A DNA stretch of 62,942 nucleotides, counting the filler, from Rhabdomonas costata (Eukaryota), in the NCBI GenBank assembly GCA_019059605.1. It is 53 parts of 53 records of this genome, joined end to end, with 100 filler letters (N's around TTAATTAATTAA, not from the genome) between each part and the next. Parts side by side here need not be neighbours in the genome. Positions count along the whole stretch, not along the records: positions 41,648 to 42,736 come from JAHMHO010029154.1; positions 42,837 to 43,926 come from JAHMHO010029155.1; positions 44,027 to 45,115 come from JAHMHO010029156.1; positions 45,216 to 46,300 come from JAHMHO010029157.1; 49 more parts are not named here. One strand, given 5' to 3'. The notes below the pieces were generated by a model, which ran no database searches, was not told the DNA's origin, and saw only the letters and a list, made by a program, of their open reading frames with translations. A program made the position numbers and the translations under genes. The stretch's first letter is position 1. Every line of letters begins with the position of its first letter. This document shows positions 1 to 62,942 of this stretch, one piece after another.

Positions 1-350
1 TGTTGGGTGTGCTTGGGTGGTTGTGGGATGTTGGGCACATACGACCTCTCGGGGGCGGACGAGATCGCTACGTGTGCTTCCAGACGTCAAGAAGGGAAAA
101 ACCACCCTGAGGACAGGGCACGTCCTTCCTTGGGATATCTCTGTGGTGGCATAGCACGCGCCTTCGAGGGCGGTTGTTTGGAGGTCTGCAAAGCACCTGG
201 CACCCGCTCTGTTGGCCATAGTTGGTCACAAGTACCGGTGCGGTGGGGTACCGGCTCAACGCCGTACGTTTCATGTGCGGTAATCTCCTCTGTCGATCAG
301 CTACTTTCCATCGGCTACCGGAGCTGCTCCATATGCTGTGTGAGTGAGAC

Positions 351-597
351 CTGGACAAGAGCTCCCGTAGAGGACAGGGAGGAGGTGGTGCCCAGGCGGG
401 CAAGAATATTCCTGCCCAGGGCCTCTGCGGGGCCCTCGCTGGCCAAGAGATTGACGCGGTCGGTCTGCCCCGCGGTGTAGCTCAGGGCCTCGGTGACCTC
501 AGCCTCGGTCATGAACGCGGGCATCCACCACACTTGGGGGTTCTTGCTGAGCTCATACGTCGAGGAAGGATCGATGGTCTCCCCAGCGCTGGCATTG
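351..597 (-). CDS. Internal exon, possibly prolyl-4-hydroxylase/2OG-dioxygenase N-terminal-like
   Basis: CTCCTCAG acceptor and CAG|GTCTC donor; peptide ..YELSKNPQVWWMPAFMTEAEVTEAL.. resembles the LS..P.V....FLS..E start of P4H domains. Weak family call. Confidence 0.3.
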
Positions 598-1090
598 CTG
601 AGGAGCAGAGAGGGAAGGGAAGGCGAGAGGCGGGTAGCCATCCCACCGAGTTTGAACCAGCAATAAAGCAATAAAAAAAAGGGCGAGCAGAAGAGAAGAA
701 GCACACCCGAAAATAAAGGGATGCTGGCCAGCAGTCCGATTTGGTATGGGTCTGGGGCTGGGGACTGACTGATGCTCAGGAAAAGAACGGCACAACAATG
801 ACATAGCAATGATTTGAAAGCCAGCCTAGAATAAAAACACGTTCATAATTGGACACAACGGAGCGCCGAGCCATTCACTTATCTAACTTTTTTTATGAGA
901 CCGGAGAACAACACACGCTGTGTACTGCCGATTATCTTTTAGAATCCAGAATCCACAACAACCTCCATGCGCAGCCAAAAGGTTGGAATATGCAAACCAG
1001 CCGCGACTGCGGTTGCACAGGTGCCGAAGACTACCATTTCCAATTAGACTCGTGGTTGCAACCGCACAAAAAACTCTGGACACAAACCCC

Positions 1091-1190
1091 NNNNNNNNNN
1101 NNNNNNNNNNNNNNNNNNNNNNNNNNNNNNNNNNTTAATTAATTAANNNNNNNNNNNNNNNNNNNNNNNNNNNNNNNNNNNNNNNNNNNN
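1091..1190. other. Artificial contig linker N44-TTAATTAATTAA-N44 (first of 52; last at about 61754-61853)
   Basis: Identical 100-nt unit recurring every ~1190 nt; TTAATTAATTAA gives stops in all six frames; the flanking contigs are unrelated. Confidence 0.99.
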
Positions 1191-1900
1191 GGGTTTGGTG
1201 TGTAGGTATGTGGTGTGCTGTGTCTGGGGGGAGGGGGCGAGTCCGACGGTGCGGCGGGCTTGTAGATATAGAGAGTTGACCTGACCGCTCTATACGGACA
1301 CCGTACACACGAGTCAGTCGCACGATTGTCGATTGTTGCATAAGAGTGCCGGACGCATGAACGGCTCCAAAGGAGTGAGTCTTTCCTGCTTCATCCTAAC
1401 CACCCACAACAATCGATTATAACTTGCGAGGCAGTCAAGCTAAACTTCAAACGCAATAGCTTTCTCCTCTTTTTATGACGGTTTGAGGGGCCCCTTCAAT
1501 TCTCATTGACATCTGAAGCAACCAGGTGCGGTCTTGGGTATCCACAGCCCCACCGAGACATTGCTGAAAGCTTTCACGACGCCCCCTCGAATGGAGTTAG
1601 AGCGCCACACAGTTGCAACGACACACCGGACTGAAGCATGCACCATTTAGGAGTCCGTCTGGGTTCACAAGCTACGGCAAATTGCGTGCATATATCATGG
1701 CTTTGTGTTGGGCACAGTCCTTGGGTTGAGTTGGTGAAACGTCCTTCTGGTCATTTCTGCCCACCTCCAGTCTTCTCCGCTCGTGAGCCAAACTCACAAA
1801 CGAAGTGCAAAACTCATGCTTCGCCGCGAGGACTCGATACGAAAGAGACAGAAAAGAGAAGTGACAGTGACGGCCGGGCCAGAAAGGGAGAGGTCGAAAC

Positions 1901-2083
1901 CGTGAACAGTCCAGTCCCACAGCCTGCATCCAGCATCCAGCCGGACGAGGGCCGCGCCACTCCCCAAAACAGCTCCTGCACGCATTGCTTCTCATACAGC
2001 AGGACAAGCCTCCCAAGGTCAGTCTCAAACCACTCCTCATACCGGTCTGGCCAGGAGTCAAATGTCTGGGGCTTCGACCCCAT
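1901..2083 (-). CDS. Class I SAM-dependent methyltransferase, first coding exon (prokaryote-like)
   Basis: MGSKPQTFDSWPDRYEEWFETDLGRLVLLYEKQCVQELF..WMLDAGCGTGLFT; motif I LDAGCGTG; ends at ACG|GTTTCG donor. Confidence 0.82.
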
Positions 2084-3663
2084 TCGCCGCACTGAGGCCA
2101 ACCAAGGGACTCGTATGCCTGTCCGCCCCCCGCCCTCATCCAGATACACAAGCAAAAAACGTGTGTGGAGACACACGTCCACATACACTACATGCATACT
2201 TTTCTCTCTGTTAGCACTTATTATAAGTCCAAAAACCCAGAAACATTTTCCATCAGAGTCCCCTCCCTCTACCACCACGCNNNNNNNNNNNNNNNNNNNN
2301 NNNNNNNNNNNNNNNNNNNNNNNNTTAATTAATTAANNNNNNNNNNNNNNNNNNNNNNNNNNNNNNNNNNNNNNNNNNNNGGGGTGTTTGAGTGCTTCCA
2401 TGCGGGAAGCGTGGTGCTGCAGCTTGAGGTCTCGGAGGGGTGGGGTTCGAATCTTTACGGGGGTGATAAGGCAATTCTCTGGTTGCTGCATTGTGCCTTG
2501 TTGGTCAACTGCATTCACCTGTGCGCATAAACGCCCGAGTTCGAGTGTAATAATTGTCAACGGCAGCTAAACGCACTGATTTTGACCTTAGCTCACCGTT
2601 CTTCTGTATGTGCCGATTTCCCGTCGTTGTATTTCTGAAACGTGTGATCGTTTTCGTGTTTACTCACCCATACGCTAGGGAAGACAAAACTGTTTCGCAA
2701 TCGCTCTCCGATGCGAAATTTTCAAAAGAGCAGGCCGCTGTCAACGTCTAGACACAATGAAAGGAAGCTGTCTCGGCTGAAGAGGACACTGATAGATGTC
2801 ACAGGCTAGAACCGCTGGGGCAGGGCGGGTTGTTTTTTTGATTGCCGAAGAAGGGGGGGGCTCTGCGAGCCGAAGAGGTCCGGCTCAAGCGGGACCCGAC
2901 CTCCTGCATCAACATTCATTTCCACATTCCGCACCCACAGCGAGCAATCGAGAGAGAGAGAGAGAGAGAGAGAAACGAACGCTGGTTTTGGTGCAGGAGG
3001 AACGCCGCGCCAGGGCGGTGGCTGCCCTGGAAGCCGAGGAGGCGCACGCTCGCCTGCGAGTCTTTCAGGACCAGCTGTGGGGGTGGCGAGCTTCCGCCAT
3101 GCAATCCGAACGAAGGCTTTTGCTGCTTCTGCGGAGCTGTGAGGGAGTCCTCACCCGCAGGGGTTCCTCTGCTCGTGTGATGCCCCTCATGAGAATCCCA
3201 ACTACTTCCTCTGCATTGGGGAGGGGGTCCTCAGGGGTTTCGATGGGTGAGGTCGCAACTGAGGTCGAACTGGCACACAAAAACTCACTGGTTGGCTTTA
3301 TTCCACTCATAATACAAGGACCGGTCTGCGCTGAGTACACCATTTCATGAGGATTCATTTAACCCCCCACCCTCCCAGGATTCCCCGAGCTTAGGCGTAC
3401 CCTCTTCCAAGCTCTTCTTCTTGACATCATCTCGTCGCATTAAACTTGTTGTAGCGCTTCCTTCGAAAGGNNNNNNNNNNNNNNNNNNNNNNNNNNNNNN
3501 NNNNNNNNNNNNNNTTAATTAATTAANNNNNNNNNNNNNNNNNNNNNNNNNNNNNNNNNNNNNNNNNNNNTGTTTTAACCGTTGTGCAGGCTGTCTGAGA
3601 AGCCGTTGTGGTGGTCAGGGCTCCAATCAGACCCGTCTTTGGTACTTCTCTGCCTGTGTGCAG

Positions 3664-3879
3664 TTCTCGAAGATTCAGAGCGGGATGCTCGTGCCGGACA
3701 ACCGGCCGTTTGCCGTTCGCGACTGCATCGACCGCACCCTGGAGGTTGTGCAAATAAAAGCCGAGGCCAAGGGCCTGGAGCTTGTTCCGTGGATCAGCTC
3801 CTCGGTGCCGCGGATTTCCTTTGGGGACTCGAGCCGGCTGCGGCAGGTCTTGCTGAACCTTCTGAGCAACTCGATCAAG
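3664..3879 (+). CDS. Histidine kinase (hybrid type) exon: end of HisKA plus HATPase N-box
   Basis: cag|FSKIQSG..FAVRDCIDRTLEVVQIKAEAKGLEL..GDSSRLRQVLLNLLSNSIK|gt; 216 nt, phase 0. Confidence 0.93.
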
Positions 3880-4253
3880 GTTTGGGCCTGGGCATGGTCG
3901 CCATCTTTTCTGTTCAAAAATCGCTGCAAAACGGATTCAGGACCTCTGGTTTAAATGGAGCAAGCTGTACCGCTTAACCCAAACCCGGCTAGGTCGAGGC
4001 CCTGTTTTGCGTCCCCCACCCTACCCCATCCCTTCTTCCCCTCCAGAATCCGTGGGTGCAGTTGTTGGGCAAGTTGTGGCTCGAAAGGGATTTCAAAACT
4101 GCACTCGGCCAAGGGTAAAACGTCAGAAAACACTCCAAGGAACACCGCCCCGCTGCGTTTCGGAAGGCCTGCTGTTTGTACAAAATACTCGAAACGGGCA
4201 AGACATTCCTTCCTCTTTTTATCGTACCTCCTTTTCACGTCTGCCCTCTGCAG

Positions 4254-4392
4254 TTTACGCACAGTGGTAAGGTTGTTCTGCGCTGCCTGCCCAACCTCGA
4301 AATGAGCCGGCTGCAGTTTGAGGTCGAGGACACGGGAATCGGCCTTTCCGAGGAAACCATTCAGAGGCTTTTCCAGCCTTTTGTGCAAGCAG
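4254..4392 (+). CDS. Histidine kinase exon: HATPase G1 and F boxes
   Basis: cag|FTHSGKVVL..LQFEVEDTGIGLSEETIQRLFQPFVQA|gt; splices in frame to the previous exon to give NSIKFT..G. Confidence 0.93.
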
Positions 4393-4490
4393 GTGCTGCA
4401 TTTTCTGTGGCGATCCCGCTCAGTTGTTCACGATCCCACTCAATGCCCTACCTCACTAGTGGTGCCCACGGATTTTGGTGGTGGTTTTGG

Positions 4491-4660
4491 TACCTCTGTG
4501 ATGTCTGGTTAACAGCATGGTGTCTTTCGATTACTCTTTTCTTCGGCCGTTTCGGGACTGCAGAGAGTTGCCGCTGTGTGTGCCTTTGTGAAGTCCCGAA
4601 ACGGCCGAAGAAAAGAGTAATCGAAAGACACCATGCTGTTAACCAGACATCACAGAGGTA
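4491..4660. repeat. Terminal fold-back inverted repeat (69-bp arms), amplification chimera
   Basis: 4491-4559 is the reverse complement of 4592-4660, which ends exactly at the contig end. Confidence 0.9.
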
Positions 4661-4816
4661 NNNNNNNNNNNNNNNNNNNNNNNNNNNNNNNNNNNNNNNN
4701 NNNNTTAATTAATTAANNNNNNNNNNNNNNNNNNNNNNNNNNNNNNNNNNNNNNNNNNNNGGGGTTTTTTGAACTCGTAGTGGTACGCTTCTGCTCTTCT
4801 TCCGCAGAGGAGGAGA

Positions 4817-4949
4817 GTGCGGAACTTCGCCTGCGGGATGAAGCCCTTGCGCAGCTTGTCCGCGTCCACGAAGAAGTCTCGGATCCGCAGCCCAACCTTT
4901 ACCGCGCGGCTGGCTATCCACCCCAGCAAGGCGTCCACACTCTCCTCCT
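4817..4949 (-). CDS. EF-hand-like protein exon, cut short by a fold-back (4766-4819 / 4938-4991)
   Basis: TCCGCAG acceptor; ..LRIRDFFVDADKLRKGFIPQAKFRT resembles an EF-hand loop. Confidence 0.6.
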
Positions 4950-5181
4950 CTGCGGAAGAAGAGCAGAAGCGTACCACTACGAGTTCAAAAATCCTCCCGT
5001 CGTTCCCTGCTCGTGGTGGGGGTGTTGGTGGCGGAAAGCTACTCATATGTTTGTCATGTGTGGCGGATTCGTCATCCAGAATCCTTTGATCTTCCACCTT
5101 TCGTTATAGTCTGTTGCTAGTTTGTGAGAAAATTAACTCCACGCCCACTCAACAACCTTGAAGCGGCGTTGACCGTCTCTG

Positions 5182-5214
<33 letters not shown>

Positions 5215-7249
5215 GCGCAACTGCTTTCTGTATATTGACGTGATTGCTATTGTGCTTCCGTCCCCTCCTTCACGGGCTCTGCGCTCACGGCAGCACGAAG
5301 ACTCCACATTCAGCGGCGACGTGCCTCATCTTTGTCACCACCACCTAAGATGCCCAGTTAATGGTATGAGTCATCCCTCAAGAGGAGCGCAAGCGTCCGT
5401 TTAGCTGGTCCATGGTAATACGATGCAAAGAAGACGATGACCACCAGCATATCATCCGGCGCTGGGTTGTTGAAACAACAGAAAAGAAAAACCACCAAGG
5501 AGAATTGTTCTGAATCGGTCGTTCAACCCCATTCTCTGCGGAAGCACGTGCAGCGGCGACCCTGCCGCGCAGTGCGGGAAGACAAGTTTTAGATTTGCGA
5601 AACAGACAGCACTGAAAGAGAAAAAGCACAACGCCGTGGCCGACGAAAGACGGATGAAAAAAGATGTCCCAATCATGTGACCCGCGCTGCATGGGTGCCC
5701 GCAAGGAGGTCCCCATGACTGCCGTGCGAGGCGCAACATTCCACCACACAACAGAACAGGAAACTCTTCCAAACCCGCGAATCCACATACCAAATGAAAA
5801 TAATCATGCAAGATGTTCAAGGTTGCTTCTTCCAGTTAAAAACAAAACCCNNNNNNNNNNNNNNNNNNNNNNNNNNNNNNNNNNNNNNNNNNNNTTAATT
5901 AATTAANNNNNNNNNNNNNNNNNNNNNNNNNNNNNNNNNNNNNNNNNNNNTTGTGACTGTGTATGTATTTATGTTTCTATTGTGTGTCTATATGAACCCA
6001 TGTCCATGCATACGACACAGGGGATAGCTTAGCCTGCAGCCAATGAATGTCGCAGACGTGTCAGGTGGGGGTCGTGTGTGTGTGTCGTGAAAGGTCCCTC
6101 TGGGCACGATTTTGTGTGGTGATCGCTACCCAAGAAGTCAGTCGCAACGTTACTCATGCGTAGTGAGCAGTGATAGCAACACAAAAGTGGACAACGTGGG
6201 AAGGGTCTGCGTCTGTACTACCCTCCAGAATCAATATGAAAAAGACAGCGCCATAATCACGTGTGCGGTGTGTGCGCGCGCTGCAGTGCCCCAAAGAAAA
6301 CGGGCTGCAGGTACCACGTCAGTGGAACTCCATTGTTGTGAACGTGCAACTCTCGATCTAGCTCGCATAAAAAGATAAATAGTAATACTTAGTGAGGCAG
6401 GTTACAACGAAAACACTCAATACTGATGTTTATCAGCCCCGGGTACGCAGAGCGATTATAAACACTTTATAGAAGCCGATCGGCATTTTGGAACGCTCCA
6501 GGAATCGTAATACCCGAGTTTCGGGAACTTACATGAATCCCGGGGGAGGGCAATATACATGCTGAAACAGCAGACAAAACAAGAAAGAGAGAGACTGCAC
6601 TGGGGTACAGTACCACCCGTGGAACATTTGCGAAATCGTGAATCACACTTCTAAACGTGTTCGAATTCTTTTGTTTCTTTTGCAGCTGCAAAATGGACTG
6701 GCCAGTCACAAACGGCACAAGGTTTCAGGGATATTGGGGAGCCCACACCCGGAGGATGAGCTGGTCCCACTCCAGGGTAGCTTCGTAGTCGATCTCGCCC
6801 CTTTCCACGCGCTCCCACAGCTCCAGCTGCCGCACTCGAATCATACCACAGACAGAGTCCCTTCTCAACAATTTTCCGTCCGACTCCCCATTCACATGCA
6901 ACTCCCCAACATCACACAAAACACCAGGCAAAAACACAAACGGACTGCGATTGAAGAAGAAGAAGAAGAAGAAGACGGGCAATAATCGCAACAAATAAGG
7001 ATTCCACCATATCTGTCGGTGCATTTTTTCCATAAGGTTCNNNNNNNNNNNNNNNNNNNNNNNNNNNNNNNNNNNNNNNNNNNNTTAATTAATTAANNNN
7101 NNNNNNNNNNNNNNNNNNNNNNNNNNNNNNNNNNNNNNNNGTTGTTGTTGTACTTCTTCCTCTACTGCTTCTTCTACTTTTTCTTCTTCTACTTCTTTCT
7201 TTTACGCGATGGACGCTAAGTGCTGCGCAGGCAATCCAGGGCGAGGTGT

Positions 7250-7430
7250 TGGTCAACCTCTTGGTCTCAAATAGGGTGCTTGTTAGACCTTGCTGCGGGG
7301 CATCGCTTCCTGTGTAGCAGCGATGTGGCAATCTGTTGCGCTGGAGGTGCAGAGTTTTAAAAAGGCGGTTGCTCTGCGCGATGGGTCCGTTTTTGAGGGC
7401 TCCAGGTTGAGTTTGGAGCTCATCGTGCTT
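7250..7430 (+). mobile_element. Degenerate Merlin/IS1595-like transposase N-terminal fragment
   Basis: Frame A ..RPCCGASLPV*QRCGNLLRWRCR, then a frameshift to KKAVALRDGSVFEGSRLSLELIV; matches the WRC..C...SIR.GS.FE.S.L.L..I pattern. One stop and one frameshift. Confidence 0.5.
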
Positions 7431-8714
7431 CGGGCTCACAAGACTCATTTCACTTCTATTGCTTCTTTGCTGGACAAGGCGCCGCTCTGAGAAAAATCAG
7501 GAGGTCCATGTCACACTCCAACTATGCTGCGGGAACTCTTAAGTGGCTCCTACCTCTTTGGGTGGTCGTGCCTCTGGATCCCACTCGAGCTGGACTGTAT
7601 ACCGACCTTGCTTGCACAAGGTGGGCGCTGCCTCGGCTTACCTAGGTGTCTTGGAACCTAGAACGTGGCGGAGGTCTCTTCCGTTCGTCCGGGGGTCGCT
7701 CTGGTGTTCTCTGCTGGCGTCGCCTTTCTGAAACGGGGGCTGGAGTGCCAACCACTTTTCGATTTTTACCAAGCCGCTTCGGCGTAAATCTGGCGACCTC
7801 TGGGGGCACTACTCTGCAGACCAGGTGGGGTCACTTGTGGCTCGTGAAGGCTGCTTTAGGCACAGGGGGGGTCTCTTGGCCGGGCCTTGGTGCCCACACC
7901 TTCTGAGCTGTGGAGTGGTTTCGCTGGGCGGGTCTCGCCGCTTATGCCTTTCCCCAATCTCCCACCCAAAAAGAAGGCTGTGGAAGGGGCACTGGACCGC
8001 ACACACACACCCTGTACTGTGTTCACCGCACTAACGCCACACCCTTTTTCCACCCTCTCCCTCTGCTGGTGCCTCTGGTCTCCGCGGCTCTCGCCTGCGG
8101 TTCCGCTGTGGTTCTGCTGCACATCCTCTGCAAAAACACAATTAAAGGCAAAACACAACACAAATTCAAACAAAAAGCGACCTGTTAGGTTTAATTCCGC
8201 ATTAACGGACCCACGCAAGTTACAAAAACACNNNNNNNNNNNNNNNNNNNNNNNNNNNNNNNNNNNNNNNNNNNNTTAATTAATTAANNNNNNNNNNNNN
8301 NNNNNNNNNNNNNNNNNNNNNNNNNNNNNNNTGTGGGGTGTGTTGGGCGCTGGCTGTTGCCAGGTTGCCAGGTTGCTGGTTGTTGGTGACCACTATGGAC
8401 TGAGTGCGGTGAGTTTGTGTGTGTGTGTGTGTGTGTTGGGCGCATTGGAACGAGTGGATTGTGATGAACGGGTTGGTGCAGTCGAAACCCACTCACACTT
8501 TCCGTTGATGACTGTTGTCCGGACGACAATATGTGCACTCGTGTTGCCGATGAGCTTTTGTTTTGCTTAGGATTGGCGCAGCCTTCTGCGTGCGGTTTCC
8601 GTCTTTCATTCCATCTATGCCGCAAAATAATTTTAGAACTGTGCGGTCACATTTACCCTTTCACTTTTATCTTTCAACATTGTCGTCTTTTGTGTTCCGT
8701 ACCACGTGAGCACG

Positions 8715-8718
<4 letters not shown>

Positions 8719-8750
<32 letters not shown>
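8719..8750. repeat. (CA)n microsatellite at the 5' end of an intron (one of many CA/GT, GA, ATC and GAGAA tracts)
   Basis: Direct reading. Other tracts near 2950, 5175, 8416, 10795, 39335 (ATC) and 52420 (GAGAA). Confidence 0.95.
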
Positions 8751-8755
<5 letters not shown>

Positions 8756-8759
8756 TCAC

Positions 8760-8945
8760 CAGTACAGCCCAACAGCGTGAACGTCCCACCGGTCGTGGAG
8801 CAGCTGACCGTAGCATTCCCCGTGTACCCAGGAGCGCACGACAGCCCAGTGCAGCTCGCCGCGGTGACCTGCCCAGTGCACCCGCTGCCACTGGAGGAGT
8901 ACCCCGTGGTCAGGGGGCTGGGCAGGGAGCACGCTATCGCCGTAG
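8760..8945 (-). CDS. Cys-rich extracellular repeat exon
   Basis: IACSLPSPLTTGYSSSGSGCTGQVTAASCTGLSCAPGYTGNATVSCSTTGGTFTLLGCT with G|GTGAGT donor. Confidence 0.75.
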
Positions 8946-9373
8946 CTTTGGGAAGATCGATAGGAGAGGAGAGATCGCATGGTTTTGCCAAAAAAAAAAA
9001 CAGGCAAGAGCCTCTTCATCGTGAAAGCATTGTTTCAGAATGGCCCACATCGGAGCAATGAGATTTGATGGCTCCCTTCAAGACAAAACATTAAAAATGT
9101 ACTACATTCCAAAGAAGACGGGTAGGACCGCATCTTCTTTACAAGTTTGCTGCAGCGGCTACTACTGCTGCTGCTACTACTACTACAAGGAAATCAAAAA
9201 TGAAACTGCCAAGCGGAGAGCGCACCGAAATCTTTGCGTTCCTTAGGAAAGTCTGTTAATGACTAGAAACTTCGCACCCATCCACAGGAAATGTGTCCAA
9301 CCGGAAGGACCCCCGGTAGCAGCGATGCACGACCATGAACACTGACTGTGGGCAGACGCGCATGCGCAACTAC

Positions 9374-9424
9374 CACTGCAGCCCGACAACGTGAAGGTCC
9401 CCCCGTTCGTGGGGCAGCTAACCG
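9374..9424 (-). CDS. Upstream copy of the same Cys-rich repeat (3' part of exon)
   Basis: VSCPTNGGTFTLSGCS, G|GTAGTT donor; paralogous to VSCSTTGGTFTLLGCT. Confidence 0.7.
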
Positions 9425-11294
9425 NNNNNNNNNNNNNNNNNNNNNNNNNNNNNNNNNNNNNNNNNNNNTTAATTAATTAANNNNNNNNNNNNNNNNNNNN
9501 NNNNNNNNNNNNNNNNNNNNNNNNGTTTTTTGGGAACAGGGGTTGGGGTGGGAGGGACCGAGTCCGAGGGCGATAAGAAAAAAGAAACTGCATGTTCTTC
9601 CTTCGTTCCGCCTGTGCCTCCAGATCCTCTATACTCTCGCAAGAGATGTTCCGGCCACTGCAGGATAGAGAGTCAGAGAGACAGAGAGATTATCAAAGGA
9701 ACCCACAGCGCTCGCTGTTGATCAATGCCGGCGCGTTGCAGTGGCCAGAGGTGGTATGGGCCCAGGGGTTCTCTTTTGCTTCTTTCGCTGTGTTATGTGC
9801 TTTTAGTTCATGTTTTTTTCCGGCTAAGAAAGTTTTTTCCTGTTCTTATACAAACATATGTGGAAGTGCACGTGTGTGTGTACTTCTCTGCAAATCCTTC
9901 AGCCGTTTTACGGCGGTGTAGGTCACAGCGTATGGTGTCGTTGGCGGGTGTTCTGTGGTGATCTCCAGCCACGATCACGGTTGTTGTCATGCACCTACCG
10001 AGTGTGGTTCTCAAAATTTGTTTTGTTCAATCCTCTTAAAACGGGGACATGGGCAATAGTTACTCAACTTATGACAATGATTGCCGTGCGCCTTAGGGGT
10101 CGGGAAGTGGGCACCAACGGATGTAACAGTGGCTGCCGGTAGAGGAAGCTGCTGCAATCGTCACAACACGAATGATACTTCCATAACCTCCATCCCTGCA
10201 TTCCAGAAGCGGAATCCTCGTGACTTACCAGTTTCCCTTCGTCGGAAGCAGTTGCCAACGGGGCATTGCACTAGTTTTATCAGTTATGTTCAAGGGACCC
10301 GAAAACTTGGAACTCGCTGCTATAGCTGGGAGTCTCCAAAAGAATTCAACGCCAGGATCCATTTCCTGCAATTGCTAAAGAAAGTCGTCTGTGGTTGTTT
10401 CCCCACCGCTTGGCCACCGCTCCCCGTCCCCGAAAAAGTCCGGTCTCATTTTTTCGCCGTTTTGCATTTATTCGAAGATGCTGTGTCAGTTTACCCCCTT
10501 TTCTTTTTTTTTTCACACTGTGCTGCGAGCGTCACTTGACGTTCGCTTTTCCCCCACTCCCAACCCTCCTCTTCCTTCCTTTTCCCAGCAGCCCGCAAAT
10601 ACCCAAACCACCCCNNNNNNNNNNNNNNNNNNNNNNNNNNNNNNNNNNNNNNNNNNNNTTAATTAATTAANNNNNNNNNNNNNNNNNNNNNNNNNNNNNN
10701 NNNNNNNNNNNNNNGTGGGTTGGGGAAGACGCAGGGGCAAGGGACTGGGAATCACCTCAGGCAAGGGAAGGAGGAGAGGCCAAAACGCTGGGAAACACAC
10801 ACACACACACACACACAAAGGCACAGTGAAGAAAATAAAGAGAAAAAGGGAAACCAATGCGCACAAGGGAAAGAAAGGCACTGGGAAAGAGGTCACCGGT
10901 CACCAAAGCGACGCCTACCCGCCACTCCGAAGAACGGAAGACAGTTTAAAAAGACGTTGTTGCATTCACACCGTGAAGCCAGAAACAAATCTTCCCACTT
11001 TGTAAATGTTATTTTTCATTCTTCCCGAAACGAAACGAAGTGAGGAACGAACGTGGTAAGTGCATGGTTTTAGTATGCGTGGCCAACGGAAAAATGTCCG
11101 TTTGGTGATTCTTCGCCATCCTTGCAACCCCACACGTGTGTTTGTCTGTGGAAAAATTGAGTTGCGCTTTATTATTTGCGCGAGGTAGTCGAAGTTTCAA
11201 GAGTCGACGTTTTGACGCAGGTTAGCATTGTGGGCTGTCCTATGGGACACCCTATGCGAGATCAATAACCTGTCTCCGGATGGGGTGGGAGGGG

Positions 11295-11362
11295 TGGAAC
11301 TGCCCGAACTGCGCCAATGTTAACTTTACTGGAGGGATATCTACAATCGCTGTCATGCTCCA
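11295..11362 (+). pseudogene. Decayed RanBP2-type zinc finger
   Basis: WNCPNCANVNF, then after a 1-nt shift YWRDIYNRCHAP; consensus W.C..C...NF..R..C..C.AP with one Cys changed to Tyr (TGC>TAC). Confidence 0.55.
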
Positions 11363-11903
11363 ATATCGGGTTGAAACATGGATAGAACCACAGCAGCCCT
11401 CCACCAGAAGGAGCAGCCGAAAAGTGCAGGTGCAGGGCTTGGGGTGCCGACACCAGCAAACTGATCCCAACGGCATCCAAAGCGCACGCCGTAACCCGTT
11501 CATCACCTTTCTCACCGCTTTCACAGGCAACACAACAAAACAAATGCATCCAACAGGACTTGAAAAGAGCCCGTGAAGTGCGCGCGCGAAATCACATATC
11601 CCGGCCTCCTGCCAGGTTCCCTGACAGTTGAAAAAGTTCACCAAAAGCCCTGCTCTCCCGTGGGTGTTGCACCGAAGTCTGGGACGAGCGTTCTGGGACG
11701 ATGCTGACTGCCTTTGAGCACAAGACACCTAACCACAAACGTCGTGGTAAAACTTCAACACAGGAATGAAGGAAATAAAAGAACGAAAAATAACCCAAAA
11801 CCCNNNNNNNNNNNNNNNNNNNNNNNNNNNNNNNNNNNNNNNNNNNNTTAATTAATTAANNNNNNNNNNNNNNNNNNNNNNNNNNNNNNNNNNNNNNNNN
11901 NNN

Positions 11904-12254
11904 GTTGGTGGGGGTAGGAGTGGCAGTTGGTGTTGCTGTCGGTGTGGGCGTTGGGCTTGCGGTGGGCGAAGAAGTCGGGGTAGATGTGGGGGTTGATGAG
12001 GGCGTCGAGGTTGGCGAAGCACTGGGTGTGTGAGTGGAAGTCGGTGTGGGACTCGGGGTGGATGTGGGCGTAGAAGAGGGGGTGGACGTCGGCGATGAAG
12101 TGGGTGTGTGTGTTGAGGTTGGTGTTGGTGTGGGAGTGGCAGTTGGTGTTGCCGTCGGCGAGGAAGTGGGCGAGCTTGTGGGCGAAGGTGTCGGAGTGAG
12201 AGTGGTCGTGCCTGTCACCGTGCTAGCACTGGCCTGCAGCATCCATGGGGTGTC
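11904..12254 (-). CDS. Pro/Thr/Ser-rich mucin-like repeat exon
   Basis: TTTTTTAG acceptor; [18 protein letters not shown] repeats with varied third positions, open to the contig end. Confidence 0.75.
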
Positions 12255-14647
12255 CTAAAAAAGCAAAAGGTGGGTTGACTGGTGAAGAGTTCTGTAAGCG
12301 CGTCTTTGAATTGGAACCAGTGCTTATTGCGATGCAAGGCTTAGCCCCGCAGCGATAAAAATCGTCGCAGATCACAAACCAAAGCTGGTCGTCTCTGCCG
12401 CATGAAATTTAGAATATGCTCATCTCTTTCACCTGCGTTGCTCGATTTATAATGCCACTCTTTTATGACAAATTTATTGCTGCGCAGGCCTAAGATCGGG
12501 TGGTGTCCCAGTGGGTGGACATCGCCTCCGTATTCGTGACCCAGTACGTTCCAGTATGTATGCTCCCCGTTGGTAGATGCGTCCCAGTGCGTGCGTGCGT
12601 CCTTGAGAGTCCGCATTTCCCCGAGGAAGGCTCTTTCCACCCCGCGTCCCTGAGAGTATGACGTGAATCACACGGTAATCGTGTATTATTCTATCATTGT
12701 GGTTTTCTGAAGCAACCCCCCCCCTTGCCCTGCTCATCCCCTCTACATCTCTCTGCAGTCCTTCTCCCGACAACCGAATCCAAGGAACTGGACGCAGATT
12801 AATGTGAGATGTATCTACTCGGACCTGGAGTAGCACTAGCAGGATAAAACACCAGGCCCTGCGGCCCAGAGGCAGTGTCCGTCGCCACGCCATGCGTGGC
12901 GGTCGTCAGAGGTATGGGGTGGGAGGGGGGCTGTTGCCTTTGTGAAAGCGAGAGAAAGAGAAAGAGAGAGAAGAACACGGATGAAAAAACAAANNNNNNN
13001 NNNNNNNNNNNNNNNNNNNNNNNNNNNNNNNNNNNNNTTAATTAATTAANNNNNNNNNNNNNNNNNNNNNNNNNNNNNNNNNNNNNNNNNNNNTGTGGTG
13101 TGGCTGGGGACATGCGGCTTAATGTGCGCGTGCTTGTGTTCGTTTGTGTGTGTGTGCGTGGCTCCCTAGCACGCCACTCTCATCACACTTCTCCTCTCTC
13201 CCTTCCCTAAATGGAGCCAAAGCCGATGAGTTTCTCTTTGCTTGTTTCTTTTTGCGCGCCTACACTTCCCGTTTAATTGGCTATCATCACTGTCCTTTGC
13301 TTTTTCCACCCGAGACAATCTGTGTACAATTTTGGTGTGTGTCTCTTGTGGGTCCCTTGCGAAGATTGTCGTGTTTATCCGTGGTGGTCACCAATTGCGG
13401 ATGAGTCCAGGGTATTGGAAACCCCAGTCTTTTTTTCTCTTCCTAATCCGATCAAGGCAAGGGTGTTCAGTCCCGCCCCCTGCTGGCACTCTCATGCCTT
13501 CTGCTGCACACAAGGAGGATTCCGCATATTCCAGCCGGCATTCCCTTTGTTCAGCTGTTGAACTCTGTTCCTCTTGCCGCGTTCACGTCTCCTCCTTGCC
13601 CTTGTTAATTCTTTTTTCCATTCCCACATTCCCAGAGATACATACTTTGGGGAGCGCTTTCTCCCTCTCCCTTTTTCTGAGATGGGAAAGGGGAGCCCCC
13701 CCTCCCTTATGCCTACATCATTGCTTGCTAATCATTGCTGATCGCCAGATGCTGTACAACTTGCCTCTTCTGCTCGCCGTTCCAATTCGTGTGCGCCCCT
13801 TGTCTGACCTATCAGGGAGCTATGAAAAGTATGCGCTGATTGCTGCGGATGTCAGATCGAATTTGCTCGAGAATGCATCCCTCGATTACGATTTAGGAAC
13901 GATTTAGAAAGTACGGGAGAGCCTTTAGCTGCCTCTCTGGATTGTCAATACGACCCTGTTTCAATGTTGCGCAGCTAGTCCTGCTCCCATGCTTTCGCTC
14001 GGGCTCCTGCTCAACTCTGTGTCAGTGTTTTACTTCCTCCCGTCCCCCTTCTTTCTCGGTCGTGGTGGTTCTTGCTGTGCAGCTTTGTTTTAGCCCCCAC
14101 AAGGTGACTAACTTTTGTTCCCGTGGCAGTGGCAAGAATGGACTCCTCTTGCGACCCATCGCCCCGCAACGGGCACTCACACANNNNNNNNNNNNNNNNN
14201 NNNNNNNNNNNNNNNNNNNNNNNNNNNTTAATTAATTAANNNNNNNNNNNNNNNNNNNNNNNNNNNNNNNNNNNNNNNNNNNNGTTTGTTGGTGCGCTGC
14301 CCGAGGAACAAATGTTGGCTCGCCAGTTATAGGCACAGTGGATGCAAGATCCAGCGGACGTCCCCCCATTCAGGTTCAAGATTCCTTAATCAGCAGTCCA
14401 GCCTATTTCTATGCATAATCCAGTGATGGAGGAGAAGGGGGAGGGCGTTCAGTCATGGCCATCAGGAACGATAGAGTGCAAAGGCATCCAAATTTCGGGT
14501 TTTTCCTCGTTTTCATGGGCGACTTCTATCAGACAACTGCGGATGACAAAACAATTGCCCAAAGCGAGCAGGGCCTCCGAAGCCCTATTTAGAAACAGGA
14601 AACAATGGTGCTTATCTCATGAAGGCAAAGCGAGCAGTGGGGACTAC

Positions 14648-14751
14648 CTATGATCGTGATATCGGCCTCTGAAAGGTATTCGGACTTGTAGGGGACCTCG
14701 AAAATCTTGCTGAGAGGATGGTAAGGCTCGATCAGAGTGTCTGCTGAGGTC
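14648..14751 (-). CDS. Probable next exon of the USP7-like gene
   Basis: CCCAG| acceptor phase-compatible with the upstream CG| donor; TSADTLIEPYHPLSKIFEVPYKSEYLSEADITII, then G|GTAGT. Confidence 0.4.
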
Positions 14752-15237
14752 CTGGGAGGTTTGCATAAAAGGATAAGCGATTTTGCTGCAACCGAGCGTT
14801 TCACAGGGAAATTTTTGGATACAATGGGGAGCTGTGCGGCCTCCATGGTGCCGGTATGCAGGCAGCGATTCCAGGAGTGACTTCTTTTGATAGTACTCCG
14901 GTTCTTCCGCCTCCTTCCCATACTTGGGCCAAAATCTTGCGGAGAAGCGGCGAATAAGAACCGGGGAGCCGACGAGAAAGAGGCAGGCGCCATAAATTGC
15001 ACATCCAAAATCCTCCAAAATCCCAGAGAGCGAATCCGAGGGCATGCCGCATTTGTCATGGTTCTTCACAGGTAGGATTTTCCCGCTGTTTGCAACCCAC
15101 GCGCATATTTTCCTTCAATCAGACGTCGTTCCTTGTCTCACACCGGAATTTCCAGATTGCCAGACTCCAAACGCCATCCTTTTGTGCGTGTGGAGGAACA
15201 GTTTCGAGGTTTCTCGGATAAGAGGGAAGGTGCTCAC

Positions 15238-15368
15238 CGGAGAACAGGGTACATTGGGCGGTAGGTGCCGTTCTTTCGGCGATTCCACAGCCACAGCCTC
15301 TGGAGGTGAGGCAGCTGGTTACTGGTGTTCTCCGAAACGAGCTTCTGGAAGACATCCCACTTCGTGTT
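15238..15368 (-). CDS. USP7/UBP12-like deubiquitinase, UBL-region exon
   Basis: cag|NTKWDVFQKLVSENTSNQLPHLQRLWLWNRRKNGTYRPMYPVL..|GTGAG; resembles the QRFW.W..RQN.TYRP motif of the USP7 family. Not in the ORF track. Confidence 0.65.
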
Positions 15369-15624
15369 CTGTGNNNNNNNNNNNNNNNNNNNNNNNNNNN
15401 NNNNNNNNNNNNNNNNNTTAATTAATTAANNNNNNNNNNNNNNNNNNNNNNNNNNNNNNNNNNNNNNNNNNNNGGTGGTGTTGGATAGCTGGTGGAGATG
15501 TTCTGCCATGAAGCCCATGCGGAGTTGGCAGGGGGCCGTGCGGAGCAGCCCCCGCGGATTCCCGTGCGGAGCGGGGTCAGCTGCAAAGTCAACGGTGACG
15601 ACGCAGACAAGCTGATACACTCGA

Positions 15625-16055
15625 CTCGTCCCGGGCACCGCACCCGGACCGTATGGGCTCAGGGCAGAACATCTCCACCAGCTATCCAACAGCACCCTGG
15701 GAAACATCCAGGACAATATCGTGAGACTTGTCGCTCAGTTTATTGCAAATGCCGCGGGCGGTCACTGGCCCGCAGAGCTCGCGAAATGGTTTGGAGCTGG
15801 CCGTCCGGCACCGCTGCGAAAGAATGAGAGGGCATCCGGCCCACTGTTGAGCTCGAGACACTTCACTCGCTTGTGTCACACTTTGTGCTTCATCAAGCCT
15901 AGGGAGCAATTCATTCTCACATTCTCATTCTCACATTCTCACCGATAATCAGCTAGGCTTCACGCCGGGTATAATGGAGCCCAGACAGCGAATGGGCCAA
16001 CGACCTCCATACCACTATGCTGTGCAAGGTGGATCTTCGCAACGCCTTCAACCAA
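15625..16055 (+). mobile_element. Degenerate CRE/SLACS-clade non-LTR retrotransposon reverse transcriptase
   Basis: GTAPGPYGLRAEHL..AAGGHWPAELAKWFGAGRPAPLRK / frameshift / GIRPTVELETLHSLVS..QLG.. / MLCKVDLRNAFNQ: ordered N-terminal RT blocks typical of CRE elements. Confidence 0.8.
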
Positions 16056-16664
16056 CCTTGTTTTGTCCCCGGCTGCGAGAGATGAAGTCCCGAGGGGGTC
16101 CGCCGACCGCAAGTTAAGCCTGGGAAGTGTCAAGCGGTACATCCAGGCTCATTAGCAAATATCCAGAAGGTCCGGTTCGAGTCCCTGGGTCAAACTTTCC
16201 GAAACTTCATATTTGATTTGTTTCTCTCCGCGAAGCCAAAACAAGTGGTTTGGCCCCTCCAAAGACACGTTTTGCCGAAGAGTATCGCCTTATCCACTTA
16301 GCAAAAGCCGTTGATCACACTTTCTGGCCAGAAGAGCTTTGAAAGCCGAAAAGGTACCAAGTGTCAAGAGGCTGCCTGTGCATAACGTTTAAGTAGTCAA
16401 GTAGAGGCGGGAAGAGATTACCGCCCCACCCACGCTCCTCCTCTGCATTCGGGATTCGGGGTCCTGCGGTGGGAAAAGGCACCTTAGGAGCCTCGGCAAC
16501 ACCACTTCACACCACCAAATGCCAAAACGTGGGTTTGCAAAGGCCGTTTTAGGGCTGCTTTTGGNNNNNNNNNNNNNNNNNNNNNNNNNNNNNNNNNNNN
16601 NNNNNNNNTTAATTAATTAANNNNNNNNNNNNNNNNNNNNNNNNNNNNNNNNNNNNNNNNNNNN

Positions 16665-17754
16665 GGTGGTGTTGTGATCCGAAGGAGACATCTCCTTGAG
16701 GGTCATAGGGGGACACTCGCCTAAGATATGGAAGGAATCCACCGAGTCCGAGCATTGCACAGAGCTTTGCGAGTGAAGCGTGGTAGTAGATGAGTTTTCA
16801 GAGGAGTCCTTTGATGATTTAGCAAAGACAGCGGTGAGCAGCATTCGGAGAGGGGAAGGAAGTACCCCGGTCCCGCTGTTCGTGTTGTCATTCCAGAGAG
16901 ACGCGAGAGAGTGGTTTGGGTTCGTGGGAGATTTGCCAGACCCTCCCACCACTCAGCCACTAATGTTATTGCCGTTGTGGATTGGGAACACCCAAGTTAT
17001 GGAGTTATTGGATTCCGGAGCTTCAGATTCGTTTATAAGTCAGGAGTTTGTACAGAGATTCCGTTTGCAGAGGTACACGTTGAAGCAGAAGCTTACAGTG
17101 AGGGTTGCGAACGTGGAAGGACTTCCCGTGACGCACTTCGTCCGAGTTGTCGGAAGGTTTGTTACCATGCCGATCAAATTGTTAATGAGAGTGATCAAGA
17201 CTGCAATCCCAGTGGTGCTGGGCTATCCGTTTCTAACGACGCTGCAACCGCAGATTAATTGTAAATCAGAAAGGTGTGGAGAGGAGGAAGAATGTACAAC
17301 ATCCAGGCGCTTCCAGTGGTAGATTCATTTCGAATCACATGCCCCACCACAGAAATGTTAGAGGCAGAGCAAGGGAAAGTTGCCCAGGTGAAACCGTTGA
17401 CTGCTACACCACACAACGTTCAGAGGTCGTTACCCCCCAAGCTCACAATAGCATGGGAGGGGGAGGCGACGTCCAGAGCAGTCCCAACTTCCAGAGTGTT
17501 GGAGTCTTGTTGGAGACCATTCCTCACGGTGCAGAAACAAATACACAGTCCCATACACAGATCGTGGTTTCTGCACTGGAGGTGGAAGAGGTTGTTCCAA
17601 CCAAGCAAAACCAGCGAGCCATTGCTACGGATCAGGAGCCTAAGTGGAAAGTCAAAAGAAAGTTGCGAGATTCGCCTCGAAAGGAGGTAGAAAAGTTGAT
17701 CAAAGAGGTGGACCACAGCATTTGTGGCCCCCCTTGTGCGGTGTTACCAACACA
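16665..17754 (+). mobile_element. Ty3/gypsy LTR retrotransposon pol fragment (aspartic protease), copy 1, frameshifted
   Basis: LLDSGASDSFIS..LTVRVANVEG..VVLGYPFLTTLQPQIN; colinear with 19044-20133. Confidence 0.88.
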
Positions 17755-18331
17755 NNNNNNNNNNNNNNNNNNNNNNNNNNNNNNNNNNNNNNNNNNNNTT
17801 AATTAATTAANNNNNNNNNNNNNNNNNNNNNNNNNNNNNNNNNNNNNNNNNNNNGCGAGGAGTATGCCGCAGCGAAGAACTCCCCTCATGTTCTCCCTGC
17901 TACGTAAAAGTGCAGCGATCGCACTCAGGAATTTGCAAGGGTTACTTCGAGGGTCCGGTGAGAGGTTCGATGAATTTTTTTTGGCGTGGGTGGGTCCTAA
18001 ACCTCTCTGAGGTACGAAACCAGAACCTTCCCCTCATTGTTGATGCCCATGACCGCGAAACTGCCCCACAGGTGTCAGAAAACGTCCCTGCCCGCTTCGC
18101 ACCGCGGACTGGCCTCCGTACCTAAAATGAATAAACCTGTCTCACTCATCCGTCAAAAGCCCAAGAAAAAAGTGCCGTAACCTGCCAAAACAATTCACCA
18201 CCTACCCAGGAACGACATAGCAAGACCGAATTCCCAGTTTTCACCTCACTGCTTAACTTTACGTTCAGTCGTATAATAACGATCCGTTCACCAAAACGCA
18301 ACGTCATTTCCCCCTTTGCCTTCCCTTTCAG

Positions 18332-18732
18332 GCTGGGAGATGAGGGGGAAGATTTGGAAGGCGGCGAGGACGAAGAAGACGAGGAGGTGTGCTGCACCTC
18401 TCTCGGCACCTCCGATATCCTCCTCTTTCCACGGTGACCTGATAAATCTAATTTTCTTTCTCAGTTTTCTCAGCTGCCGCTCACTTTGGTTGCTCTTCGG
18501 CTGATTTATCACGGGATCACGGGGCTATGTTATCATGTGTGGGAAGGAGCGGGGATTCCTGTGTGCCGCGCTCAGTCCGATGCTATCGTGGAGGACGGGT
18601 ACCTTTCTGAGGACGAGGGGCTGTTCCGAAGCGATGACGAGGCCGGCGATGCGGGAGGGACGGCCCCCGCTGCAGCGGACGGAGACCAGCCTCCATGCGG
18701 AGGAGAGGCGGAAACTCTTCCCGCACGCAAGG
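18332..18732 (+). CDS. Chromatin assembly factor 1 subunit A (p150), acidic region; exons 18332-18386 and 18576-18732
   Basis: Spliced LGDEGEDLEGGEDEEDEE|SDAIVEDGYLSEDEGL; V.DGYLSEDEG is the CAF-1 p150/FAS1 signature; AG/GT borders in phase. Confidence 0.75.
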
Positions 18733-19043
18733 GTGTGTGATGTGTGTGTGTGTGTGTGTTGCTCGATGCTGCTGGGACGCAGCGTATCATCGTTGGGGAG
18801 GACGGAACTCCAGCAATGGGAACTGGGTCGCTTCAGGGGCGGATTTCTTCTGAAAAAAGCTGATGATGCCGTGCCCGTATAATACGGAAACCCGATTCGT
18901 TGATTAGCTTCGAGCTTCGCGGACTTGGGGTCTCCACACCACANNNNNNNNNNNNNNNNNNNNNNNNNNNNNNNNNNNNNNNNNNNNTTAATTAATTAAN
19001 NNNNNNNNNNNNNNNNNNNNNNNNNNNNNNNNNNNNNNNNNNN

Positions 19044-20133
19044 GTTGGTGGGGGGGTATGGCCCTTCCAAAGGTAAGTTCTAGAGTGAACGGTCTGACTC
19101 TTGTAATATAAAGCGTTGCTTTGTGAATGGAGTGTTGTGACAGAAGAGATTGCGGAGAATGCTTCATTGGAAGAGTGGTTAGAAGAACGGCAGGAGGTAG
19201 CCGTCAGCAGCATCCGTCGTGGCAAGGGAAGTTGCTCGGTACCGCTTTTCGTGCTGCCCTTCCAAAAAGTGGGCAAGGAAGGGGGTGGGTTTGTCTGGAC
19301 TCCCCCCGAACCTCCACTCCCTCAGCCGCTATTGTTTCTGCCGTTGTGGATTGGGAAGATCCAAGTGAGAGCTCTGTTGGACTCAGGAGCTTGGGACTCA
19401 TTTATAAGTAAAGAGGTGGTGCAACGTTTGAGGCTGCAGCTGTACCCGCTTCGGCAGAAGCTCACAGTGAGAGTGGCCAATGGGGAAGGCCTCCTGTGAC
19501 TCATTTCGTGAATATCGTGGGAATGTTGGGTGCAATGCCGGTAAAGCTTTACTTGAGAGTGATAAAGACGGCGATCCCGGTGGTACTGGGATACCCGTTC
19601 TTGACTAGGCTACAACCCCAGATTGATTGGAAACGCCGTTTTGTTAAAGTATGGAGAAGCTGACGGATATATGAGATTCAGGCGTTACCAGCTATAGATT
19701 CCTTCCGCATCACTTGTCCCACTACGGGAATGTTGGAGGCGAAGCAAGACAGCGGACAGGCCAGCGACAGGCCCCCCGATCAGCCCCAGTTTCCTTTGGT
19801 GAGCGCGCCCCCTGGCAAGCTCAGCAGGGGAGGGGAGAGCACCCAAACCTGATATTTTTCAGCCAATTGTGGATAAATCGGCCGTGGTATCACCGGAGGC
19901 GGAAGAAGTCACGCCAACCAAGCAAGATCAGCTCGCAGTTGCCAGAACGTCGGAACCGAAGGGGAAGGTAAAGCGGAAGTTACGGAACTCGCCCAGGAAA
20001 GAGGTGGAGAAACTGATAAAGGAAGTGGACCACAGCATCTGTGGCCCCCCGTGTGAGGTTTTACCCACCCCGCCCGAGATTGAGAAGCTAAATCGGGAGT
20101 TTGCAAGAATTTTTCCAGCTTCAGTTCCCGGAG
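19044..20133 (+). mobile_element. Ty3/gypsy pol fragment (protease to start of RT), copy 2, degenerate
   Basis: ALLDSGAWDSFIS..VRVANGEG / frameshift / IPVVLGYPFLTRLQPQIDWK..EIEKLNREFARIFPASVPG (RT N-terminus). Confidence 0.88.
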
Positions 20134-23100
20134 NNNNNNNNNNNNNNNNNNNNNNNNNNNNNNNNNNNNNNNNNNNNTTAATTAATTAANNNNNNNNNNN
20201 NNNNNNNNNNNNNNNNNNNNNNNNNNNNNNNNNCGAACGGGTTTGAACTGAGTGCAAGATTCTGCAGAGTACATCACTCCGAGGCAACACCGGCAGCCTG
20301 GTATATCTCTCCTCGCCACTTTTCAACTGTTTCATCACCTCAAGAAGCAGGATAAATTCCAGCGTGTAACACTTCTTCTGGTGGAAGCTGCACCATAGAT
20401 TGTCTTTGCAAACGTTCCTCACTTCTCTATCTCAAAAGTTGCAATATCGTTCGCAACCACCGCATGTCAATCGGCCTTTTTCTTCGGTTTTCTTATCAGT
20501 GTGTCATCATGTACGCGAGGGTTGTATCTGCGGGGTGCGTTTCATAATCCCTTTCTGCTTTGCCGTCTTTTAACCACAGGAAAGGGCTGCCACTTTTCCT
20601 CTCCAAACAGTCCTCATTTCCTTGGTCTTCTAGCCCGATTGGTGGAGTGGTGGTACTCGAGAAAAGCAGTCGACAGTTAATCTAGGGGCTTAAGCACATC
20701 TAAAACTCACTCCAAACTTGGGACCAAAGGATTCAAGGATGCACCAGCAGGAAAAGCACGGATTCTTGGGGACTTTCCCTTTGAATTTGACGAGCAACCT
20801 CTCAGGTTTTTGTCTGAACAAACTTTAATTGCATACTCTGAGCACTCTGAACAATTTGAATGAACACTCGTGACACCAATCACATCTGGACCTGGGTGTT
20901 TACTAACCACACGTTCCTCACTGAGAAGCTAACCTGAGATAAAAACACGGTCTACCTTCGTCTCAACTCCAGGGTTATGGAGATTTCACAAAAACCAGAA
21001 GCTGTGCTGCACCTTAACCTTCACGCTTCTTCCGACATTACGACAACGCTGATTGCGGTCGTGGCAACCCCAAAGCCACAAAGCCCAAATAAAAAGCCCA
21101 AAACAGGGCCACCATCACAACCGCATTCGTTTATGTGCCCACAGCCCGACTCCAACCACACCTTACCCCCAAAAGCAAACATTTCACAGCTTTCACAGTT
21201 AGACAGCCCATGCGCCCCTGTTCCTTGAGCAAGGAACGAACTCCACAATGAAAAAAAGGCATGTACCCACAACCCTACCCTACCTACCACACTCACCGGA
21301 ACCCCAACCACGCCCACACACANNNNNNNNNNNNNNNNNNNNNNNNNNNNNNNNNNNNNNNNNNNNTTAATTAATTAANNNNNNNNNNNNNNNNNNNNNN
21401 NNNNNNNNNNNNNNNNNNNNNNGTTTGGTGTGTTTGGGGTGGGGGGTCGAGTTTCCATTTCACGCCTGACCGAAATAAGGAAACACAGCCATTAAAGTAG
21501 TATATACGAGGCACCAGCTCGTTCCGCCTGAAACGCCATCACGCAATGCTAAGAACCGATGGGAGAATGTTTCCTCCCATCCTAAAAACCTGGTCGCAAC
21601 GTTTCCAATACCTCACATGGACGAAATGCTTTTGATCTTTATCTCAATTTTCTTCTTTATCTTGAGCAATGGTTGCGGTGACAAGCACGACGAACAGCCA
21701 AAAGAGAACGAAACACGATACACAAAGCCAGCGCAAACAAAAGCAGGGTCATTTGTATACATCCCATGTGAGACGGCCTTAGCCAAGCGCAGCACGACAA
21801 TGACGACAATTCCCACCGACAGCTCCAGAGCTCAGAAAAGGAAAGCAAATGTAAGCGAACGAAGATTTGGAGGTGTAAACGGGAAACCAACAAACCGGAA
21901 CAAAAGGCAAGGGAATGAAACGGGAATCATCAACGGCCCTGGCACGCGGGGCCCATCCACTTCCGAAAGGTAAACCTCGCCGAACATCCCCTTACGACAC
22001 ACAGTATGGTGTCGTCCGAGAAAGGAAAATGAAGGACTGTGCGGGGGTTGCAACCGAAGGAAGGGAGAAATAACCCGGTCCAAGTGGATCAGTGGGCAGC
22101 GGCCTGAACGTAGACGTGGGTCTCAGGTCTGCCACGGTCCAGCCTTGGGTTGCTGATGTGGCGACACTCAGTGAGTCCACCCTAAAAATGTACCTCACAA
22201 AAGGTCATTCAATCTTCCCACAACTGTGGGCAGAAGCCCAAATAAGTGGCGCGCTAGGGGCATCATCGAAGGCACAAGGGGTTGCGTTGCCACCCGTCAG
22301 CAGGTATCTGAGGGGCTGAGCATTTCAGAGAGAAATGAGAGAAGAAGAGTAACGGAGGGGGTCGAGAGCGAAACCCAAGGCTTGCAAAGAAGCAGGGTGC
22401 AGCGTCTCAGTATGCCCCTCGCGGGCAATAGTGCGGGCACAGACAAGCGTCCTGCACACGCAAGCAAGAGCCACCTCACACAAAAGCAATGTTTCTATGC
22501 AAAAACAAAACANNNNNNNNNNNNNNNNNNNNNNNNNNNNNNNNNNNNNNNNNNNNTTAATTAATTAANNNNNNNNNNNNNNNNNNNNNNNNNNNNNNNN
22601 NNNNNNNNNNNNGTTTGTTTTTCGCGTGGAGAATTGGCTTTTTTGCGAGCATGCCGGGGGGTGGCGACGATGAACAGAACAGCAGCACCTTGATGGCGCT
22701 TGGCGGTTGCATTTTTTTTCGCCTTTGCGGTCCAGACTCAATTTGACAAACAATTGCCTGTCCCTCGAATACAGCTCCCCCATCCAAAACAGGTGTGAGA
22801 AGGAACCCAGAAGGAAACGAAACAACGTCAGGTTTGTCACAAAGGTCGTCCGTCTCTATGAAGCATACGGGGGAGGAACCAAGTTGGCAGCGAACTCTCA
22901 GACAGTCAAAGTTCCAGGGCAAAGGGAATCACAGCTTCAACACGTGAAAGTTCCTGCCGTGCACGCCTGAGTGCGGCTACGATGGCAGTGTCAACTTCTT
23001 CCCGTAGATCACTCTGGAGAAGGATGGAAAAGGAGGAGGTATGAGGCCGTGGTGACCCTGAAACTACATGTGCTCTGCCTGAATCATAATAATATTTGGT

Positions 23101-23272
23101 CAAATTTCACCCAGCCATTCTTCTGCTATCTCTGTTCTGGTGAAAAAAGGAAACTGTCTTTCAAGGAGGTGGGGTGAGCGGTGCTGCATTTCAATAACCA
23201 GTGGGGTGGGGACTCATTCTCCAGTGCCCAAAACGAAAATTACCAGGCAAAAAGAAAAAAGGGGTGCGGTAC

Positions 23273-23408
23273 TTTGTGAGATAGTGGTAAAAGAAGTCCG
23301 CGTACAGCAGCGTCTGAACAGTGCCGGACGCCCACGAGATCCAGTTGGACTTCCGCTCCAGGTAGAATCTCCAGCCCCAGTTCAGAATGTAGAAGAACCG
23401 ATAGCCCC
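23273..23408 (-). CDS. ERD2: ER lumen protein-retaining (KDEL) receptor, C-terminal exon
   Basis: ag|GYRFFYILNWGWRFYLERKSNWISWASGTVQTLLYADFFYHYLT|gt; YR..YILNW..R and VQT.LY.DFFY.Y are ERD2 motifs. Not in the ORF track. Confidence 0.92.
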
Positions 23409-23877
23409 CTTAGAAGAGTCAGCCGTCATGATACGCAACGAGGTCAAGAAATCAAGCACAAATGCCCAACCTGACTAACCGTTTACACATCCTCCGCAAC
23501 GAACCAACCATCAACGAGCCAATGAAAGGGATGGACAATCCATCTCAAAAGGAAAGGTACCACAGATGCTCTGAAAAAGGCATCCAATTGCAGGAACTCA
23601 CACCCCGAGCACCGTATCCCCCTACTGCTCCCTAAACAACACTGGAAGAAGCCAAAACAAGTGCATATCGGGGTTAAGCTGAAACTCGACCCCCCCCCCC
23701 CTNNNNNNNNNNNNNNNNNNNNNNNNNNNNNNNNNNNNNNNNNNNNTTAATTAATTAANNNNNNNNNNNNNNNNNNNNNNNNNNNNNNNNNNNNNNNNNN
23801 NNGGTTGGTGGTAGTATTAGCGCCAAGGTCTTCTATAGCAGCCTTCATAGAGGGAACACCACCTGGTTGGCACAATT

Positions 23878-24261
23878 GTGGATATTAAAGGAGTTCGTTT
23901 GTGCCAACCAGGTGGTGTTACCTCTATGAAGGCTGCTATAGAAGACCTTGGCGCTAATACTACCACTACCGCGAGACTCAGGGAATTCGAGCAGAGAGCA
24001 GAATGGCCTGCCACGACGGCTCCTCAGGAGGAACAACCAGGTGGTGTTCCCTCTATGAAGGCTGCTGTAAAACTCGCCTCTGACTCATCCGGCATTGCCC
24101 CTAGTGCGTCTGGACATTCTAAGGCTCAGAGCTCGGAGGATTTAGGAATCAGATGTGGTACTATGGTCCTTGTAAGCGTGCTTGTAGCCGTGGTCACAGG
24201 CCTCGCGTACAAACTTAAGGCGCGGAAAGGACCCGCCCATCATAATCAGGCGCCGCTTTGA
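23878..24261 (+). CDS. Possible repeat-containing single-pass membrane protein fragment
   Basis: QPGGV(T/P)SMKAA occurs twice; hydrophobic MVLVSVLVAVVTGLAY followed by KLKARK. The contig start is a fold-back. Confidence 0.3.
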   Translation: MDIKGVRLCQPGGVTSMKAAIEDLGANTTTTARLREFEQRAEWPATTAPQEEQPGGVPSMKAAVKLASDSSGIAPSASGHSKAQSSEDLGIRCGTMVLVSVLVAVVTGLAYKLKARKGPAHHNQAPL

Positions 24262-25379
24262 TCCCGAAAGCTGAGTACATCATCCACAAGGCCTATAAGT
24301 TCCACCTGGAGGCGCAGGATGATGCTACAAAAGCTTTTTGGGCGACATGCAAGAAGGTGCAATACTCTATGGACTTCGTTTGCAATGCTTTTATGTGGGA
24401 CGCCTCCACGCCACTTGGTAGGGCTCGAGCCGCACACAGGTAATGTGATATAGGGCCACATCATCTTGGCATAAATGTCTACGAAGAATGATTGGTGCCC
24501 AACTAAGGAGATAGGTCTTGCGACCTGATTCCTTAGACCTTGCTTTTGGTGCTTCATGCAAGCGGAAAGGCTTGTGTGTGCCGGGTGCTTGTGGGGATCC
24601 ATAAATTTGGCCGGCTTTGCGGCCCTCTATGCTAGTTCGTCATCTGTTGCCTCGGTGAGGCTACGTTTTCTTCGACATAGTGATAGGCGTCTGCTTGTCT
24701 ACACTCAACTATATTGTACGCTGTGCTCGATGCTCCCAAGCAGTGGGCGGAGCTGTCGTTTCATACTTCTCTACGTTCTTCCCATTCATGCCGACCAATG
24801 TTCAGCGTGTTTGTGAACTCTTCTGGTACTGCGTCTGGATGGCTGACGCTAAGTAGAAGGAAGATTTAGAGCTGTTTTAGATGCGTTTTCTANNNNNNNN
24901 NNNNNNNNNNNNNNNNNNNNNNNNNNNNNNNNNNNNTTAATTAATTAANNNNNNNNNNNNNNNNNNNNNNNNNNNNNNNNNNNNNNNNNNNNGGGGTTGT
25001 TGTCCGCCTCGTGCTGGCGGAGCGACTCTTGGAAGAGCGGAGGGGTGTCCCCGAACATCACCACAAAGTCTAAGGAGTGCAGAGATCGGTGACCATAGAG
25101 AGAGTCGCATCGAACACATCCCTGAGAACTCGATCGAAGGATTGCGAAGTACCAATTCGCTGAATGTGGGAATGTATCCGTTATGCTTTTTTAATCCGTT
25201 ATACAGTTTTGGTTTGAGCAGAGAGAATTCTTCTTGAATCAAGTCCGATGCACATGTTCATGTTAATGTCTGGCCTAAGGTGTGGGCACCGCCATCCCGA
25301 CATTCAGGTGGTCCCGAAAAGCACAGGCTTTGCGTTCCGCAATTTTTCACCCCTTTTCAATGGCTTTCGTTTCGCGCAC

Positions 25380-25548
25380 CGACGTCGGGCATTTGGGAGC
25401 CGTAGCGGGCGACCGTCTTCGTCAAGAAGGAAAGCGTGCCCTCGCTATTGATCAGCAAGTTGTACACAGAAGTGTTCATCACACGCCCGGGGGGTACAAG
25501 CTCCCAATAGAGCTGCCCGTTGAGGATCTGAGACAGCCAACCCCGGAG
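25380..25548 (-). CDS. Probable internal exon, unknown protein
   Basis: tag|LRGWLSQILNGQLYWELVPPGRVMNTSVYNLLINSEGTLSFLTKTVARYGSQMPDV, then G|GTGCG; preceded by a pyrimidine tract. Confidence 0.45.
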
Positions 25549-26182
25549 CTACCTACCGCCCACCGAAAGCCACACAGGGAGGGAAACGGAAGAGAAGGAA
25601 GGATAGCTGGTAGAGGAGGTGGAGAAAAAAATGCAGAGGGAAGGAGAGCCAGCGGCAGAAAATGGAAGGAAATGCACCACACCAGGGAGACCAGCTTTAC
25701 CCCCCTCCGCCAACACACCAACAGTGGCGCGAAACAAAACAGAACACCGATATTAAACTAGCGGCAGTGATTTCGAACAAGATCGCCATACAATACGGTA
25801 CACCTTCTTGACAATTGGACATTTTTAATGGCCATGGTTTGTCACCAGATCGGTGGTATTCAGCAAAACCAAGTTTCCAAACGCATGGAAGATTGGAGAA
25901 CCGCAATTTTACATTAAGACTAGCCAACTCTTCAAATTGGCGCCCCTCACTCATCCCCGCTCACCCATTGAGTCCACTTCGCAGTTTACCGCTACTGCAA
26001 GGGACTAAAACCGCGTGGGAAACGCGAAGGAAGCGCACACGTGCCTGAATCCGGACGCCATCACAGCTCAATCCCACACACCNNNNNNNNNNNNNNNNNN
26101 NNNNNNNNNNNNNNNNNNNNNNNNNNTTAATTAATTAANNNNNNNNNNNNNNNNNNNNNNNNNNNNNNNNNNNNNNNNNNNN

Positions 26183-26377
26183 GTGGTGGGGAGCTGCCCC
26201 GTTTGTCTGGACCCTATGGGGGTTTCGGAGCGGCCCGCGACCACCCTGCCGTGCTGCCACAAGGTGTGCCAGGAGTGCTGGCGGAACTGGCAGGAGGTGC
26301 GGGGCGCCCACGCTCAGTGCCCGCTGTGCCGCCAGGAGGTCTTCCTGCAGACTCTCTTCCAGGACGGCCCGATGTGA
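26183..26377 (+). CDS. C3HC4 RING finger, terminal coding exon
   Basis: CPVC..LPCCHKVCQECW..CPLCRQ, stop TGA. Confidence 0.88.
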   Translation: MVGSCPVCLDPMGVSERPATTLPCCHKVCQECWRNWQEVRGAHAQCPLCRQEVFLQTLFQDGPM

Positions 26378-27120
26378 GGAAGGCTCTAACGTTTTGTGGT
26401 GCGAAAGGGCGAAGGTTGCTCGGACTTAGTCCGCATCGCGATTTGTGGGTTTTTGGCAAGTGGTTAAATGTCGAACACCGTTATCCTGGAGGTTGCAATG
26501 GTTGTGCTTACTTTTTACTTTGGTTTAGGTGTGTGCTTGTTCGCGTTTGTGTTTTGTCAAACCGAACCGGAGCTTCTTCCAACAAAAACCTCTGTGAGGA
26601 AGGCCGGAACGCTCCCCAGGTACCCCATCCTCGCCTCCACCTTACCCACGCTTGAGGGGTTGCTCGACATGTGGTGGGACAGAAGACCATTCAGACATTG
26701 TCCATGGGTCTTGCGTTAGGTGGGCAGGGATTGGGTTGTGTGCACTCTCACTGCTCGCAGTTTTGGATCTGTATTTGTCACTGCGTTTGAGTTCCCACGT
26801 TGCTGGGCAAATTTTGGCGACTTCCCCGGTACCAACGGTATAAAAGCAGCGGATGTCCCACGAACAACGACCATATAATTTTTGACGGTGGTTTTTTGCA
26901 GCTTGAAAACGGCTGGATAAAGCATGCCAGCAGTCTTGAAATACAGCAGGCTACACCGTAAATCGAGAGTTTACAACCTTGCGTATTCACCAAGAGACAG
27001 CATATGCTTTACATCCCCGCGCATTTACTAAAACACAGCATATGCTACCCAAGCCCAGCGGCATAAGAACACACCAAAAAGACTTCAGTTCGAAACGTTG
27101 CGGACTAAGTTCTCGATTTC

Positions 27121-27272
27121 GGGGTGTGACTAGGCTTAGGTTTATTTTGGTGTTAGGGGGTTAGGCATATGATTGCTTTTGCTTAGCAGCTGAAAACTTC
27201 TGCTTGTTAAGCAAAAGCAATCATATGCCTAACCCCCTAACACCAAAATAAACCTAAGCCTAGTCACACCCC
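27121..27272. repeat. Terminal fold-back inverted repeat (about 64-bp arms)
   Basis: GGGGTGTGACTAGG..GCTT versus AAGC..CCTAGTCACACCCC at the contig end. Confidence 0.9.
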
Positions 27273-27373
27273 NNNNNNNNNNNNNNNNNNNNNNNNNNNN
27301 NNNNNNNNNNNNNNNNTTAATTAATTAANNNNNNNNNNNNNNNNNNNNNNNNNNNNNNNNNNNNNNNNNNNNA

Positions 27374-27552
27374 TTTTTTGTACGCTTTGGTACGCGTCGT
27401 GCCTTGTGTTTCTTGCCTTACAACGTTGCTGCGGTTTTTGAGATTCTCTAAGTTCCGCAGTTCTCGCGAAACCCCCTGTTAACCTCCACGCCCGCAGCAA
27501 CGTTGTAAGGCAAGAAACACAAGGCACGACGCGTACCAAAGCGTACAAAAAA
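27374..27552. repeat. Terminal fold-back inverted repeat (about 60-bp arms)
   Basis: TTTTTTGTACGC..ACGTTGCTGCGG versus CCGCAGCAACGT..GCGTACAAAAAA at the contig start. Confidence 0.9.
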
Positions 27553-30500
27553 TCAAAAGCTATATACTTACACCTGTATACGGCGAAGGGGAGGAGGCTA
27601 GCGTCGGGTGTGCAGTGCCTCTGCGCATCTCGATGTCGAGGGGCCTCTGGACGGTGTTTGGAAGTGTTTGGGGAAAATATACTCGTTTGCTCACGGCAGA
27701 ATTAGCCAAGTCAGTTTCGCACACATGGGTGTCATACACATGCAGAGTCATCACGGTCCCCTCCCTCCCGGAAGGAAGAGAAGATAGATAACGTTGCGTC
27801 TTCTTCTGAATAATCCAGCGATACCTCGGCACCCCACACATTCTCACATCACTCTACAGGAGGCGTGACGTGCACAGGGATGGGTTCCGCCCTTCCACGC
27901 TCCACTACAAAAGAGTCGCTTAACTCTCCCTTCCTCTCTCTCTCTCGCTGTAGAACTCTGCCAAAGTTGCCCGCAAAGAGCTACCGCCTGAAGGGCGACC
28001 GGCTGATCTTCCTGAACCAGGTCCCTATACATGACACCTCTTTTCTATGTTGGTCCACTTTTGTGTGGCCTCATCACCATTGCATGACCTTTCGATCTGC
28101 ACCCGCGGGCCAGCAAGAAGACATGAAATGTTTGTGGGGTGGCTTCTTCTGTTTTTCTCTACGTTTCCGTCGGTTCACTCCTTTTGTTGGGCGAAGAATT
28201 CTGAGCCGCAATTCGGTGGTAAAGAGCACTACCCATCTGCACGGACCCACTCGCTCACCCACTCCTAAAGTACATTCACAGTACCTTCGGAATTCCTTCA
28301 CAGTCACTTGCCGTTTAAGTTGTTGGACCCAACCCACATCTGCTCGCTGACGTTTGCCCTCCGTTGGCGTCGCCAGCCCAACTCACTCAAGCCTGGCGTC
28401 TTCCTCCCAGGGCCCCTACAAACTGGTTAGTGGCATCGACGACTGGGTGTAAAACAAAAAACNNNNNNNNNNNNNNNNNNNNNNNNNNNNNNNNNNNNNN
28501 NNNNNNTTAATTAATTAANNNNNNNNNNNNNNNNNNNNNNNNNNNNNNNNNNNNNNNNNNNNTTTTTCACGATCGCAACACTGCGGCCATCCCTGCCTCG
28601 TCTCTGAAGTATCCATTTTCAGAAGTGGTAGGCAGGGTGAGGCTACCCAGCCAGTGCCCAATTGAAAAGTTTGTATGCACTTCCTCCCCTGTCGGGGCAT
28701 GGGTGTGATGTAATGGTGCCCTTTGCTTCCATGCGGCCGTGGTTTCAGGTGCGGCCTGCACGCTCTCACCTGTTGGGGTCTATGAGTGCTCTTCTCTGGC
28801 ACAACCACTCTCGTAATTGTTAAAATACAGGAGCCCGCGCTCGCCGAAAACCCATCCAGTCTGCTGTAGGAGGGGTTCCGCCCCCTCCCCCCATACAAGT
28901 GCTTCGCCTTTTCGCCTGCACCGCAAACACGACACCTCACCTAGGGGGCGTGTGTATCGAGAACCTCCCCCCTGTTTTCGGTGTATTTTGCGGACCCAAG
29001 GTATCCCACGCAGGGCAATCCATCCGGGAGTTGTGGATCAGGCGTATTTTACGGACCCCCGCGATCCCAAAGGACACGAAGCAAAAGAAACAACGACAGC
29101 CCTCCACAGCAGTCTTTCAAAAGGTCCCCAGAATCGCTTAGTCGCAAACCTGACCCACTGAGACAAAAACCTCACCTATGGAACATATGCATCTGAAACC
29201 TACCACTGTGCAGAGCAATTTCATCAGTTGACACAACAATAATTTTCGAAATTGTCATAACGATTACTTTGGAAATCAGAGTGACTTCTTGGCGAATTCC
29301 AAAAATTTCTTTTTTGAAAAAAATTACCAGCGGGGCATAAATGAACCGGAAAGACCCGCAGACGTTCGCCCCAACGCAGTAAAAAGGGACTCCAGCCCGC
29401 ACTATAAAAAAAACACCTCAAAATTCAGCAAGAGTAGTTTTGCTTCTATCACACTTTCAGTAACTGCCGTTCACAAGCAAGTTCACAAAAGTTTGGACCG
29501 CCATTTCGGTGCACCGCCGAGGAACCCCAAAAATGCCACCAAAAGAAACGGAAAGAACCGCAGACGATCGCTCCAAAGCAGTAAAAACGGAGGCGCTATG
29601 GCATTATGGGGACCTCCCCCCGTATCAAGTGTACTATGGGGACACCCCACCNNNNNNNNNNNNNNNNNNNNNNNNNNNNNNNNNNNNNNNNNNNNTTAAT
29701 TAATTAANNNNNNNNNNNNNNNNNNNNNNNNNNNNNNNNNNNNNNNNNNNNGGTTGGGGTGCACCCAGGGGTCTAAGTGACCTTTAGCCACACCCCTAGA
29801 CACCCCCTTGAGGCTGGTACCGGGGTGCAGGTCACTTAGACCCCTGGGTGCACCCCTTGGCCTCAAAAACACCCACCTTTAGAACCCCCCGGTCATTTTT
29901 CGTGTGGGTTTATGGGTTTTGGTTTTTGGGTTCGCGTCTTTGGGTTCGGGTTTCGCCTTCGGTATTCGGTATTCGCCTTCGCCTTCGGTATTCGCCTTCT
30001 GCCTTCGGTATTCGGTTTCTAACAGCTGCATGGCCGTATTAGCCCTGAGTGGCCGGTGATTTCGCTTTCTTTTGGTAACATGGTAGGACTGTGCAGCATT
30101 GGGGGGATTTGGTTTTTGCTTGTCTTGAAGTCGCACTACTGTCACTCTTTGGTAAGGTCTCCCTCTAGTACAGCGTTCCGCGGGTTGCAGTCAATGCCAA
30201 CGCGATGTAGCCGAACGAGCTGAGCCTCTCAGAGCAAGATAAGGCCACGATCGTGCAAGGGTCAGACGTGGGGTCAGCGGATGGTCGCAAACTCAATGAG
30301 TTTAGGCAGGACCTGCTGGAGTGCGGGCCGGTAGCCAAAGTGCTATGCGGGCCTCTCGCCGGTGAACCGTGCGGGGACTCAACGAAAGCCCAGCCCACGC
30401 TGGGGGTATATGCGATTTCGTACGCATTACACCACGGGTTATGGGTATCGTTGATGGGAGCACCTTGGCGTATCCTACTATGGCTCTACGTCATGCCCAC

Positions 30501-30948
30501 AAGCACGTACACTGGTTACCCACAGAGGTACATCCAGAGACCGACTACGGTTAGGTCAGGTACGTGAGAGAACCACCTACGGGTGTACTCGCAAGCTATG
30601 TAACGGTATGCCAGGTATGCAACTACGGCTCGTTACAGATGTGATAAGGCGCAGCGGAAGTGCTGTTAGCTGGACACTGTGAAACGTCACGTAGCGGTGA
30701 CAACGGTAGCGTGTGGCGACCATACACACAGCCGTAGTGGATGTGGTCTCGACAACCAACCACTAAATCGCATTGGCCAACGGGACCAGCACCCACGCCA
30801 AGGAAATAGCCATGGTGACGTAGTAGCATCGGCTGTAGTACNNNNNNNNNNNNNNNNNNNNNNNNNNNNNNNNNNNNNNNNNNNNTTAATTAATTAANNN
30901 NNNNNNNNNNNNNNNNNNNNNNNNNNNNNNNNNNNNNNNNNTTTGTTT

Positions 30949-31097
30949 GTTTGTAACTCCGTCAAAACTATAACTCTTGATCAGCTAAGTTACGACCTTT
31001 TGCTTATATCTTTCGGAATCAATGCGGTAGAAAGATATAAGCAAAAGGTCGTAACTTAGCTGATCAAGAGTTATAGTTTTGACGGAGTTACAAACAG
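30949..31097. repeat. Terminal fold-back inverted repeat (about 60-bp arms)
   Basis: GTTTGTAACTCCGTC..TATCTTTC versus GAAAGATA..GACGGAGTTACAAAC. Confidence 0.9.
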
Positions 31098-31210
31098 AGA
31101 AACCAGGACTTTCCAGACCAGGAAAAAAGAAGACCAGCCCAGTCTATTTTTAACGATTCGTGTTGAGGATTCCAGCTTTCCATTTCAAGGAAGCCTTTTG
31201 GTGAGCACAC

Positions 31211-31778
31211 CCGAAGCTGTTCAAAAGTTTTCTCAGCACAGCCCAATTGGTGAGGAGGCCGTTGTGAACCACGACAAACTCGTTTGCAGGGCTGCTGCTC
31301 TGGGGATGCGCGTTGCGGTCCACCGGGGCGCCGTGGGTAGCCCACCGGGTGTGAGCGATGGCGCAGTGGTTGGACAGCACTTGTTCAGGCCGCAAAGTTC
31401 CTTCCTGCAGCGCCTTGGCCACCTCCAACTCCAACGTGGCCACATCTCCAGCCTTCGTGCAACACAGAAGCCCGCTTTGCTTCAAATTCCGTCTCCAGAA
31501 AAAAAGGGAGTCCAAGACCCGACGTCTTCTCACCGTCCACAGAAAACAAAACCTCACAGTTCTTTGGAGGAACTCTCCCCTGGAAAAAAAGGGAGAACGA
31601 CAAGCACCTTTCGAATCACTCGCACCCTCCCAGGAGAATCTCCATCTTCGTCGATTCCCACGCCTGCAGAGTCGCACCCACGGTACTCCAACCGGTGAAG
31701 TGCGCAAAGCAGAATCTGAAGGATTGCTGCTCTGCTCCTGGGAGTTCCAAAGTTTACATAAGCGAAAATTCCGCACAT
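31211..31778 (-). CDS. GFAT: Glutamine-fructose-6-phosphate amidotransferase (GFAT), exons 31608-31778 and 31211-31452
   Basis: [54 protein letters not shown]; Ntn catalytic Cys; GT-AG intron in phase 0. Confidence 0.93.
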
Positions 31779-33115
31779 CGGTCAGCGCACGTCTAACCGA
31801 CCTCTACAAAGTCGCCCTCCAAAAACGGGAGAAGAAACGCAAATCTTCAAGTTTTCTGCACAAGGGTACAAAGTAATTGGTGAATTGAGAGACAGGTTCC
31901 CTTTGTCTCAGACGACTTTCACACCACCCAAGAAAAAGCAGAAAAACAGATCTCCAAGGGCCTCTCCCTTCCGTACGACTGCTAAAGGTTCGAAATCAAC
32001 AAGAACCCGGGAATGACAGGAAAAACCCCACNNNNNNNNNNNNNNNNNNNNNNNNNNNNNNNNNNNNNNNNNNNNTTAATTAATTAANNNNNNNNNNNNN
32101 NNNNNNNNNNNNNNNNNNNNNNNNNNNNNNNGGGGTTGGTGGCCTCCAAAATTGAAGAGGGGCTTTATCCCATTTGGAGACGCTGTGGTGGATTTATCCA
32201 GATACATAGTTGAGGATTGGATCGAGCATCTGTCCGAATCACTCGATTTTGGTTTTCTAAATTCAGAGAGGAGCAGCCATCACGGTAGCCTATTACTAAG
32301 CCCGTTTGTGACAAAGGCAACAAGAAAAAGTGGTGCTGGAAAGAATTACAACTGCACCACTTTTGCATACTGTAATTCAAACATTGTGGATAGGATGTCG
32401 ACGCAGCCATCTTCCGTTGAATTTTCAAAAAATGAAAAGACGACTTCGCTCCAAAGGTGACCCTTACGTTTGATGCAAATGAAGTAAAAATGGACTAATG
32501 TTGTAGACGTTGAGGCGTATGATTTTTATGAATATTCGCTTCAGGGTGTTTACAAATACAAACCATTTGACATTTTATAATATACTATAGCAAGTTAAAC
32601 TCATAAGACGTGCTTTTTAGGCTGACTATCGTGAAAATGTTTAAGCAATATCGTATGAACACACACAATCCTAGCGGCATTTTATAGAGTCCACAGGACT
32701 TCAGTTGTAAACTCGTGACATAATATGCACATATTCCACTGCTTTTGCTAACGCAAGCTAAAATTAACACGGAATTATAAGTACATTCGCAACGCGTATT
32801 GCCCATAATGTTCTGCTAATCATCCGCTGCTTAGCTGAAAGTGTGTACCTCACAATGTCTTATTATGGAAGAATACATAATATACAAATACATCATAGTT
32901 TGCAAGGTTTTTGTGCATGTCTTGTTGACGGAAATTGTGCGGCATTATGACTCAATATTTCTTTGCACAAGTCTTGAGAGTTAAGGTGATGTGATTTATT
33001 TTTAAACAAATGCCTCGCAATTACAGTACACATTATCCTCTGTCAATAGTAGTAGTAAAGTACACTGAACTGCTGTTTTTTAGTGGATTAAACAATTAAA
33101 TAATTTTTTGGTTCT

Positions 33116-33194
33116 AGTTCGGCTATGGCACACCACCCATAAGTTCGGCTGAGACACTCCATCCACATCAGTTCGGTTGAGGCACACCCCTCCC
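33116..33194 (+). repeat. Three imperfect tandem copies of a 25-28 nt unit (AGTTCGGYT..G.CAC..C)
   Basis: agttcggctatggcacaccacccata / agttcggctgagacactccatccacatc / agttcggttgaggcacacccctccc. Confidence 0.7.
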
Positions 33195-35989
33195 AAGAGG
33201 GAAAGTAATGAACCACACCCCNNNNNNNNNNNNNNNNNNNNNNNNNNNNNNNNNNNNNNNNNNNNTTAATTAATTAANNNNNNNNNNNNNNNNNNNNNNN
33301 NNNNNNNNNNNNNNNNNNNNNGGGGGGTTTGACTAGCTCCAAATTCAGCTTCCGCGATTTATTGAGTTGCCTTCAACAACACACTTTATTTTTTGGGCAT
33401 TAGTCTCTTCTTGTCCTCACTCCCTTGTTCGAGAGTTCAGGTTTGACTGTAGTTCACGCAAATTTCCTTGTCCCATGACCTTGGCAATTCATCTGCCGTG
33501 TATTTGTATGCAAAGCACTGTACGAAAATGCGGTGGTGCACCGCTTTTTTCTGACGATGTCTTGAAGAATGGGAGGGTTTCTGTCCATTGGTTCCTCCGA
33601 CGCTTTCTCTCCAATTCTGGTGGGCAGGAACGCAGTGCAGGGTTTTGAGTACGCAGAGAAGATGCTGCAGAGGTCGCCGGGCCGTAGTGCACGCGCGATA
33701 CGGAGGGTGTGTAAGAGAGAAAGGTGCTCACCGAGGCAAAAGGAGGGATTTTGTTGGGAGCATTCGGATTTGGGCTCAGGCATAGCCCCGCAAATGTGAT
33801 TTGATCTCAGTGGCGTGTGGCGAAGAAGTAGCAGGGGTGGGGAGCAAAAAGTTTATCGTTGTTTATGGGAGTTATCAGAAGAAGACCCAGGAGAGGGTGC
33901 CAGATGCGAGGAGGTGACCGACCCCATATAATAGGAACTGCTTGTTGATGGCACGCTCGCTAGTGTGCAGCCTACAGTGAGCCCACGTCGGAATGCCTGC
34001 AATGATCCGGAAAAAAAAGAGCCCTTCCAAGCTTGCGTTAAGACAAATAGGGCTAAAACACCCCAGAATGGCACTCAAATGGCCTCTCAGGTGCCTGCAG
34101 TCATAAGCATATCGGCCCACTCCGGTGCCAGCATGAAGTGCTCCTGGGCTCTACGTTTAGGTATTCTGAGCAGGCCTGGCCGGAAGCATAGGTTCAGTTT
34201 GAAGGCCTGAAAAGGGCGAAAAATTGCTCCTGGAGAGGTAGATGGGCCCGCCAGGAAGGACCCCAGAACAGCGATAAGAGAAAGAACTGTACCTGGACTA
34301 TATCTGCTCTGCAACTGCAATTGTATACGCAGTCTCATCCATTATGGCAAAGAACAAATTTCAGCATACACCTTAAAGCTGAAGGGGAGGAAGTTCCGTG
34401 TCATGCGANNNNNNNNNNNNNNNNNNNNNNNNNNNNNNNNNNNNNNNNNNNNTTAATTAATTAANNNNNNNNNNNNNNNNNNNNNNNNNNNNNNNNNNNN
34501 NNNNNNNNGTGGTTGGGTTTGCAAGTTCATGTCCGTTTAATGTTGGTGAGTGGGGGGAGAGGGGAGGAAGGGTCTCACCTGGAGAGTCCGACGACAGTCC
34601 ACGGGCCGCGCGCTCGTCACGGGAAGCGCGCCGCCTTGGGGTGCTCCGCGCTGGAGAGGGCGGCACCTGCGGGGAGGGCACACACACACACACACATTCA
34701 AAAGAGACAAATGGGGTGAAGGGGGCACCATCCACCACAGGAGTTTTACGCAGGTAGAAGCGCACCGCTACAGAGGATAACTGACAGCTGACAGTGTTCC
34801 AAGGGGGAAATCATTTTTGTGGAATCATACACCTACGTGGCAGTGCGGGAGAAGTCGGATGGATGTCCAGCGCTACCTCTGGTCTGGCAACAGAAGAACT
34901 CCCATGAGGCTTTCCAAAGCGCACCCGGGGGGGAGGGGAACAAAGTTGAGCTGCCATTCAAAATGTGTGCAAAATTTCTTGAAACACATACCCCACACAA
35001 AAATACCCACACCACACAAATCACACAAAAACCTTGCCGAGAGGTTCCGGCCTGCGAGGGGAAGGTTTCCACAGCGTCCCGCGGGTGCGGCCGGGCACAG
35101 CGCGGCGAGGGGTGGAGCCATCCTCTGAGCGGCCCGAGGGTGCGTCCCTTGAATCCACTGTGTCCAACCGAGCACCAAAAATGGATGTGAGCAGAGCTGT
35201 ATACTGCGCGCAGATTGAAGAGAACATTGCCAACACAGAACGTGAAGGCCTGGAACCTCGAACACCAATAGTTGGGGAAGAGGACCCCAAGACTTCAAAA
35301 GTGGACCATAGGGGGCCAAGGTACTGTGGTGCTGGCATCTCCACAAACACACACACACTTACACACACGAGTCCGATGTCCGACGTGTGGAAAAGGAGGC
35401 GCAAGGCAGAGCGAGGTTGCAAGTGCGGTATGATTGATTTCTTGCACAGTCCGTGTGCGTGCACCGGGACAACCCCGAGGCTTGTAATTAACCGCAGCAT
35501 AAGCAGCGTGCGTTAAACTCCGCACCAATTTCACCCCGGTGTGAAACACAAACTCATTCACTCACTCACTCACACACAAACCCAAACACACCCACCACNN
35601 NNNNNNNNNNNNNNNNNNNNNNNNNNNNNNNNNNNNNNNNNNTTAATTAATTAANNNNNNNNNNNNNNNNNNNNNNNNNNNNNNNNNNNNNNNNNNNNGG
35701 GTTTTGTGATGTCCGGCTCTCGTTGCTCCCGTCGTTTCTTTTTGAATGTGTCTTGGACAGGATGAATTCGGTGTCGGCGCGCTGTTACACTCTCCTCATG
35801 TACACAGAGAATGTCTTTGACAAGGCCTGTCCTGCTTGTTTGGGCTTCACCATTGGAAGGGAAGGAAAGCGAAAAACCAGATCATCGTGGTGGTGGTGGG
35901 GTGTTCTTTAGAGGATTGCAGTTACATGTCCTCTGCGGTGGGGTGCAAGAAGTGTGAATGTGGGAGTGTGGATGTGGGGTGGGGTGCAG

Positions 35990-36135
35990 GACGAACTGGA
36001 GCGGGCCCAGGGCGAGGTCAGCAGCCCGCTGCAGCGGCACGCCTTGCGTTCGGAGATTGACCGGGCCCGGCGCGAACTGGAGGCCGTGCAGACTCGCCTC
36101 CGCGAGGAGCAGACCAGAAAGAACCTGGGCTCAAG
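35990..36135 (+). CDS. Coiled-coil exon, unknown protein
   Basis: gtgcag|DELERAQGEVSSPLQRHALRSEIDRARRELEAVQTRLREEQTRK; GC3-rich. Confidence 0.5.
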
Positions 36136-36552
36136 ATTTAGCGGGCTCACTGACAGGCACGCCCTTTCTCCCTTTCTCCCCCGCCACCCTATCCTCTCTC
36201 TCTCTTTGCTGTGCTGTGTACATAAGTTACCGTTGCTTAATTGCTGTTTGCCCACATCGGACAGGGCACGATTGGCAACCGTTTTTTCAGGCAAGCCCAC
36301 TTTTTGCAGAACTATGATTTCATTCGGAGACTCAACCCGTGAGCCTCGTGACCGTCACGCCCAATCACCGCACTACCATACCCAATGAATATGTCCCATA
36401 CCATAACTACACCAATGCGCACCTAACACTAACTATAGAGAACACAAACACGTGAGAAGAAGAATACGCGTGTGAGACGAAGCATCCGGATTGAACATCA
36501 CCCCTACAGTTCGTTTTCAGAGGTGCCCGACGGAGCATCGGAAATTTGGTCA

Positions 36553-36771
36553 GGTCTCTGCGTTATCGATGAGGGCGATGATTCTAGGAGGTTTTGTTTC
36601 CCACAGCACCTTTGACCCGTCTGCGGGGCTTTTCTGCTCCGAGCTCACTGCGGCTGCGCTGCAGCGGGTGGGTTTGCTGCCGCCCTTCCCCCCGGTGACC
36701 TCGTACTCGCCGAACTCCTTCAGCTCTGAAACCACCCTGCCCCTCCTCCGCAACGCCTTCCTGGGACCTGA
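36553..36771 (+). CDS. Permuted papain-like (NlpC/P60, YaeF/YiiX-type) enzyme, catalytic Cys region
   Basis: AGLFCSELTAAALQRVGLLPP..SYSPNSFSS..LPLLRNAFLGPE; FCSEL motif. 5' border uncertain. Confidence 0.75.
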
Positions 36772-38200
36772 GGTCAACCCCACCACCCNNNNNNNNNNNN
36801 NNNNNNNNNNNNNNNNNNNNNNNNNNNNNNNNTTAATTAATTAANNNNNNNNNNNNNNNNNNNNNNNNNNNNNNNNNNNNNNNNNNNNGTGGTGGGTGTG
36901 TTTGGGGGTGGTGTTGGCTGGTCGGGTGGGCTGGTTCCCGCAGAATGGGCAGAACCTCCACTGAGGGGAGGTCGCGCAGCCCCTCCTGCATCTCGGTTGG
37001 TGGGAGGGTGTGACGGTTGAGCCAGAGGTGGAAGGCTCGGGGTGCCCCGGCTTGTCGAGCCTTGTGGTTGGGCCTGGGTCCTCGCTGGTGAGGACGGGGA
37101 CAGGCGCAGTGGAGGAGTCCTCCGCGACCCCCGGGTGGGTTGCTCGCTCTTCACGCTCTCGTTATCGCTGCTCTCGCTCTCGTTGTCACCCTCAGAGTCT
37201 TTTCCTCCAAGAGGTTGCCACTTTTTCTTACATTTCGGAAGTGCAGGTGGACTTGTCGTGTTTCTGCGGGTTTTTGGGGAAAATATGTGTGGACTTTTGG
37301 GTTGGGGATTGTGGTTGTGCCGCAATTCCCGCTGAAAGCGCCAAAGAGGACGGAGGTTAGTGGACAATTAGGGGTAGAGTAGCATTGGAATTTCTACTGG
37401 CCCGTAGGTGGCCCATTTCACCCCAAGTCCCCCTCCGAGTTTGGCGAAGCGAGGCGGTGAGGCAGAAGACCCCCCCCCGGCGGCGGCGGCGGAGTCCGCA
37501 AGAGAAGTGCGAAGCGCAGGTGCGCGGGCAAGTGTCTAGTCCTAGTCCTAGTCCTTACCGCGGGGAGTTGACAGCGATCACAAAGCAAAAGTGCCGTTCG
37601 GGGGACCAAGGAGGGGAGCGGATCGAGTGGGCTGAGCGGGGAAGTCGCAAGAGCCACGTAATTGGTCCGGGCCCGCCGTGGCGTCTCACAGTTCTCCGGC
37701 GTCCGCCCACTTTTCCAGGGAGTAGTACCGGTCGGCTTTGCCGCTTGCGCACCGCAGGCACCGCAGGTACTGCTCAAGAGCTTCCTCCAGAGACGTCGTT
37801 AATGTCGCCGTCCAGCTTGAATTTCCGGCCACCGCAAAATGCGGGGTCCACGGTGCACACGTGGCCCCCATGGTTCAAATGCTCTTTAAACGGGCCTCAA
37901 AAGAGCCGAGAGGTTCACACACAAGTTGACTAGAAACTGCTTTGGAAGATGGCGCACCAAAGGGGAACCCACCCCACANNNNNNNNNNNNNNNNNNNNNN
38001 NNNNNNNNNNNNNNNNNNNNNNTTAATTAATTAANNNNNNNNNNNNNNNNNNNNNNNNNNNNNNNNNNNNNNNNNNNNGTGTGTGGGGCAACGGTAGCAC
38101 CATACAGTTCACTGTCCAGTGATTACAGAGGTTTAATTGTGATTTATCAGCAGAATGCCGTCGTCTTACACAATGGGGCAGAGGGGTCGCACGGAGAGAC

Positions 38201-39158
38201 CTGGTCCAGCGAGCGTTCGGAGGTGGCTGAGCTCCCGCTCCTGGGCGCAAACCAGGAACTGCAGCTCACCGTTCTTCTGGCGCAAGGCCGCTGCGGTTTT
38301 GTCCTGTGACGACGTGGGAATCGGGGGCCAGCGTCCTTGCAGTTGCATGAAATGTCATTCATCGATTGATCGCATTTTAATCTATTCGGCGCCGAGATGG
38401 CAACAAGATCGAAAAGGCTCATTGGAGCGAAAAAGCGCATCCCAGAGATGTCCTGCTTGCCACCTTTCGATTGGTGCAGCTCAGGCTCAGCGGCCCGCCC
38501 ACCCACACAAACACTCTTTCAATATGACTTCCCGCACGCGATCCCTTGAGGCACATGTTCGCGGGGCGCGACGCACTGCATACCAGCTCCTCCCTTTCGA
38601 GAGCGCAGTTTTGAAGGAAGCTCAGCTGCTGCCGCAGCATCTCCTGAATGGCGCGGGGCTGTGGGTGCTCTCCAGCTAGAGCCTAAAGAAGAGATGGAAT
38701 GGATGGCGTGCGAATGGCCAGGCGCATTGCGTGCGCACACCAAAACCAAAGCGACGGAAAAAGCCCATACTTAGAAAGTCAGACTGCGACCATCCCCAAT
38801 TGGACCCACCTGAAACCAATGGCCTGAACTCACCACAATACGGCAAGCAATACCGAAACCAACTTATGCCAAACTAACCCATGTTTCGCTCCTAACCACT
38901 CTGCAAAACGTCACATGTCATTGGGAACACGGCCTTTGGATATGACCACTACCGATGGTGATGACCACCGCCCCTTTCTTCGAAAACCAGCGTCGGGCCA
39001 ATGCAAACCATTGCCTGAAGCTCCTTGAGCTGCTCCTGCAGCGCCTTGTTCTCCTGCCGAAGAAAGGACTGGTGGGACTGGACCTTCGCAAACTCGGCTA
39101 CAGCCTCCTGCAGCTGCCGCTGAAATGCGTCCCGCTCGAGCCGAACCGCCTCTACAAG
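38201..39158 (-). CDS. Coiled-coil protein, exons 39009-39158, 38584-38658 and 38201-38303
   Basis: Phase-0 GT-AG joins give LVEAVRLERDAFQRQLQE..KELQAM|PRAIQEMLRQQL..REEL|DKTAAALRQKNGELQF.. Confidence 0.65.
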
Positions 39159-39333
39159 CTGTGGTGGGNNNNNNNNNNNNNNNNNNNNNNNNNNNNNNNN
39201 NNNNNNNNNNNNTTAATTAATTAANNNNNNNNNNNNNNNNNNNNNNNNNNNNNNNNNNNNNNNNNNNNGGGGTGTGTGGTATGTCGTGCCGCCGGAGGCT
39301 CGGTTGTCTACCTCCTGACCAATAATAATAAAA

Positions 39334-39365
<32 letters not shown>

Positions 39366-39564
39366 CATCATCATCATCATAATAAGTAGTTGTCCGCATG
39401 ATACCGCGAGATAAGGTGTGTTTGTTTCCCAAGTGTCTACAAATCGCGTCGATTCGAGACAAGACTTGACTTGTGCCCCCTCCAAGCTGCTTCTCGCTGC
39501 ATGATGGGAAACCCCAAAAAGCGTGGACAACCTGTCATTCAGCGAAGGTGTCCTTTTCTCACAG

Positions 39565-39892
39565 GAGAACTCGGAATGGAAGAGGACCTGTCCACTCTCC
39601 ACGGACCTTTCGAAGGACGTTTCAGATGAGCCTCAGGACGCGACCGTGCCTACTGCCCCTCGGAGAGTCCTTGTTTTACTGATGGTGGTGACTTTGTGCT
39701 TAAACCTGGTAGTAAACTGCTGCCTCACCCCGACCTTCCCGCGTCTCAGCATGAAGTTTGGGTGGAGCTCAGCTCAGCTCGCCGTTTTGCAGACGGTGAC
39801 CAACGTTGCGTTGGCCGGAGGGATCTACGCCACGCCCACACTGGCAGTTTGGCTGCGCGGGGACATCCCGTTCATGGTGGTCGCCCTGGCAG
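39565..39892 (+). CDS. MFS-like transporter exon
   Basis: cacag|..RRVLVLLMVVTLCLNLVVNCCLTPTFPRLSMKFGWSSAQLAVLQTVTNVALAGGIY..; TM-FGWS-TM pattern. Confidence 0.55.
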
Positions 39893-41380
39893 GCGCGGCG
39901 CCTCCCCCCCCCCAACTCTTACCCAACCCGTACCTTGACTCTTGAGACCTCCCCTGCCATTGATCCAGCGTTAAGTTTGTCGTTTGGTCAATACATTCTG
40001 CTACCCTGGAAGACAGAACTGTCGGCTGATGCCATGCTGGTGCATCGGTGCCAGTATTTATTTGTGTTATTCAGGAAGGAGAATCAAATTATGTGAAATG
40101 CACTGCGATTCATAATGATGATGTTCATGAAGGGACTTCGGGGGGAGGGGGGCAATATTTGAGTCAGGATACAGCGACCAATTACATATGAACAAATCGT
40201 TGCTGGCACACCGGGGTACAGGTGGGGGGGACGGTGTGCCAGCCTACAGTTCTTTCTCTTATCAAAGTCCAAGCCCGATGTAATGCCAGTGCCAAAACAA
40301 AAGGTCCTTGCAAGGCTGTGTGTAATGGCCAAAAGCGCCCAAAAACACCCCAACAAAANNNNNNNNNNNNNNNNNNNNNNNNNNNNNNNNNNNNNNNNNN
40401 NNTTAATTAATTAANNNNNNNNNNNNNNNNNNNNNNNNNNNNNNNNNNNNNNNNNNNNTATTCACAAAATTTAAAAAAAAATATCAAGCTCTATGCTTAA
40501 ACCAGTCTCCTGCACTCGATGGAAAAAGGGAGAATGCAAATTACATGAAAAAAAAAAAGCAGCCTGTAGTTGGATAAAATGGCACCTGCGTGTTGGTATA
40601 AAGGCACCGCACCCCACGGTTTGGAGACATTTGGCGAGAGGGGCGTGTGATCCGTTGCAGCAGCGCGGGCCGCCTGTTCTTGGGTCGCTTGAAAATCTGG
40701 TTGATATAGGCCAGGAAGTACAAGCCGAGAGTGCCCATAACGAGGCCCATCGAAAGCCAAACAGTAGAGTTTCGAGACATCTCAAACCCAAATACGCCCC
40801 ACAAAGGGCTGAAGAAAAATATTTACAGCTGCTGAAGAAAGAGAGCTGCTGAGTGCGAAGGTGTGTGAACAGCTTTGCTGATATTTCTGTGCCCGAACAT
40901 GAGGTTTAAGGTTCAAACAAGAATCATCACAAAAGCAGTAATGTCCAGAGTTCTGTTGAACGGAGCGGACAAGTTAACTATGGAAACAATAGGGGAGGGG
41001 GAGGTGAAGGGAGAGAAGTTTAAACACCACAAACACTAAGTCTAGTCGCACCAACACAGCAATCATATGTCCGTCTCTTCCTGCTGAAGCTCGTTTGAAA
41101 GCTCTTCTCATCGTGAGCGATCGAAAGAAGGCCATTTCACTGGGTGCAGTGGCACGCCCAGGTTTTTGGAGGACCTCAGATGTACAGCATGGAGGGCACA
41201 CTCGCAGGTGGCCTGTTGATGAAGCCGTACAAGGACCGTACAGAACGGTTCGGATTCCAGTGTCGCATGGGCCACTAAGCCCACTTGCACTCAAAAACAC
41301 GGAAGAACCACAGCGCTCACAAACGCGCTGGCGTATAGAAAGCTCCAATAAAGACTGCATCAACCGAGAGAGTGGTAGGG

Positions 41381-41547
41381 CTACAGCGGCGAGCATGGCA
41401 GGGTTGTGGCATTGGCGATCTGTATCCGGGCCTTCTCCGCCCACGCGGGGAACTCCACCCCCACGCCCGAGAGGGTGGGGAACAGCAGCAGGGTGAACGA
41501 GGAGACCCACGCGATGGCTAGGAGATTCATCCACATCACCACCACCC
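41381..41547 (-). CDS. SLC13/DASS-like Na+-coupled anion transporter, C-terminus
   Basis: MWMNLLAIAWVSSFTLLLFPTLSGVGVEFPAWAEK..*; last TM followed by FP.WA, as in SLC13 proteins. Confidence 0.55.
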
Positions 41548-42229
41548 NNNNNNNNNNNNNNNNNNNNNNNNNNNNNNNNNNNNNNNNNNNNTTAATTAAT
41601 TAANNNNNNNNNNNNNNNNNNNNNNNNNNNNNNNNNNNNNNNNNNNNTGTTGGTTGGGTCGTCGCACCCGCACCCCCGGCCCTTAATTACTGCAAGCTTG
41701 GATGAATCATATGGTAAACATAAGCGCAAACAAGCAAGGGGGGAACCCGCCCAGGACGGTCTCTATCTCTGGGGTTTTCGTGCGCGCAGTGTTCGTTATT
41801 GTTCTCGCTTCACGCGTAACTTTGCATTTTGTTGGGGAAGGAAGACCTAAGACCTTGAGATAATCAGCATCCAATCCGGGCGACGGGAGTGGTGAAATGT
41901 GGTGTTCCAGCTGGTCATTTTCCCTTGTCAAATGCGTCCCTGGTCAAATGCGCTTCTTCTGATCTACCCACAGTCCCAGCAACCAACCCACAGCAAGACC
42001 AAGCACCAAGACCACCCAACCCCACCAACCATCAATATCAAGCACACCCACATCAACCCAACATCCACACACCCTCCAACCACATCCTACGCTGGCAGCC
42101 TCGACAGTGACACCGACGACAACAGGACAAGGACACGACACGCACCAACCAACCCACCGTACCGCTTTCCACCGTGTTAGTTTTTCTCTGGTTATTGAGA
42201 AAGAGTGATCTTTGCCTTGTTCGTGCTAG

Positions 42230-42337
42230 GGAGATTGGACAACCTGTGCTGATTGGCGGCAGCATGGGTACGTTCAGCTACGTCCTGACGGGCACCCAGA
42301 AGGCCATGGAGGAGTCCTTCGGCTCTACCTGCCACGG
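42230..42337 (+). CDS. RTCB: RNA-splicing ligase RtcB exon (archaeo-eukaryotic type)
   Basis: ag|[36 protein letters not shown]|gt, ending at the catalytic-His motif CHG(AGR). Confidence 0.93.
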
Positions 42338-44042
42338 GTGGGGCACCGCTTGCATTGCTTTTGTGATGTTCAACCCTATGCGTCTTTGTTGGCATGGTCA
42401 CCTCCATCTCCTTACTAATAATAGCTCAGAAATCCCGAGCTTCAAAATATGTCCCTTAATTGTGGGGTGAAAACTCTTGCTTTGGCGTTCAATTCGCCCC
42501 GGGCTACCATTTGAATTTTGAAGATATTTCTAGATCATGTGAAGCACTTGGATGCAGTCTGTTTAAAGGAAGTGGAAGGACCAAAAATCGACCAGTACTT
42601 GTCACAACGCGTCACGCGCTGGTGAACGCTGGAGAAGATTTTGAAGCTTGCAAGGTTGGGTGCCCCCAAAACTCTTTGTACTGTCTCTCTGTTTCTCTGT
42701 GCTGCACATCGGGTGCGGTTTTGCAACCCCCACCACNNNNNNNNNNNNNNNNNNNNNNNNNNNNNNNNNNNNNNNNNNNNTTAATTAATTAANNNNNNNN
42801 NNNNNNNNNNNNNNNNNNNNNNNNNNNNNNNNNNNNGTGGGGTGTTCCAAAAGTAGCTTTTTGCAATTTGCTCAGGCTTTTGTTGTATGTTTTGCGTTCT
42901 TAAAATGCAGCTCAAGCGGTTTTTAAATGTCTGTGCCGTGGATCTTTGTATCGAAAGTCGCTCGGAGTTTAGCTATATTTGTCTTTAATTCGCACTGTTT
43001 TTTAATCGCTGTTATCACCGTGCTTCTTCGAACAATTCAAGAATATGGAAAACGCAGGTGTCAGATAGCGCAATAACAACCACTGAAGTGCTCGTGTTTG
43101 TTTTAAGGAGCGTATACAAGCACACCACATGCATCGTGCACTAGAAATCACACCACACACGCTGAATTGAATCTCACAAGCGGCATTTTGCCAAGAGTTT
43201 TGTTTTTGGAGTTGCAACTTGCGCTCCATTGCACTCTCGTAGACCCGCTATCACAGAATGAGTAGAAATCACCGCAACTTTAATGTCACCGACGAAAAGA
43301 GGAGTGTCTATGTACCACGCCACGTGTCGCAAAAACGCGGCTGAGTATATTCAGAGTCATGTTCTTGGTGTATACCAATATAATCCACTTCAGCGCACAA
43401 CGCGTGTCACAGGTATTTATTAAGCTGTAATACAACACAGGTCAGCATTCCTCTGAATCTAAGAAGACATGCAAGTGGCCATGCATGCTGCGCCGTCATA
43501 TTTTGAGCGTCAGTGATGCTGCACCTTCCAAATACACAACGCAGGAGGAGTGAATGCATGAGGTGTATATCTTGTAGTTTTTTGCATGAAGTAAGTATAT
43601 ACACCACAAATTGTGTGAAAGGTTTTAACATCTCACACAAGTATACGCAAAAACTGTCTGGAAATTATTGTCGTGTCTTGAGGTCGCTGATATTAGGTTG
43701 CAACGTTAGGGAGACGCTACGCGTACCGTTGGTACTGGGACAAATTTACCATCAAATAAGATTCAATCTGAGTGGTGTAATACAAACCAGCTTCAAATAG
43801 TTTGTGGCACAAATGGTACAAATGTGAGTGGCAAGCACCTTGGCAAGCACAAATTGTTACACTTGAATGTGTGAATTTATGGCGACAAAAGCATCACAGG
43901 AAATCGACCGTAATAGCAGCGCTGGTNNNNNNNNNNNNNNNNNNNNNNNNNNNNNNNNNNNNNNNNNNNNTTAATTAATTAANNNNNNNNNNNNNNNNNN
44001 NNNNNNNNNNNNNNNNNNNNNNNNNNGGGTTGTTGTGAGTGA

Positions 44043-44423
44043 TATATCGTTGTACATTTATATCACTCACAACATAATAAAAAAAATTTTATGTTACATC
44101 GTTTGTTAGGTAAATATTTCTTAGAAAATGGTGAAAAATATTTTTATGATAAAAAATATGTAATTCATCACAAAGATGAAAACAAAAAAAACAATAATAT
44201 AAATAATTTAGAATGGACTACATATAAAGAAAATACTAAACATAGTGTTGCACGAAAAGTTGCAAAAATTGATGTTTTAACAAATCAAGTGTTAAAAATA
44301 TATGATAGTATAACTGAAGCATATATAGATTTAGGTAAAAATAGAACATCTGTAATTTCTAAAATATGTAATAATGAATATGGACGAAAAACATTGTTTG
44401 GTTTTAAATGGAAATATGTTTAA
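44043..44423 (+). CDS. HNH homing endonuclease with C-terminal NUMOD1, 5'-truncated, giant-virus-like
   Basis: Y..V.L..MLHRLLGKYF..VIHHKDENKKNNNINNLEWTTYKENTKH (HNH_3), then VLKIYDSITEA..ISKIC..FGFKWKY (NUMOD1); intronless and extremely AT-rich. Confidence 0.9.
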   Translation, partial: YIVVHLYHSQHNKKNFMLHRLLGKYFLENGEKYFYDKKYVIHHKDENKKNNNINNLEWTTYKENTKHSVARKVAKIDVLTNQVLKIYDSITEAYIDLGKNRTSVISKICNNEYGRKTLFGFKWKYV

Positions 44424-44468
44424 TAATAAATAGTTAACTATTTTGAAAATAGTTAATTATTTATTATT
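44422..44468. terminator. AT-rich palindromic hairpin between convergent genes; Mimiviridae-type polyadenylation signal
   Basis: AATAATAAATAGTTAACTATTTT-G-AAAATAGTTAATTATTTATTATT: 23-nt arms with a single G-T pair, overlapping both stop codons. Confidence 0.75.
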
Positions 44469-45111
44469 TATTATTCTCAATATATAGTTGTATATCTTTA
44501 TCAATATTGTCAATTAAATTTTGTAGATCTTCTCTCTGTATAAACAATTCCTCATCTCGATTTGCTTTATTTTTTGTTTTTAATTTAGTTTTATTGTACA
44601 CATCCTTGTCATACTTTATTTTTTTATTGCGAGTTATTACAATTGGTACATTTTCATATGATATATCATCAACATGAATATTAATAATCCAAGTGTCCAA
44701 CTTACGATTTTGTGTAATTTTGTATCTAATTTCAATAACTGATTTTAAAGCAAACATATTATCAATAAAATCATTTAATATACATATATTTTTGCTTGTT
44801 TCAAAAGTATGCCAACTATTAGGTGTTATAATTTTTTTATGATCATTATTAATTATATTATCTATATCATTTTTTGTTGAATTTGCTAATGATGATTTAT
44901 CTGTTTTTATTTTTATTCCAACTGTATTATCTAATTGTTTATTTAAATATTCTGACCAACCACCTGTTATTTTTGACCATTCTGTAACATAATAATGTTT
45001 GGGATCAGCAGGTAAATTAATAAGTATATGTAAAATATTATCGTCTATATTATCACCATTTAATGCTTTATCTAATATTGCATTATACATTTTTTTACCT
45101 GCTGACCCCAA
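44464..45111 (-). CDS. AT-rich viral-like ORF, C-terminal 215 aa (5'-truncated)
   Basis: Uninterrupted N/I/K-rich ORF; contains LPADPKHYYVTEWSKITGGWSEYL. Confidence 0.8.
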   Translation of the reverse strand: MGSAGKKMYNAILDKALNGDNIDDNILHILINLPADPKHYYVTEWSKITGGWSEYLNKQLDNTVGIKIKTDKSSLANSTKNDIDNIINNDHKKIITPNSWHTFETSKNICILNDFIDNMFALKSVIEIRYKITQNRKLDTWIINIHVDDISYENVPIVITRNKKIKYDKDVYNKTKLKTKNKANRDEELFIQREDLQNLIDNIDKDIQLYIENNK

Positions 45112-46400
45112 AACCNNNNNNNNNNNNNNNNNNNNNNNNNNNNNNNNNNNNNNNNNNNNTTAATTAATTAANNNNNNNNNNNNNNNNNNNNNNNNNNNNN
45201 NNNNNNNNNNNNNNNGTTTTTTTGTGTACATGCTCCCACCGTCAGCAGCTCAGCTTCTGTACTGGAAGCTGACCGAAGGGTCGTCGCGATGGGATCCTTC
45301 TCATCCGTCGACTTTTACCCCCCACACCCGCGCACACTTTTTTCATGCACCCTTGTGACGAATTTCTTGCAATGGTTTCTTCTGTGGTGATTTAACTTCT
45401 TGACTTCTGGCACACGGCATGGTGCATTTTGCAGTCGAATAGCCCAATTCAAAGCTGCAGCGCTGCGTTTGGGGCAATCATCGCCAGAGCTCGTTTTTGG
45501 CGGCTTTGTGCCTGCGGTGTCTTCCGGCATGGGGCCGCTTGTACCCTCCCCCCCTCCAAAAAAAAAAAGGAAGACAATACTCAAAACTACAAACATCCCG
45601 AAAACTCAGGCACCCGCAATACGCGCTATATCGTTGTTTCATCTTCCCCTCGTGGCCTGTACATAGAAGCAAAATACGAAGGAATCGAGAATGCACATGT
45701 TTCCTGCGGCTTTTCCAGGATATCTTGGCTCCATCCTAGGTATTTACGGCTGAAAAGAGTTACCTATCTTAGGTTGCGATGAACGTGTTCCCAGGGATTC
45801 TTCTTCCTCCTGCGTGCGTACACGCCCTAAAAGCAGCATAGCAAAATATCGCTGCATCAGTGTACCTCTGAACTCTGTGCTCGATTTGAAGCGACTCGTT
45901 CGCTATAATGACATAACTTTGCCAGTCTGTCACCCGTCACGCTTGCTCTTGAAGAGGGCTTTCCGAACACGCATTTCCACATTTGCGCACATCCGATTTG
46001 AGGTCAAAACCCTTCTTTCCAAATATTTGATCAGTTTTACAATCGAAAATGTGAGCAGTGCGATAAGTGACCAGTCTCCTTGAGTTTTGTTTTTTGTGCT
46101 CGTTCCTTTTGCGGCACCGGAGACGTTTCCACCTTTTCCGAATCCATCCACCACCCTCACGTACACATGAACATATTACGAGCTGTTTCAGAAGCCCTGG
46201 GCCGGGCACTCCTGGCAGAGGAGGTAGTCATGCTTGGGTGCCTGTCCGCTGCTGGGGTGGCAAAGCTGAATACAGACCTCTGCCGAGGTGTGGCACGCCT
46301 NNNNNNNNNNNNNNNNNNNNNNNNNNNNNNNNNNNNNNNNNNNNTTAATTAATTAANNNNNNNNNNNNNNNNNNNNNNNNNNNNNNNNNNNNNNNNNNNN

Positions 46401-47342
46401 TCGATAGCTCTGAATTTAGCGTGCACTGTTAGTACCGGTGGCCAATTCCCCGATAAAACCAATTGTGAGGAAGGAATTATTATAATTTATTCAGATGAAG
46501 ATGACGTAAACAAAACTTTATTACCCAGAATTCATGCAAATGGAGGAAACATAAATAACTTTAAATTTGCTAGAATCGTTACAGAAGACAATAAACCAAG
46601 GCCATTTGACTTAAAAAAAGACCTACCTGACTTGATAGACAAGGTAACCCAAATAACGGCCACCTCTAAAATACCTGTAAAAATGATAATAATAGATCCA
46701 ATCTTGTCAGCTATTACAGGGGATGTAAATAGCGCAAAAGACGTAAAAACCTCTTTGCTACCTTTAGTTGAGGTGGCAAGAAAACTAAATTTGTCTGTTT
46801 TGGGAATTTGCCATTATAACAAAAATCTATCTAGTTGCGAACCTCAAACAAGAATACTCGGTTCAGTAGCTTTTGCAGGTACAGCAAGAATGTGTTTAGG
46901 GGTTATTTCTAAAAATGAAATTTCTGAATTTGGCGAAAAAAGAATAAATCTTTTCGCAAGAATAAAAACAAATAAATCTATTTGCGACAATGGGTTTAAA
47001 TATGAAATTAGTGAGCATCCCATAGTTCACGATTTAACAAGCGAAAGAAAGATTTGTATAAAAGGAATTACCAAAGTTGTTTGGGGAAAACAAATAAAAG
47101 GTAGAATAGAAGATCTATTTGGATGCGAAGAAAACGAAAAGACAAGTACCTTAAAAGATGCAAAGATTTTTTTAGAAGAATGGTTAATGAATGGAGCGAA
47201 ACTTAGCTCTAATATAATAACAGAAGCTACAGAACAAGGATATACGCCCAAGACGCTACGAAATGCCAGAAAACAACTTGGTATCAAAATAGAGGAAAAA
47301 CCAGATGGCACATCTTGGTGGTCACTACCAAATTTACACTAA
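46401..47342 (+). CDS. AAA_25/RepA-like helicase of a prophage, satellite or plasmid, 5'-truncated
   Basis: Frame open from the contig start: SIALNLACTVSTGGQFPD..IIIYSDEDD..LLPRI..; Walker B MIIIDPI; LGICHYNK; RILGSVAFAGTAR; C-terminal HTH-like TLRNARKQLG..WWSLP; intronless, AT-rich. Confidence 0.88.
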   Translation, partial: SIALNLACTVSTGGQFPDKTNCEEGIIIIYSDEDDVNKTLLPRIHANGGNINNFKFARIVTEDNKPRPFDLKKDLPDLIDKVTQITATSKIPVKMIIIDPILSAITGDVNSAKDVKTSLLPLVEVARKLNLSVLGICHYNKNLSSCEPQTRILGSVAFAGTARMCLGVISKNEISEFGEKRINLFARIKTNKSICDNGFKYEISEHPIVHDLTSERKICIKGITKVVWGKQIKGRIEDLFGCEENEKTSTLKDAKIFLEEWLMNGAKLSSNIITEATEQGYTPKTLRNARKQLGIKIEEKPDGTSWWSLPNLH

Positions 47343-47356
47343 CAACCATATACAGT

Positions 47357-47480
47357 CACCAAGTTAGTTTACCCAAGGTGCTCTTTGTCAACGAAAGGGC
47401 ACAAGAAGGGCGTTAGGCTTTTTTCCACCTTTTTCTATTTTCATTCCCACAAACAACACCAAGTTGATTAACCCAAGTGC
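47357..47480 (+). repeat. Two imperfect direct repeats 100 bp apart plus a small hairpin downstream of the helicase
   Basis: CACCAAGTTAGTTTACCCAAGGTGC (47357) and CACCAAGTTGATTAACCCAAGTGC (47457); hairpin GTGCTCTTT-N7-AAAGGGCAC at 47378-47402. Confidence 0.65.
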
Positions 47481-48882
47481 CCAAAAAACNNNNNNNNNNN
47501 NNNNNNNNNNNNNNNNNNNNNNNNNNNNNNNNNTTAATTAATTAANNNNNNNNNNNNNNNNNNNNNNNNNNNNNNNNNNNNNNNNNNNNGTGGGTGTTTT
47601 ATCTATTTGAAAATTTACGCGCACAAAATTCAGGAAGATTGTCCGTGGGAGAACATGATTTCAAAAAAGAAAATTTCTCATATCGTTTGAAAGTCATGGT
47701 TGTGAAAATTGGTCCTTGAATGGATGTGCGTTTACATTTGGAACGAAATTACCACGACGGGGCTTGCTTTTAAAGTTGCGCTTAAAATGAAAGAGGTAGT
47801 TAAGACCACGTAAAGAAAAATGGTATTGGAAAGGAGTTCTGATAAAAAACTAAATATACCTCAGATTGATAGAGCACATCATCGCAAACACCACAACACC
47901 ATAAGCAACAACACAAGCCAAAACACAATCACAAGCATTTTCAGGGTTGCTGCGAAAAGGCAGTTGCCAACTCACAAAAGAAAGATCACAAAAAGCACAA
48001 CGTCAACAGGTCGCGACAACCTGTGAGACAGATATAGAAAGGGTTTCTGTTGTGCAGGCAACCGTACAAAAGAAGCAAAAATCACAAGGGGAAACGGCTC
48101 ACTGTATTCACCGCGCATCAGCCGCGGGAAGAATGTTCTTGCTATTCACTACTTTATTCAGAGCAACATTAAACACACAAACGACGAGCCAACAACACCA
48201 CGCCACCAACAACAACCATGCCAACAACAACACTGCAAACACTACCACCATGAATGCTACGAACAGAAACCAACACCAACAACGCTAACGCAAACCAAAG
48301 CACGAGCAAAAAATAGACCAACACAAGGGATGGACATCAGGTGTTGGCACTCGGTCTTAGTTTCCGGTCTCCCAGGTTTTTTGGAAGTTCTCAAATGCCG
48401 CTCGGCTAAAACATTGGTTTGGCCACCATCAGCCTTTGGTGAGGGAGTTTCTTCACAAGCCCCAGCCTCAGATTTCTGGTGCCTCCTTAAAATGACGCCC
48501 CTGGATGGCGGGTGGATGAGGGGTTCCCTTATAGTCTGGAATACGGCTCGTGGCCCGACCAAGTGGGCCATGCGGGCACTTTGAACACCGCAGTTCCCCC
48601 AGTTTAGCACCGCCGAAAAATTTCAGGCCGGACGCCCACATGGAAGACGTCCTCTTTAGACAGCCCCAAGGCCAAGGAANNNNNNNNNNNNNNNNNNNNN
48701 NNNNNNNNNNNNNNNNNNNNNNNTTAATTAATTAANNNNNNNNNNNNNNNNNNNNNNNNNNNNNNNNNNNNNNNNNNNNGTTTTGGGTTTCGTGGCTTTT
48801 TGTGCTTGTGAGTCAATAGAGAAAGCTCTTGAAGCAGGGAGGCCTATTAAGTTAAACCTGCTATCCCTATTCGCTGTGACAG

Positions 48883-48928
48883 GGGATGGGGTCAACTTGG
48901 CGAGCCGCCTGGAAGCTATGAACAAGGC
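48883..48928 (+). CDS. Class III adenylate/guanylate cyclase micro-exon
   Basis: gacag|GDGVNLASRLEAMNK; catalytic N...R motif. Donor is GC at 48927 or GT at 48929. Confidence 0.85.
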
Positions 48929-49968
48929 GTGCCATTGTCTATCCGATGCTTAGCCAGTTTGAACGTTTTTTCCTGTGTGAGGAAACAGCTGTCCTGTAAT
49001 GCGGCAACCGGAAAAGGGGGCATTTACTCTGGAAAAATTGACGATAATTCGAGTTCCTGCATGCAAGCCACGCCTGTTACTGTTCCCTCGCCCTCGCCCG
49101 GCATATGTGGCTGGAAAATGTTCTACTTCCACCAGCAGTGTCATCCAGGGAGGTGGTGTTTCCCCTCTTTGCTTTCGCTTTTTTTGGGGGCCGCTTGTGT
49201 TGTTTGGTGCTGAGCCTGCTTTGCAAGAACTTTTCTACCGCAGTGCCGTGACTGTCTATGACGCTGTCAGACTGACATAGATTGATGGTTTTTGAACCTA
49301 TTCTATTTAATATATTTCGTTATGTCCACCTCATATTGTCAAACTGAAGAGGAATTTTACCTGACCCCCGTGCCAATAAACTGACGGCTCGGTCGTTCAG
49401 CAGTGGTAGACGAATGCCATCCATCTCATGGAACGTCCCAACCCGGCCGCCGGCGAGGAGGAGAAGATAATATTCCTGTCCCATTTGTTTTGCCAAAACC
49501 CAAAAAGAAATGTTAAGCGCTACTGACTTACCGTTGCTGAACGTTTAACACACACACCCTCAAAAAATATTTTCTCTATTTCACACTCCTTTTTCTTGAG
49601 TTTTTTCACTTTTACACTATTCTTTGTTCGGCTTTGCTTGCCAATCCCGTGTCAAAAAGGTGTTGGGACCTATCATTATCATTTTGGAAGCTTGGGGCGG
49701 GGACAAAGGACTCACAACTTTGCATTTCGAGCGGCCTACCCACCCCCGACCTTTTATGCTCCAGAAGTTACGCACCGTAGTGCTGGTCTCGGACACCACC
49801 AGAGACGGCGCTCACGTGGCCTTCCGGTTCCGTCGCGTCGCCACCACAACACCAAACACACCCACCACNNNNNNNNNNNNNNNNNNNNNNNNNNNNNNNN
49901 NNNNNNNNNNNNTTAATTAATTAANNNNNNNNNNNNNNNNNNNNNNNNNNNNNNNNNNNNNNNNNNNN

Positions 49969-50701
49969 GGACTGGGCATTCAGACGGGCGTTCTCCGCGG
50001 ACAGGCGGTCCACCTGAAGGAGGGCCTGCGAATGGCTCTGCTGCAGCTCCTCACTGAGCCCTCGAGCGGGCTCAGGCTCAGGCAGGGACGCGGCAGAAGG
50101 GAAGGTTCTTTCCTTCGCCCGAGCCTGCTCCTGCAGGCGGTGCTTCTGGGCATTGGCAATCGCGAGCAGGGCATCGTACGAGGACCGGGAGTCCGTGTTC
50201 CGGAGAACCTGCAGAGCAATAACCCATCTTGTGCTCAGGCAAAAATAGCCGGCAGTATGCTATGCGAAAGACAGCCAAAAAGCGAAAGGAGAAAGTGGAT
50301 GAGAAAAAGTAGCGCTATTTTTGCACCACGACTTCAAATATTCGATGGACAATTCTCGTTGCCGGCAACAATGCATACGTTTCTTCGTTTTCGTTTTACA
50401 CGGCCAACAATTGCGAGCAGAGCAGCTTGGCAAGAGCCCCTGCAGTGCCCATCCAAATAATCCCCAATTAATATTCCAAAGCGCCCTGTAACAACGGCTG
50501 AAGCACATCAGAACTCACCGACACCTCGGTTTGTCCCAGCACTCAGACCTCACTCCTTTTCGCGCTCATTTTACATCATACTTGAAGGCCCCTTCCTCCC
50601 CTCTCCTCCTTTTCATCAGCCTCATCGAAACCTCATACGCGGCGGTGCACTTCTCGAACATCGCCGCGGCTTCCGGGGATTCGCTCCGGTCCGGGTGCCA
50701 C
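49969..50701 (-). CDS. J-domain (DnaJ family) protein with coiled coil; exons 50632-50701 and 49969-50208
   Basis: Spliced WHPDRSESPEAAAMFEKCTAAYE|VLRNTDSRSSYD; HPD motif and AYEVL...R..YD. Confidence 0.88.
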
Positions 50702-52976
50702 CTGCAAGGCCAACAATTCCGCATCACAAAAACAGGCACCCTCCTCGATACACAAACCATAGCCCGCAGGAACGACTTGCATCCTGCAAGACATTTGGGA
50801 CCAGAAGTGCCTTGGGAGAACGCAAAACCGAAACAGGAGTCGCATTTTTCAGCGTCTTTCTGGAAAAGAAATCTCTCCGTTGGGGCATTTCCCAAACTCG
50901 GAACTCCCGATGGGGCTCCCTTGCAAGACCTTTGGCAATGAGAACATGTGCACAGTCACATCTCAGCAGCTCAGGAGGCGTCAGCCGCGGACACTGGGGC
51001 GTTCCCGACGAATTCGCTCAAATCAGGGATCTCCGTTTCGGCAAGCTGCGGAGCTGCNNNNNNNNNNNNNNNNNNNNNNNNNNNNNNNNNNNNNNNNNNN
51101 NTTAATTAATTAANNNNNNNNNNNNNNNNNNNNNNNNNNNNNNNNNNNNNNNNNNNNGTTGTGTTGGTCTTGGTCACCGCCCCCTACCAGGAAAGGGACA
51201 CAGACGTTCTGAGAACAATCCTTGTCTCCCTCCGCTCCGACACAAACACAGACACCGTGTCAACCACCAATTGTAAACACACAGTATTAACCACACTCGC
51301 GAGAGATCTGTCCTCGTCTGCACCGCGCCTTCACACCTACACCTGGCGGTGACCAAGACCTTCACAAACATATATGCCTTCCTTTCCCTCGCACTGGGAC
51401 ACGCTCTCACATACTTGCTCGGAAACTCACACAACACTGCTAAAGATAAAAAACCCGAAACACGGGCGCGACAACGAATCATCGCCGCCGAGAGTGGGGT
51501 TTGGGTGAGGAAGTGCGGAGGGAGCAGAGAGCAGCTCTGGTGGTTGGCTCACCGCCATGAGCAGGGCCCAACACAGAAAGCGAGCACATGCACCACGACG
51601 GACACAACGGAGGGGCATATGCCCCTCCCAAACAAAACACAGTTAAAAGTTCTGTACCTTGGAATTGCATCCCTCCAAACGCCCCACACCACCGAAAGGC
51701 TCCTTTATCACTTGCACCAGCATTAGAGCCCACACCTCGGGAACGGACGCACAGTGACGCACTGCTGATTTTCGATAAGTTCCTCACGTCTACTGGGCGT
51801 GACACGCAAAATCACATAATCTCTATCTCCGCCAACACAGGGCCAGCAGGCCAGCAAACCAAGTACGAGCCTTGCCGTTCTGTACTCTTTTCCTGCGACG
51901 CTTCGCCGAAAACTGTTTTCTCAATGAAGGACTGAATGGACCGACCCACGGAAGAAAGGAGGGGCAAACACAAATCGGGGCACATCAGAGAATAAGGTCA
52001 AGCAACACACTTACTTTGACATACACCACGTACACTGACACAATTATTTGAAGGAGAGGAACAAGTTCCAGGCATGCTGGGTATACATTCACTTTTTCGG
52101 CCTTCTTATCTTTTCCGCGTTTTTCTTTCCCTGTCTCAGAGAACGTAGAGCTCCGTCGAAGATTTCCATGCTAACCGGGTCCCCGGCTTCTTCCTCACCC
52201 CACGGGTGCCACCGGAATCGCCCAGGGCAGGAAATACCACACCCCCNNNNNNNNNNNNNNNNNNNNNNNNNNNNNNNNNNNNNNNNNNNNTTAATTAATT
52301 AANNNNNNNNNNNNNNNNNNNNNNNNNNNNNNNNNNNNNNNNNNNNGTACTTTCGATTGGTGATAGCATCAGGGCTCTGATTTCTTGCGATTGTCGATGT
52401 GTGTGTGTGTGTGGTCTTGAAAAGAAGAGAAGAGAAGAGAAGAGAAGAGAAGAGAAGAGAAGAGGAGAGGAGAAAGCGTCTAGTGCATGTATATACCCCC
52501 CTATCAAGTGCATTATTCCCCCCCCCTCAGGAGGGTGTGTCCACCCTATTTGAGCTGTGAACTAGTGCTTTTATGGCCCCTTCCTGAGTCCCCCGGGGGG
52601 TTAGGGGTCCCCTGGGACTCTTTCCAGGATGTCTTGCATCGCGGAGTACAGCTGAGCGGCCCAAGATCCTAGGCGCTTTCATTTCTCGGAAATTCATGTG
52701 CAGGTTACAGCGGGTAGGGGGGGGGGCATAAATGCCGAGAAAGCAATAGAATATACGTTCATGCTTTTCCATTCCCCTTCTGAACAACTAAAATATAATC
52801 CCTCACAACGAACGTCGGGCCGTACGCACACAAAGGTAAGCTCGAACCTTGCCGTTGAGGTATACATGTGGGACTGGTGTCATGAAGGCGGGGACGAGCA
52901 TGTCAGTGCGATGGGGTTGATATCATGTGAGCGTGTGAGCGTGTCGGGAAAGTATGTGAGGTATACATACGCACAC

Positions 52977-53234
52977 CTGTCTCCGAGCTCGGCGAGAATC
53001 TTCTGGATGGCCTCCTCGCGGGTCATCTCCAGCGCGGCCGGAGCGGAGGGGTTCAGGGGGCCCCGGGGTTTGTACTCCCCAAAGGTGTCCTTCGGCACCA
53101 CCAGCGCGAACGGCGCGCGGTGCGCCGCCAGCCACTGCGTGGCGGAGCGCACCACCTTCTGCGCGGAGGCCAAGTCCCTCGGCAGCACCTCAAAGGGCAC
53201 CTCCGAGGCTTGCAGCAGCGGAAGCGTCAGCTTC
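52977..53234 (-). CDS. Phosphonopyruvate decarboxylase (ThDP-dependent) internal exon
   Basis: cag|KLTLPLLQASEVPFEVLP..AQKVVRSATQWL..APFALVVPKDTFGEY..MTREEAIQKILAELGD|gt; P.ALLV.K.TF and TREEAI are typical of Ppd/AepY at the domain junction. Confidence 0.82.
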
Positions 53235-56200
53235 CTGTGAACCAGAAAGAGAGATGTAGAAAGCGAGTGCAGCCTGGGAAACTGAAGGGGAAAGCGACAC
53301 TCAGGAGTACTATTATCCACCAAGTGTCCTCACCCCCAAACCCCCAGTCCAACTCGAGCTCCGAGATAAGTGTTAGATTTTAGGTCACCGGTATCTGACC
53401 GATGTTTCGCGGTCACGGAGTGGTCCCCACCACCNNNNNNNNNNNNNNNNNNNNNNNNNNNNNNNNNNNNNNNNNNNNTTAATTAATTAANNNNNNNNNN
53501 NNNNNNNNNNNNNNNNNNNNNNNNNNNNNNNNNNGTGTTGGTTTCCACTCACGTGACCATCCCAGTGTTCCATTTTCTTGCAGCTTCCTTTTCACCTCTT
53601 TTTGCATCCTGCCACTTTTCGTGTTGTACTTTGTTCCCGTTGTGTGTTATGTAGTGTAACTGTTCACTTTTCGACCAGTAGCTCCAACCATGTTTGGTCT
53701 TCCGATGCCGCCGTGGGTACGCCCCCTTCCCCTCCCTGTCTGCCCCTGACCTCTTTGCTGTGCCTGTCATGCATACCGTGTACGTTTTGTGCGGCTCTCT
53801 AAGCTAATCTGAAATTGTTTGCTGGAAATCGCGTTGTATATCCTTGGAATGCCGAATCATTGCTATCTCTTTTTTTGAGTGTCACACTAGCAAGTATAGG
53901 CATTTTTCTCCTCTCCTCTCCTCTCCTCATCTTCCTCCGCTACTAACCGCGCCGCACCACGTCTGTTTTGCAGGAGTACGTGGCGGGAGGTCGCCACGTC
54001 GTCACTGAGGTTAGTGGTCGGGACAGGCCCCTGTTCTTCAAGCGCCCTGTGGTGCCTCAGATCAGCGCGGGCACCTCAACAGATCAGTATGCCATCATCC
54101 CCGCTGCAGTCACGCCAACCCCTAAACCCTTAAAAGCTCAATGGCCGTTGCCAATAGTCCATAACGTATTTTGCAAGCTCAATCTTAGTCTCAGTCTTAG
54201 TGGCTTTGTTTTTGGTGCATCTTTTTCACTGCACGGCTGAAAGCAGTGGTGTTCATCGTCCACATCCTCACGTTTCCTGTCACGTTGCAGCGTTCGTGGG
54301 TTGGCCAGTTCCTTAAAACACCTGAGTTCATTGAGGCAGTCACCTCCGTATCAGCCCTCGTTCTGAACACCTACCTGCACACCAACGCACGTGCACACCT
54401 GGATTGTCCCTTTCAGGCCGCAGACTGTCCCCTTGAAGGCACATGGGGTGGTGCCGTATTCCAAGACACCGCCAGGGATGCAGTCCCCAGGATCTGCAAC
54501 CGGCTCTCCGGTGAAGAAAAAGAAGGCCGCCTCTGTCGCCCTGCCCTCCCCGGCCGCCGCGGGAGAAGCCGCGGAGGTGGTGCAGGGCCTAAACAGCCGC
54601 ACCGTGAGCTGCCAGACGGACTANNNNNNNNNNNNNNNNNNNNNNNNNNNNNNNNNNNNNNNNNNNNTTAATTAATTAANNNNNNNNNNNNNNNNNNNNN
54701 NNNNNNNNNNNNNNNNNNNNNNNGGGTGTGGTGTTGGCTCAATCCTGGTGGCTGCATCTGTTCATGGTGGGTACGCAGGTGGTGGTGACGAGTACCGGTT
54801 GGGCATACGATTCCTTCGTCTGCTGTCGGTGTGAGGGCGGTACGGTGTGTGTGTGGGTCGGGTGACAGGTGGGGAATGTGGCCGATGGTGGTGCATGCTC
54901 TGTGCTCAAACCCTTCGATGCCATGCCTTGGCTTCACATCCATCCCGCGTACACCATTCTACAATCGTGTACCTATCTAGTGCAATGGCTAGGTAGCGTA
55001 GGACATCATGGCGTAGGACATTGTGGCATCTCAACATCAATCCAAGTGTGTGTTAGTTTTTGGTAGTATTGTGTGCGTCATCGTGGCTATGTTGTGGTGG
55101 TATCACCCGCGGAAAACCAAAGTTTGCTGTCGAAGGAAGCACCATCGGATCACGAAACCTGGCATTGGTACATTTATGGCACCCCCCCCCCTCAACCCGC
55201 GGTGACCCGCACATGCATGTCCAACAAGTGAAAGCACGCTCCTGAAAAAAGTTCTTGCCTCTAACCACCACCTCCGAGTCCTGCCGAAGCAGAAGTCATT
55301 GAACCAGGAATCCTATTCAAATCTGGACATCACCAAAGCCAACAGGCACAAGAGACACAAAAAAAGCAATGGAAAACCTGCTCCCCCTGCACCAGGACGC
55401 TGCGCACGCAGGTGACTCACACAGCACCTGAAAGAACGAGAAAAAGCTGGGAACCACACAGGTACTGCAAGAAACGAAGCACACAATAAGCAGGCAATAA
55501 TAAAAATAACAGCAGGACCAGCACATTCTTATTTTCATGTCGAACTTCTCGTATTTCTAGCCCGTTTGCAAGAAACGGGAAAAAGGCTGCTCCAGGCTAA
55601 ATCCGCTCTACTTTCCGAAATGAGAAGACGACCTCGCCGGTGAAAAACTCAGCCGACAAACATAAATACACACAGAATAGAAAATATGGCCACGGCACCT
55701 CGAAAGAAGGTGAAGGATTAATGAGCAGTTCGAAAAGCAACACAGGCACTGTAAACCCAGGCTTTCTCCAATCGCTTCGGCTTGTCAGTCCGAAAACAAA
55801 CCTGATTTNNNNNNNNNNNNNNNNNNNNNNNNNNNNNNNNNNNNNNNNNNNNTTAATTAATTAANNNNNNNNNNNNNNNNNNNNNNNNNNNNNNNNNNNN
55901 NNNNNNNNTTGTGGGTGGGTGGGAGAGCAATGACTTGGGGCTTTGCGCCTTGCTCCGGTTTTTATCCTTCTTTCCGCAGAACAAAATGGCAAAGGTACAA
56001 ACGGAGAGAGTGGATCCCCTTATGCAGGGTGTTGTATTATGATGGCAAATATATACTTTTTAATGAAACCTGCTGAACAGTGAAAGGTGTTTCCAGTATT
56101 GTTGGGACCGTGTGTGCGAATAGTTACTGGCTCAGCGCTGGTGACAAGAAAACGACGGGCCCGGAGGATAGTCAACGACCTCAACCTTTCTTCCTTTTTT

Positions 56201-57212
56201 CAAATACCTGCGCATCATTTTGTGCGATATCCAAAACCCTGTATACGCACTGGGTTAGGAGTTGGAGAGCTCTCCCCCTGGCTAGCGGATCTTGTTCACA
56301 GGCGTATGACACCGTCGTGAAGCAGGCTGGGCTGCCCCCGGGAGAGGCCTACGACAAGAAGCAGGAGATGACCTGGGAGGAAATGCTCCGGAAGGCCGCG
56401 GAGGCCAGCAGACCTCCCCCGCCAAGCTCTGCACCGCCGAAGCCACCGCAGGCGGTGCGGCCGCTCACTCGCTTGCACTGTTCCTGTCGCTTTTGCACTT
56501 GCAAAGACTCGTTTGATGCTGTTCGCCGAAAGGAAAGAAATACTTTGTGCGTGGTCTGACTGAGTCTCCATCGATGAGGAGGTACCTTCACACATACTCA
56601 CACTCAACAGCCAGACAGGCAATAGCCAGCGCGCTATGCGTCCAACTCACGCACACACACATGAGTCTGGGGTATGTCGAAGAAGGCAGAGATGCGAGGC
56701 GAACATGCATGTGCAGTGTGGTTGATATCATACACGATGTATGTGTGCGTCGGGAAACCCGAGGCACGTGAAGGGCCGCGAGGATACGGCTGCGTTCGGC
56801 TCCGCACGGATTTCACGCCAGCGGTGGTGTTCCAGATCTGTGACAGTCTGCAGCTGTAAGGAAAGGCGCGTCTGCTTCAGCTGTCGGCCGCCGAGAGCAC
56901 GTGTGTGATGGTTAAGCAGAAGCACACACTGTAGCGAATGCCGTGTGTCCTCTGGGTACGGACGCTGGGCTTCGCTACAGTGTGTGCTTCTGCTTAANNN
57001 NNNNNNNNNNNNNNNNNNNNNNNNNNNNNNNNNNNNNNNNNTTAATTAATTAANNNNNNNNNNNNNNNNNNNNNNNNNNNNNNNNNNNNNNNNNNNNGGT
57101 TGTGGTGGTGGGGTCGCTACTGCGGCCACACCACCACAGCACTCTGCTGGCCTTTTGCTGCGTCCTCAAACACAAAGAGGAGAAAGGAGGGAAAGAAGTG
57201 GGGGCCCCGTGC

Positions 57213-57845
57213 TTGGTTGATGATCTGCTGAAACTGGCAGGTGTACAGCATGCAATCCAATCCGATAAAGTTGACCGCATCGCGGAGAAACCTCATCGAA
57301 GGAAGGGTAACCAGCTGTGCGAAGAGGCAGGACGTGGATTCTGGAAGATGCCAAAAAGAGAGGAGGGAAGGAGAGGAGGCTGAGAGGGACGATGCACCTC
57401 ATGCCCATCCAATTGTCCAGCCCAGCAGAGCGTTAGAAGTTCATCTACGGAAAATAACTCGGCAGGTGTCATGTATCCACACATTGCCACATTGGCAAAA
57501 GAAATCCTACGCCCTGCCACCAAAAAACCATTCACAAAAGCGGAGTCGTATAATGTTTTTGATGGTGGAAAAGTACCGATACAGGGAGGGAAGATGGTTC
57601 GATAGTTATTACCAAAGTGTATGGGTGCGTGATGAAAATTTTACACATTGCAGCCAAAGCGGAAAAGTCAATGTAGGAATGAGATGCACATAGAGGACCT
57701 CCAGCATCTCGTCCACGTTCCGCATCTGATGCCGTGAGAAGTGCCGCCAGTCAAACGCGCGGAATTCTAGCCGCAGACGCTCGCCCACCGCGGCAAAACG
57801 GCTCCGCATCATCTCCGCACACTTCCGCCGAACCTCGCCGCGGGC
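57213..57845 (-). CDS. Two probable exons (about 57699-57845 and 57213-57314), unknown protein
   Basis: ..FDWRHFSRHQMRNVDEMLE|gt..cag|LVTLPSMRFLRDAVNFIGLDCMLYTCQFQQIINQ in phase 0. Confidence 0.45.
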
Positions 57846-58879
57846 TTGGGACTTGGGTTTCGCCCCTGGGAGAACCCCACACGCAGACAATCCATCAGGC
57901 GTAAATCAGCTGCTGCGCACCAAATGTCGAGAACACATAAAGTCCAAATTCGGATCAGTGAAGAAATCTTTCAAAAGCCTGCTGACACCACTGCTGCGCA
58001 ACAGGGACTCAGAGACGCAATCTTGCGAACTTGCGGACCTTGCGGCGCGGACGGAGCGGACGCCTGGGACGGGAACGTTTCCCGAGGGAGCTTAACACTT
58101 CTCACAGCGTCTGCCTTTTTCTATCTCATATTGAGGAACCAGCACCCACGAATCCCAAGCACACGACACCCACGCAAACCCCCACCNNNNNNNNNNNNNN
58201 NNNNNNNNNNNNNNNNNNNNNNNNNNNNNNTTAATTAATTAANNNNNNNNNNNNNNNNNNNNNNNNNNNNNNNNNNNNNNNNNNNNTAGGGGGGGGGAAA
58301 TCGACGACACAGATGCTATTTTATGAGCATTTTTGCTCTTTTTTTTTTTGCCCATTTTGCCTATTTTGGGCTATCTTTACCTAATTTTGGCTAATTTTGA
58401 GCATTCTGAGGTTTTTTTTTGTCAATTTTGACTCTTTTTGGGTGCCTCTGGAGACTTGCAGGCAATTTCAGGGGGAGGACTACACCTCAGGGTCCAAAAG
58501 AGCCCTCGGGCAAGGATTGCCAGAAAGTTTCGGAATTATTTCGACATAATCTTACTACGGAGAGGATCCTTTTTAAATTGAGGTTTGTCAGGTGTTCATG
58601 TCCCTCGCTAGAGTCCAAGCCAAAATCGGTCCAAGCCAAAATCGATAAGTGATGAATAGCTATAAAAACCCTGTACCCGATCGTGGTATGTCTGTATGGG
58701 GACACAGACCAAAGTGAAATTCGCACTCGCGAGAAACAGGCAACGGCTCTTTTTGCATTCACCGTTGTTATTCGGCTTCTTGAACGCCAGTTTGGCTTGA
58801 GCCGTGCTGCTTCTTGCAGGTTCGAGTTCGTGCTTTGTATTGCTTTGTGTTGCATTGCTTCAGATTGTATCATTTGAAA

Positions 58880-58987
58880 ATGGGGTGCACTCCCAGCCGC
58901 AATCTCGATTATTTGGATCGTCCGCCTCAGCCTTCACGGCAATTTGTTGACGACCCGCATGGGGCTCATGTTCCCTCTCCACCGACG
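58880..58987 (+). CDS. First coding exon with an N-terminal dual-acylation motif (MGCxxS)
   Basis: aaaATG-MGCTPSRNLDYLDRPP..PPT|GTGTG; U-rich tract and CAG just upstream of the ATG. Confidence 0.55.
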
Positions 58988-60812
58988 GTGTGGTCTCTCC
59001 TCAGCCTTTCCCCACATATCTCACGAATACTTCTGTGTTGGACGCCCCTCCCCCGCGGGACTGGCCACAATCGCGGCAGCAGTTGTGGTGCAAGGGAGGC
59101 AGTGACAAACTGCAACTTTAGAGAAGCGTTGCGGTTGTCTAGCAGGATGTCGGTTAGCCCGCATTGTTGCCCGATTGGGTAATTTCAATCGATGCAGCAG
59201 GAGGCACCGTGACCCCACCTCCCTCCCCTTCTCGACAGCAACACCAGCCCAGTGCCAGCCCAGCATATCAGTGCGGCAGACCTCGCGCGAGTCAGAGAGA
59301 ACGGAGGTCACAGAGGTGCTGAGCTGGAATGTGACAGAGAACTTAGGAAAGCGCACCCTGATTATCAACAAAACANNNNNNNNNNNNNNNNNNNNNNNNN
59401 NNNNNNNNNNNNNNNNNNNTTAATTAATTAANNNNNNNNNNNNNNNNNNNNNNNNNNNNNNNNNNNNNNNNNNNNTTGTGTGGTGCGGCGGCCGTTCCGC
59501 GCCGCGGCCGGAGCGGGCGGCTGGGGCGGGGACGAGACCTGGGGCTTTTAACAACTTTTCTAAATGTGCTCCCATATTTAAAATTGTTACCACTGCTAGC
59601 GCTTACTGGTAACGGTTTCTACTGGTAAACTAGCGGTACCGTTACCACTCCCCTTCCAGTGCACCTTTGCTTTGTTTTGGTGGAGTAATGTGGCAAGTAT
59701 GTCTCCAAGCTGAGATGTCTCTGATTGAAAGCCAAACTAATACTTACGTTCTTTAGGGTGCTCCATCCTTCTTGCATAGAGCACCTGGATGTAATTTGCT
59801 TTTTGAAGGAATTCGGAGGAAGTGCCGCCCAGAGGAAATTCATCAAACTTTGCAGGCACTTTGATGAAGACCTTGTCTTTCTATCCCAGGGATTAACCAG
59901 AATTGCTGGGAGAGTCACTGGGCATCGTGCCTTTTTGGCGAGTGAAGGGTCGCGGTTGCAAGGGCCTGCAGTTTCACTTGCTTCTATTGGTTTGTGGTGG
60001 GTTGTTTCTGTCGATTTTTCAGTCTCGTTGTACTGATGGTTATGGTGGGAGGTGATGCGAACAAGTGTCGTGACTGAAAAGCTTTGAATCGTTCGAAGAA
60101 AGAAAGGGTAGCATGTTGAATCATCGCTCTGTAAGGATGAAGCAGCATTCCACGATTCAACGATTAGACGTCTCTCTGATTGTCTCTAATTGTCTCTGAT
60201 TGACGTCTGTCAGACTTCCAAACGAAAGCTTGAGCTCTTTTTTTGGATGCCCCATTGTGGCATACAGGACCTCGATGTAGTTGTAGTATGGCAGTCCAAA
60301 GGAAAGGTGAAATAAACGGGGAGAAAAACTGATTGCTTTTCACTGTTGCTCCTCCCGCCCTTTCCGCGCCTCAGTTTTAAGGTGGAACCGCAGTGCTGAA
60401 TATAAGATATGATATTCATATATAAGACCGACAGGACCACCTGATAACAATGCCTTTTTTCTGGCTTGTGGCCACCCATGAATTGCTTTGGTAAATACTG
60501 AAGCCGGATGAACCAGCTTGAGGCATTTCCAGAAAAAATGCCCTCCCCCCTTTCTCTCCTTCCTNNNNNNNNNNNNNNNNNNNNNNNNNNNNNNNNNNNN
60601 NNNNNNNNTTAATTAATTAANNNNNNNNNNNNNNNNNNNNNNNNNNNNNNNNNNNNNNNNNNNNTGTGGTTGTGCGAAGATGAGCGCAAACAAAAGCAGG
60701 CTGAGACTGAAAAAAATTCATCGGCATGCATCACACGAGTGTTAGTATTGGCTGCACGCATTCTTCGAGAATGTGAATCCTGTGGGGAAGAGCGGGAGGT
60801 CGAATTTCACAG

Positions 60813-61565
60813 CTACCACGGCATCCCGGAGTCCCACGTTCATGACGGCTCGCTGGGGGGGCACTGCAAACTGAGCTCGCAGTGCTGTGAGGCTCACCGG
60901 AGTGCTGTGGACAGCTCGCAGGGGCCCGCTCCCCGGCTCTCACCCGCTGCTCAGTTCTGCTACCGCGCGCAGTGCTTTGAGACCACAGCGCTGCTGGCCC
61001 GGGAGCTGGGTTAAATTTTATGCCCCCGCTTTTTTTTAAAAGTCCTTTCCGGTTTGTCTTTGTCCTGGAATTGTTTTGGTGGGCTCGCTGAGCCCTCTAA
61101 ATTCTTTTGCTGCCCCTACCCCCACCCTCTCGTCAAGGAACACGCACCGATAGGTATTTTGTCTTGTTCCGGCTTCAGTTTAAACGGTCATCCAAGGAAT
61201 TACCACGCCTAAGGGTGGTGCTGCCATCACCTGATGTCATGTCCACGAATGACAAAAGCTGCACTCTAACGAGAAGTGTACGTCTCCGTGGCAGCCGAGT
61301 GGGGTCTGGCTGTTTTCCCCTCCGCGAGGCCAGTTTACAAAGTTGCTCTCTAAAGGCGCGGTCACATTTCGTTTGTTCATTAAGATGCCGTAGAGGTGGA
61401 ATTTGCCGCACCTGTCCCCCTTTCTTTTATTTCTCTTTCCGGTGACCAGGATTGAAGCCCGAGCAGTGCCGAGTGGTGTTCCAGTCCCGGCTGGGGCGGG
61501 CCAAGTGGCTGCAGCCGTACCTGCATGACGTTCTGCAGGAGCTTCCAAAGACGGGCAAGAATAAG
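60813..61565 (+). CDS. hemH: Ferrochelatase, exons 60813-61009 and 61450-61565
   Basis: Spliced (S)YHGIPESHV..FCYRAQCFETTALLARELG|LKPEQCRVVFQSRLGRAKWLQPY; catalytic HG.P, FQSR.G and WL.PY motifs; phase-1 GT-AG intron. Confidence 0.93.
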
Positions 61566-61985
61566 GTTATCGGGATGACTTTGTGCATGCACCACGGGGA
61601 CTCGTTGACTCGTTCGACCCCAAGCGGTTGTTGAAGAGTTTGTTTCTTATTCGGGCTGAGTAAACAGTAAACGTATGAAGTTATGGTTCGACCAGATAGA
61701 GAGCTGAAGTTTGGGGCGACGGACAGCTGAGTCCCCGTGGTGCATGCACAAACNNNNNNNNNNNNNNNNNNNNNNNNNNNNNNNNNNNNNNNNNNNNTTA
61801 ATTAATTAANNNNNNNNNNNNNNNNNNNNNNNNNNNNNNNNNNNNNNNNNNNNTGTGTTTTGTGCGCCTTTGCAGACTTGGTCGAGGCACAGCAATGTGG
61901 CTCCACGTCACATTTGTTTTGAGGGGGTGGGGACCTGCTTCTCTGCGCAGGCAACCGTGTTCAGTGCTGGCTTGCCGCCGTGCAG

Positions 61986-62657
61986 TTTCCAGAGCACATC
62001 GAGGCCGTTGAAGAGGACCTGGCTACTCTGGAGGAGGCCTGCGGGCAGTTACACGGCAGCCCCTCTCTGGAGAGACTTTTGCGTGTACTTCTGGTTCACC
62101 CCACTTCCCTTCCCTTCGCACACTCTCTTTCCCTTTTCCCTTGTCCGCTCCTGCACCTCTGAAGGTGGGTGGCGAGGAGTTTGTGGTGCTTCACAATTCC
62201 TTCCCATCGGCGTGGTTCTGGAGATTCTCTTGGACAAGCATTTTTGTATTCTGCTTTGTATTTTTCTGATTTGATGCATTGCTAGTTCCGCGGCTTCTCA
62301 CTTTCTCCTCACTATCTTTCATCTTTCCTTCGTTTGTTCCTTGGTCCATTTGCCCCCAACCGCAGTGTGAATTGGGTTCTCAGCAGATCAAGATCAGCAG
62401 ATTCAACCCATCGTGGGGATTCTGGGATGTGACCCGCGGAAATGCCTTGTGCCTTTGAAGCTGTTTGTGTGGTTGATAGCGTGTGACCCTTCCTGCCATG
62501 TGCGGTGCAGACTGTGGGGAACATCTTGAACGAGGGCACCCCTCACGGGGGGTGCCAGGGCTTTGCCTTGGGAGAGCTAGAGAAGTTCGCCGCGATGAGG
62601 ACCACGGACAACTCATCCAACCTGCTGGAGTTTGTGGTGGGCAGGGTGAAGTCCAAG
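61986..62657 (+). CDS. Formin FH2 domain, exons 61986-62093 and 62511-62657
   Basis: ..LEEACGQLHGSPSLERLLRVLL|TVGNILNEGTPHGGCQGFALGELEKFAAMRTTDNSSNLLEFVV; GN.LN post motif. Confidence 0.92.
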
Positions 62658-62942
62658 GTGCGTCCCCATCCCCACCCACAACTCTAGGACAAGAACTCAG
62701 AAAGTAGGGTAGAGGGAACCTGAATCCCACAAAACAAACCAGAATCACTCCAGCGAAAACGTTAAAAGAATTAGCGAGATCGCAGTGGTTAGGGTCGGGA
62801 GAGGGTCGGGGTCATTCACCCTGCTAAAGTGAGCCCTCTGGTGAACGGGGGCACACAGAGTGAATATTTAGGAAGCCTCCGCCCAATGATGTGCTCGGAG
62901 TCACCCCCTGACGCCACAGGCATTCTTGACAGTGACATAGTA

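What the first reader, a model, noticed from the sequence alone, without database searches (positions are those of the whole stretch)
44027..45115. Mimiviridae-like giant-virus contig in a protist amplified genome, with a hairpin-rule palindrome
Seen: the contig is far more AT-rich than its neighbours (roughly 20% GC by eye), has no introns, and holds two convergent ORFs 40 nt apart; a 23-bp near-perfect palindrome (44422-44468) covers both stop codons. Established: Mimiviridae transcripts end inside AT-rich palindromes (the hairpin rule), and free-standing HNH-NUMOD1 endonucleases are common in Megamimivirinae and Klosneuvirinae. Inference: this is an infecting, ingested or recently endogenised giant virus associated with this protist. 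Both ORFs look intact.
Basis: partly seen in the sequence, partly recalled or inferred. Interest (0 to 1): 0.78.

Follow-up and report, generated by a model that had tools for sequence, protein, structure and literature searches.

The report
Giant-virus DNA fragment in protist assembly
This 1.1-kb, very AT-rich piece is one amplified fragment of a giant-virus genome that holds the tail ends of two genes facing each other across a long palindrome; such fragments are already known from amplified protist cells, and a second "hairpin" at its edge comes from the amplification.

Summary
The sequence observation mostly holds. The contig is 22.1% GC, against 35-61% for the other 52 contigs. It carries two convergent frames 40 nt apart, and a 23-bp-arm palindrome (44422-44468) covers both stop codons. 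No random sequence reached that stem length (0 of 1000).

The claim that both ORFs are intact is wrong.
- ORF2 is the last ~208 codons of an ~850-aa SF2 helicase. Its relatives lie on 16-23% GC giant-virus contigs. All 3 of those records that could be searched carry the NCLDV major capsid protein and VLTF3, and one is a single 123-kb contig.
- ORF1's frame is open and homologous 16 codons upstream of its ATG. It matches residues 297-422 of ~425-aa double-HNH endonucleases on 19-22% GC metagenome contigs.

Both contig ends are amplification artefacts: G/T-only primer runs plus fold-back copies of internal coding sequence. The hairpin at 44031-44074 is one of these fold-backs. The internal palindrome is the only non-terminal long hairpin in the window and looks genuine.

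Giant-virus origin is well supported. Assignment to Mimiviridae, hairpin-rule function, and whether the virus was infecting, ingested or integrated remain untested. This is a new member of a known kind, of modest interest.

The parts
44027..44037 (.). G/T-only run of 11 nt, derived from the degenerate amplification primer and not from the genome
   Evidence: 42 of 53 contigs start with a G/T-only run of 8 nt or more (mode 10-11), against 1.3% of 1060 internal control positions. This contig has 11.
44031..44046 (.). Inverted copy of coding sequence 44059-44074, forming the left arm of a terminal fold-back. It is an amplification chimera, not a viral terminator hairpin.
   Evidence: 16-nt perfect inverted repeat with a 12-nt loop. 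The right arm lies inside the homologous HNH reading frame. 8 of 53 contigs have a terminal hairpin with a stem of 14 bp or more.
44043..44423 (+). 3' end (126 codons plus stop) of a tandem-HNH (I-HmuI-like) endonuclease gene. The rest of the gene lies off the amplicon.
   Evidence: Gapless 126-aa alignment to residues 297-422 of L013's 426-aa protein, 63% identity, E 1e-54. HNH_3 E 7e-10. Aligns to I-HmuI 1U3E residues 55-117, E 3e-5. Relatives have two HNH_3 modules.
44422..44468 (.). AT-only palindrome with 23-bp arms, one mismatch and a 1-nt centre. It fills the whole spacer between the two stop codons and overlaps both. It is built from two tandem copies of a 16-nt near-palindromic unit (44428-44443 and 44447-44462).
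   Evidence: It is the only internal hairpin with a stem of 14 bp or more in all 53 contigs.
44464..45093 (-). 3' end (~209 codons plus stop at 44464-44466) of an ~850-aa SF2 helicase gene of a giant-virus family. Only the uncharacterised C-terminal domain is present.
   Evidence: phmmer: 40 hits, best 8e-30, aligned to residues ~637-860 of 843-887-aa proteins. The N-terminal parts of those proteins are ResIII + Helicase_C. 37-38% identity to L005, L006 and L008.
45094..45115 (.). Terminal artefact: a 12-nt exact inverted copy (45094-45105) of internal coding sequence 45005-45016, then an 11-nt C/A-only primer-derived run (45105-45115)
   Evidence: (I3). The internal copy encodes the family's invariant P..P motif.

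Best explanation
The contig is one whole-genome-amplification product (~1.05 kb of real sequence) copied from the genome of an uncultured, extremely AT-rich giant virus (phylum Nucleocytoviricota). The virus was present with, in or on the sampled protist cell.

The fragment holds the 3' ends of two convergent genes. One encodes a tandem-HNH, I-HmuI-like endonuclease, a selfish mobile gene type. The other encodes a virus-specific SF2 helicase whose motor resembles the translocase of Type ISP restriction enzymes and whose C-terminal domain has no recognised fold.

The 40-nt spacer between the genes is entirely a 23-bp-arm AT palindrome. By analogy with Mimivirus, Megavirus and Bodo saltans virus, its RNA hairpin is most likely the shared 3'-end formation signal for both transcripts: cleavage by a viral RNase III-like enzyme, then polyadenylation.

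Shown: composition, homologies, truncation of both genes, the artefactual ends, and the non-randomness and position of the palindrome. Inferred: the function of the palindrome, adjacency of the two genes in the native genome, and any active infection.
For: - Composition: 22.1% GC against 35-61% for the other contigs.
- ORF2 relatives: 40 hits in 1.84 billion representatives, best 8e-30, all to C-termini of long proteins. 7 of the 8 scanned carry ResIII and all 8 carry Helicase_C.
- Four IMG/VR loci hold the family, at 16.4-22.6% GC.
- MCP and VLTF3 are present in 3 of the 3 records that could be searched, including the same single 123-kb contig as the helicase. The fourth record was not held.
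- Neighbours of the helicase include MutS, XRN and UvrD helicases.
- The best BFVD match of the ORF2 model is a helicase of a metagenomic marseillevirus bin (E 3.3e-4).
- No phage or plasmid match for ORF2, and no relative in the GTDB pattern scan.
- ORF1's closest relatives (57-67% identity) lie on 19-22% GC contigs; L014 also carries ankyrin and LRR_5/FNIP genes.
- Palindrome statistics. It is the only internal long hairpin among the 53 contigs.
- No bacterial-type terminator was found.
- RNase III is encoded in 2 of 3 related giant-virus records.
- Hairpin-dependent 3'-end processing is described for Mimivirus and Megavirus (passages of PMC4402537), and palindromes after ORFs for BsV (passages of PMC5871332).
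Against: - No hallmark gene lies on the contig itself. The link to giant viruses rests on 37-38% identity of one protein domain.
- ORF1's family is typical of tailed phages: 255 phage records match at up to 39% identity, and the nearest Atlas clusters are mostly Uroviricota. ORF1 has no match in the three giant-virus records.
- In related loci, palindromes with stems of 12 bp or more occur in 5 of 11 convergent, 4 of 9 divergent and 11 of 21 tandem intergenic regions, so they show no preference for 3' ends.
- Only 10 of 42 ORFs have a palindrome with a stem of 13 bp or more near the stop.
- Only 2 of 4 helicase orthologues are followed by a palindrome with arms of 15 bp or more.
- AAAATTGA is not enriched in relatives. 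On this contig it occurs only inside the HNH frame.
- The assembly is rich in amplification chimeras, so the adjacency of the two genes is not proven.
Confidence: 0.85

Rival explanations
1. Chimeric amplicon. Both halves are viral, but amplification joined them by template switching at similar palindromic sequences. The convergent layout and the full 23-bp palindrome would then not exist in the native genome.
For: Both ends of this contig are fold-back chimeras. 10 of 53 contigs have an exact terminal fold-back of 12 nt or more. In 4 of 4 close relatives the HNH gene is followed by a co-directional TnpB-like ORF, not by a palindrome or a helicase.
Against: All 8 other long hairpins in the window are terminal, and this is the only internal one. 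Its arms carry a mismatch, which a polymerase fold-back would not produce. Its flanks are two different genes, so a switch would need a near-identical 23-mer at two separate loci. In L005, L006 and L008 the helicase orthologue is followed by a convergent ORF.
Confidence: 0.1
2. Endogenised giant-virus DNA. The fragment is part of a viral insertion in the protist's nuclear genome rather than a virus particle or a replicating virus.
For: Nothing specific. Both genes are seen only as fragments, and the contig sits in an assembly dominated by ~50% GC, ORF-poor, eukaryote-like contigs.
Against: There is no host-like sequence at either end. The composition stays viral throughout. Both frames are uninterrupted across their homologous spans (126 and ~209 codons). 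The truncations are explained by the amplicon ends.
Confidence: 0.1
3. AT-rich bacteriophage or bacterial symbiont DNA, with the palindrome acting as a bidirectional intrinsic terminator.
For: HNH_3/NUMOD endonucleases of this type are abundant in phages. Convergent genes sharing one hairpin are common in phages (general knowledge).
Against: ORF2 has no match in phages or plasmids and none in the GTDB pattern scan. Its relatives are linked to NCLDV MCP and VLTF3. The stem has no G-C-rich core, and no intrinsic-terminator-like site was called. The closest HNH relatives sit on contigs at about 20% GC, and one of these (L014) also carries ankyrin and FNIP/LRR genes.
Confidence: 0.03
4. A virophage, a polinton-like virus, another small AT-rich element, or organellar DNA.
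For: Such elements are AT-rich. Virophages use their giant virus's transcription signals (recalled, not tested).
Against: The helicase family was found on 68-123-kb contigs and in giant-virus bins of 0.39-0.95 Mb. No tRNA or Rfam family lies on the contig.
Confidence: 0.02

Closest known systems
Hairpin rule of Mimivirus and Megavirus transcripts (Byrne et al. 2009, seen only as a citation; Priet et al. 2015, PMC4402537, passages read)
   Same: An AT-rich palindrome with no conserved sequence lies directly after the stop codon, here shared by two convergent genes. The stem is long (23 bp). An RNase III gene is present in 2 of 3 related giant-virus records.
   Different: No transcript data exist. 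The virus is not shown to be a mimivirid. In relatives, palindromes are not preferentially at 3' ends in my small sample. The second hairpin on the contig is an artefact.
I-HmuI, the HNH homing endonuclease of Bacillus phage SPO1 (PDB 1U3E)
   Same: The HNH_3 core aligns to residues 55-117 (E 3e-5), with His, Asn and Asn at the aligned metal-finger positions (the residue roles are recalled). A C-terminal helix-turn-helix-like NUMOD region follows.
   Different: In relatives the protein is a ~425-aa fusion of two such modules, and only the last module is on this contig. No intron is detected. Target and activity are unknown.
Helicase-like motor of the Type ISP restriction enzymes LlaGI and LlaBIII (PDB 5FFJ, 4XQK)
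   Same: The N-terminal ~480 residues of the full-length relatives match these motors at E 8e-38 and 8e-37.
   Different: In the 8 relatives scanned, Pfam found no nuclease, methylase or specificity domain. The ~370-aa C-terminal part, including the piece on this contig, has no recognised fold. The motor itself is not on this contig.
Bodo saltans virus and other AT-rich giant viruses of ~50% GC protists (PMC5871332, passages read)
   Same: A viral genome of about 25% GC in a host of about 50% GC. ORFs are followed by palindromes. HNH and GIY-YIG endonucleases form part of the mobilome.
   Different: No sequence relationship to BsV was tested. The linked relatives have a PBCV-1-like MCP and lack AAAATTGA enrichment.

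Membership tests
Nucleocytoviricota genome fragment | Hallmark genes (MCP, PolB, A32, VLTF3) on the same molecule | not testable with these tools
   The contig holds about 1.05 kb of real sequence. No whole assembly is held.
Nucleocytoviricota genome fragment | Its genes have their closest relatives on molecules that carry the hallmark genes | tested here: met
   ORF2 relatives on L005, L007 and L008 belong to records with MCP and VLTF3: 3 of the 3 records searched, with one more record not held. ORF1 had no match in those records.
Mimiviridae / Imitervirales | Placement of core genes within the order by phylogeny | not testable with these tools
   No core gene lies on the contig, and no named reference set was at hand. 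The relative's MCP is closest to the PBCV-1-type MCP in the PDB. The BFVD search used a low-confidence model (pLDDT 47) and gave mixed NCLDV families.
Mimiviridae / Imitervirales | AAAATTGA early-promoter motif upstream of genes | tested here: inconclusive
   No 5' region lies on the contig, and the single copy is inside the HNH frame. In 8 related loci, 9 of 57 ORFs have the motif upstream and 5 of 57 downstream, and totals do not exceed the Markov expectation.
Hairpin-rule 3'-end signal | Palindrome able to form a long hairpin directly downstream of the stop codon | tested here: met
Hairpin-rule 3'-end signal | Transcripts polyadenylated inside the hairpin | not testable with these tools
   No RNA reads were available.
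HNH_3 / I-HmuI-like homing endonuclease | Beta-beta-alpha metal finger with His...Asn...Asn | tested here: met
   Pfam HNH_3 E 7e-10. Alignment to 1U3E. Invariant H27, N39 and N48 among close relatives.
HNH_3 / I-HmuI-like homing endonuclease | DNA-binding modules (NUMOD4 N-terminal, NUMOD1 C-terminal) and a complete gene | tested here: inconclusive
   NUMOD1 scores 15.1 bits, below the 22.8 cut-off. The NUMOD4 part and the whole first module lie off the contig.
SF2 helicase (ResIII + Helicase_C) | Walker A/B and helicase motifs | not testable with these tools
   The motor domain is upstream of the contig end. It is present in 7 of 8 full-length relatives scanned; the eighth, a 560-aa fragment, has Helicase_C only.
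Type ISP restriction-modification enzyme | Nuclease, methyltransferase and target-recognition domains fused to the motor | tested here: not met
   Only helicase-type domains (ResIII, Helicase_C, DEAD, SNF2-type) were found in the 8 relatives. The resemblance is limited to the motor.

The most novel reading that the evidence does not exclude
The fragment comes from an uncultured lineage of very AT-rich (16-22% GC), ~1-Mb giant viruses that was replicating in this protist. Its convergent genes share one bidirectional hairpin 3'-end signal, which would extend the hairpin rule to a clade with PBCV-1-like capsid genes. The lineage also carries two undescribed gene types: a helicase with a Type ISP-like motor and a C-terminal domain of unknown fold, and a double-HNH endonuclease that in relatives travels with a TnpB/Fanzor-like gene as a mobile unit.
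Probability: 0.3. Interest if true: 0.45.

Novelty: new member of a known kind. Interest (0 to 1): 0.3.

Why it matters
The fragment flags a possible virus-host pair for an uncultured protist. It also shows that this assembly contains giant-virus DNA worth binning.

For the scan itself, the contigs of this assembly are single amplification products. Their first and last 10-70 nt are often primer sequence and fold-back copies, so hairpins, start codons and 'intact' ORFs near contig ends should not be trusted.

Biologically the fragment is too short to add much. The helicase C-terminal domain and the double-HNH gene are small, uncharacterised giant-virus families.

Tried and rejected
- A word-based homologue search for ORF2 found nothing: 146 candidates, none significant. 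The exhaustive phmmer search was needed.
- IMG/VR scans with ORF2 alone and with P0005 alone found nothing. The 13-row alignment A1 had no conserved stretch to search with. The 6-row alignment A2 worked.
- ORF2 C-terminal domain model: mean pLDDT 74, above 88 for residues 90-208. Foldseek found no PDB match at E 0.001 or better. The VIA-align wide search gave a best Z of 5.7 (MHC-like platforms), within the stated noise range. The fold stays unassigned.
- ESM Atlas for ORF2: best score 0.79, uninformative.
- The MCP model of relative G001 was poor (pLDDT 47). Its BFVD hits confirm only that it is an NCLDV MCP, not which family.
- A literature search for the two GVMAG names found 0 papers.
- Rfam at E 1 or better gave only a sub-threshold snoRNA hit. 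No tRNA and no intrinsic terminator were found.
- A DNA-level search against phages matched only ~86 nt of the HNH core.
- I first read the hairpin at 44031-44074 as a second viral terminator. I rejected this.
Binning the low-GC contigs, read depth and poly(A) mapping therefore could not be done. Supplementary files of papers were not consulted.
Full report
**What the window is.** The window is 53 contigs of about 1,090 bp each, separated by N/TTAATTAATTAA spacers. Neighbouring contigs are therefore not physically linked. The contig at 44027-45115 is 22.1% GC, while the other 52 range from 35.1 to 60.5%. The longest frames of ten other contigs gave only two Pfam matches (AAA_25 and GATase_6), and most contigs have no long frame. 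This fits a eukaryotic nuclear background. No whole assembly is held, so the low-GC contigs could not be binned.

**Checking the observation.** The two frames are at 44091-44423(+) and 44464-45111(-), with 40 nt between the stops. The palindrome has arms 44422-44444 and 44446-44468: 23 nt, 96% complementary. It folds at -19.4 kcal/mol on the + strand and -15.1 on the - strand. The z-scores are -5.7 and -6.1, and 0 of 200 shuffles fold as well. Of 1000 first-order Markov copies of the contig, none reached a 23-bp stem and 9 reached 16 bp or more. The palindrome is built from two tandem copies of a 16-nt near-palindromic unit (D2).

**ORF2 is the tail of a giant-virus helicase.**
- Pfam, PHROGs, phage tblastn, plasmid tblastn and the word-based protein search gave nothing usable.
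- The exhaustive phmmer search found 40 proteins at E 0.001 or better. The best was 8e-30 at 35% identity. The long hits match through their last ~205 residues, for example 637-839 of 844.
- Of 8 relatives scanned, 7 have ResIII and all 8 have Helicase_C in the N-terminal half.
- A profile of the family matches the motors of the Type ISP enzymes LlaGI and LlaBIII (8e-38 and 8e-37). No poxvirus D6, D11 or A18 chain appeared among the 52 rows.
- ORF2's first Met aligns to an internal position of the family, and its frame is open to the contig edge. It is therefore a 3' fragment.
- The last ~120 residues fold confidently but match no known fold convincingly. The one BFVD hit at E 0.001 or better is a helicase of a metagenomic marseillevirus bin.

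**Where that helicase family lives.**
- An IMG/VR scan found four loci, at 17.7%, 18.9%, 22.6% and 16.4% GC. ORF2 is 38%, 38%, 27% and 37% identical to them.
- The three records that could be searched are a single 123-kb contig and two giant-virus bins of 0.39 and 0.95 Mb. All three carry NCLDV MCP (3, 6 and 5 matches) and VLTF3. The fourth record was not held.
- Flanking genes include MutS, XRN, UvrD-type and further SF2 helicases, a GIY-YIG endonuclease and a methylase-specificity fusion.
- A pattern scan of one genome per GTDB species gave 600 pattern matches but no relative. This scan is limited to two peptide patterns.
- This evidence puts ORF2 in Nucleocytoviricota.

**Family-level assignment is open.**
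- The MCP on the 123-kb contig is closest in the PDB to the PBCV-1-type capsid protein (E 2.5e-99). That entries 3kk5, 6ncl and 8h2i are PBCV-1 is recalled; entry 1m4x is titled so.
- The BFVD search used a poor model (pLDDT 47) and gave Terrestrivirus, Medusavirus and others at 32% identity or less.
- AAAATTGA is not enriched in eight related loci. It lies upstream of 9 of 57 ORFs and downstream of 5 of 57.

**ORF1 is also a fragment.**
- It matches HNH_3 (7e-10). NUMOD1 is below its cut-off.
- It aligns to I-HmuI residues 55-117 with the His/Asn/Asn positions kept.
- Phage HNH genes are at most 39% identical (255 records), and the nearest Atlas clusters are mostly from tailed phages.
- Closer relatives exist. 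P0001 is 67% identical. Four metagenome contigs of 19-22% GC carry relatives at 57-65% identity.
- On three of these contigs the matching part is the C-terminal module of a 423-427-aa protein with two HNH_3 modules plus NUMOD4 and NUMOD1. The fourth copy is cut by its contig end.
- On the window contig the frame is open 16 codons upstream of the ATG, and those codons are homologous. The 126 residues from 44043 align without gaps to residues 297-422 of L013's protein (63% identity, E 1e-54). The ATG is an internal codon, and the gene is cut at about 44043.
- Neighbours on L014 include ankyrin and LRR_5/FNIP proteins. On all four contigs a conserved ORF follows the HNH gene, and the two copies scanned (L014, L016) carry a Cas12f1-like TNB (TnpB-like) domain.
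- ORF1 has no match in the three giant-virus records. This is what one expects of a mobile gene.

**The contig ends are artefacts.**
- 42 of 53 contigs begin with a G/T-only run of 8 nt or more, and 29 of 53 end with a C/A-only run of 8 nt or more. Only 1.3% of internal control positions do so. This contig has 11 nt at each end. This is the signature of priming with ~10-nt degenerate G/T oligonucleotides; which kit was used I cannot say.
- 10 of 53 contigs carry an exact terminal fold-back of 12 nt or more. With one mismatch allowed, 8 contigs have terminal hairpins with stems of 17-72 bp.
- On this contig the left arm 44031-44046 is an inverted copy of coding sequence 44059-44074. The in-frame TGA at 44040 lies in that copy.
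- At the other end, 45094-45105 is an exact inverted copy of 45005-45016, which encodes the family's invariant P..P motif. The primer run follows it.
- The hairpin at 44031-44074 scored z -6.7, but it is therefore not a viral signal. ORF2's apparent TTG start is not real either.

**Is the central palindrome real?** It is the only internal hairpin with a stem of 14 bp or more in the whole window; the other 8 are all terminal. It has a mismatch, and its flanks are two different genes, each collinear with its relatives. A template switch would need near-identical 23-mers at two loci. I put the chance of a chimeric junction at about 10%.

**Does it work as a hairpin-rule signal?**
- Its position fits what passages of PMC4402537 describe for Mimivirus and Megavirus: a palindromic polyadenylation signal cleaved by the RNase III-like R343. 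It also fits what PMC5871332 reports for BsV.
- RNase III genes occur in 2 of 3 related records.
- No bacterial-type terminator was called on the contig.
- Support from the relatives is weak. 2 of 4 helicase orthologues are followed by a palindrome with arms of 15 bp or more. 10 of 42 ORFs have a palindrome with a stem of 13 bp or more near the stop. Palindromes are equally frequent in convergent (5 of 11), divergent (4 of 9) and tandem (11 of 21) spacers.
- The function is an inference by analogy.

**Verdict.** This is a genuine giant-virus fragment, of a kind already known from amplified protist cells. It holds two truncated genes and one probably genuine intergenic palindrome. Whether the virus was infecting, ingested or integrated cannot be decided from 1 kb.

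Noticed in passing
all 53 contigs of the window, for example 1191-1204, 10715-10728 and 35775-36788: Most contigs start with a ~10-11-nt G/T-only run (42 of 53) and end with a C/A-only run (29 of 53). 8-10 of 53 carry terminal fold-back inverted repeats of up to 72 bp. The contigs are single amplification products with primer-derived and chimeric ends.
   Followed up: yes
window 46401-47489: A second low-GC contig (35.1%) has a 313-codon frame open at the contig start. It matches AAA_25 (7e-15) and phage primase/helicase families, with about 25% identity to Microbacterium phage primase/helicase genes. It may be another viral or mobile element, or a contaminant.
   Followed up: partly
L013:2091-3491, L014:2-1317, L015:3361-4760, L016:386-2509: On four AT-rich (19-22% GC) metagenome contigs, the HNH gene is followed by a conserved co-directional ORF. 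On three of the contigs the gene is seen complete, as a ~425-aa double-HNH endonuclease. The two following ORFs that were scanned carry a Cas12f1-like TNB (TnpB/Fanzor-like) domain. The pair may be a mobile unit.
   Followed up: partly
L005:8427-9263 and L005:17863-20760: On the 123-kb giant-virus contig, a GIY-YIG endonuclease ORF lies just upstream of the LlaGI-like helicase. About 5 kb downstream is a 966-aa fusion of N6 methylase, Type I specificity domains and Rho_N. These may be the parts of a split Type ISP-like system.
   Followed up: no
L006:7631-10320: The helicase orthologue on this contig is split into two ORFs (186 aa with ResIII, then 684 aa), although tblastn aligns residues 1-857 across both. 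This suggests a frameshift, a stop codon or an insertion.
   Followed up: no
L006:11560-14517: A 986-aa MutS with domains I, III and V lies next to the helicase on a 19% GC giant-virus contig.
   Followed up: no
window 32132-33221 and 42837-43926: Two further contigs have below-average GC (39.2% and 42.5%) and no long ORF. They were not examined.
   Followed up: no
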